A DNA stretch of 39,717 nt, taken from positions 1 to 39,717 of the forward strand of contig CAYSZX010000006.1 of NCBI GenBank assembly GCA_964435835.1, given 5' to 3'. The stretch comes from an uncultured Candidatus Saccharibacteria bacterium. Lineage in GTDB: Bacteria > Patescibacteriota > Minisyncoccia > Minisyncoccales > JANBVM01. The translations under genes were made by a program, and so were the position numbers. A model generated the notes under the pieces. The model saw only the letters and a program-made list of their open reading frames with translations. It was not told the origin of the DNA and did not search any database. Of this stretch, positions 1 to 39,717 are shown piece by piece; position 1 is the stretch's first letter; each line of letters opens with the position of its first letter.

Positions 1-9
1 AATAAGAAG

Positions 10-54
10 ACCCTGAAATTTCTAAATCATTTAAACCCTGAAATTTCTAAATCA
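10..54. repeat. 20-bp perfect direct repeat (ACCCTGAAATTTCTAAATCA x2, period 25)
   Basis: Identical 20-mers at 10-29 and 35-54, directly upstream of TTGACA at 57-62. Confidence 0.9.
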
Positions 55-56
55 CA

Positions 57-85
57 TTGACAAACTTAAAAATAAGGTTTACAAA
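57..85 (+). promoter_or_regulatory. Possible sigma70 promoter for leuS
   Basis: TTGACA (57-62), 17 nt, then a weak -10 TACAAA (80-85). Confidence 0.35.
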
Positions 86-142
86 AAAAATAAGATGTGA
101 AATTATAGTAAATATGGAAAAACAAAGTTTTTTACTAAAAAA

Positions 143-2545
143 ATGCAATACAATCCTCAAAAAATAGAGCCAAAATGGCAAAAAGAATGGGAAAAGAAAG
201 GACTTTATGAGGCGAAAGACAACTTTTCAGCTGATAAGTACTATATTCTTGTCGAGTTTCCTTACCCATCAGGGGCTGGCCTTCACGTTGGTCATTGTAG
301 GAGTTATTCAGCTATGGATATTATCTCTAGGAAAAAGAGAATGGAAGGCTACAACGTTTTATTCCCAATAGGATGGGACGCCTTTGGTCTACCGACGGAG
401 AATTATGCTATTAAAACAGGAGTTCATCCTGAAAAAGTTACCGAAAAGAATGTAAATAATTTTAGGAAACAATTAAAAAGCTTAGGTCTTTCTTTTGATT
501 GGGGCAGAGAAATTAATACTACAGAGCCTGAATATTATAAATGGACTCAATGGATATTTTTAAAACTTTTAGAAAATGATTTGGCCTATCAAGATGAAAT
601 TCCAATTAATTGGTGTCCTTCTTGTAAAATTGGATTGGCTAATGAGGAGGTGATTGATGGTAAATGTGAAAGATGTGGAGAGGAGGTTGTTCAACGAGAA
701 CAAAAACAGTGGATGTTAAAAATAACTAAATATGCTGACAGATTAATAGAAGCTTTAGATAAGGTGAATTATTTAGATGAAATTAAGAAGCAACAGAAAG
801 AATGGATAGGAAGAAGTGAGGGAATAGAAATAGAATTTGATGTGGAGAACTTAACTGAAAGAGTTAGACTATTTACTACTAGGCCCGACACTATTTTTGG
901 GGTTACAGCCATTGTTTTGGCTCCTGGTCATGATTTAGTTGAAAAAGTTGTTAAAGAAGGACATTCTGAGAAAGTTAAAAAATATATTAAAGAATCTAAA
1001 AAGAAATCAGAATTTGAAAGAACTAAACTAGAAAAAGAAAAAACAGGAGTTTTTACTGGTAGTTATTGCATTAACCCTATTAGTAAGGAAAAAGTTCCTA
1101 TTTGGATTGGTGATTACGTTGTTGCTTCTTATGGCGGAGGAGCAGTAATGGTTGTTCCTGCTCATGACCAAAGAGATTACGAATTTGCTAAAGAATACGG
1201 AATAGAAATCAAAGAAGTTGTTAAGGGGAGAGATAGTAATTTAGAAAAAGAGGCTTATGTCGGAGAGGGAAAATTGATAAATTCGGAGAACTTTAGTGGA
1301 TTATCTTCTCAGGAAGCTAGAAAAAACATTACAAAATTTTTAAAAAAGAAAGAGAGAGGAAAAGAAGTAACAAAGTACAAGTTAAGAGATTGGGTTTTTT
1401 CACGCCAGCATTATTGGGGTGAACCAATACCAGTAGTCCATTGTGATAAATGCGGAGTTGTTCCTTTATCAGAAGATGATTTACCTTTAGAACTTCCCCA
1501 TATTGAAAAGTATGAACCTACTAATTCAGGAGAATCACCTTTAGCTAATATTGAAGACTGGGTCAATACCGAATGTCCTAAGTGTGGTGGTCCAGCTAAA
1601 AGAGAAACTGATACTATGCCTAATTGGGCTGGCTCTAATTGGTATTATATTAGATATTGTGATCCTGATAATAGTAAGGAATTGGCTAGCAAGAAAAAAA
1701 TGAAGTATTGGTTGCCGGTTGATTGTTACGACGGAGGGATGGAGCATGTAACTTTACACTTATTATATTCAAGGTTTATTTTTAAAGCTTTATTTGATTT
1801 TGGTGTTGTCCCTTATTCAGAACCTTATAAAAAGAGAACTGCTCACGGAATGATTTTAGCAGAAGGAGGAAAGAAAATGTCTAAATCAAAGGGGAATACT
1901 GTTAATCCTGATGATGTAGTTCAAAAATATGGAGCTGATACTTTAAGAGTTTATGAAATGTTTATGGGGCCCTTCGATCAGGCAATTGAATGGAGTGAAG
2001 ATGGTCTTAAAGGTGTTCATAGATTTCTTCATCGAGTTTGGTCTTTAGTAATGGACGTTTCATCTAATGAGAAAAGTAATAAAAGGTTTGTTAAGGAAAT
2101 CCACAGATTAAATAAAAAAATAGAGGAAGATATTGAAGAAATGAAATTTAATACAGCGATTGCTGCAGCTATGGAATTTATTAATTCTGCCCTTAAGAAT
2201 AAAGATAAAGTTGGCAAAGACGTAATGAAGAGATTTTTAATATTATTAGCCCCCTTTGCTCCTCATATGACAGAGGAATTGTGGGATTATTTAGGAGAAA
2301 AAGATTCTATTCATCAGCAAGAATGGCCTCAATATGATCCTAAATTAGTTAAAAAAGAGGAAATTACTTTAATCGTTCAGGTTAATGGCAAATTGAGAGA
2401 TAAATTTAAAGTTAAGGCTGGTATCTCTAAAGAAAAAGCCAAGGAATTGGTTTTAAAAAGAGAAAAAATTAAGGAAAGAATTAAAAACAAGGAGATTAAA
2501 AAGATTATTTTTGTTCCAAACGAATTAATTAATTTAGTTGTTTAG
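143..2545 (+). CDS. leuS: Leucine--tRNA ligase
   Basis: FPYPSGAGLHVGH (HIGH), KMSKS, editing domain TTRPDT...VPAHDQRD, C-terminal VQVNGKLR; 800 aa. Confidence 0.98.
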   Translation: MQYNPQKIEPKWQKEWEKKGLYEAKDNFSADKYYILVEFPYPSGAGLHVGHCRSYSAMDIISRKKRMEGYNVLFPIGWDAFGLPTENYAIKTGVHPEKVTEKNVNNFRKQLKSLGLSFDWGREINTTEPEYYKWTQWIFLKLLENDLAYQDEIPINWCPSCKIGLANEEVIDGKCERCGEEVVQREQKQWMLKITKYADRLIEALDKVNYLDEIKKQQKEWIGRSEGIEIEFDVENLTERVRLFTTRPDTIFGVTAIVLAPGHDLVEKVVKEGHSEKVKKYIKESKKKSEFERTKLEKEKTGVFTGSYCINPISKEKVPIWIGDYVVASYGGGAVMVVPAHDQRDYEFAKEYGIEIKEVVKGRDSNLEKEAYVGEGKLINSENFSGLSSQEARKNITKFLKKKERGKEVTKYKLRDWVFSRQHYWGEPIPVVHCDKCGVVPLSEDDLPLELPHIEKYEPTNSGESPLANIEDWVNTECPKCGGPAKRETDTMPNWAGSNWYYIRYCDPDNSKELASKKKMKYWLPVDCYDGGMEHVTLHLLYSRFIFKALFDFGVVPYSEPYKKRTAHGMILAEGGKKMSKSKGNTVNPDDVVQKYGADTLRVYEMFMGPFDQAIEWSEDGLKGVHRFLHRVWSLVMDVSSNEKSNKRFVKEIHRLNKKIEEDIEEMKFNTAIAAAMEFINSALKNKDKVGKDVMKRFLILLAPFAPHMTEELWDYLGEKDSIHQQEWPQYDPKLVKKEEITLIVQVNGKLRDKFKVKAGISKEKAKELVLKREKIKERIKNKEIKKIIFVPNELINLVV

Positions 2546-2548
2546 AAA

Positions 2549-4381
2549 ATGTGTGGAATAATAGGCTACATTGGTAAAAAGAAAGCTTCTCCAATTTTAT
2601 TATCTGGTCTGAAAAGATTAGAATATCGTGGCTACGATAGCTACGGTTTTTGTATTTTTAATGATAAAAATGAACCCTTTTTGTATAAAAAAGTAGGAAA
2701 AATATCGAACGGAGAAAGGGAATTTGCTGAGTTGGAAGTTGTCGGTAATTTGGGTTTGGGGCACACACGCTGGGCTACCACTGGCGCTATTACGCAGGAA
2801 AATGCTCATCCTCATTTTGATTGTGAAAAGAATATTTTTCTAGTTCATAATGGGATTATTGAAAATTATAAAGATTTAAAAAAGAAATTAATTAGTGAGG
2901 GACATAAATTTACTTCTGAAACAGATACCGAGGTAATAGCTCATTTGATCGAGAAGTTTTTTGAAGGAAATTTAGAGAAGGCTGTTATTAAGGCTTTAAA
3001 GTTGGTTGAGGGAGCTTATGCTTTGGCTGTTGTCAGTAAAAAAGATCCTCAAAAAATAGTAGTAGCTAGAAATTCTTCTCCTCTTTTGATTGGCTTAGGA
3101 GAAGAAGAATACATTATTGCTTCTGATCCAGTTGCAGTAATGAGTAGAACTAAAAAAGTTATTTATTTGGACAATAAAGAAATTGCTATTTTAACTCCTA
3201 GTGATTGTTCGGTTATGGATGCTAATTATATTCCTAAAGAAAAAATTATTAAAGAAATAGAATGGGACTTAGAAGAAGCTCAAAAAGGAGGCTATGGCCA
3301 TTTCATGTTAAAAGAAATAATGGAAGAACCGGAAACCATTAAAAACGCTTTTCGGGGAAGGATTATTCCTAAAGAAGGGTTAGCTAAATTAGGGGGATTA
3401 GAAAGTGTTGAATCTAGATTGAAAAATATTGAAAAAATAATTTTAGTAGGATGTGGTACTTCTTATTTTGCTGCTCAAATTGGAAGATATATGTTAGAAG
3501 AACAAGCTGGTATTTCTTGCCAAGTTGGATTAGGTTCAGAATTTCGTTATCGCAACCCAGTAGTTGATAGCGATAAAACAGCCGCCGTTTTTATTTCTCA
3601 GTCAGGAGAAACGGCTGATACTTTAGCCTGTTTAAGAGAGTTAAAAAGAAAAGGGGTGTTATGTTTAGGAATTACTAATGTAGTTGGTTCTTCCCAGGCC
3701 AGAGAAACAGAAGCTGGTGTTTATACTCGTTCTGGCCCCGAAATTGCTGTTGCCTCAACAAAGGCTTTCTTGGGACAATTAACCGTTTTATCTTTATTGA
3801 CTCTTTATTTGGGGAGAATGAGAGAGATGAGCTTATTAGAAGGCAAGGAGATAATTAATGAATTAGAGAAATTACCTGCTTTAGCTGAAGATATTTTAGA
3901 AACGACTCCTAAAATTAAAAAATTAGCTAAAAAGTATAAAGATTTTAAGAATTTCTTTTATCTTGGAAGAAAATATAATTCTTTTATTGCTTCAGAGGGT
4001 GCTTTAAAACTAAAAGAAATTGCCTATCTACACGCCGAAGGATTGCCCGGAGGAGAAATTAAACATGGTCCTTTAGCTTTAATTGATAAAAACGTTCCTA
4101 CGGTTGCAATTTGTCCTTCAAGTTCGGTTTATGAGAAAATGTTGGCTAATATAGAAGAAATTAAAGTTAGAGATGGCCCTATTATTACTGTAGCCACTCA
4201 AGGTAATAAGAGAATTAAGAAAATATCGGATGATGTAATTTATATTCCTCAAACAATAGAAATGTTAAATCCAATTTTATCAGTTATCCCTCTTCACTTG
4301 TTTTCGTATTACATTGCGTCCATTTTAGGTTATAATATAGACAAGCCAAAACACTTGGCTAAATCAGTTACTGTAGAATAA
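2549..4381 (+). CDS. glmS: Glutamine--fructose-6-phosphate aminotransferase
   Basis: MCGIIG N-terminus, LEYRGYDS, GHTRWAT, SQSGETADT, C-terminal LAKSVTVE. Confidence 0.98.
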   Translation: MCGIIGYIGKKKASPILLSGLKRLEYRGYDSYGFCIFNDKNEPFLYKKVGKISNGEREFAELEVVGNLGLGHTRWATTGAITQENAHPHFDCEKNIFLVHNGIIENYKDLKKKLISEGHKFTSETDTEVIAHLIEKFFEGNLEKAVIKALKLVEGAYALAVVSKKDPQKIVVARNSSPLLIGLGEEEYIIASDPVAVMSRTKKVIYLDNKEIAILTPSDCSVMDANYIPKEKIIKEIEWDLEEAQKGGYGHFMLKEIMEEPETIKNAFRGRIIPKEGLAKLGGLESVESRLKNIEKIILVGCGTSYFAAQIGRYMLEEQAGISCQVGLGSEFRYRNPVVDSDKTAAVFISQSGETADTLACLRELKRKGVLCLGITNVVGSSQARETEAGVYTRSGPEIAVASTKAFLGQLTVLSLLTLYLGRMREMSLLEGKEIINELEKLPALAEDILETTPKIKKLAKKYKDFKNFFYLGRKYNSFIASEGALKLKEIAYLHAEGLPGGEIKHGPLALIDKNVPTVAICPSSSVYEKMLANIEEIKVRDGPIITVATQGNKRIKKISDDVIYIPQTIEMLNPILSVIPLHLFSYYIASILGYNIDKPKHLAKSVTVE

Positions 4382-4404
4382 ATTAATTAAAATAATATAA
4401 AAAT

Positions 4405-6042
4405 ATGCAGAAAACAATCTTAATTGGAGGAAAAGCAGGACATGGGACCGCTTTTACTTCTCACCTTATCGGAAAGATTTTTTGTTCGTTAGGTTATTAT
4501 GTGTTTAATTATCGTGATTATCCCTCTCTGATAAGAGGAGGTCATAATTTTAATGTTTTGAAAATATCTGATAAGCCTGTTTATTCTCATGATAATGAAT
4601 ATGATATTATTATTGCTTTTGACCAAGAAACTATCGATAAGCATAAAAAAGAATTAAAGTCAGGCGGCTTTATTCTAGGAGCAAAAGGGTTGAAAGGTAA
4701 AAAGATTGAAAAAGTTGATGTTGATTCTATTTTAGAAAAATTAGACGCTCCTGAAATAATGGAAAACAATATTTTATTAGGGTGGTTATTCAAATATTTC
4801 GGAGTTGATAAGAATGTTTTATTTAAACAATTAAAGAAAAAGTTTAAAGGGGATAAATTTGATTTAGTCGAAAAGGCAGTTAATGAAGGTTACAAACTAA
4901 CTGAAAAAGAAGAAGATATTAAAAAGATAGGTTCTCCCAAGTACTTTATTTCTGGTAGTAAGGGGGTTGGAGTTGGTGCCCTGAACGCCGGGATTGATGC
5001 TTATATTGCATATCCAATGACACCGGCTACTCCCGTCTTGCACTATTTGGCTGGAAAGCAAAAAGAGCACAATTTCTTAGTTTTACAAACTGAAAATGAA
5101 ATAGGGGTAGTTAATGCAGCTATGGGTTCTTCTTTTACTGGAGCTAAAACAATGGTTGGAACTTCTGGAGGTGGTTTTGCTTTGATGTCTGAAACCTTAA
5201 GTATGGCTGGCATTTCTGAAATTCCGTTAGTTGCCTATTTAGCTCAAAGAACCGGTCCTGCTTCCGGGGTGCCTACTTATACTACTCAAGGAGATTTAAA
5301 AATGGCCATTAATGCCGGTCACGGGGAATTTTTGAGAATTGTTGTTGCTCCTGGAGATGCTCAGGAAGCTATTATTAGAACAGAGGAAGCTTTTTATCTT
5401 TCTTTGAAGTATAGAACTTTGGTTGTCCTGGTTACCGATAAGCATGTGGCTGAAAGTGATTACTCCTTTGATGAATTAAAAACCTCTAATGTTGATAATC
5501 AGAGATTTATTGCTGATAAAGTATCTGAAAATTATAAAAGTTATAAATTTACCAAGAATGGAATTTCTCCAAGAGCAGTTCCTGGTCAGGGACCTGCGGT
5601 AAGAGCTAGTAGTTATGAGCATGACGAATATGGTTATACTACCGAAGATCCGGAAATGATTGTTAAAATGAATGATAAAAGAATGAAAAAAGAAGAATTT
5701 ATTAGAAAGGAGATTAAAAAATTAAAGCCTGCTTCTGTTTACGGAAAAGGCGATAATTTGATTGTTGGCTGGGGTTCTACTAAGGGAGCTATTTTAGATT
5801 CTTTATCGGAACTTGAAAATTTTAGATTCTTACAAATTTCTTATATTTCTCCTTTTCCTAAAGAAATTGTTAAAAAGGAAATTAAAAAATCTAAGCAGGT
5901 GTTTTTAGTTGAAAACAACGCTACAGGTTTATTAGGAGATATTATTAGAGAACAAACAGGTCTTAAGATAGATAAAAAGATTTTGAAGTATGATGCTCGA
6001 CCTTTTGTTCCAAGTGATATAATAAATAAAATAAAGAAATAA
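4405..6042 (+). CDS. korA: 2-oxoacid:ferredoxin oxidoreductase alpha subunit (fused gamma domain)
   Basis: GGKAGHG, YPSLIRGGHN, YPMTP, TSGGGFALM, QRTGPASG. Substrate specificity cannot be determined from sequence. Confidence 0.9.
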   Translation: MQKTILIGGKAGHGTAFTSHLIGKIFCSLGYYVFNYRDYPSLIRGGHNFNVLKISDKPVYSHDNEYDIIIAFDQETIDKHKKELKSGGFILGAKGLKGKKIEKVDVDSILEKLDAPEIMENNILLGWLFKYFGVDKNVLFKQLKKKFKGDKFDLVEKAVNEGYKLTEKEEDIKKIGSPKYFISGSKGVGVGALNAGIDAYIAYPMTPATPVLHYLAGKQKEHNFLVLQTENEIGVVNAAMGSSFTGAKTMVGTSGGGFALMSETLSMAGISEIPLVAYLAQRTGPASGVPTYTTQGDLKMAINAGHGEFLRIVVAPGDAQEAIIRTEEAFYLSLKYRTLVVLVTDKHVAESDYSFDELKTSNVDNQRFIADKVSENYKSYKFTKNGISPRAVPGQGPAVRASSYEHDEYGYTTEDPEMIVKMNDKRMKKEEFIRKEIKKLKPASVYGKGDNLIVGWGSTKGAILDSLSELENFRFLQISYISPFPKEIVKKEIKKSKQVFLVENNATGLLGDIIREQTGLKIDKKILKYDARPFVPSDIINKIKK

Positions 6043-6047
6043 AAAAT

Positions 6048-6917
6048 ATGGAGCTTAAAGATATACAAACAAAAGAAACAAATACTTGGTGTCCTGGCTG
6101 TACTAATATGGCTATTTTAAGAGCTGTCCAGGAAACTTTAGTTGACTTAATTAACAAAGGAAAGATTAAAAAGAAAAATATTGCTACTGCTTGTGATATT
6201 GGTTGTCACGCTAAAATATTTGATTATTTAGATGTCGGTGGCTTTTATGGTGTTCATGGGCGAACTATTCCTTTGTGTTTTGGAATGAAAGCTGGTAATC
6301 CTGATTTGACTGTTCTTGGCTTTGCTGGAGACGGAGGAACTTATGGTGAAGGAATTTCTCATTTAATTCATAATTGTCGTTTTAATGCTGACTTTACAAT
6401 GATAGTAGCTAACAACAAAACTTTTGCTTTAACAACCGGACAAGCAACTCCTACTTCAGCTAAGGGTTATAAGGGGGCTTCTACCCCATTAGGAGTTAAA
6501 GAGAAACCCTTGAATCCAATTACTCTTGCTTTGGTTAGTGGAGCTAGCTTTATAGCGAGAGGGAACGCTTTAGATCCTGAGCAGTTAAAAGATATTCTTA
6601 AGCAAGCTATTCAGCATAAAGGGTTTTCTTTTATCGACATATTACAACCCTGTATTACCTTTAATAATTTTGCTGCCTATCTTCAGAATAATAGCTATAG
6701 ATTAGATGAAAATTATGAAATTGATAATTATGAAAAAGCCTTAGAAAAAGCTCAGGAATGGGACTATTCTTTAGCACAGGACATGAAGATAGCAACGGGT
6801 GTTTTTTATAAAAAGGAAAGGCCTACTTTTAAAGAACAGTGGCCTCAATATAAAAAAGCTTGGTACAAGGTCGATAGAGCAATAAAAACAAAAGAAAACA
6901 TAAAAGAATTTGTTTAA
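6048..6917 (+). CDS. korB: 2-oxoacid:ferredoxin oxidoreductase beta subunit (TPP-binding)
   Basis: WCPGC, DIGC, HGR, GDG TPP motif, LTTGQATPT, QPC. Confidence 0.9.
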   Translation: MELKDIQTKETNTWCPGCTNMAILRAVQETLVDLINKGKIKKKNIATACDIGCHAKIFDYLDVGGFYGVHGRTIPLCFGMKAGNPDLTVLGFAGDGGTYGEGISHLIHNCRFNADFTMIVANNKTFALTTGQATPTSAKGYKGASTPLGVKEKPLNPITLALVSGASFIARGNALDPEQLKDILKQAIQHKGFSFIDILQPCITFNNFAAYLQNNSYRLDENYEIDNYEKALEKAQEWDYSLAQDMKIATGVFYKKERPTFKEQWPQYKKAWYKVDRAIKTKENIKEFV

Positions 6918-6918
6918 T

Positions 6919-7383
6919 ATGAAAAGTGAAACATTTAATATTGGAAAAGAAAAAGCAAAAGAAAAAGAAAAATGTCCTTTTTCTTCAGAAGAAATAATAA
7001 GAATGTTAAAAGATCAAAACGTCATCAAGAGAGAGTTTGCAAAAAAAAGATCGCCGATGGATGCGTCTGAGTCTATGGATCTTGCTCAAAAAGATCTCAC
7101 AGATCGTTTTATGAAAAAGTTTTATAAAGAGTGGGGCGCTGCCATTGAAAAATTAAAAAGACCTGGAAGCGAAAATGATTATAAAAACGTCTTTATGAAG
7201 AACTTTAGCAATTTTGACTTAATCCAAAAGGAAGTCTTAATTAACTTGATAACAAAAGGAAAACAAATAAAAGCCGAGGGTGATAAGATATTCTTGTTGG
7301 CTAAAGATAAAAAGAACAGAAAAATTAAGTTTTCTGTTGATGGGGGAGAGATTAAAGCAGAAGTTGTTACTTCTTCTGGTTAA
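6919..7383 (+). CDS. Hypothetical protein (~154 aa)
   Basis: Open frame with ATG 1 nt after the korB stop (the ORF track starts at TTG 6910); no recognisable motif. Confidence 0.65.
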   Translation: MKSETFNIGKEKAKEKEKCPFSSEEIIRMLKDQNVIKREFAKKRSPMDASESMDLAQKDLTDRFMKKFYKEWGAAIEKLKRPGSENDYKNVFMKNFSNFDLIQKEVLINLITKGKQIKAEGDKIFLLAKDKKNRKIKFSVDGGEIKAEVVTSSG

Positions 7384-7413
7384 AAGAAATAGAGAAGATT
7401 AAGATTCTAAAAT

Positions 7414-7441
7414 AAAAAAGAAACAAGTTGTTTCTTTTTTT
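7414..7441. terminator. Probable bidirectional intrinsic terminator
   Basis: AAAAAAGAAACAA-G-TTGTTTCTTTTTT inverted repeat with A/T tracts, between convergent genes. Confidence 0.6.
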
Positions 7442-7463
7442 GATTGATTTTTTAATTGTTCTT

Positions 7464-8726
7464 TTAGACCCTTTTGATGTCGGCTCCCAATTTTCTTAAT
7501 TTTTTATCAAGATCTTCATGTCCTCTATCTACTTGGTAAACATTACTAATAGAGCTTCTACCCTTAGCTATCAATTGGGCAAGAATTAAAGCTACTCCTC
7601 CTCGAATGTCGGGTGCTTTTATTCTGTTTGCTTTCAACTTTGTTTTCCCAAAAATTAAAGCTCTATGAGGATCTGTTATTTCAATGTCGCTTCCCATTTT
7701 TCTTAATTCGTGCATATGATTAAAACGATTTTCATACAAAGGATCATGAATTAAAGATTTTCCTTTTACTTGAGTTAGTAAGGTTGAAACTTGGGGCTGT
7801 AAATCAGTAGGGAATCCGGGATAGGGAAGAACTTGAATTTTAGCAGGCTTTAGTTTTTTAGATTTTTTAACAGTAATAGTATCGCCCTTGAGTTTAAAAT
7901 TAATACCTATTTCCCTCATTTTCTTTAAGAATAAAGATAGATAGTCAGCATTAACATTTTTAATAATTCCTTCTCCTCTCGTAGCTGCAAAAGCTATTAA
8001 AAACGTTCCTGCTTCTGTTGGGTCATAACAAATAGAGAATTCAGTTCCTTTAAGTTTTTGTTTCCCTTTGATTTTAATAATGTGGGTACCTGCTCCTTCT
8101 ACTTGGGCCCCCATCTTTTTTAAGAAATTACCTAAATCTTGAATTTGTGGTTCAGCAGCTGCAATTTCAATCTTGGTTTCCCCTTTAGCTTTACTAGCTA
8201 ACATCATTACGTTTTCTGTAGCTGTTACAGAAAACTCATCTAAAACTATTTTTCTTCCTTTTATATTTTTTGGAGCTTCAAAAACATAAAATCCGTTTAT
8301 TTTTTTAACTGTGACCCCAAAATTTTCAAAAGCTTTTAAATGAGTGGTAATAGGTCTGATTCCTATTTTGTCTCCTCCTGGATGAGCTACTTTAAATTTT
8401 CTGAATCTAGCTAAAAGAGGCCCTACTAATAATACTGAAACTCTCATTTTCTCAAAAGTATCGGTGGGGATTTTGGTAGGGTCTATATTCTTTGGTTTTA
8501 TTTTTAATTTGTGAGGGGTTAACCATTCTATTTCTGCCCCCATTTTTTTTAGAATTTCAATTAAATTCAGAACATCTAAACAGCGAGGAAGGTTTCCGAT
8601 AATAGAAGGCTCTTCCGACAGTAAAGAAGCTGCTAATATAGCTCCTGCTGAGTTTTTATAGCCTGACATCTCAACAGTTCCTTTAAGTGGATTACCTCCT
8701 TTAATTATGAATCTTTTCTTGGTCAT
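7464..8726 (-). CDS. murA: UDP-N-acetylglucosamine 1-carboxyvinyltransferase (Cys-to-Asp variant)
   Basis: SGYKNS, MRVSVL, PGGDKIGIRP, SVTATEN, PYPGFPTDLQ, YENRF, DIRGG. Confidence 0.96.
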   Translation of the reverse strand: MTKKRFIIKGGNPLKGTVEMSGYKNSAGAILAASLLSEEPSIIGNLPRCLDVLNLIEILKKMGAEIEWLTPHKLKIKPKNIDPTKIPTDTFEKMRVSVLLVGPLLARFRKFKVAHPGGDKIGIRPITTHLKAFENFGVTVKKINGFYVFEAPKNIKGRKIVLDEFSVTATENVMMLASKAKGETKIEIAAAEPQIQDLGNFLKKMGAQVEGAGTHIIKIKGKQKLKGTEFSICYDPTEAGTFLIAFAATRGEGIIKNVNADYLSLFLKKMREIGINFKLKGDTITVKKSKKLKPAKIQVLPYPGFPTDLQPQVSTLLTQVKGKSLIHDPLYENRFNHMHELRKMGSDIEITDPHRALIFGKTKLKANRIKAPDIRGGVALILAQLIAKGRSSISNVYQVDRGHEDLDKKLRKLGADIKRV

Positions 8727-8734
8727 GATTTCCT

Positions 8735-8763
8735 ATTATGAAGTAAACTTATTGTTTTGGCAA
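8735..8763 (-). promoter_or_regulatory. sigma70-like promoter for murA
   Basis: Minus strand TTGCCA-17 nt-CATAAT, ending 8 nt before the ATG. Confidence 0.6.
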
Positions 8764-8783
8764 GTTAATAGAATTGTTGAGAA

Positions 8784-8820
8784 TAAAAAAAGCTTCATTT
8801 TTATTTTTAAAAATGAAGTT
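8784..8820 (-). terminator. Intrinsic terminator after the small Cys-rich ORF
   Basis: 11-bp perfect stem CTTCATTTTTA/TAAAAATGAAG (8793-8818) with a 4-nt loop, followed by a U-tract on the minus strand. Confidence 0.6.
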
Positions 8821-8825
8821 CTATT

Positions 8826-9041
8826 TTATTTTTTGAACCTCCAGCAACGAATACAAAAGCAAGGATAGTTCAGGTTTCTCATGTGCATGGGTGGGTTCCA
8901 CCATGCACATTTGCCCAGAAGGTAACATCTACCCACTGGGTAGTCTTCTTCCTCCTTCTTTTCTTCTTTCTTTTTTTTCAGAAGAATTATTCTTACCCCC
9001 CCTGTTCCTTCCATCCATTCTTTTTTGATTTTTTCTGTCAT
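8826..9041 (-). CDS. Small Cys-rich hypothetical protein (71 aa)
   Basis: ORF bracketed by its own promoter-like and terminator-like signals; C-terminal C-x5-C...C-x-C-x2-C. Confidence 0.6.
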   Translation of the reverse strand: MTEKIKKEWMEGTGGVRIILLKKKKEEKKEEEDYPVGRCYLLGKCAWWNPPMHMRNLNYPCFCIRCWRFKK

Positions 9042-9071
9042 TTTATTAAGTTTTTAATTTGTGCTGTTTAA

Positions 9072-9100
9072 ATCTTATAATTTTATCTTTGCTTAGTCAA
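9072..9100 (-). promoter_or_regulatory. sigma70-like promoter for the small ORF
   Basis: Minus strand TTGACT-17 nt-TAAGAT. Confidence 0.6.
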
Positions 9101-9150
9101 CTTATTATTTAAGACTTTAATTTTTTTTAAAAAAATAGTATTGTCAAAAT

Positions 9151-9888
9151 ATGATAAAGAAAGTAGTAATTGCAGCTGCAGGTAGAGGAACTAGAATGCT
9201 TGATTTATCTAAAAATAAGCCAAAGCACTTAATTGAAGTCTGTGGCCATCCTTTTTTGTATTATTTATTAAATAATCTTTTAGAGGCTGGTTATGAGGAA
9301 TTGATTTTAGTTGTTGGTTATAAAAATGAAAAAATAAAAGAATATTTAAAAAGTTATAAATATAAGGATAAAGTAACTCTTGTTAATCAATTTGATATTC
9401 TTGGGGAAAATGAATATGGGACTGCTTGTGTTGTTAAATGTTTAGAAGAAAAACTTGAAAGAAGTTCTTTTCTGATGGTTTATGGTGATAACCTTTATTC
9501 CATTGAAGATTTAAGAAGTTTTAGAGACATTAACAATAACTATAGCTATGTGGCGGGCCTGATTCATGATCATCCAGAAAAATATGGTGTTTTAAAACAT
9601 AAAAATGGTTTATTGAAGCAGATTATTGAAAAACCTAAAGAGAATATTGGTAATTTAATTAATGTCGGTTTATATAGTTTTACTCCTGAAGTTTTTGATA
9701 AGGTTAAAGTCATTCAAGAGTCAGAAAGAGGAGAATATGAAATTACAGACGCAATTAACCTTTTAGCTCAAGAAAATAAAGTTAAAACAAAAAAAATTAA
9801 AGATTATTGGTTAGATTTTGGAAACCCTTCTGATATTAAGAAGGTTTCTTCTTTTTTAAAGAGTAAAAAACATAACATTGATTTCTAA
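9151..9888 (+). CDS. Sugar-phosphate nucleotidyltransferase (resembles the N-terminal domain of archaeal-type GlmU)
   Basis: IAAAGRGTRM..L....PK, YGD, YGV, EKP, SERGEYEITDAI, WLDFG; no beta-helix domain. Confidence 0.88.
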   Translation: MIKKVVIAAAGRGTRMLDLSKNKPKHLIEVCGHPFLYYLLNNLLEAGYEELILVVGYKNEKIKEYLKSYKYKDKVTLVNQFDILGENEYGTACVVKCLEEKLERSSFLMVYGDNLYSIEDLRSFRDINNNYSYVAGLIHDHPEKYGVLKHKNGLLKQIIEKPKENIGNLINVGLYSFTPEVFDKVKVIQESERGEYEITDAINLLAQENKVKTKKIKDYWLDFGNPSDIKKVSSFLKSKKHNIDF

Positions 9889-10495
9889 TAAAATTAAAAA
9901 ATTAGTTCAAAAAACTTCAAAAGCTCTTCAGGAAGACAGAGTTATTGTTGTGCCTACTGATACAGTTTACGGCTTAATTACTAATGCTTTTAGTAATAAG
10001 GCTGTTGATAAAGTTTTTCGGGTTAAACAAAGGGATAAAAATAAACCTGCCCCTGTTTTAGTTAGAGATTTAAAAATGGCAAAAGAATTAGCTTTTGTTC
10101 CAAAAGAAAAGGAAAAAATATTAAAGAAGTTCTGGCCCGGCAAATTGACGGCGGTATTAAAATCTAAAAAAAGAGATTTTCCAAAGGGTATTTTAAATAA
10201 GGAAGGCAAAATTGGGTTAAGAGTTCCAAATTATAGATTTTTAAATTTAATATTAGAAGAAATTAATTTTCCTTTGATTGGAACTTCTGCTAATATTTCA
10301 GGAAAAGGATCAATTTTAAAATTTAAGGAAGTAGTAATCCAATTTAAAGATCAGGAATACCAGCCTGATGTGGTAATAAATAAAGGCGAACTTAAAAAAT
10401 CTCTTTCTTCCACGGTTGTTGATTTAACTAATTTTAAAATTCTTAGAGAAGGAGCTATTCCTTCTTCAAGAATAATGAAGTTTCAAAATGAATAA
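9878..10495 (+). CDS. tsaC: L-threonylcarbamoyladenylate synthase (YrdC/Sua5 family)
   Basis: PTDTVYGL, K.R...KP, FWPG.LT, TSANISG, STVVD, LREGAI. The TTG start is uncertain. Confidence 0.93.
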   Translation: MISNKIKKLVQKTSKALQEDRVIVVPTDTVYGLITNAFSNKAVDKVFRVKQRDKNKPAPVLVRDLKMAKELAFVPKEKEKILKKFWPGKLTAVLKSKKRDFPKGILNKEGKIGLRVPNYRFLNLILEEINFPLIGTSANISGKGSILKFKEVVIQFKDQEYQPDVVINKGELKKSLSSTVVDLTNFKILREGAIPSSRIMKFQNE

Positions 10496-11447
10496 AAGCG
10501 ATAAAAAATCTAAAATTGTTTGTATGGGGGGAGGGAATGGAATGCCCAAAGCTGTTTTATTAGGTTTAAAAAAATATCCTTCTGTTAAAATTTCTGCTAT
10601 TTGTGCAATGCTAGATTCAGGGGGTTCTTCAGGAAGACTAAGAAAGGATTACAATATTGTTTCCCCTGGCGATATCAGGAGGGCTTTTATTGTTTTAGCT
10701 AATACCTCTCCAATTATAGAAGAACTTTTTAATTATAGGTTTCAGGCAGGAGAATTAGAAGGTCATAACTTTGCTAATTTGTTTATTACCGCTTTGGAAC
10801 TTTCTTCCAATAATTATGAGAAAGTAAGTGATGAAATTCATAAAATGTTAAATATCTCACACGAGGTTTTGCCTGCTACTCTTGATAATTCTCATGTTTG
10901 TGCAGAATTAGAAAATGGAAGAATAATCAAAGGAGAAACAAATATTGATATTCCAAAGCACAATAGTAAGGTGAAAATTAAAAAAGTGTTTTTAAAGCCA
11001 GAACCTAAAATTTACCCTAAAGCCCGGAAAGCAATTGAAGAAGCAGATTTAATAGTTATTGGACCTGGAGACCTTTATTCTTCTTTAGCTCAAGTATTAT
11101 TAGTTAAAGGAGCTTCAGAAGCTATTAGGAAAAGTAAAGCTAAAAAGGTTTACGTTTGTAATTTAATGACTAAAAAGGGCGAAACTGATAATTTCAAAGT
11201 TACTGATTTTACTGAAAAGATAGAAGCTTTTTTGGGCGGAGAAATGGATTATGTTCTTTATAATAACAAAAAGCCTTCTAAAAAGTCTCTGGAAGAAAAA
11301 AAGAAGAAATATCCTGAGCTAATAGAAATGGTTTCTTTTGATAAAGACTTAAATAAAGGTAAGTTTATTGGAAAAGACTTCTTAAATATGTCTAATTTAA
11401 ACCATGATTCGGATAAGTTATCTAAAACAATATTGTCTTTGATATGA
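10488..11447 (+). CDS. yvcK: YvcK/GlmR family (CofD-like) protein
   Basis: GGGNG, DSGGSSGRLR, PGDIRR, GHNFANL, GETNID, GPGDLYSS, NLMTKKGET. Confidence 0.92.
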   Translation: MNKSDKKSKIVCMGGGNGMPKAVLLGLKKYPSVKISAICAMLDSGGSSGRLRKDYNIVSPGDIRRAFIVLANTSPIIEELFNYRFQAGELEGHNFANLFITALELSSNNYEKVSDEIHKMLNISHEVLPATLDNSHVCAELENGRIIKGETNIDIPKHNSKVKIKKVFLKPEPKIYPKARKAIEEADLIVIGPGDLYSSLAQVLLVKGASEAIRKSKAKKVYVCNLMTKKGETDNFKVTDFTEKIEAFLGGEMDYVLYNNKKPSKKSLEEKKKKYPELIEMVSFDKDLNKGKFIGKDFLNMSNLNHDSDKLSKTILSLI

Positions 11448-12118
11448 AAGAAAAGTGGTTAGATAAAAATATTTCTTCTATCAAGATAATGGGTAAACCA
11501 TTATCCTTTTATGGAGAAACAAAATTGAAATATCCTTGGAGCTTATTAAAAATTAAAAATAAATTACTTGATGAATACTTAAAAAAAGAAATTAAAGATT
11601 CGGCTAAAATTTCTGAAAATGTTGTTGTGAGCGGCCCAGTTTATATTGGGGAGAATGTAATAATTAAAGAAAATGTTGTTGTGAACGGTCCTTCTTATAT
11701 CGGAAATAATTCTATTATTAAAAGTAATTGTGTTATTAGAAAATATTCTAACATTGAAAAAGATGCTTTAATCGGTTGTCATTCTGAAATTAAAAACTCT
11801 TTATTATTAGAAGATGTTCATCTTCATTTAAACTATATTGGTGATTCAATAATAGGGCGAGGGGCGAGGATCGGGGCAGGAACTATTACTGCCAATACAA
11901 GAATTGATCGAAAAGAAATCAAAAAAGATTTTAAAAAGTTAGGTTCTATTATTGGTAATAATGTAAAAATAGGCATTAATTGCTCTTTAATGCCGGGAAT
12001 ATTAATTGGTAAGAATTCAATAATTGGGTCACATTCATTAGTTTTAAAAGATGTAGGTTCAAATATTCTTTTTTATAACAAGAAGGAAAAGATAAAGGAA
12101 AAAATCAAAAAAAATTAG
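11444..12118 (+). CDS. Hexapeptide-repeat acetyltransferase (resembles the C-terminal half of archaeal-type GlmU)
   Basis: YPWSLL linker, left-handed beta-helix hexapeptides, SEIKNS, HLNYIGDSIIG, GAGTITAN.R, KLGSIIG. Confidence 0.85.
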   Translation: MKEKWLDKNISSIKIMGKPLSFYGETKLKYPWSLLKIKNKLLDEYLKKEIKDSAKISENVVVSGPVYIGENVIIKENVVVNGPSYIGNNSIIKSNCVIRKYSNIEKDALIGCHSEIKNSLLLEDVHLHLNYIGDSIIGRGARIGAGTITANTRIDRKEIKKDFKKLGSIIGNNVKIGINCSLMPGILIGKNSIIGSHSLVLKDVGSNILFYNKKEKIKEKIKKN

Positions 12119-12131
12119 TTACTTAGTTTGT

Positions 12132-12809
12132 TTAATTTATGAAAGGTTCTGCAATCTTCCTTTTACGTTCTAAGCAAGGAATATCAGGCTTATAATATAT
12201 CCAAGATAATAATTTAATAGAGTCTTTTTTTGCAAATCTTAATTTCCAAGTACTAGTGGTTTGATGAGGTTCTCGGGGTTTTCTTTCATACATTTGCCCT
12301 TTAATTTTTAGAAGCTCTATAATATAAGATCTTAACCAGTCCATGTGTTTTTTACTAGCAGACATAAATCTAACATATAAACGTGTGTAGATATACTTTG
12401 GATTTTTAAAAGTATTGTAGTGATCTTTATAGGTGAATATAGAACCATCTCCGTCTAGGTGACCTCGAAGAAAGTCTTTAAAGTACTTTTTCGGAATTCT
12501 CAATTTTTCAATTGTATATGTCTTTGCTGGGAATAGACCAATTTTTAATAACCATCTATAAAATTGAGCATCACTAAATTGTACTCTGTAGCAAGGTTTT
12601 TTAGCCCATTCACTGTTTTGAGAGCAAGCTATTTTGTTTGATAACCCCAGACACTTTTTGAATGTTTTCAGTAGTTGAACATCAGAAGATCTCATTATTA
12701 TGTGGCGCTTGTCTTTTGAAAGGTTTCCATCAGTTGTTATTAAACCTATTACATATGCTAAATCATTAGTCCATTTGAAATTTTTATCTGGTAATCTTTT
12801 TTTTGCCAT
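12132..12809 (-). CDS. Free-standing two-motif LAGLIDADG (intein/DOD-type) homing endonuclease, ~225 aa
   Basis: Motif 1 LAYVIGLITTDGN, motif 2 FLRGHLDGDGS, C-terminal LERK; no Hint/intein blocks. ATG 12809 is preferred over TTG 12890, which lies inside a hairpin region. Confidence 0.88.
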   Translation of the reverse strand: MAKKRLPDKNFKWTNDLAYVIGLITTDGNLSKDKRHIIMRSSDVQLLKTFKKCLGLSNKIACSQNSEWAKKPCYRVQFSDAQFYRWLLKIGLFPAKTYTIEKLRIPKKYFKDFLRGHLDGDGSIFTYKDHYNTFKNPKYIYTRLYVRFMSASKKHMDWLRSYIIELLKIKGQMYERKPREPHQTTSTWKLRFAKKDSIKLLSWIYYKPDIPCLERKRKIAEPFIN

Positions 12810-12834
12810 AAATAATTGTATCTTTATTTTACCA

Positions 12835-13140
12835 AGCTCGCACCTATTTTCAAAACAGATGAGCTGCCCTGCCGCCCACTCCGGCGGCAACCTCGCAGAA
12901 ATTTTCCCTTACAATTTTTCTTTTACGCTCCCCCTAATTTTTTTCAAAAAGGAAAGGGAAATTTCTGCTTGGTTCCGCCCTCCAAGTATTCGGGCAGGCG
13001 GAGTGCAAATGCAATTTGGGCTCGTTTTTTGAAACGGCGGGGTTTGGGTTTCCGTCGCGCAGGAGAGTGCGGGAGGGATGTGCGGCGGATATTGAATAAA
13101 ATCCGCCGCCCACTCCTTGGTTGGTTCTCAACCGCTAAGT
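12835..13140 (-). ncRNA. Candidate structured non-coding element (GC-rich, multi-hairpin) between tRNA-Leu and the LAGLIDADG gene
   Basis: Inverted repeats at 13082-13109, 13035-13057, 12973-13002, 12889-12974, 12870-12889 and 12835-12865; 12-bp direct repeat at 12871 and 13105. The family is not recognised, and the strand is inferred from the flanking genes. Confidence 0.5.
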
Positions 13141-13147
13141 TCCATAT

Positions 13148-13235
13148 TGGTGCCGAAGGAGGGAGTTGAACCCTCACGGGAGTTTAGCCCAGACGATTTT
13201 GAGTCGTCCCTGTCTGCCAGTTCCAGCACTTCGGC
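13148..13235 (-). tRNA. tRNA-Leu (CAA) with encoded CCA
   Basis: Acceptor GCCGAAG/CTTCGGC-A-CCA, anticodon arm GACGA-CTCAAAA-TCGTC, long variable arm, T arm GAGGG-TTCAACT-CCCTC. Confidence 0.97.
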
Positions 13236-13251
13236 GTTCAGTTTAAAATTA

Positions 13252-15303
13252 TCAGTTTTTGTCTTTTTTGTCTACAAACTTTTTGTACTTACAATCTTTA
13301 TCTGAACAATTAATGTACCCTCTCTTGTTTTCTAGAAGAGAGCCACATTTAGGGCATAATTCTCCTGTTGGCTCGTACCAGGAAGCAGCATCACATTTGG
13401 GCCATCGAGAACACCCATAAAAGGTTTTTCCTCTTTTAGTTCTTTTTTCAGTGATGTAACCTTTTTTGCATTTTGGACATTTTATTTTAAAGGCTCCTTC
13501 TTTTTCTATTGGTTTAGTATATTTACATTCGGGCCAGTTAGAACAAGCATAAAATTTACCATATTTTCCTAGTTTAATTATTAGAGGAGAATCACATTCA
13601 GGACACTTTTTGTCTGTTTTTTCGTGTCTTTCTTTTTTATGAGGAACTTCTTTACGTTTTTTCTTTAGGTTTTTAATAAAAGGATTATAAAAATCTTCAA
13701 TTATTTCTTTCCATTCTTCTTTTCCTTTCGCTATTTTATCTAAGTCTTCTTCCATTTCGGCAGTAAAATCAGTATCAACAATATCAGGAAAATGTTCAAT
13801 CAATATTTCGTTTACTGCTTCTCCTACTTCTGTTAACTCAAATCTTTTTCTTTTATTTTTTTCAACGTAATTTCTTGTTTGAATTGTTGACATTATTGTT
13901 GCGTAAGTAGAAGGTCGTCCTATTCCATTTTTTTCTAATTCTTTAATTAAAGTAGCTTCTGTATATCTGGCTGGTGGTTTAGTGAAGTGTTGTTCAGGAA
14001 TAACTTTAATTAATTCTAAGTCTTCTTTTTCCTTAAAATCAGGAAGAATTTTCTGTTTAAATTTAATTGAATAGACTTTTAAGAAACCGTCGAACTTTAA
14101 TGTCTGGCCGGTTATCTTTAAGAGATAATCTTTTTTATTCTTTGCCTCTATTTGAATTGTTAATCCGTCGAATATGGCAGGAGTCATTTGAGATGCAACA
14201 AATCTTTGCCAAATTAATTGATAGAGACGAAACTCTTTTTTCTTTAAATCTAATGATTTTGGTTTTTTCTTTATATCTGTTGGTCTGATTGCTTCATGAG
14301 CTTCTTGCGCTCCTTTTGATTTGTTTTTGTAAACTCTTTTTTTGTTCCAATATTTATCTCCATATTCTTCTTTAATAAATTCTTTAGCTGTAGAGAGAGC
14401 TTCTTTGGAAATATTGTAAGAGTCTGAGCGGTGATAAGTAATTAACCCCTTCTCATAAAGAGATTGAGCCAGTCCCATTGTGAATTTAGAAGCAAAGTGT
14501 AGTTTTCTCCAAGCACTTCTTTGTAAAGTAGATGTTTTGAAAGGAGGGAGAGGTCTTTTCTTTCTCTTTCTTTTTTTAATTTTTTTAACTTTGTATTCAG
14601 CTTTTTCTAAATCTTTTACAATTTCTTGAGCTTCTTTTTTTGTTTTAATTCCTTTTCTTGGAATTTTCTTCCCTTCTTTTTTATATAAAGAAGCTTCAAT
14701 TTTTTCTTTTTCCTTCTCTTTTTTAAGCATTGTATCAATGCTCCAATATTCTTGAGGCTTAAATTTTTCTCTTTCTTTTTTTCTGTCAGCTATCAGTTTA
14801 ACAGCTACTGATTGTACCCTTCCTGCTGACAATCCTCTTAATACTTTTTTCCAAAGAAAAGGGGAGAGTCTATAACCAACAATTCTGTCTAAAACTCTTC
14901 TTGCTTGCTGGGCATTTACTAGTTGCATGTCCATTAGGCGGGGATTTTTTAAAGCTTCTTTAATTGCTGATTCTGTAATTTCATGAAAAACAATTCTTTT
15001 TGGGTTTTTTAAATCTAAAATATGAGCAAGATGCCAAGCTATTGCTTCTCCTTCTCTGTCTGGATCCATAGCTAAGTAAACCTCATCCGCTTTTTTCTGA
15101 GATTTTTTAATTTTCTTAATTACCTTTCTTTTGTTTGGAAAAGTAACATATTTGGGAGTGAAATTATTTTTAATGTCAATTCCCAATTTCTTTTTAGGCA
15201 AGTCACGAATATGACCTACAGTGGCTACTATTTTGTAGTCTTTACCTAAAAACTTTTTGAGCGTTTTGCATTTCGTTGGGCTCTCAACAATAATTAATTT
15301 CAT
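13252..15303 (-). CDS. topA: DNA topoisomerase I
   Basis: IVESPTK, GHIRDL, DPDREGEAI, SAGRVQS, ITYHRSDS (catalytic Tyr), QEAHEAIRPT, GIGRPSTY, C-terminal Zn ribbons. Confidence 0.98.
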   Translation of the reverse strand: MKLIIVESPTKCKTLKKFLGKDYKIVATVGHIRDLPKKKLGIDIKNNFTPKYVTFPNKRKVIKKIKKSQKKADEVYLAMDPDREGEAIAWHLAHILDLKNPKRIVFHEITESAIKEALKNPRLMDMQLVNAQQARRVLDRIVGYRLSPFLWKKVLRGLSAGRVQSVAVKLIADRKKEREKFKPQEYWSIDTMLKKEKEKEKIEASLYKKEGKKIPRKGIKTKKEAQEIVKDLEKAEYKVKKIKKRKRKKRPLPPFKTSTLQRSAWRKLHFASKFTMGLAQSLYEKGLITYHRSDSYNISKEALSTAKEFIKEEYGDKYWNKKRVYKNKSKGAQEAHEAIRPTDIKKKPKSLDLKKKEFRLYQLIWQRFVASQMTPAIFDGLTIQIEAKNKKDYLLKITGQTLKFDGFLKVYSIKFKQKILPDFKEKEDLELIKVIPEQHFTKPPARYTEATLIKELEKNGIGRPSTYATIMSTIQTRNYVEKNKRKRFELTEVGEAVNEILIEHFPDIVDTDFTAEMEEDLDKIAKGKEEWKEIIEDFYNPFIKNLKKKRKEVPHKKERHEKTDKKCPECDSPLIIKLGKYGKFYACSNWPECKYTKPIEKEGAFKIKCPKCKKGYITEKRTKRGKTFYGCSRWPKCDAASWYEPTGELCPKCGSLLENKRGYINCSDKDCKYKKFVDKKDKN

Positions 15304-15920
15304 TGAATTTGAAGTCTTTTTAAGATTTCTTGAGAATTATTTATTTTAATTGTGTTTTTAAAATTATCGGAATGGGCGATGAATACTTTTTTCTTTTGTT
15401 TTTGAGCTTTTCTAATAGTAATTGAAGTGCCCGATCTTTTCCTGGCATTAATAGCTAAGATAGCTATTGATAAACCAGCTATTATTCTATTTCTTTCTGG
15501 AAATGTTTTCTTTGAGCCTTTTGTCTGAGGAGGATATTCTGAAATTAAACAACCTTTCTTTTGAACTATCTGTTTAGCTAATTCTTTGTTTTCTTTTGGA
15601 TAAATAACGCTTTCATCTATCCCGGTTCCTAAAACCGCAATGGTTCTTTTGTTTTCCTTTAAGGTTGTATAGTGAGCTATAGCATCAACTCCTCTAGCTA
15701 ATCCAGCAACAATCGTAAAGTGTTTGCTTAATTCTTTAGTTAATTGAACTGCTATTTGTTTTCCTTGTTTTGTATAATCTCTGGCTCCAACAATAGCAAA
15801 ACAATTTTCATTTGGCAAAATTTCTCCTTTATAGTAGAGATTTCTGGGAGGGTTAGGAATAACTCTTAAGGGAGAAGGATATTTTTTGTCGTTAATGTTT
15901 ACCCTTTTTATTTTTTTCAT
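15300..15920 (-). CDS. dprA: DNA-processing protein DprA/Smf (Rossmann domain only)
   Basis: AIVGAR, GLARGVD, AVLGTG, YP.EN, ISEYP, FPERNRIIAGLS; adjacent to topA. Confidence 0.92.
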   Translation of the reverse strand: MKKIKRVNINDKKYPSPLRVIPNPPRNLYYKGEILPNENCFAIVGARDYTKQGKQIAVQLTKELSKHFTIVAGLARGVDAIAHYTTLKENKRTIAVLGTGIDESVIYPKENKELAKQIVQKKGCLISEYPPQTKGSKKTFPERNRIIAGLSIAILAINARKRSGTSITIRKAQKQKKKVFIAHSDNFKNTIKINNSQEILKRLQIQ

Positions 15921-15922
15921 TT

Positions 15923-16477
15923 TTAATTAAATTTACTCATCGCTTTTTGAGTTCCTTCTTTTAAGGCAAATTTTATTATTTCAATTGTCTTATTGCTTAC
16001 TTTTTCAAGCTTTCCAACTTCTTTTTTGGTAAATTTTTGGAGTACAAAGTTTGGTAAATTTTCTGAAGCTATTGGATGAGAAGGTTTGATGCCAATTCGA
16101 AAACGAACAAAATCTCTTGTTTTTATTTCATTTATTACCGATTGGACTCCATTGTGTCCTGCTGCCCCTTTATTTTTACTTATCTTTAATTCCCCTAGAG
16201 GAATATCAACGTCGTCGTGAATAAGCCAGAGGTTTTCTGGGTTGTCTATTATTTTTTTGACTGATTTACCGGAAGAATTCATAAAAGTTTTAGGTAAGAC
16301 TAAAAGAATATCTTCTTTTAAAAAACCTTTGCTTGTAAGTGCATTTGCTTTTTTATTGTTTGTAAAATTAGGGAAGCCTTCTTTTTCTTGTAATTTTTCA
16401 ACAATAAACTCTCCTACATTATGACGTGTAAGCTTATATTTTTCTTTTGGATTTCTGAGCCCTATTATTTTTTTCAT
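15923..16477 (-). CDS. pth: Peptidyl-tRNA hydrolase
   Basis: GLRNP..Y..TRHNVG, TFMNSSG, HDDVD, GHNGV, RFRIGI. Confidence 0.95.
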   Translation of the reverse strand: MKKIIGLRNPKEKYKLTRHNVGEFIVEKLQEKEGFPNFTNNKKANALTSKGFLKEDILLVLPKTFMNSSGKSVKKIIDNPENLWLIHDDVDIPLGELKISKNKGAAGHNGVQSVINEIKTRDFVRFRIGIKPSHPIASENLPNFVLQKFTKKEVGKLEKVSNKTIEIIKFALKEGTQKAMSKFN

Positions 16478-16483
16478 TTGAGT

Positions 16484-16492
16484 ATTATAACA
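16484..16492 (-). promoter_or_regulatory. Extended -10 promoter for pth-dprA-topA (leaderless geometry)
   Basis: Minus strand TG-T-TATAAT ending 6 nt before the pth ATG. Confidence 0.6.
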
Positions 16493-16534
16493 TTTCTAGA
16501 TTTTTTGATAACAAATATGAAATTTAAGCCAAAT

Positions 16535-16563
16535 TTGATTTAATGCTAAAAAGCTGTTAAAAT
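16535..16563 (+). promoter_or_regulatory. sigma70-like promoter for the lepB operon
   Basis: TTGATT-17 nt-TAAAAT with TG extension. Confidence 0.55.
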
Positions 16564-16588
16564 AAGTATCATATAAGGCTAAATTAAG

Positions 16589-17149
16589 ATGAAAAACCAA
16601 TTTTTTAAGTTCAAAAAAGACTCTTTTTTTGTTGAAACGGTCAAAATGATAATTTTGGCTCTTCTTATAGTTTTACCCATTAGATATTTTATTTTTCAGC
16701 CTTTTTTTGTTCAGGGTTCTTCAATGTATCCTAATTTTGAAGATAGTGATTATTTAATTGTTGATGAACTCACCTATAGATTTAGAGAACCTCGAAGAGG
16801 GGAAGTAATAATTTTTCAAAATCCTAGGGATCGCTCTCAGCTTTTTATTAAAAGAATAATTGGTCTTCCAGGGGAAACTTTGGAGACTAAGGATGGTGAG
16901 ATTATTATTACTGATAAGTCAGAAACTAAAGTATTGGAGGAAAATTACATTGCTTCTGATAGCAAAATCTCGGGGAATTTTAGAGTCGAACTTGGAGAAG
17001 ATGAATATTTTGTTTTAGGAGATAATAGAATGTTTTCTTCTGATTCAAGGCGCTGGGGAAGCGTGCCGGAAAAAAATATTGTTGGCAAAGCTTATTTAAG
17101 GGCCTGGCCTTTCGATGCTATTAATGTTTTTAAATATCCAAATTATTAA
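16589..17149 (+). CDS. lepB: Signal peptidase I
   Basis: N-terminal TM segment, GSSMYP (Ser), FIKRIIGLPGE (Lys), GDNR..SSDSR.WG. Confidence 0.96.
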   Translation: MKNQFFKFKKDSFFVETVKMIILALLIVLPIRYFIFQPFFVQGSSMYPNFEDSDYLIVDELTYRFREPRRGEVIIFQNPRDRSQLFIKRIIGLPGETLETKDGEIIITDKSETKVLEENYIASDSKISGNFRVELGEDEYFVLGDNRMFSSDSRRWGSVPEKNIVGKAYLRAWPFDAINVFKYPNY

Positions 17150-17154
17150 AAATT

Positions 17155-18570
17155 ATGTCTAAACTTAAATTTCAAAGCTTAAAAGGAATGAGAGATATTC
17201 TTGGTGATGATCAAGAATATATGGAAAGAATTTACAAAGTAGGTAAAAAAATAGCTGATTATTATGGTTTTAAAAAAATAGAGACACCTGTTTTAGAAGA
17301 AACAGAACTTTTCAATAAAGGAACAGGAGAAGATACTGAAGTGGTTCAAAAGGAAATGTATTCTTTTAAGACTAAAGGGGGTGATAAGGTGTCTTTAAGA
17401 CCGGAAGCAACACCTCCAATTGTTAGGTCTTACCTTGAACACGGGATGAAAAGTGAGCCCAGCCCTACTAAACTTTGGTATTTTGGCCCAATGTTCAGGT
17501 ATGAACAACCCCAAGCTGGGAGATATCGTCAGTTTTATCAATTTGGACTAGAAACCTTAAGAGAGGGAGATCCTGCAAGGGATGCAGAGACTATTGTTGT
17601 TATGTATAAGATATTGGAAAGATTAAAAATTAAGAATTTAGTTGTTGAAGTTAATAGTATTGGTGATAAATGTTGTCGTCCCGATTATGTTAAGGCTTTA
17701 ACTAAATATTTGAAATCTAAAAAGCATTATTTATGTTCTGATTGTCTTGATAGATTAAAAAGAGGCAGTCCTTTAAGAGTTTTGGACTGTAAAAAGAAAA
17801 AATGCAGAGTGGTTGTTTCGCAGGCTCCAAAAATTATAGATAATCTCTGTAAAGATTGCCATAAACACTTTAAGGAAGTATTGGAGTTTTTAGAAGAATT
17901 AGAAATTCCTTATGTTTTAAACCCTTATCTTGTAAGAGGCTTGGATTATTACACGAAAACTGTTTTTGAAATTTTTACTACTACTCAAAGCAAGGAAGAA
18001 GAAAAGGAAGAAAAGGAAGAAAAAGACGAAGAAAAAGAAGATAAAGACGAGAAGAAAAAAGAAGAGAAGGAGGAAGATAAAAAAGAAAATGAAAAGGAAG
18101 ATGAAGAAGAGAAGAAAAAAACAAATAGGCTTGCCCTAGGCGGAGGAGGAAGATATGATCGCTTAATTAAGATTTTAGGTAGTAATAAAGAGAAGAATAC
18201 TCCTGCTGTTGGCGCAGCCTTAGGGGTTGATAGAATAATGGAATTAATGCAAAAACAGGACATTGATCTTTATGCAGGAAAAAAACCAGAGATTTTCTTA
18301 GCTCAAGTTGGTTCTTTAGGCAAAAGAAAATGCTTAAAATTAAAAGGAGAATTTATGAAAGCAAGAATGCCAATTTTAGAAGCCTTTGGTAAAAATTCCT
18401 TAAGATCGCAACTAAAAATAGCTGATGAGCAAGACGTGAAATATACTTTAATTCTAGGACAGAAAGAAGCTTTAGATGGAATTATTCAAGTTCGAAACAT
18501 GGATTCAGGTAAACAAACTAAAGTTAAATTAGATAAGATTGTTGATAAAATGAAAAAGAAATTAAAATGA
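17155..18570 (+). CDS. hisS: Histidine--tRNA ligase with a charged insertion
   Basis: KGMRD, KEMY, LRPEAT, FRYEQPQAGRYRQFYQ, LVRGLDYYT, GGGRYD, anticodon-binding domain. Confidence 0.97.
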   Translation: MSKLKFQSLKGMRDILGDDQEYMERIYKVGKKIADYYGFKKIETPVLEETELFNKGTGEDTEVVQKEMYSFKTKGGDKVSLRPEATPPIVRSYLEHGMKSEPSPTKLWYFGPMFRYEQPQAGRYRQFYQFGLETLREGDPARDAETIVVMYKILERLKIKNLVVEVNSIGDKCCRPDYVKALTKYLKSKKHYLCSDCLDRLKRGSPLRVLDCKKKKCRVVVSQAPKIIDNLCKDCHKHFKEVLEFLEELEIPYVLNPYLVRGLDYYTKTVFEIFTTTQSKEEEKEEKEEKDEEKEDKDEKKKEEKEEDKKENEKEDEEEKKKTNRLALGGGGRYDRLIKILGSNKEKNTPAVGAALGVDRIMELMQKQDIDLYAGKKPEIFLAQVGSLGKRKCLKLKGEFMKARMPILEAFGKNSLRSQLKIADEQDVKYTLILGQKEALDGIIQVRNMDSGKQTKVKLDKIVDKMKKKLK

Positions 18571-18896
18571 AAGATTGTATTTTTTGTAAAATAGCAAATA
18601 AAGAGGAAGAATCTGAAATTATTTTTGAAAATGATAATTTTATTGCTTTTGAAGATATTAATCCGAAAGCTCCGATTCATTATTTGTTAGTTACTAAAGA
18701 GCATATAGAGTCAATTAATCATTTAGATGAATCAAATAAAGAATTAATAGGCGAAATGATCTTGACGGCTAAGGAAATAGTCGATAAGCTTGGAATTAAA
18801 GATAAAGGTTATAAATTAAAATTTAATGTAGGAAGAGGAGGAGGACAAATGGTCGATCATCTTCATTTACACATTTTAGGAGGTTGGAAAAAATAA
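18567..18896 (+). CDS. Histidine triad (HIT) nucleotide-binding protein
   Basis: DCIFCKI, DINPKAP.H, GQMVDHLHLH. Confidence 0.95.
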   Translation: MKDCIFCKIANKEEESEIIFENDNFIAFEDINPKAPIHYLLVTKEHIESINHLDESNKELIGEMILTAKEIVDKLGIKDKGYKLKFNVGRGGGQMVDHLHLHILGGWKK

Positions 18897-18898
18897 TT

Positions 18899-19114
18899 AT
18901 GGCTTTAAAAATTGAAAAAAAAGAAAAACAAAGTTCAAGAGGTTTAATTCGTGATTTTAGCAGACGCGTCAGAAGAAGCGGTATTTTAGCAAGAGCAAAA
19001 AAGAAAAAATACCACAAAAGAGAAAAGTCTAACCAAATTAAAAAGGACAAGGCTTTGAGAAAGATCGAAAAGATCAAGCACTACAAAAAAATGAAAAAAT
19101 TAGGAAGACTATAA
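18899..19114 (+). CDS. rpsU: 30S ribosomal protein bS21 (divergent)
   Basis: Basic 71-aa protein with IRDFSRRVRRSGIL, in HIT-rpsU-yqeY synteny; ATG at 18899. Confidence 0.8.
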   Translation: MALKIEKKEKQSSRGLIRDFSRRVRRSGILARAKKKKYHKREKSNQIKKDKALRKIEKIKHYKKMKKLGRL

Positions 19115-19118
19115 TCGA

Positions 19119-19613
19119 ATGCTAAAAGAACAAATAAAAAAAGATTTTAAGGAAGCTTTTAAAAATCAGAAAAAAGATAAGATTTCTGTTTTGAGAATGT
19201 TGAAAGCTGATATCACCAAGAAAGAACAAAATAAAAGATATCAAATTGCTCAAGAAAAAGAAGATTTAAGTGAAGAACAATTAAAAGAAGAAAGTGCTTT
19301 GACGGACGAGGAAGTTTTGGGCGTTATCACTTCGAAAATCAAAAAATCAAAAGAATCTATTAAGGAGTTTGAAAAAGGAGACAGAAAAGATTTAATTGAA
19401 AAAGAAAAGAAAGAAATAGAAATATTAGAAAAGTATTTACCAGAACAGCTTTCCGAAGAAGAACTGGAAAAAATTATTAAGGAAACAGTTAAGGAAGTTG
19501 GGGCCGAAGAAATGAAAGATATGAGTAAGGTGATGTCTAAATTAATGCCTAAAGTTAAAGGAAAGGCAGAAGGTTCTGTAGTTGCTGAAAAAGTAAAAAG
19601 TATTCTTTCTTAA
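19119..19613 (+). CDS. yqeY: GatB/YqeY domain protein
   Basis: LRMLKA, ESIKEFEKGDRKDL..KE..EI.IL..YLPEQLSEEE, MSKVM, KGKAEG. Confidence 0.92.
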   Translation: MLKEQIKKDFKEAFKNQKKDKISVLRMLKADITKKEQNKRYQIAQEKEDLSEEQLKEESALTDEEVLGVITSKIKKSKESIKEFEKGDRKDLIEKEKKEIEILEKYLPEQLSEEELEKIIKETVKEVGAEEMKDMSKVMSKLMPKVKGKAEGSVVAEKVKSILS

Positions 19614-19618
19614 ATTTC

Positions 19619-20041
19619 ATGATTGAAGTTAATAATTTAACTTCTGAAGAAATTAATGAATCTTTTTTAAAGGAAATCGGAGGTATTGTCCTAAAAGGAG
19701 AGAGTAAAAAGGATTGGGAATTATCTATTGCTCTAGTAGAGCCAGAGGAAATCAGAAAATTAAATAGAAAGTATAGAAAAAAAGATTCTGTAACTGATGT
19801 GTTATCTTTTTTTAATAAAAATGATATTATTAAAAAAGAAACTGGCCAGTCTTTTTTGGGGGAGGTTGTTCTTTGCCCAGAAAAGATTAGAAAAAATGCT
19901 CAGGAATTTGATAATGATTTTAAAAAAGAATTATCTTGGGCTTTGATTCACGGGATATTACATCTTTTAGGTTATAATCATAAAGAAAAAGAAGAGGCCA
20001 GGGAAATGAAAGAAAAAGAAGCATATTATCTAGATTTTTAA
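19619..20041 (+). CDS. ybeY: rRNA maturation endoribonuclease YbeY
   Basis: LNRKYRKKD..TDVLSF, LGEVV, HGILHLLGYNH. Confidence 0.95.
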   Translation: MIEVNNLTSEEINESFLKEIGGIVLKGESKKDWELSIALVEPEEIRKLNRKYRKKDSVTDVLSFFNKNDIIKKETGQSFLGEVVLCPEKIRKNAQEFDNDFKKELSWALIHGILHLLGYNHKEKEEAREMKEKEAYYLDF

Positions 20042-20054
20042 ATAAACAATTTAA

Positions 20055-21260
20055 ATGTCAAAAGAGAAATTTGTTACAGGTTTGGATATAGGAACCTCAG
20101 AAGTTAAAGCTTTAATTCTTAGAAAAAGCTCCAAGGACAATTTAGAAGTTGTTGATATCTTTAGAACAAAATCATTGGGAGTAAGAAAGGGTACTATTGA
20201 TGAAGTAGACAAAACTTCTAATGTTGTTAAGAACCTTTTTTTAAAAATATCTAAAGAATTAGGCAAAGATCTTGGGTCTATTGTCGTTAATTTAAACGGA
20301 AGTCATCTTTTTGCTAAATCTTCCCATGGTCTAGTTTCTGTTTCTCGTGCTGATCATAAAATTTCAAGAGAAGACGTTCAAAGAGTTTTAGATGCAGCTC
20401 AAACTCTAAATTTGTCTTCTAATAATGTTATCTTTAATGTTCGTCCTAAGAATTTTACAGTTGATGATATGGATGATATTAGACAGCCTGAAGGTTTAGA
20501 GGGCGTAAGATTAGAAGCTGATGTTTTAGCTTTAGGAGGTTTTGGTCCTTATATTAAGAACACAGAGAAGGTTTTAAATAATATTGATTTGGAGATGATT
20601 GATAAAATTCCATCTTCAATAGCAGCAGCCAGAGCTGTCTTGACTGAAAAGCAAAAACGTTTAGGTTGTGCTGTTTTAGATATTGGAGCAGGAATTAGCA
20701 CTATTGCTGTTTTTAAAAAAGGCCATTTAATTTATTTTTCTGTTTTACCAATTGGTTCTAACGATGTTACTTCTGATATCGCTGTTGGATTAAAAATAGA
20801 TCCTGAAACAGCAGAAAGGATTAAAATTGAATTTGGTTCTTGTTCTAATCAGAAAAAAGATAAAAAGAGAAAAGTAGACATTGGTCAAGAAGAACCATTT
20901 GAATTTTCTCAAAAGTTTTTAAATAAAATAATTAGATCTAGAGTTTCGGAAATATTTGAGGAAACTAATAAGAAAATGAAAAAAGTTGTTCCTGGTAAAA
21001 TGCTGCCTTCAGGAATAGTTCTAACGGGAGGCGGAGCCAAATTGTATGGAATCGTCGGATTAGCTAAAGAGGAATTTTCTTTGTATTCTTCTCTGGGGAA
21101 ATTTGAAGGGCCACTGAAAGATGAAGATGATTTAGGTTTGGCTACTGTTTATGGTTTAGCTTTGTCGGGAATTGATTTGATGGAAGAAGAGGAAGAAGAA
21201 AGCTTCTTTGGTCAACTGGGAGCTAAAATTAAAGATTTTTTTAGTCTTTTTAATCCATAA
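20055..21260 (+). CDS. ftsA: Cell division protein FtsA
   Basis: GLDIGTS, G.RLEA, LDIGAG, AERIK, VLTGGGAKL, C-terminal amphipathic helix KIKDFFSLF. Confidence 0.95.
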   Translation: MSKEKFVTGLDIGTSEVKALILRKSSKDNLEVVDIFRTKSLGVRKGTIDEVDKTSNVVKNLFLKISKELGKDLGSIVVNLNGSHLFAKSSHGLVSVSRADHKISREDVQRVLDAAQTLNLSSNNVIFNVRPKNFTVDDMDDIRQPEGLEGVRLEADVLALGGFGPYIKNTEKVLNNIDLEMIDKIPSSIAAARAVLTEKQKRLGCAVLDIGAGISTIAVFKKGHLIYFSVLPIGSNDVTSDIAVGLKIDPETAERIKIEFGSCSNQKKDKKRKVDIGQEEPFEFSQKFLNKIIRSRVSEIFEETNKKMKKVVPGKMLPSGIVLTGGGAKLYGIVGLAKEEFSLYSSLGKFEGPLKDEDDLGLATVYGLALSGIDLMEEEEEESFFGQLGAKIKDFFSLFNP

Positions 21261-22186
21261 TGAAAAAGCCAGTCAGAATCAAAGTTATTGGGATAGGAGG
21301 TTCGGGCGGGAATGCAATTTTAAGAATGAAAAAATCCAACATTGAAGATGTTGAACTAATTGCTATTAATACCGATTATCAGGATTTAAAAAAGAGCAAA
21401 GCTGATGTTCAAATTAAGATAGGAGGCGATGTTTTACAGGGAATGGGTACAGGGATGAAACCGGAAATTGCTAAGGAGGCTGCTGAAAAAAATGAAGAAG
21501 AAATTAAAGAAGCCATAAAGGGTGCTGATTTAGTTTTGATTACTGGAGGGTTGGGAGGAGGAACTGGAAGTGGTGCTGCTCCGATTGTTGCTAAAATTGC
21601 TAAAAAGTTAGAGATTTTGACAGTTGCTATTGTAACTTTACCCTTTTCTTTCGAAGGAAGGAAAAGAAGAAAAATTGCCGAAGAAAGTAAAGATCTTCTG
21701 AAAGAAGAAGTTGATGCTTTAGTAACTATTGAAAATGATAAATTAATGGAAATTTTTGATCTAAAAACTTCTGTAGAAGATGCTTTTTGGGCTTGTGATA
21801 AAATTTTGAGAGAAACAGTTAATTCTATTTCCAGCTTAGTTTTATCTTCGGGGGTTGTTGATATTGATTTTGCTGATGTCAGATCTGTTTTAAAGGATTC
21901 GGGGACAGCTCTTTTTGGAATAGGGGTAGCTAAAGGCGAGAACAGAATTAAAAAAGCATTAAAAATGGCGATTAATTCTCCTTTTATTGATTCTTCTATT
22001 GACGGAGCAAAAGGAGTTTTATTTAATGTTTCAGGAGAAGAGATTAGTCTTACGGAAGTGGAAAAAGTAGGAAGAATGATTTCTGAAAGAGTAGATTCAA
22101 AAGCTAAGGTTGTTTTTGGTGTTGCTCAAAACAAAAAAGTCAAGAAAGGAGCCGTTAAAATTTCACTCGTTGCCACAGGTTTTTGA
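21260..22186 (+). CDS. ftsZ: Cell division protein FtsZ (no C-terminal tail)
   Basis: IKVIGIGGSGGNA, INTD, GGGTGSG tubulin motif, PFSFEG, DFADV; the protein ends at VATGF. Confidence 0.96.
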   Translation: MKKPVRIKVIGIGGSGGNAILRMKKSNIEDVELIAINTDYQDLKKSKADVQIKIGGDVLQGMGTGMKPEIAKEAAEKNEEEIKEAIKGADLVLITGGLGGGTGSGAAPIVAKIAKKLEILTVAIVTLPFSFEGRKRRKIAEESKDLLKEEVDALVTIENDKLMEIFDLKTSVEDAFWACDKILRETVNSISSLVLSSGVVDIDFADVRSVLKDSGTALFGIGVAKGENRIKKALKMAINSPFIDSSIDGAKGVLFNVSGEEISLTEVEKVGRMISERVDSKAKVVFGVAQNKKVKKGAVKISLVATGF

Positions 22187-22225
22187 TTTTCAAAGAAGTG
22201 TGGGAAAGCTCAAATTTGAAAAAAT

Positions 22226-22254
22226 TTGACGAGGTTTTTAAATAACACTAAAAT
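22226..22254 (+). promoter_or_regulatory. sigma70-like promoter for nrdDG
   Basis: TTGACG-17 nt-TAAAAT, 23 nt before the ATG. Confidence 0.65.
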
Positions 22255-22277
22255 GGAAATATAAATCATAAAAAATT

Positions 22278-25200
22278 ATGGCAAAAATAAAAAAAGTTAA
22301 GAAGAGAGATGGCGCAATAGTTGATTTTAATAAAACAAAAATTAAAGATGCTGTTTACAAAGCTATCACTGCGGTAAAGCATGGAGATGGCAAAGATTCG
22401 CAAAAAATAACTGATAAAATAACGAAGCTTTTAGAAAGAAGATTTAAAAAAGATGAAATTCCAACAGTAGAACAGATACAAGATATTGTGGAAGAGGCTT
22501 TAATTTTAGAAGGTCTGGTCGAACCGGCCAAGGCTTTTATTTTATATAGAGAACAAAGAAGAAAAGTTAGAGAAGCAGTTGAGGTCAGCGAAAAAGCAGT
22601 AGACAGAATAGATGATTATTTAGGTAAGCTTGATTGGGAAATTCAGGAAAACGCCAATATGTCTTTTTCTTTGCAAGGATTAAACCGGTATGGAATTTCT
22701 TATATTGTTAAAAAATATTGGTTAAATAAAATTTATCCTGAGGAAATTAGGAAAGCTAATCAAAGCTGTGATTTGCATCTTCATAATTTAGATACTTTAG
22801 GCTGTTATACTTTTTTTGGACGAGAAGTTGTTGTAGCGAAATTAGGCAATAAGATTAGACTGGTATCCTTAAAAAATCTTTATGATGAGATAGAAAAAAA
22901 TGAAAAGCTTTTGAGCAAAAAAGATAAAGCTTTTGCTAAGTATCCCGATAATCTTTATGTTTTAGATAGAGATGGATGGACAAGAGTTAAGAGAATGGTT
23001 AGAAAGAAGAAACATAGAGAAATGCAATTTGTTAAATCAGAACAAGGAAGAAGCATTATTGTGACTGATAATCATCCTTTTATTGTTAAAAGAAATGATG
23101 AAGAAGTAGAGGTTGAGGCAAAAGACGTTAAAGAAAAGAAAGACTCTGCTTTTTCTGCTCATATCCCTTCTTTGCTTTCTGAGGAAGAACTTTTTCAGAA
23201 AGATCATATTTTCTTGGCGGAAGAACTTTTAGAAAATAATTATCAGAAATTTTTCCTGGATGGTTTTGAGTGGCAAGATTTTCAAGAAAATTGGGGAGGC
23301 TCTTCTGATGTTGAAGGAACATTAAGTACTTCTAATAGTGCTAATAGTTTAGATAATAAATTAGAACTTTCTGAAGATTTAGGTTATTTGGTAGGTATTT
23401 TTACTGCAGATGGTCATTATGATAGTTGGAGATTAGTGATTACTAATAATGATAAGCAAATTATTAAAAAAATTAGAAGAATTTGTTCTAATTTAGGAGC
23501 TAGAACTTATATCCGAGAAAATGAGAATAAAGCTACTCAAATTGCTATTTCTTCAAGTTCTTTAAAGCTTGTTTTTGAAAAAGTATTTAAGATAAAAGCT
23601 TTAAGTAAAAATAAAAACATTCCTCTTGATGTTTTGACCTATAATAAACGTTTTATTAAGGGTTTGATTGCAGGAATTATTGATGGTGATGGTTCGGTAG
23701 ATCCTGAAAACAAATCTCATTCTGCTTCTCAGATTGTTATTAGGGTTGTTTCTAGAACAATGCTGGAACAAGTAGCTACTTTGTTGCAGTTTTTCGGAAT
23801 TGTTGCCAGAAGTGGAGCAAATATTAGTGATATTGGAAAAACAAAAACTTTTAAGGGAAAAGAAATTACTCAAAATTATCCTCTTTATCGATTAAATTTT
23901 TCCAAGAAAAAGGGAGTTGATTTTCCTTCCTTTAAATATAAGCAAGCAAGAGCAACTAAAAAAAGTTGGCGGGCAGAAGAATATGATTGGAATAAGGTTT
24001 TGAATAGTAAATTTACCAAAATTGCCGATGATACAATTTTTGATATTACTACTGATTCTTCTACTTTTCTAGCTAATGGTTTATTAGTCCATAATTGTAT
24101 GGGGTGGGATCTATATGATCTTTTAAATAAAGGATTTGGAGGAGTTTCCGAAAAATTAGAATCTAAACCTCCTAAGCATTTTGGTGCAGCTTTAGGACAA
24201 ATTGTTAATTTTCTATATACTCTTCAGGGAGAATGTGCCGGAGCTGTGGCTCTTTCCAATTTTGATACTTTATTAGCTCCTTTTATTCGTTATGATAATT
24301 TGAATTACACGCAAGTAAAGCAGGCAATGCAGAGATTTCTTCATAACATGGCTGTTCCGACTCGAGTAGGATTCCAATGCTTATCGGAGGATACTGAAAT
24401 ATTAACTGCTGAAGGTTGGAAAGGACACGAGGAAATTAAAAAAGAAAATATTATTAAGACATTTAACTTGGAAAGCGGTGAGATTGAAGACAAGAAAGTA
24501 CTTAAGATGTTTTCAAGAGACTACAAGGGTAAAATGTACAGACTAAAAAACAGAATTCAAGACCAGCTGATTTCTCCCGAGCATAGGGTTGTAAGAAAAA
24601 AGTTTAATACAGAAAATTATACATTAGAGCCAATTGAAGAAACTACAAAATTGAAATCTCCTTTTATTATTCCGATTGCTGGCAAAAATTCTAATCCTGA
24701 TACTGATATTAGTGATGAGCAAATAAAGTTAATGGCTTGGATTATTAGTGAAGGCTCTATTGAAAAACCAGGTAAAAACTATCGATCTTGTCATAGGGTT
24801 AGTATTTATCAATCTAGAATAAAGAATAAGGAGAATTATGAAGAAATAATTAATTTATTTCAACACTTTGGTTTTGAATATACTGATCGCCCTCAACTTG
24901 GTTTAGGGGAAGAAGTAAGACATCTAAGACTAAATGCCGAAAGCTCAAAGGAAATTCATCAATGGTTTGGAAGTAAAGAAAATGTTCATTTTATTCCTGA
25001 TTGCTTGTTGGATTTAAGCCAGAGACAATCGAGATTATTCTTAGAGACTTATTTAAAGGCAGATGGTAGTGAAGATTGTAAAATTGCCACTATTAGGCCG
25101 GCTTTAATTGATGATTTACAAAGAATAGTTGTTAATGCTGGTTATGGATTTACTGTTTTAAAAAGAAAACCTCTGGGGGTTGGAAAAAAATATCTTTATA

Positions 25201-26666
25201 TTCTAAGGATAATTCGCCACAAAGAAACCTATATTTCAAAAGTAGAAAAGGTTGATTATGAAGGAACTATCTGGTGTCCTACTACTGAGAATGGAACTTT
25301 AATAGCTAGAAGAAAAGGTAAAGTTTTCGTGACTGGAAATTGTCCTTTTACAAATGTTACTTTAGACTTAAAACCATCGGCAGTTTTTGCTGATCAGCCA
25401 GTTATTATTGGCGGCAAACCTCAGGAAGAGACTTATGGAGAATTTGAATCTGAAATGCAGCTTTTAATTAAAGCTTTTTACGAAGTTATTTTGCAGGGAG
25501 ATAAAAGCGGTAGACCTTTTCATTTTCCGATTCCAACAATTAATATTACTAAAGATTTTCCATGGGGAAGTGAATCAGCTGATTTAATTTTTAAAGCTTC
25601 AGCTAAGTACGGAACTAATTATTTTGCTAATTACATTAATTCAGAAATGAAACCTTCTGACGTTCGCAGTATGTGTTGTAGGCTGAGGCTTGACTTAAAA
25701 GATTTGCATAACAGAGGTGGAGGAGGATTGTTTGGAGCGGGCTCTTTAACTGGTAGTATTGGAGTAGTAACAATTAATTTACCGAGAATTGCTTATCTTT
25801 CTAAAACTAAGAAGGAATTTTTAGAGAGATTGGAAAAATTGATGGATTTAGCAAAAGAAAGTTTGGAGATCAAGAGAAAGAGTTTAGAAGATTATATTGA
25901 AAAAGGTCTTTATCCTTATTCTAGATTTTATTTATCAAAGGTGAAAAAGATGAGGGGTGGTTATTATGCTAATCATTTCTCTACTATTGGTTTGGTTGGA
26001 ATGAATGAAACCTGTTTGAACTTTTTAGGAAAGGATATTGCTACAAAGAAAGGGCAGAAGCTATCTTTAAGTATTATGGATTTTATGAGAGATAAACTTA
26101 AAGAATATCAAGAAGGAACAGGTCATATTTATAATTTGGAAGCTACACCAGCTGAATCAACTGCTTATCGGTTAGCTATTGCTGACAAGGCAAAATATCC
26201 CGACATTATTACAGCTGGGACAGAAGATAATCCTTATTACACTAATTCTACCCAATTACCTGTTAATTATACTACTGATGCTTTTGAAGCTTTGGATCTT
26301 CAAGATGAACTTCAGTGTAAATATACGGGCGGCACTGTCGAACACCTATTTTTAGGCGAGAGAATTAAAGAAGTTAAAAGTGCAAAGAAGTTAGTTAAAA
26401 CTGTTTTTGAAAAATATCATTTACCCTATATTACTTTAACTCCAACTTTCTCAATTTGTCCTGTTCATGGTTATCTTTCCGGCGAACACTTTACTTGTCC
26501 AAAATGTGCTATTGAACAGCCCTGTGAAGTTTATTCCAGAATTGTCGGTTATTTAAGGCCAGTTAAAGAATGGAATGAAGGAAAGAAGCAGGAGTATAAG
26601 GAAAGGAAGGAGTTTAAAAATAAAGAATCTATATCTAAAGCCAATACTTCATTAGATTTATCATGA
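22278..26666 (+). CDS. nrdD: Class III anaerobic ribonucleoside-triphosphate reductase with ATP cone and two inteins (~712 aa after splicing)
   Basis: ATP cone VKKRDG...VEQIQD.VE, RSMCCRL finger loop, NLEATPAES, Zn ribbon CPVH...CPKC, glycyl radical motif YSRIVGY. Confidence 0.96.
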   Translation: MAKIKKVKKRDGAIVDFNKTKIKDAVYKAITAVKHGDGKDSQKITDKITKLLERRFKKDEIPTVEQIQDIVEEALILEGLVEPAKAFILYREQRRKVREAVEVSEKAVDRIDDYLGKLDWEIQENANMSFSLQGLNRYGISYIVKKYWLNKIYPEEIRKANQSCDLHLHNLDTLGCYTFFGREVVVAKLGNKIRLVSLKNLYDEIEKNEKLLSKKDKAFAKYPDNLYVLDRDGWTRVKRMVRKKKHREMQFVKSEQGRSIIVTDNHPFIVKRNDEEVEVEAKDVKEKKDSAFSAHIPSLLSEEELFQKDHIFLAEELLENNYQKFFLDGFEWQDFQENWGGSSDVEGTLSTSNSANSLDNKLELSEDLGYLVGIFTADGHYDSWRLVITNNDKQIIKKIRRICSNLGARTYIRENENKATQIAISSSSLKLVFEKVFKIKALSKNKNIPLDVLTYNKRFIKGLIAGIIDGDGSVDPENKSHSASQIVIRVVSRTMLEQVATLLQFFGIVARSGANISDIGKTKTFKGKEITQNYPLYRLNFSKKKGVDFPSFKYKQARATKKSWRAEEYDWNKVLNSKFTKIADDTIFDITTDSSTFLANGLLVHNCMGWDLYDLLNKGFGGVSEKLESKPPKHFGAALGQIVNFLYTLQGECAGAVALSNFDTLLAPFIRYDNLNYTQVKQAMQRFLHNMAVPTRVGFQCLSEDTEILTAEGWKGHEEIKKENIIKTFNLESGEIEDKKVLKMFSRDYKGKMYRLKNRIQDQLISPEHRVVRKKFNTENYTLEPIEETTKLKSPFIIPIAGKNSNPDTDISDEQIKLMAWIISEGSIEKPGKNYRSCHRVSIYQSRIKNKENYEEIINLFQHFGFEYTDRPQLGLGEEVRHLRLNAESSKEIHQWFGSKENVHFIPDCLLDLSQRQSRLFLETYLKADGSEDCKIATIRPALIDDLQRIVVNAGYGFTVLKRKPLGVGKKYLYILRIIRHKETYISKVEKVDYEGTIWCPTTENGTLIARRKGKVFVTGNCPFTNVTLDLKPSAVFADQPVIIGGKPQEETYGEFESEMQLLIKAFYEVILQGDKSGRPFHFPIPTINITKDFPWGSESADLIFKASAKYGTNYFANYINSEMKPSDVRSMCCRLRLDLKDLHNRGGGGLFGAGSLTGSIGVVTINLPRIAYLSKTKKEFLERLEKLMDLAKESLEIKRKSLEDYIEKGLYPYSRFYLSKVKKMRGGYYANHFSTIGLVGMNETCLNFLGKDIATKKGQKLSLSIMDFMRDKLKEYQEGTGHIYNLEATPAESTAYRLAIADKAKYPDIITAGTEDNPYYTNSTQLPVNYTTDAFEALDLQDELQCKYTGGTVEHLFLGERIKEVKSAKKLVKTVFEKYHLPYITLTPTFSICPVHGYLSGEHFTCPKCAIEQPCEVYSRIVGYLRPVKEWNEGKKQEYKERKEFKNKESISKANTSLDLS
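22809..24095 (+). mobile_element. Intein 1 in NrdD (429 aa, LAGLIDADG endonuclease, apparent Thr1)
   Basis: Starts TFFGREVVV; block B VTDNHPF; LVGIFTADG and IAGIIDGDG motifs; block F/G IFDITT...FLANGLLVHN|C. Removal restores LGCY-CMGWDL. Confidence 0.92.
24378..25340 (+). mobile_element. Intein 2 in NrdD (321 aa, LAGLIDADG-like, ends GN)
   Basis: Starts CLSEDTEILT; block B ISPEHRV; MAWIISEG and LETYLKADG motifs; IWCPTT.NG...VFVTGN|C. Removal restores TRVGFQ-CPFTN. Confidence 0.93.
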
Positions 26667-27376
26667 AGCTCGGGGGCATTGAAAAATTAACTCTCATTGA
26701 TTATCCCGGTAAAGTTGCAGCCACTGTTTTTACACTTGGCTGCAATTTTCGTTGTCCTTTCTGTTATTCTTCTGAACTTGTCATTCCTGAAAAGATTAAA
26801 AAGCAACCTCTTGTTTCTGAAGAGGCTTTTTTTAATTTTCTAGATGAGAGAAAAGGAAAATTGGAAGGGGTTGTTATCTGCGGAGGCGAACCAACTTTTC
26901 ATAAAGATCTTCCTGATTTTATTAAAAAAATTAAAGAAAAGGGGTTTTTAGTTAAACTTGATACTAATGGTTCTAATCCGGCAATGCTTAATCAGTTAAT
27001 AAAAGATGGTTTTTTAGATTATGTAGCTATGGATGTTAAAGCTCCTAAGGAAAAGTATGGTTTTATAACTGGTCTGAAAGATCAATGGAATGATAAAAAG
27101 ATGAAGAAAATAGAAAAAAGCGTTAAAATTTTAAAGAAGGGAAAAATTAATTATGAATTCAGAACTACAGTAGTTCCTGATGTTTTAAAAAAAGAAGATA
27201 TTATTAAAATTGCTAATTGGCTGGAAGGAGCTAAAAAATACTATTTGCAAAATTATAGAGTTCAAAAAGAAACAATTAACCCAGAGTTTACAAAAAAGAA
27301 GCCTTATTCTGAAAAATCTTTAAAAGAAATTCGAAAAGAAATTAAGTCTAATTTTGATATTTGTAAGGTAAGATAA
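26663..27376 (+). CDS. nrdG: Anaerobic RNR activating enzyme (radical SAM)
   Basis: TLIDYPG, GCNFRCPFC, GGEPT, KLDTNG; ATGA overlap with nrdD. Confidence 0.93.
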   Translation: MKLGGIEKLTLIDYPGKVAATVFTLGCNFRCPFCYSSELVIPEKIKKQPLVSEEAFFNFLDERKGKLEGVVICGGEPTFHKDLPDFIKKIKEKGFLVKLDTNGSNPAMLNQLIKDGFLDYVAMDVKAPKEKYGFITGLKDQWNDKKMKKIEKSVKILKKGKINYEFRTTVVPDVLKKEDIIKIANWLEGAKKYYLQNYRVQKETINPEFTKKKPYSEKSLKEIRKEIKSNFDICKVR

Positions 27377-27401
27377 AGTTTTTCAATAAAAAAAGAGAAT
27401 T

Positions 27402-27785
27402 CTAAACTATTATTACTTTGCATGAATAGTTAGAATTCTCAAAGAATTTTTTAATTTTTGGATTGTCATCGATGAATACTTCAATTTTTTCCTTAATTAT
27501 TTTTTTAATCTTCTCTTTTCTTCCTCCTACACAAAAAACTTTTTCAAAAGGAATTTCGTGTTTTCTAAGCCACAATTTCGTTAACCCTGTAGAGAACGGT
27601 GGGCGGGAAGAAATGAAAAAGTATTTTATCTTTCCATTTTTTTTCCTAAGGTGATTGCTAATTTCTTTGTCGGGCTTTTTTATTAAACTGAAGGGGGCTA
27701 GAAGAGAGGACAATAAAAAACTAAAGTGAAACCCTGAAATGACTCCATCGATGTCCAGACCTACTTTCAATTTTGTAAAGGGCAT
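27402..27785 (-). CDS. Small HAD-superfamily hydrolase (nucleotidase/phosphatase-like)
   Basis: Motif I LDIDGV, motif II ISSR, Lys, motif IV FIDD. Confidence 0.75.
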   Translation of the reverse strand: MPFTKLKVGLDIDGVISGFHFSFLLSSLLAPFSLIKKPDKEISNHLRKKNGKIKYFFISSRPPFSTGLTKLWLRKHEIPFEKVFCVGGRKEKIKKIIKEKIEVFIDDNPKIKKFFENSNYSCKVIIV

Positions 27786-27891
27786 AGTTTTATTTCACTA
27801 AAATTATTCAAAATTGTCAAGTTTGATAATGTAACTTTTTTTGAATATAGCAAAATAAGAAAAATAGAAAAATGTTTATTATTGAATTAAT

Positions 27892-29352
27892 ATGAACAGT
27901 TCTACATCTTTTCTTTTTTGTTGTCTATTTTTTATTTTAGGAATATATTTAAGTTCTTTTTTTGATTTATATCCTTTTAATTATTTTGCTTGGATTTTTA
28001 TTTTAATCTTAATTTCTTTATTCTTTTTCAGGAAAAACATAAAAGTTTTTTCTTTTTTATTGTGCTTTTTATTTTTTGTTTTTGGTTTTTGGCGGTACCA
28101 ATCTTTTAGTTTTGAAATTAAAAACAATGATTTAAAAGATTATTTTGAAAAGCAGGTTTCTTTTGTTGGTATTGTTAGCGAAAGGCCTGAACCAGGCAGA
28201 GCAACCTCTAGAATGGAGATTGAACTGGAAGACTTTGATGCTAAGATTTTAGCTACTTCTTGGAAATATCCTCAATATAATTATGGCGATAAATTAAAAA
28301 TAAAAGGCAAATTAGAAGAGCCTGTATCTTTTAATGATTTTGATTATAAATCTTATTTAGCTAAAGACAAAATTTATGGAGTGATGTACCAGCCTCAGAT
28401 TGAATTATTGGAAAAGGGACGGGGTAATTTTTTAAAAGAAAAGTTAATTGTTTTTAAAGAAAAACTAAAAGAAAGTATTCATCTAATTATGCCAGTTCCA
28501 CAAGCTTCTCTTTTGGAGGCTTTGTTTTTTGGTGATGAGGAAAGTATTTCTAAGGGTTGGATTGATAAATTTAATAATACGGGCACTAGACACATTACTG
28601 CTGTTTCCGGCATGAACATTACTATTATCTCTGCTTTAGTTTCGAACCTCTTATTATTTTTAGGTTTTTGGAGAAAGCAATCTTTTTATTTTTCTGTTCT
28701 TTTTATTGTTTTTTATGTTTCTATTATTGGAGCTCCCTCTTCAGCTGTTAGAGCCGGAATAATGGGCGTACTTTTACTAGTTTCTCAATATTTTGGAAGA
28801 GATTCTGATGGTTCAAGACTTATTATTTTTTCTGCTTTTTTAATGCTTTTATTTAATCCTTTATTGTTAATTTTGGATGTTGGTTTTCAATTGTCTTTTT
28901 TAGCTATTTTAGGTTTAGTGTATTTACAACCTATTTTTTCTAATTGGCTTGAAAAGGTTCCAAATTATTTTGAAATGAGATACACGTTATCGGCTACTTT
29001 TGCAGCTCAATGTTTTACTTTGCCTATCTTAATTTATAATTTTGGGAGAGTTTCTTTAACTAGCCCTCTTGTTAATTTATTTATCGTTCCTTTAATTACT
29101 CCACTCACTATTTTTGGCTTTATTTTAGCTTTTGTAGGATTAATATCTGTTCCCTTGGGAATAATTTTATCTTTTCCTGCCTGGTTGGTATTAACTTTTA
29201 TTTTTAAAATTATTGATTTGGCTTCTCAGTTTTCTTTTGGAAGTATTATTTTTAGGAACGTTTCTTTTGTTTGGGTTATTTTTTCTTATTCTCTATTGTA
29301 TTTGTTGATTCGGAAAATAAAAGAAAGAATGAAACTAAAAAGATTTGAGTAA
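27892..29352 (+). CDS. comEC: ComEC/Rec2 DNA uptake channel (no beta-lactamase domain)
   Basis: Multiple TM segments, OB-like region with FDY..YL, GTRHITAVSGMNI, SAVRA.IM, GFQLSF. Confidence 0.92.
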   Translation: MNSSTSFLFCCLFFILGIYLSSFFDLYPFNYFAWIFILILISLFFFRKNIKVFSFLLCFLFFVFGFWRYQSFSFEIKNNDLKDYFEKQVSFVGIVSERPEPGRATSRMEIELEDFDAKILATSWKYPQYNYGDKLKIKGKLEEPVSFNDFDYKSYLAKDKIYGVMYQPQIELLEKGRGNFLKEKLIVFKEKLKESIHLIMPVPQASLLEALFFGDEESISKGWIDKFNNTGTRHITAVSGMNITIISALVSNLLLFLGFWRKQSFYFSVLFIVFYVSIIGAPSSAVRAGIMGVLLLVSQYFGRDSDGSRLIIFSAFLMLLFNPLLLILDVGFQLSFLAILGLVYLQPIFSNWLEKVPNYFEMRYTLSATFAAQCFTLPILIYNFGRVSLTSPLVNLFIVPLITPLTIFGFILAFVGLISVPLGIILSFPAWLVLTFIFKIIDLASQFSFGSIIFRNVSFVWVIFSYSLLYLLIRKIKERMKLKRFE

Positions 29353-29441
29353 AAAAGGTTAATTATTAAATTTAAGTTGTTACTATAAGTTAATTTTGAT
29401 AAAATAAAGAATAATCTGAAAATCTTATTTTAATTAAAAAT

Positions 29442-30728
29442 ATGAATCAAAAAGCAAGAATTATTTCTGTAGATATGGGGTATGGTCATCAAAGAACGGC
29501 TCACTCCCTTAAAGAATTAGCTTATGAAGGTAAAATTATTAATGCCAATAATTATGAGGGAATTCCGGAAAGAGATAAAAAAATGTGGGAAAGCTTTAAC
29601 GAGCTTTATGAATTTATTTCTAGATTTAAAAGAATTCCTTTAATTGGTGATTTTGTTTTTGGTCTTCTTGATAAGTATCAGAAAATTAGTAAGTTTTATC
29701 CAAAGAGAAATTTATCAAAGCCTAATTTAGCTACTAAGAAAACTTTTGATTTTTTTGAAGATGGTTGGGGAAGCCATTTGGTTGGTTCTTTGGGAAGAAA
29801 GCCAATTCCTTTAATTTGTACTTTTTACATTCCAGCTTTTATGGCTGAATACTTTGATTATCCGGGCGATATTTATTGCACTGTCTGTGACGCTGATGTT
29901 TCCAGAGCCTGGGTTTCCTTAGATCCTTTTAGAAGCAGAATTAAATATCTTGCTCCTACCAAAAGAGTGGTTGAAAGATTAAAACTTTATGGAGTTCATC
30001 CTGATAACATCTTTTTTACTGGCTATCCTTTACCCTTCAGTAATACAGGAAAAGATTTAAATATTTTAAAGAAAGATTTAGCTAAGCGATTGTTAGTTCT
30101 TGATCCTAAGAAAGAATATTTTGAGAAATACGAATCATTAATTAAAAAGCATTTAAAGAAGGTGCCAAAAAAGAGTCTGCGCCCATTAACTGTTATGTTT
30201 GCAGTTGGTGGGGCGGGAGCTCAAAGAGAAATAGGAGGGCAGATTTTAAAAGGCTTAAAGAAAAAAATTAAAGCTAAAGAAGTCAAACTTATTTTAGTAG
30301 CAGGAATAAGAGAGAAGGTAAAAGATTATTTTTCCGATCAGGTAAAATCCCTTAAAATGAAAGACTTTTTAGGTGATGGTGTTGAAATAATTTTTCAAGA
30401 AGAAATAGAAGATTATTTTGAAAAATTTAACTCTGCTTTAAGAAGAACTGATATCATTTGGACTAAGCCGAGTGAACTATCTTTTTTTAGTGGTTTAGGA
30501 ATGCCCCTTATTCTTGCGCCTTGTATTGGTTCCCAGGAAGAATTTAATAAGAAGTGGCTTTTAAATTCTGGTTTTGCCATTGAACAACAAGACCCTCTTC
30601 ATGCCGATGAATGGATATTTGATTATTTGAAACAGGGCTGGTTAGCAGAAGCTGCTATGGAAGGTTTTGTTGAGACAGAAAAAAGAGGATTCTCTAGTAT
30701 TAAAAAAATTATTTCTAAAAAACGTTAA
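29442..30728 (+). CDS. Putative GT-B fold glycosyltransferase-like protein
   Basis: N-terminal VDMGYGHQR.A, TGYPL, GGAG, TKPSEL...G.P and QE..N resemble MGDG-synthase/UgtP-type GT-B motifs. Confidence 0.6.
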   Translation: MNQKARIISVDMGYGHQRTAHSLKELAYEGKIINANNYEGIPERDKKMWESFNELYEFISRFKRIPLIGDFVFGLLDKYQKISKFYPKRNLSKPNLATKKTFDFFEDGWGSHLVGSLGRKPIPLICTFYIPAFMAEYFDYPGDIYCTVCDADVSRAWVSLDPFRSRIKYLAPTKRVVERLKLYGVHPDNIFFTGYPLPFSNTGKDLNILKKDLAKRLLVLDPKKEYFEKYESLIKKHLKKVPKKSLRPLTVMFAVGGAGAQREIGGQILKGLKKKIKAKEVKLILVAGIREKVKDYFSDQVKSLKMKDFLGDGVEIIFQEEIEDYFEKFNSALRRTDIIWTKPSELSFFSGLGMPLILAPCIGSQEEFNKKWLLNSGFAIEQQDPLHADEWIFDYLKQGWLAEAAMEGFVETEKRGFSSIKKIISKKR

Positions 30729-31732
30729 TGTCTACTTTAATTAAAATCATTTCAATTGCTTTTTTAGTCTTATTGATTATTTTAGCTTCTTTGGTTATTT
30801 ATCTTTTCTCAGGAAGAGTTCCCAAAACGGAAAATCCTGAATTTGGCATTGTTTTTTCTCAAAAACACGCTCGTGATTTAGGTTTAAACTGGAAAATAAC
30901 TTACAGATCTTTATTAAGAGATCTAAAAGTTAAGAAAATAAAAATTGTTACTCACTGGGATTTACTTGAGCCTGAAGAAAACAATTATTACTTTAAAGAT
31001 TTAGATTGGCAGCTAACCGAAGCGGATAAAAAGGGAGCAGAAGTAATTTTAGTTATAGGAATGAAAACAGGCCGCTGGCCGGAATGTCATTTACCTAATT
31101 GGGCTAAAGAATTAAGTGAAAAAGAACAAAAAAAGAGAGTTATTGAATTAGTTCAAATTCTTACTACTAGGTATAAGGAGTCTGATCCGGTTGTTGCTTG
31201 GTCTGTTGAAAATGAACCCTTCTTTACCTTTGGTGATTGCCCTTGGGAAGATGAAGAGGTTTTGAAAAAAGAAATAGCAATGGTAAGAAAAGTTGATTCT
31301 TATTATGACCGCCCAATTATGATAACCGATAGCGGAGAAAGTTCTTTATGGCTAAAAGCTGCTCAGTTTGGGGATATTCTTGGAGTTACGATGTATAGAG
31401 AGGTTTGGATGACTGATTTAGAAAAATACTTTACTTTTCCTTTTCCTCCATTTTATTACTGGAAGAAAAAGGAAATAATTAATAATCTTTATGACAAGGA
31501 GGTTGTTTGTTCTGAATTACAAGCTGAACCATGGTGCCCAAGCCTGCTTTATAATTGTTCATTAGAAGAGCAGTCAAAGACTATGGATATCGATAAATTT
31601 AAAGAGTCTATTGAGTTTGCAAAACAGACAGGATTTGATGAATTTTATCTATGGGGATCAGAATGGTGGTATTGGATGAGAAAAGAACAAGATCGACCTC
31701 AGATATGGAATGAGGCTAAAAAATTATTCTAA
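30728..31732 (+). CDS. Membrane-anchored clan GH-A glycoside hydrolase-like protein
   Basis: N-terminal TM segment, W..LEP....Y.F..LD, VENEP (acid/base Glu), SELQAEPW (nucleophile-like Glu), LWG.EWW. Confidence 0.7.
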   Translation: MSTLIKIISIAFLVLLIILASLVIYLFSGRVPKTENPEFGIVFSQKHARDLGLNWKITYRSLLRDLKVKKIKIVTHWDLLEPEENNYYFKDLDWQLTEADKKGAEVILVIGMKTGRWPECHLPNWAKELSEKEQKKRVIELVQILTTRYKESDPVVAWSVENEPFFTFGDCPWEDEEVLKKEIAMVRKVDSYYDRPIMITDSGESSLWLKAAQFGDILGVTMYREVWMTDLEKYFTFPFPPFYYWKKKEIINNLYDKEVVCSELQAEPWCPSLLYNCSLEEQSKTMDIDKFKESIEFAKQTGFDEFYLWGSEWWYWMRKEQDRPQIWNEAKKLF

Positions 31733-32499
31733 TGATGCTTAGTATTATTATTCCAACTTTAAACGAGGAGGATTATCTTCCAAGATTTCTTAATGAAATT
31801 AAGAAACAAAGTTTTAGTAATTATGAAATTATAGTTGCTGATGCTAATTCTACCGATAGAACAGTTGAAATGGCTAAGCAGGCAGGTTGCAGGGTAGTAG
31901 AAGGAGGAATTCCGGCTAAAGGTAGAAATGAGGGGGCTAAAGCTGCCAAGGGAGATATTTTATTGTTTATGGATGCTGATAATTTTTACCTACCTGATAA
32001 TTTTTTTGAGAAAATTTTAACCGAATTCAAAGAAAGAGATTTAGATGCTGCTTATTTTACTCTTTATCTGGACGGAAACATAGTTGATAAAATTGTCTTT
32101 TGGGGCTATAATCTATGGACAAAGATTACTCAGAAATTTCTTCCGCATGCTTCCAATTCTACTTTAGTCAAGAAATCGATACACCAAAAGGTGGGTGGTT
32201 TTGATGAGACGATAATGTTGGCCGAAGACCATGTTTACGTGCGAGAAATTGGTAAATGTGGTAAATTTGGCTATATTGAACTTGAAGATCCGGTTTTGAC
32301 CTCTGCCCGAAGAATGGAGAGAGACGGAAGCGTTAAAACTTATGCTAAGTATTTATTAGCAGGTATTTATATGTTAGTTGTTGGTCCGATCAGAACGGAT
32401 ATTTTTAAGTATCGTTATTACAATCAGAAAATGAACTCTAAACTTAAAAAAGTAAAAGAGTTTATTAAAAACAATAATCATTTTAGAATGCATGATTAA
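31732..32499 (+). CDS. Family 2 glycosyltransferase
   Basis: SIIIPTLNEE, IIVADANSTD, GRNEGA, FMDAD, GGFDE...AED. Confidence 0.92.
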   Translation: MMLSIIIPTLNEEDYLPRFLNEIKKQSFSNYEIIVADANSTDRTVEMAKQAGCRVVEGGIPAKGRNEGAKAAKGDILLFMDADNFYLPDNFFEKILTEFKERDLDAAYFTLYLDGNIVDKIVFWGYNLWTKITQKFLPHASNSTLVKKSIHQKVGGFDETIMLAEDHVYVREIGKCGKFGYIELEDPVLTSARRMERDGSVKTYAKYLLAGIYMLVVGPIRTDIFKYRYYNQKMNSKLKKVKEFIKNNNHFRMHD

Positions 32500-33718
32500 T
32501 TATAATTTATCGGAATTTAATTTTTTAAAATCAAAGAAAAACAGAAAAAAACACAAAGACAATATCTTTGGTGTTTTAACTATTGCTGTTTCGGTTGCTT
32601 TTTTGGCCGGGATTTTAGCTAGTAATTTCTTTTATAATCAAATGGAGAGAAATCTTGCTCAGATAGTTCAGGAAAGATCTAGTTGCCAGTGTGATTATCA
32701 GGCAACTCCGGAAGAAAGAATTGTTCAGATAATAGAAGAAGTTTCTCCGGCTGTAGTTAGTATTGTGGCTACTAAAGAAATTCCTGTTTATGAAATTAAA
32801 GGTTCTGACTTTTTTCACTCTTTTGAACAAAAAGGAACAGAAGAGCAAGAAGTTGGAGAGGGAACAGGCTTTATTATTTCCGAAGACGGACTTGTTTTAA
32901 CTAATAAGCACGTTGTTTTAGATGAAGAAGCTAATTTCAAGATTTTAACTTTAGATGGTTCAGAATATCCGGTTGAAGTAATAGCTAGAGATCCAGTCCA
33001 GGATTTAGCTGTTTTAGAAATAATAGAAGTAGATCATTCTTTTCCTCAGGTTGAGCTGGGGGATTCCAGCAAAGTTAAGGTGGGCCAGACAGTGATAGCT
33101 ATTGGAAATGCTTTGGGAAAGTATCAAAATGCTGTTTCAACAGGAGTTGTTTCTGGTTTGGGAAGAACGGTTCAGGCTTCGGGAGGTAGTTTTTATGAAG
33201 TACTGAGAGATGTTATTCAGTCGGATACGGCTATTAACAAGGGTAATTCGGGAGGTCCTCTTCTTAATTTAGACGGGGAAGTTATCGGAATTAATACAGC
33301 TATTGATGTGGAAGGGCAAAACATAGCTTTTGCTATTCCTATCAATAAAGCGAAAAGAGATGTTGAACAAATCAGGACAACCGGGGAAATTGTTTACCCT
33401 TTTTTAGGAGTAAGATATGTGGCCGTTACTGAACTTCTCCAGAAACAAGAAGACTTACCTGTTGATTACGGAGCTTTGATTTTAAAAGGAGAAAGCGGAG
33501 AATCTGCTGTTATTCCCGGATCCGCCGCTGATAAAGCCGGAATAAAAGAGGGGGATATTATTTTAGAATTAAATGATCAGAAAATAGATTCTGATCATAG
33601 TTTGGGAGAGGAAATAATGGAATACTCTCCTGGGGAAGAGATTTCTGTTAAAATATTAAGAAATGATGAAGAAATTAATCTTAAAGCAATTTTAGAACAA
33701 AGAAATAAATATGAATAG
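32492..33718 (+). CDS. htrA: HtrA/DegP-family serine protease with one PDZ domain
   Basis: TM anchor, TNKHV (His), DLA (Asp), GNSGGPL (Ser), PDZ GSAADKAGIKEGDII. Confidence 0.93.
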   Translation: MINYNLSEFNFLKSKKNRKKHKDNIFGVLTIAVSVAFLAGILASNFFYNQMERNLAQIVQERSSCQCDYQATPEERIVQIIEEVSPAVVSIVATKEIPVYEIKGSDFFHSFEQKGTEEQEVGEGTGFIISEDGLVLTNKHVVLDEEANFKILTLDGSEYPVEVIARDPVQDLAVLEIIEVDHSFPQVELGDSSKVKVGQTVIAIGNALGKYQNAVSTGVVSGLGRTVQASGGSFYEVLRDVIQSDTAINKGNSGGPLLNLDGEVIGINTAIDVEGQNIAFAIPINKAKRDVEQIRTTGEIVYPFLGVRYVAVTELLQKQEDLPVDYGALILKGESGESAVIPGSAADKAGIKEGDIILELNDQKIDSDHSLGEEIMEYSPGEEISVKILRNDEEINLKAILEQRNKYE

Positions 33719-36377
33719 AAAACAATTTACTTACAAAGCGCAGGAAGCTATTGTTAAAGCTCAGGAATTAAGCAAGAAAAAGAAGCAAAAGCAAATTGAT
33801 GCTTTGCATTTACTTTTTGCTTTGCTGAGTCAAGACGAAAGCATTGTTTTAAATCTTTTAGAAAGAATAGGTATTGATATTGAGAAGCTTAAAGAAAAAG
33901 CAGTTGTTGCCTTAAATGATATTTCTTTAATCTCTACTCCGGATACTATTGGTCAGCTTTACTTAACCCAGGATATGGCTAAAGTGTTGAATGTTGCCCA
34001 GAAGAATGCTCAAAAAATGAAAGATAATTACATTTCTGTTGAACATTTGTTTTTGGCCCTTTTAAGGGTGGATACAAAAGCTAAAGAAGTTTTAGATAAT
34101 GCAACTTTTCTAAAATCAGAAAAAGGAGCTGCTACTCTTGATTACGGGAAATTAAATTATGATATTGCTTTAAAGGAATTATCCAAACTTAGAGGTGATC
34201 AAAGGATAACTGATCGTAAGCCAGAAACTAAGTTTCAAGTTATTGAAAAGTATGCCTTTAATTTAACTTCAGCAGCCCGGAAAGGAGATTTAGATCCGGT
34301 TATCGGGAGAGAAGAAGAAATTAGAAGATTAATGCAGATTATTTCTCGAAGAACTAAGAACAATCCTGTTTTAATCGGAGAGGCAGGAGTAGGTAAAACA
34401 GCTATTGTAGAAGGTTTAGCTCAAAAAATTGTTTCTGGTCAGGTTCCCGATAGTTTAACAGGAAAAGAGTTGATTTCTTTAGATTTAGGAGCTTTAGTAG
34501 CCGGAACAAGATACAGAGGAGAATTTGAAGACAGAGTTAAAGCCTTATTAAAGGAAGTTAAAAAAGCAGCTGGTCATTATCTACTTTTCATTGATGAATT
34601 ACATACTTTAGTAGGAGCAGGGGCAGCTAAAGGCTCAATTGATGCTTCTAATTTATTAAAACCAGCTTTGGCTAGAGGAGAGTTGAAAGCAATTGGAGCT
34701 ACTACTTTAAATGAGTATCAGAAATATGTTGAAAAAGATCAGGCTCTGGAGAGAAGATTTCAGCCTGTTTATATTGAAGAACCTTCTATTGAGGAAACAG
34801 TAATGATATTAAGGGGAATTAAGGAGAAATATGAATTACACCACGGGGTTAAAATCAAAGATTCGGCTTTGGTTACCTGTGCCAAATTAGCTAGTCGTTA
34901 TATTGCTAATAGGTTTCTTCCCGATAAAGCGGTAGATTTGATGGATGAGGCAATGAGTTCTTTAAGATTGGAATTAGAATCAGAACCACCTAAATTAGAG
35001 AAACTTAAAAAAGAAATTAACAAATTGGAAATTGAGGAAGAGGCTATTAAGGATGAAAAAGGTAAGAAAAAAAGAAGAAAAGAAATTAAAAAGAAATTAG
35101 CTAATTTAAAGGAAAAAGAAAAAGAACTTCAGGGTAGGTGGCAGACAGAAAAAGATTTAATTAACAGGATAAAAGATATAAAAGAAGAAATTGAGGATGC
35201 TCGTTTTGAAGCTGAAAGGGCAATCAGTGACGCTGACTTAGAGAAAGTAGCTAAAATAAAATACGGAAAGATTCCTGATCTTGAGAAAGAATTAAAACAG
35301 TCAGAAAATAAACTGGCCAGAATTCAGAAAAAAGATTCTATTTTGAAAGGAGAAGTTACCGATGAAGATATTGCTAAAGTTGTTTCTCAGTGGACGGGTA
35401 TTCCGGTTACTAAATTACTAGAGACAGAAGCTGAAAAATTAAAGAAAATGGAGGACATTTTAAATCAAAGAGTTATCGGGCAGGAAGAAGCCTTGTCAGC
35501 CATTTCTAATGCGGTTAGGAGAGGCAGAGCCGGACTTTCTGAAGAAAACAGACCTCTGGGTTCTTTTATGTTTCTAGGTCCGACAGGAGTTGGTAAAACA
35601 GAAACAGCTAAAGCTTTAGCTAAGTTTTTGTTTAATGATGAAGATGCTTTAATTAGATTTGATATGTCTGAATACATGGAAAAACATAATGTTTCTAAAA
35701 TGATAGGATCTCCTCCTGGTTATGTAGGACACGAAGAAGGAAATCAGTTAACTGACAAGATAAGAAGAAGACCTTATTCAATTGTCTTATTAGATGAAAT
35801 TGAAAAAGCTCATCCGGAAGTTTTTAATATTCTTCTTCAAGTTTTAGAAGACGGAAGATTAACAGATTCTAAAGGTAGAGTGGCTTCTTTTAAAAATACT
35901 ATTTTGATTATGACTTCAAATGTTGGTTCTGATATCATTTCTCAGAAGGCAGCTTTTGGTTTTGCTAGTAAAGAAGAAAAAGAAGCTAAAAGAGATGAAC
36001 TGGAGGAAAGAGTAAAAACTGCTTTAAAGAAAGAGTTTAAGCCGGAATTTTTAAATCGAGTTGATGATATTGTTATCTTTAATTATTTAAGTAAGGAAGA
36101 TGTCCGGGAAATTGTTGATTTAGAAATGGAAAAAGTTATTAAAAGGCTTGCGGCAAAAGATATTAATCTCAAAATGACTAAAAAAGCTAGGAAATTTATA
36201 GCTGAGGAGGGATTTGATCAGAAACTGGGAGCAAGACCTATTAAAAGGGTTATCCAAAAGGAAGTATTAGATCCTTTGGCTATGAAAGTTATTTCTGGCG
36301 ATGTTAAGTCAGGCGATAAAGTAACAGTTAGTACTAAGAAAGGAGAAGTTTATTTTAGAATTCCCAAAAGAAAATGA
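33711..36377 (+). CDS. clpB: ATP-dependent chaperone ClpB
   Basis: Clp N-domain, GEAGVGKT, long coiled-coil M domain ending [28 protein letters not shown]. Confidence 0.95.
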
Positions 36378-37087
36378 AAAAAACTATTTCTAATTTAATA
36401 GGAATTTTGATAATTAGCATTATTGGAGGGATTATTGCCCAGCAGCTTGTCTGGCCCTGGTTGTTACAGTATTCTTTCTTTGCTCAGTATAAGAAGGAGG
36501 AATCTCCTATTCATATTACCGAGCAGGAAAAGATTTATATTGAAGAAAATACTGCTTTGGAAGAAGCAGTTAAAAAGGTGGAAAAGTCTGTTATTGGAGT
36601 GAGAACTATTACTGCGGAAGAAGTTCTTGAAGGCTCAGGCTTGATTATTACTTCAGACGGACTAGCTATTACTTTAGCTGAATTAGTTCCACGAGGAGGA
36701 GATTTTAGTTTTTATGTTAATGAAGAGTTAGTTTCTTACCAGATATTAAAAAGAGACCTAAAAAATAATTTAGCTTTAATTAAGTTAGGAAAGGAGGATT
36801 TAAGTACTCTGGGTTTTGCCGGAATGAATGAAATTAAATTAGGGGAGAGAGTATTTCTTTTGGGTTTTGTTTTTAATGATGAGAACTTAAATAAAGTAGT
36901 TAATGAGGGAACGATAAGGTCTTTAGGAGAAGATTTTATTGAAGCTAATATTTTTGAAAAAGCAACTTTGCTGGGTAGTCCTTTGTTTGATGTTAAAGGA
37001 AAATTACTAGGTTTAAACTTTATTAACGAAGAAGGAAGAGTGACTACTATTCCTGTTAATAAAATTAAAGAATTTACTGGATTTTAA
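36374..37087 (+). CDS. Membrane-anchored trypsin-like (HtrA-fold) protein, catalytically degenerate
   Basis: TM segment, GSGLIITSDG, but TLAELV, NNLA and TLLGSPL occupy the His, Asp and Ser motif positions; no PDZ domain. Confidence 0.8.
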   Translation: MKKTISNLIGILIISIIGGIIAQQLVWPWLLQYSFFAQYKKEESPIHITEQEKIYIEENTALEEAVKKVEKSVIGVRTITAEEVLEGSGLIITSDGLAITLAELVPRGGDFSFYVNEELVSYQILKRDLKNNLALIKLGKEDLSTLGFAGMNEIKLGERVFLLGFVFNDENLNKVVNEGTIRSLGEDFIEANIFEKATLLGSPLFDVKGKLLGLNFINEEGRVTTIPVNKIKEFTGF

Positions 37088-37089
37088 GT

Positions 37090-37191
37090 ATGAAAATTGC
37101 TAGTGAAAAAGGAAACTTTATTTTATTTGATTTTTTTATAACTCTTCTCGTTATTACTTTCGGGCTTTACTTTTTATTCTTGAATTATTGA
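37090..37191 (+). CDS. Possible 33-aa single-TM peptide
   Basis: ATG 2 nt after the upstream stop; MKIASEKGNFILFDFFITLLVITFGLYFLFLNY; below the ORF track cutoff. Confidence 0.35.
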   Translation: MKIASEKGNFILFDFFITLLVITFGLYFLFLNY

Positions 37192-37299
37192 AAAATGAAA
37201 ATTTAAGATTATATTTTTTCCTCTTTAAAGGAATATTTATTATTCCTTTTTTTATTTTAAAATTATTCCAGGGGGTGGTTTTTTAGGTAAAAACAGCCT

Positions 37300-37426
37300 T
37301 GGACATGTAAAGTGTTAACATATACTTAACATATATTTAACATGTTAAAATAAAAAATAATAGTTTTTAGCTTAAAAAGATATTAACATGTTAAGTCTTT
37401 ACATATATTTAACATATTGTTAACAT
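37300..37426. repeat. Phased TTAACAT repeat array (two ~44-bp blocks) upstream of the Fic gene
   Basis: TTAACAT at 37315, 37326, 37337, 37383, 37409 and 37420; variants at 37300 and 37398; palindrome TTAACATGTTAA at 37337 and 37383. Confidence 0.85.
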
Positions 37427-37445
37427 ATTAGCTAAGTTAAAAAAT

Positions 37446-38804
37446 ATGGAAGAAATATTTAAAATAGAAAAACCAAAGCTTAACGAATCTGAAAAAAAGA
37501 AAGCAAAAGAAAAATTTGGCAAATTAAGCCTTAAAGAGTTTAGTAAATACTTCAGAGAAGTTAATGAGCCAAAGTACTTGTATTGGGATAAGATAAAATA
37601 TAAGAAATGTCCTAGTGGCTTGGAGCCAAAGATGTTTTGGTTTTTGGTCAGGAAATTTCGGGATATGCTTTCAGTCGATACTTTAATTAAAAACAAAAAA
37701 GGCAAATACTTTCGTTGGTTTAGGCTACCTTCTACTGAAAAAATATTACATAAGATTGATATTAGTTCGGGAGGACAAATTTTCACCGAAATGTCAACTT
37801 TATTAGGAATGAAAAAACAAAAATTTGTGTCAAGGGGGGTATTAGAGGAAGCCATAGCTTCTAGCCAGCTGGAGGGTGCTAACACTACTAGACAAGTAGC
37901 TAAAGAAATGATCGCCGAAAATCGAGAGCCAAGAAATAAATCAGAGCGAATGATTTTAAATAACTATAAAATGATGACTGAATTAGAAGAAGATTATAAG
38001 AATCAAGATTTGTCTATGGATTTATTACTTGAAATGCATAGAATGTTAACTAAAAAAACAATGAAGGCATCTGAAGTTGGTAGGTTCAGAAAAGATAAAG
38101 ATAATATAGTGATTTCTCATCCTATTGCTTCTAGAAATTATATTACTTTTATTCCGCCCAAAGAGAGCTTTTTGAAAAAAGAAATAAAGAGATTCATAAA
38201 GTATGCCAATGACCAAAATAAAAAGGATGCTTTTTTACATCCTATCATTAAAGCTATTTTTATTCATTTCTGGGTTGGATACCTTCATCCTTTTGTAGAC
38301 GGTAATGGTAGAATGGCGAGAGCCTTGTTTTACTGGTATTTATTAAGAAAAAATTATTGGACCTTTATGTATTTACCAATATCTACGATTATTAAAAAAG
38401 CACCGGCTCAATATGCGATGGCTTATGTTTATTCAGAGCAAGATTCTAGAGATCTAACCTACTTTTATAATTTTCATATTAGAAAAATTGTTCAGTCTTT
38501 AGAAGAATTCAATCGGTATGTTGAAAAAACTATATTGGAAAACAAAGAAGTTGACCAATTATTAAATGGAAATTTTAGTTTTAACAATCGACAGAAAAAC
38601 TTGATTCATTATTTAATTTCGGGGAAAAACAATTATTCTACAGCTACATCTCATAGTACCTTGAATAGAATTTCTAGGCAGACAGCTACTAAAGACTTAA
38701 AAGATCTAGAGGAAAAAGGTTTGGTTTATTCTAAAAAAGAAGGCAGATTTGTAAAATATAGGGCGACAGAGAAATTGTTAAAAATGGCACAGATTAGAAG
38801 GTAA
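37446..38804 (+). CDS. Fic-domain protein with N-terminal inhibitory motif and C-terminal winged HTH
   Basis: HPFVDGNGRMAR Fic motif, SSQLEG (S/T)xxxE(G/N) inhibitory motif, SRQTATKDLKDLEEKGLV HTH. Confidence 0.93.
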   Translation: MEEIFKIEKPKLNESEKKKAKEKFGKLSLKEFSKYFREVNEPKYLYWDKIKYKKCPSGLEPKMFWFLVRKFRDMLSVDTLIKNKKGKYFRWFRLPSTEKILHKIDISSGGQIFTEMSTLLGMKKQKFVSRGVLEEAIASSQLEGANTTRQVAKEMIAENREPRNKSERMILNNYKMMTELEEDYKNQDLSMDLLLEMHRMLTKKTMKASEVGRFRKDKDNIVISHPIASRNYITFIPPKESFLKKEIKRFIKYANDQNKKDAFLHPIIKAIFIHFWVGYLHPFVDGNGRMARALFYWYLLRKNYWTFMYLPISTIIKKAPAQYAMAYVYSEQDSRDLTYFYNFHIRKIVQSLEEFNRYVEKTILENKEVDQLLNGNFSFNNRQKNLIHYLISGKNNYSTATSHSTLNRISRQTATKDLKDLEEKGLVYSKKEGRFVKYRATEKLLKMAQIRR

Positions 38805-38814
38805 TTCTATTTAG

Positions 38815-39717
38815 TTATTCGCATTCTGGACCAGTTACAATATTACATGTCGGGTAAGTGTCTTTTTTATTAGAGCAAAAAGTGTTATTGGTCTTTAATT
38901 TCTCTATTATTGTTTTTAAATTATTGCAATAATCCTCTTTTGAATCGTCAGGTATTGGAGTTAGAGAACAGCCATAATAATTTTGTTTAATTATTGAGTC
39001 AGAAATTGTTATATCTATGCCATCTTGTATGTTGAGGGCAGCGATTTTGATTTTGTGACCAGTGCCACCATGTTTAATGATAGTATTTTCTAAAATGGAG
39101 CCTGAGGAATAAAAGTAGAGACCCATCCAATTGTTCCAATGTCCGGCTTCTATCTCTCCATTTTCTTGTGTATCTCCTCCTGAATTGTCATCAGTTAATG
39201 AAGTAAAGATAATTTTATTTTCTGGTGTTCCTTGTGCTAATATTTTTCCATAAACATAGATTTTTCTTCCGCTTTTAATTTTGACTATTGTCCCTGGTTT
39301 TATAGTTAAAATATTTCCTGATTTTATTTCTATTTTAGATCCTAATATATAGGGTAGGTCTGCAGTCCAAGTTATCGATTTTTTAATTTCGTTCTGGTAT
39401 GGAGAAAGAACTATACCATTTAAGTTATTGTTTTGAGCCGTATTATTAGAAAATTCAGCAGAACTAGAAAGAGTAGCAAAAATGGGGTTTTTATGATTTT
39501 GAAAAGAATTATTTCTTATTTTTGAAAAATCATTGTTTAAATGAATTCCTATCGAATTATTATCAAAAGAACAATTTTCTATTGTTGGGCTTGCTGATTT
39601 TACCTCTAGTCCAATAGTATTATTCTTAAAGTTACAGTTTTGAATAGTTGGTTTTCCTCCTTTTATAAATAATCCTGCTGCTTTTCGAGTGGTGGGAGAT
39701 TCTGTTATATTGTTGAA
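38815..39717 (-). CDS. Right-handed parallel beta-helix repeat protein, C-terminal part (5' end outside window)
   Basis: Frame is open from the window edge for 300 codons: PTIQNCNFKNNTIGL, PTIENCSFDNNSIGI, LTIKPGTIVK, AQGTPENKIIFTS. The ORF track shows only the last 103 aa. Confidence 0.82.
   Translation of the reverse strand, partial: FNNITESPTTRKAAGLFIKGGKPTIQNCNFKNNTIGLEVKSASPTIENCSFDNNSIGIHLNNDFSKIRNNSFQNHKNPIFATLSSSAEFSNNTAQNNNLNGIVLSPYQNEIKKSITWTADLPYILGSKIEIKSGNILTIKPGTIVKIKSGRKIYVYGKILAQGTPENKIIFTSLTDDNSGGDTQENGEIEAGHWNNWMGLYFYSSGSILENTIIKHGGTGHKIKIAALNIQDGIDITISDSIIKQNYYGCSLTPIPDDSKEDYCNNLKTIIEKLKTNNTFCSNKKDTYPTCNIVTGPECE

Follow-up and report, generated by a model that had tools for sequence, protein, structure and literature searches.

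The window analysed here, a 39,717-nt stretch of DNA from an uncultured Candidatus Saccharibacteria bacterium, has a tRNA-Leu(CAA) gene at whose 3' end two mutually independent selfish DNA elements are probably nested, a reading to which we assign a probability of roughly 0.8. One is a free-standing LAGLIDADG homing endonuclease gene and the other is the remnant of a large serine recombinase (LSR) element; the tRNA-Leu(CAA) gene is the target of both. The genome containing the window comprises 538 kb in 19 contigs and is 96% complete. On the minus strand, topA is followed by tRNA-Leu(CAA), a 338-nt tract (12810-13147) and the LAGLIDADG ORF, to which a hexapeptide-repeat transferase gene is convergent, with 13 nt in between (Table 1).

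Table 1. Features at the tRNA-Leu(CAA) locus of the window. Junctions are marked by ^.
Feature	Positions	Strand	Evidence
tRNA-Leu(CAA), intact, CCA encoded	13148..13235	-	ARAGORN; Rfam tRNA, 49.8 bits
Left junction (attL-like, GGCAC^CAATATGGAAC) and module A	13107..13147	-	End of LSR element
Tract middle, nt 42-146, GC-rich hairpins	13002..13106	-	Fold; inverted repeat I3
Module B, conserved multi-helix structure	12863..13001	-	Alignment A1, covariation
Module C, outward sigma-70-type promoter and attR-like right junction	12818..12862	-	Promoter scan; 84% identity to relatives
Free-standing LAGLIDADG homing endonuclease gene, 225 aa and stop	12132..12809	-	Pfam, motifs, fold

The tandem minus-strand arrangement of an intact tRNA-Leu(CAA), a GC-rich structured tract and a two-motif LAGLIDADG ORF, on which the original prediction was built, was confirmed by ARAGORN, GC windows, folding and Pfam. 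The GC content of the tract, in 100-nt windows, is 0.41-0.55 versus 0.22-0.35 in the flanking genes, and as a minus-strand RNA the tract is predicted to fold at -120.5 kcal/mol (z = -4.92), with none of 100 shuffles being as stable. Repeat pairs within the window are only short, among them a 12-nt direct repeat, GGAGTGGGCGGC. In agreement with the expectation that the tract lies outside the known RNA families, a search of positions 11500-14000 at E<=10 returned the tRNA as the only Rfam match, with no family for the tract and no intron family around the ORF; a gathering-threshold scan of the whole window gave zero matches and missed the tRNA itself. The lack of an Rfam match indicates that neither a group I or II intron, which was rejected as a candidate on this basis, nor a HEARO RNA is present. 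An essential RNA (RNase P, tmRNA, 6S or SRP) was also rejected, as the tract is missing from the syntenic site of both same-genus genomes, which contain no DNA match to it; within the window, ARAGORN run with the tmRNA option called no tmRNA.

The ORF is intact, extending on the minus strand from an ATG at 12809 to a stop codon at 12132-12134, and its 225-residue product matches Pfam LAGLIDADG_3 with 32.8 bits (cut-off 22.5). A Pfam search detected no Hint or intein domain, so that this part of the original prediction, like its exclusion of a group I/II intron, was upheld; given the lack of both and its position between the tRNA gene and the convergent gene, the ORF is regarded as free-standing. 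Two motifs, LAYVIGLITTDG and FLRGHLDGDG, are found in one chain, each with a catalytic acidic residue at its end, and D27/G28, K96 and D119-G122, which include both catalytic aspartates, are invariant across 19 family members. The AF2 model of the protein (pLDDT 89.7, pTM 0.87) matches 140 PDB chains at E<=0.001, the top-ranked of the listed matches being LAGLIDADG folds from homing endonucleases, meganucleases, intein endonucleases, the bI3 maturase and WhiA. The best Foldseek match is I-Tsp061I (2dch; E 1.7e-10, TM 0.68), and the best sequence match among solved enzymes is also of the I-Tsp061I/I-DmoI type (E 1.3e-4). These two-domain enzymes are likewise monomeric, with two motifs per chain and about 200-225 residues, but they are archaeal, intron-encoded and directed at rRNA gene targets, and share only ~16% identity with the protein of the window. 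By its motifs, profile match and modelled two-fold alpha-beta-beta-alpha-beta-beta-alpha fold, the ORF is a gene for a monomeric two-motif LAGLIDADG homing endonuclease, for which DNA cleavage is predicted.

Homologues at E<=1e-10 are found in 18 of 61 genomes (60 related genomes and that of the window), in up to four copies in some. A co-oriented tRNA gene, mostly tRNA-Leu, lies 0-20 nt from the ORF at 15 of the 17 loci fetched from related genomes, and the two tRNA-less loci (L035 and L036) encode the most distant proteins. Metagenome contigs searched with the single protein yielded no relative; a further search with the family alignment A2 yielded 80 loci, 74 of which have a co-oriented tRNA-Leu within 36 nt, while at the other six the contig edge was reached or the flank was missing. 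Where at least 150 nt of flank is available on each side, tRNA-Leu is adjacent at every locus (62/62). The position of the ORF relative to the tRNA tracks the clade. At all 12 metagenome loci with 49-75% identity and an upstream flank the ORF is placed 0-36 nt 3' of tRNA-Leu(CAA), the thirteenth locus with at least 49% identity (L158) beginning at a contig end, and two loci from relatives, L020 and L021, also have it directly 3' of tRNA-Leu(CAA), at 8 and 6 nt. Members with 37-50% identity are found directly 5' of tRNA-Leu(GAG, CAG or TAG), and those with 25-35% identity within a tRNA-Cys/tRNA-Leu(UAA) pair. As judged from these loci, the Patescibacteria family to which the ORF belongs lives almost exclusively at the borders of tRNA-Leu genes.

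Both same-genus genomes have topA followed by tRNA-Leu(CAA) at the syntenic site, without the tract and without the ORF; the next gene begins 6 nt past the tRNA in one (G002), and the tRNA of the other (G001) is succeeded by a terminator-like hairpin and by an ORF of 162 aa that is unrelated. The ORF is therefore polymorphic for presence at a fixed site, being absent from the same-genus pair and found beside this tRNA in members of other families, and comparison with these empty sites identifies the tract and ORF together as a cassette that is an insertion. Of the contigs from three DNA runs, all belonging to a single study, none bridges an empty site or spans the whole stretch. The tRNA genes themselves also differ: that of the window ends GGCACCA^ATATGG, while the same-genus orthologues end GGCAC^AT and GGCAC^AA, without CCA, and its D, anticodon, variable and T arms differ from those of both orthologues, which are alike. 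No close donor of this divergent allele was found among the 24 tRNA-Leu(CAA) genes compared; the allele would fit co-conversion, without being proof of it.

Marks of insertion are found elsewhere in the family. Downstream sequence is sufficient at 11 loci of the tRNA-Leu(CAA) clade, and at three of these (L148, L151 and L153) the stop codon is directly followed by an orphan tRNA fragment comprising the T arm and acceptor, of a different tRNA-Leu allele. In at least some members of the clade, insertion therefore took place within the tRNA gene and carried along a replacement 3' end. No such fragment was detected 3' of the ORF in the window (score 7 versus a shuffle mean of 8.2). The strict, co-oriented linkage of the family to tRNA-Leu genes, together with the bI3 maturase and WhiA among the structural matches, could also be accommodated if the protein had been domesticated for a maturase-like or regulatory role in tRNA-Leu biology and were not selfish. 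We consider this quite unlikely, in view of the orphan fragments, the invariance of both catalytic aspartates and the patchy spread of the family, which reaches 18 of 61 genomes, varies up to four copies and is missing at the same-genus syntenic site. The presence of the family beside co-oriented tRNA-Leu genes and its absence from both same-genus relatives thus bear out the earlier description of the nuclease gene as a tRNA-linked selfish cassette.

The original prediction further held that the structured RNA and the nuclease form one module, in which the RNA, released from the tRNA transcript, acts as a cofactor, translational regulator or mobility signal. The three parts do share a strand and adjoin one another, the tract is highly structured and in part covarying, and the ORF begins about 17 nt past a promoter-like -10 box of the tract; the distribution of the parts nevertheless largely refutes the proposal. 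Neither the tract nor its modules were found at any other endonuclease locus, whether from related genomes (0/17) or metagenomes (0/80), and these 97 loci include 14 members of the window's own tRNA-Leu(CAA) clade, the ORFs of which start 0-36 nt past the tRNA. Conversely, tract modules without a LAGLIDADG gene occur in 20 or more of the 401 genomes searched in the order, and in several of these an LSR gene adjoins them. LAGLIDADG enzymes, moreover, recognize DNA via protein contacts and are not known to be RNA-guided. The locus shares with HEARO and the omegaRNA systems of IscB and TnpB the placement of a structured RNA region beside a nuclease gene in mobile DNA, but differs in that the tract has no Rfam HEARO match and is absent from all of the homologue loci. 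Hence, while the anticipated association of homologues with tRNA genes was recovered (74/80 and 15/17), that with the tract was not (0/97); the tract occurs independently of the nuclease, an outcome that the original prediction had itself named as refuting it, and a role for it as nuclease cofactor, regulator or mobility signal is now highly improbable.

The relatives of the tract point to a different origin. Pieces of it were detected by DNA search in 17 of 401 genomes of the same order, including that of the window, and an exact-pattern scan of the element end over 185,579 species genomes returned 63 copies at 61 loci, which by record title are mostly Patescibacteria-group MAGs, with a few under other labels. 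In 55 of the 63 copies the element end is located 4 nt past a co-oriented tRNA (..GCAC CA(G/A)AAT^GGAAC), which in 35 of these 55 is a tRNA-Leu; four copies are joined to module C (..TACAATAGAGACACCAGAAT^GGAAC), and the last four follow a tRNA-3'-end-like sequence that was not called by ARAGORN. The left junction reads ..GCAC^CA(G/A)AATGGAAC (55/63 copies), and a right junction of the form ..GACAC^flank is found in L056, L057, L061, L094, L096 and L132, the last of which harbours a second short tRNA-A-C version. Seventeen loci extend 900 nt or more downstream, and eight of them carry, on the opposite strand, an LSR gene with Resolvase, Recombinase and Zn_ribbon_recom domains; its frame crosses the inverted module A to the tRNA junction, ending ..HSLVGSQPLSSILV. 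Nucleotides ~147-338 of the tract (modules B and C) share 77-88% identity with the region just upstream of the LSR gene (L094, L101, L116, G209, G247, G273 and G305), a region that doubles as the far end of the full element, ending ..GACAC^flank. A search of this upstream region in L094 (3700-4450) against Rfam (15) gave sub-threshold chance matches only.

Compared with these full elements, the tract of the window is much reduced. Its nucleotides 3-41 are 95-100% identical to the sequence directly past the tRNA genes in L051, L052 and L054, which belong to three other families and have tRNA-Arg, tRNA-Leu(UAA) and tRNA-Leu(CAA) as their tRNAs, and 41 nt are left of the ~160 nt of module A. A plus-strand ORF starting at 13117 encodes VGSQPLSSILV, the 11-residue tail of the LSR of L094; the locus was predicted to lack an integrase, and this holds in that no recombinase ORF is present but overlooks the retained tail. 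The tract middle has no match in 60 relatives and only a single 18-nt chance-level match in the 401 genomes of the order. Module B, which contains a CUGCCC-GAAUACUUGGA-GGGCGG hairpin, a long hairpin of ~20 bp and a short GC hairpin, is 77-82% identical to its copies in L049, L053, L055-L057, L094 and L105, and the identity of module C quoted in Table 1 is to that of L056/L057/L094. The right junction is GATAC^AATT, at about 12818^12817, and both junction cores deviate from the consensus (CAATAT versus CAGAAT and GATAC versus GACAC). No LSR gene was found by tblastn in the window or in its 96%-complete genome, where the tract modules are single-copy. With neither an LSR gene nor a second module copy in the genome, the tract is to be seen as a remnant or a non-autonomous derivative; from its module content, we conclude that it is an ORF-less remnant of a tRNA-3'-end LSR element of Patescibacteria and not an autonomous member.

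The predicted covariation of the tract was also found, in a structured element that belongs to another mobile element. In alignment A1, a small sample of 11 distinct copies of modules B-C in which some rows are close relatives, the RNAalifold consensus contains 36 pairs, and 11 of these show compensatory changes; shuffled alignments gave 4.4±1.3 such pairs and never reached 11 (0/500), and sliding the partners by 1-3 columns gave at most five. The consensus structure is paired in 93.9% of the cells of A1, and G-U accounts for 27 of 395 cells, which on the opposite strand would mispair, making it likely that the structure forms on the strand reading towards the promoter. Such conservation and covariation of module B suggest that it serves a function, which would be superfluous in a mere scar.

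It is accordingly conceivable that the tract is a working non-autonomous mini-element which co-resident LSRs can move, or that module B has been kept for an RNA role such as blocking read-through or stabilizing a transcript. Junction-like sequence is kept at both ends of the tract, the pairing of module B is maintained, and L132 provides a second short version. In run X1, furthermore, the summed contig depth is 29-37x over modules B/C versus ~5.7x over the flanks, and sequence variants are present; this excess indicates that other B/C copies are present, and thus circulate, in that community. Set against these points are the lack of an LSR gene in the genome, the off-consensus cores of both junctions, the single copy of the tract and the truncation of module A, on account of which we regard either possibility as unlikely. 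A bolder proposal, which combines the observations and which we hold to be doubtful to a similar degree, is that module B represents an undescribed class of functional structured RNA that belongs to the tRNA-end LSR elements of Patescibacteria, where it might serve recombinase expression, recombination direction or insulation of the outward promoter. It would have survived in the window because, transcribed along with tRNA-Leu and then separated by tRNA 3' processing, it still works; it and the captured promoter would stand in for the tRNA-punctuated, leaderless mode of expression that is normal for the endonuclease family.

Returning to the nesting of two independent elements, the favoured reading, the order of the insertions can be proposed from geometry alone. 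Past the right junction, the sequence of the window is GATAC^AATTATTTATG (aattatttATG). L150, the ORF of which is 70% identical and which has no tract, carries a matching spacer between tRNA and ORF, GGCAC^AATTCAATTTATG (ggcac^aattcaatttATG). This shared spacer indicates that an endonuclease gene was already in place and that the LSR element entered precisely between it and the tRNA, and hence would have inserted later than that gene. In the scenario that we envisage, the endonuclease would cut tRNA-Leu(CAA) alleles lacking its gene, and repair of the break would copy in the gene along with a replacement tRNA 3' part. Family members would normally be expressed by tRNA read-through and be freed by tRNA processing as near-leaderless mRNAs; the spacers between tRNA and ORF span 0-36 nt, and those inspected contain no obvious Shine-Dalgarno sequence. 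The LSR element would then have integrated at GGCAC^AATT, at the ...GCAC 3' end of the tRNA, between tRNA and endonuclease gene, perhaps providing the CA of the encoded CCA, and would afterwards have lost its recombinase and cargo. The ~340 bp left behind would consist of the left junction with the antisense LSR tail, the structured GC-rich module, and the outward promoter with the right junction.

The promoter in module C consists of TTGAAA, 16 nt and TG-TAAAAT (12853->12826; scan score 10/12 with the TG), and its hexamers are conserved in alignment A1. It faces the endonuclease gene, with the -10 box ~17 nt upstream of the start codon, and may now drive that gene with a leader of ~10 nt; as far as sequence can tell, a captured promoter is probably what expresses the endonuclease. 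A two-element origin makes the tract a passenger from a different element, and hence no cofactor of the nuclease. Particular to the window are the nesting of two elements at one tRNA and the remnant promoter facing an endonuclease gene.

Stand-alone homing endonuclease genes among tRNA genes have a precedent in phage T4, in which SegB is a free-standing GIY-YIG enzyme encoded in the tRNA gene cluster (PMC2330249). As described there, SegB also lacks an intron or intein and promotes the inheritance of its own tRNA region, but it is a GIY-YIG enzyme of a phage, whereas a LAGLIDADG enzyme on a bacterial chromosome is found here; unlike SegB, the family represented in the window is bound to tRNA-Leu at a distance of 0-36 nt and has, at some loci, a duplicated tRNA end. 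In CPR bacteria, LAGLIDADG endonucleases, LAGLIDADG_3 proteins among them, have been described in rRNA gene insertions, often within group I/II introns (PMC11270868). Host group, superfamily and the use of highly conserved RNA genes as landing sites are the same, but those endonucleases are located inside rRNA genes, whereas no intron accompanies the ORF of the window, which is situated outside the mature tRNA; the word 'tRNA' does not occur in the main text of that report, the part covered by our check. Full-text searches of the articles themselves found no literature on LAGLIDADG genes beside bacterial tRNA-Leu or on tRNA-end LSR elements of Patescibacteria.

Integrative systems of the large serine recombinase type include phiC31, Bxb1 and TnpX. 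The full relatives of the tract resemble LSR integrative elements in encoding an LSR with Resolvase, Recombinase and Zn-ribbon domains and in being joined to a conserved host gene at a defined point. They differ in that they target the extreme 3' end of tRNA genes of many kinds, their recombinase frame runs across the junction and they carry long GC-rich structured inverted copies of an end region; the window, for its part, contains only an ORF-less remnant. Tycheposons, too, are integrative elements found at tRNA genes (10.1101/2020.12.28.424599).

The analysis removes as wrong the attractive idea of an RNA-associated LAGLIDADG nuclease, and provides in its place a clean case of the leftover promoter of one element standing in front of the gene of another. 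Both enzyme families have long, natural and highly conserved target sites, which makes them raw material for genome engineering. For the ultra-small bacteria themselves, tRNA-Leu borders emerge as landing sites over which at least two kinds of selfish DNA compete: a LAGLIDADG family that needs neither intron nor intein and settles just outside the mature tRNA, sometimes with a spare tRNA end, and a serine-recombinase element that enters tRNA genes at their final bases. Should the proposed expression through tRNA processing hold, the endonuclease family would represent a bacterial counterpart of mitochondrial tRNA punctuation.

In some fuller elements carrying a large serine recombinase (LSR) gene, the structured end region occurs beside that gene as inverted repeats that face outwards around a cargo (table below). 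In genome G209 and at locus L094 the inverted copies measure about 230-380 bp each and enclose 2.4 kb of cargo, which comprises ORFs of 269 aa and 331 aa in G209, read by eye as a putative membrane protein and an HTH-like protein, and two bPH_2 proteins with one further ORF in L094. Comparable inverted pairs were found in genomes G167, G247 and G329. Many of the element-end copies in loci L086-L146 lie 30-150 nt from a contig end; contigs tend to be interrupted within this element, which is the expected behaviour of repeated or population-variable sequence. Two structured-region copies contain runs of N (L050, about 1420-1700, and L132, 1444-1453), and both were left out of the alignments. The orientation and position of the copy of the far-end region, modules B-C, at locus L057 imply that its predicted outward promoter is directed at the 23S rRNA gene.

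In the window's own genome (G000), nine bases at the end of tRNA-Arg(TCG), CACCAATAT, are identical to those at the left junction of the tract; the tRNA-Arg end could be a scar left by the element family to which the tract belongs, or a target already suited to it. Besides the ORF at 12132-12809, the single LAGLIDADG match in this genome is an intein within the anaerobic ribonucleotide reductase encoded in the window, which carries a LAGLIDADG_3 endonuclease domain. A gathering-threshold scan of the whole window against Rfam gave zero matches, tRNA included; in the E-value scan of window positions 11500-14000 the tRNA reached 49.8 bits, above the gathering score of 29, and its absence from the whole-window scan looks like a filter quirk rather than biology.

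Features located in the window's genome and in other genomes
Feature	Location	Strand	Details
tRNA-Arg(TCG)	G000:C8:1705-1780	-	3' end reads GGCACCA followed by ATATTAAAAC
Anaerobic ribonucleotide reductase, interrupted by an intein	window 22278-26666	+	1462 aa; ATP-cone and NRDD
Inverted end regions	G209:C3:78346-80975 (L083+L071)
Inverted end regions	L094 1066-4211
Hexapeptide transferase	window 11444-12118		near tRNA-Leu(CAA)
Putative polyprenyl synthetase	G002 (L039)		330-aa ORF adjoining tRNA; by-eye resemblance
Additional ORF	G001 (L040)		162 aa; before hexapeptide transferase
Modules B-C	L057 816-1700 (G133)	same as 23S rRNA gene	about 500 nt upstream of that gene
Orphan tRNA-Leu fragment (T-arm plus acceptor)	L148 2176-2210		directly after endonuclease stop codon
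Orphan tRNA-Leu fragment (T-arm plus acceptor)	L151 2179-2212		directly after endonuclease stop codon
Orphan tRNA-Leu fragment (T-arm plus acceptor)	L153 2167-2215		directly after endonuclease stop codon

The gene adjoining tRNA-Leu(CAA) varies across three genomes of the same genus, namely the window's own, G002 and G001, and the region flanking this tRNA is a hot spot of variation. The orphan tRNA-Leu fragments in L148, L151 and L153 represent an allele that differs from that of the working tRNA upstream. Four further loci (L088, L103, L121 and L141) carry a 5'-side-clade LAGLIDADG gene immediately upstream of a tRNA-Leu or of a tRNA-Cys/tRNA-Leu pair, the 3' end of which is occupied by module A, the end of the LSR element. 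With a LAGLIDADG gene on the 5' side and an LSR-element end on the 3' side, the two families thus share tRNA genes in other genomes too.
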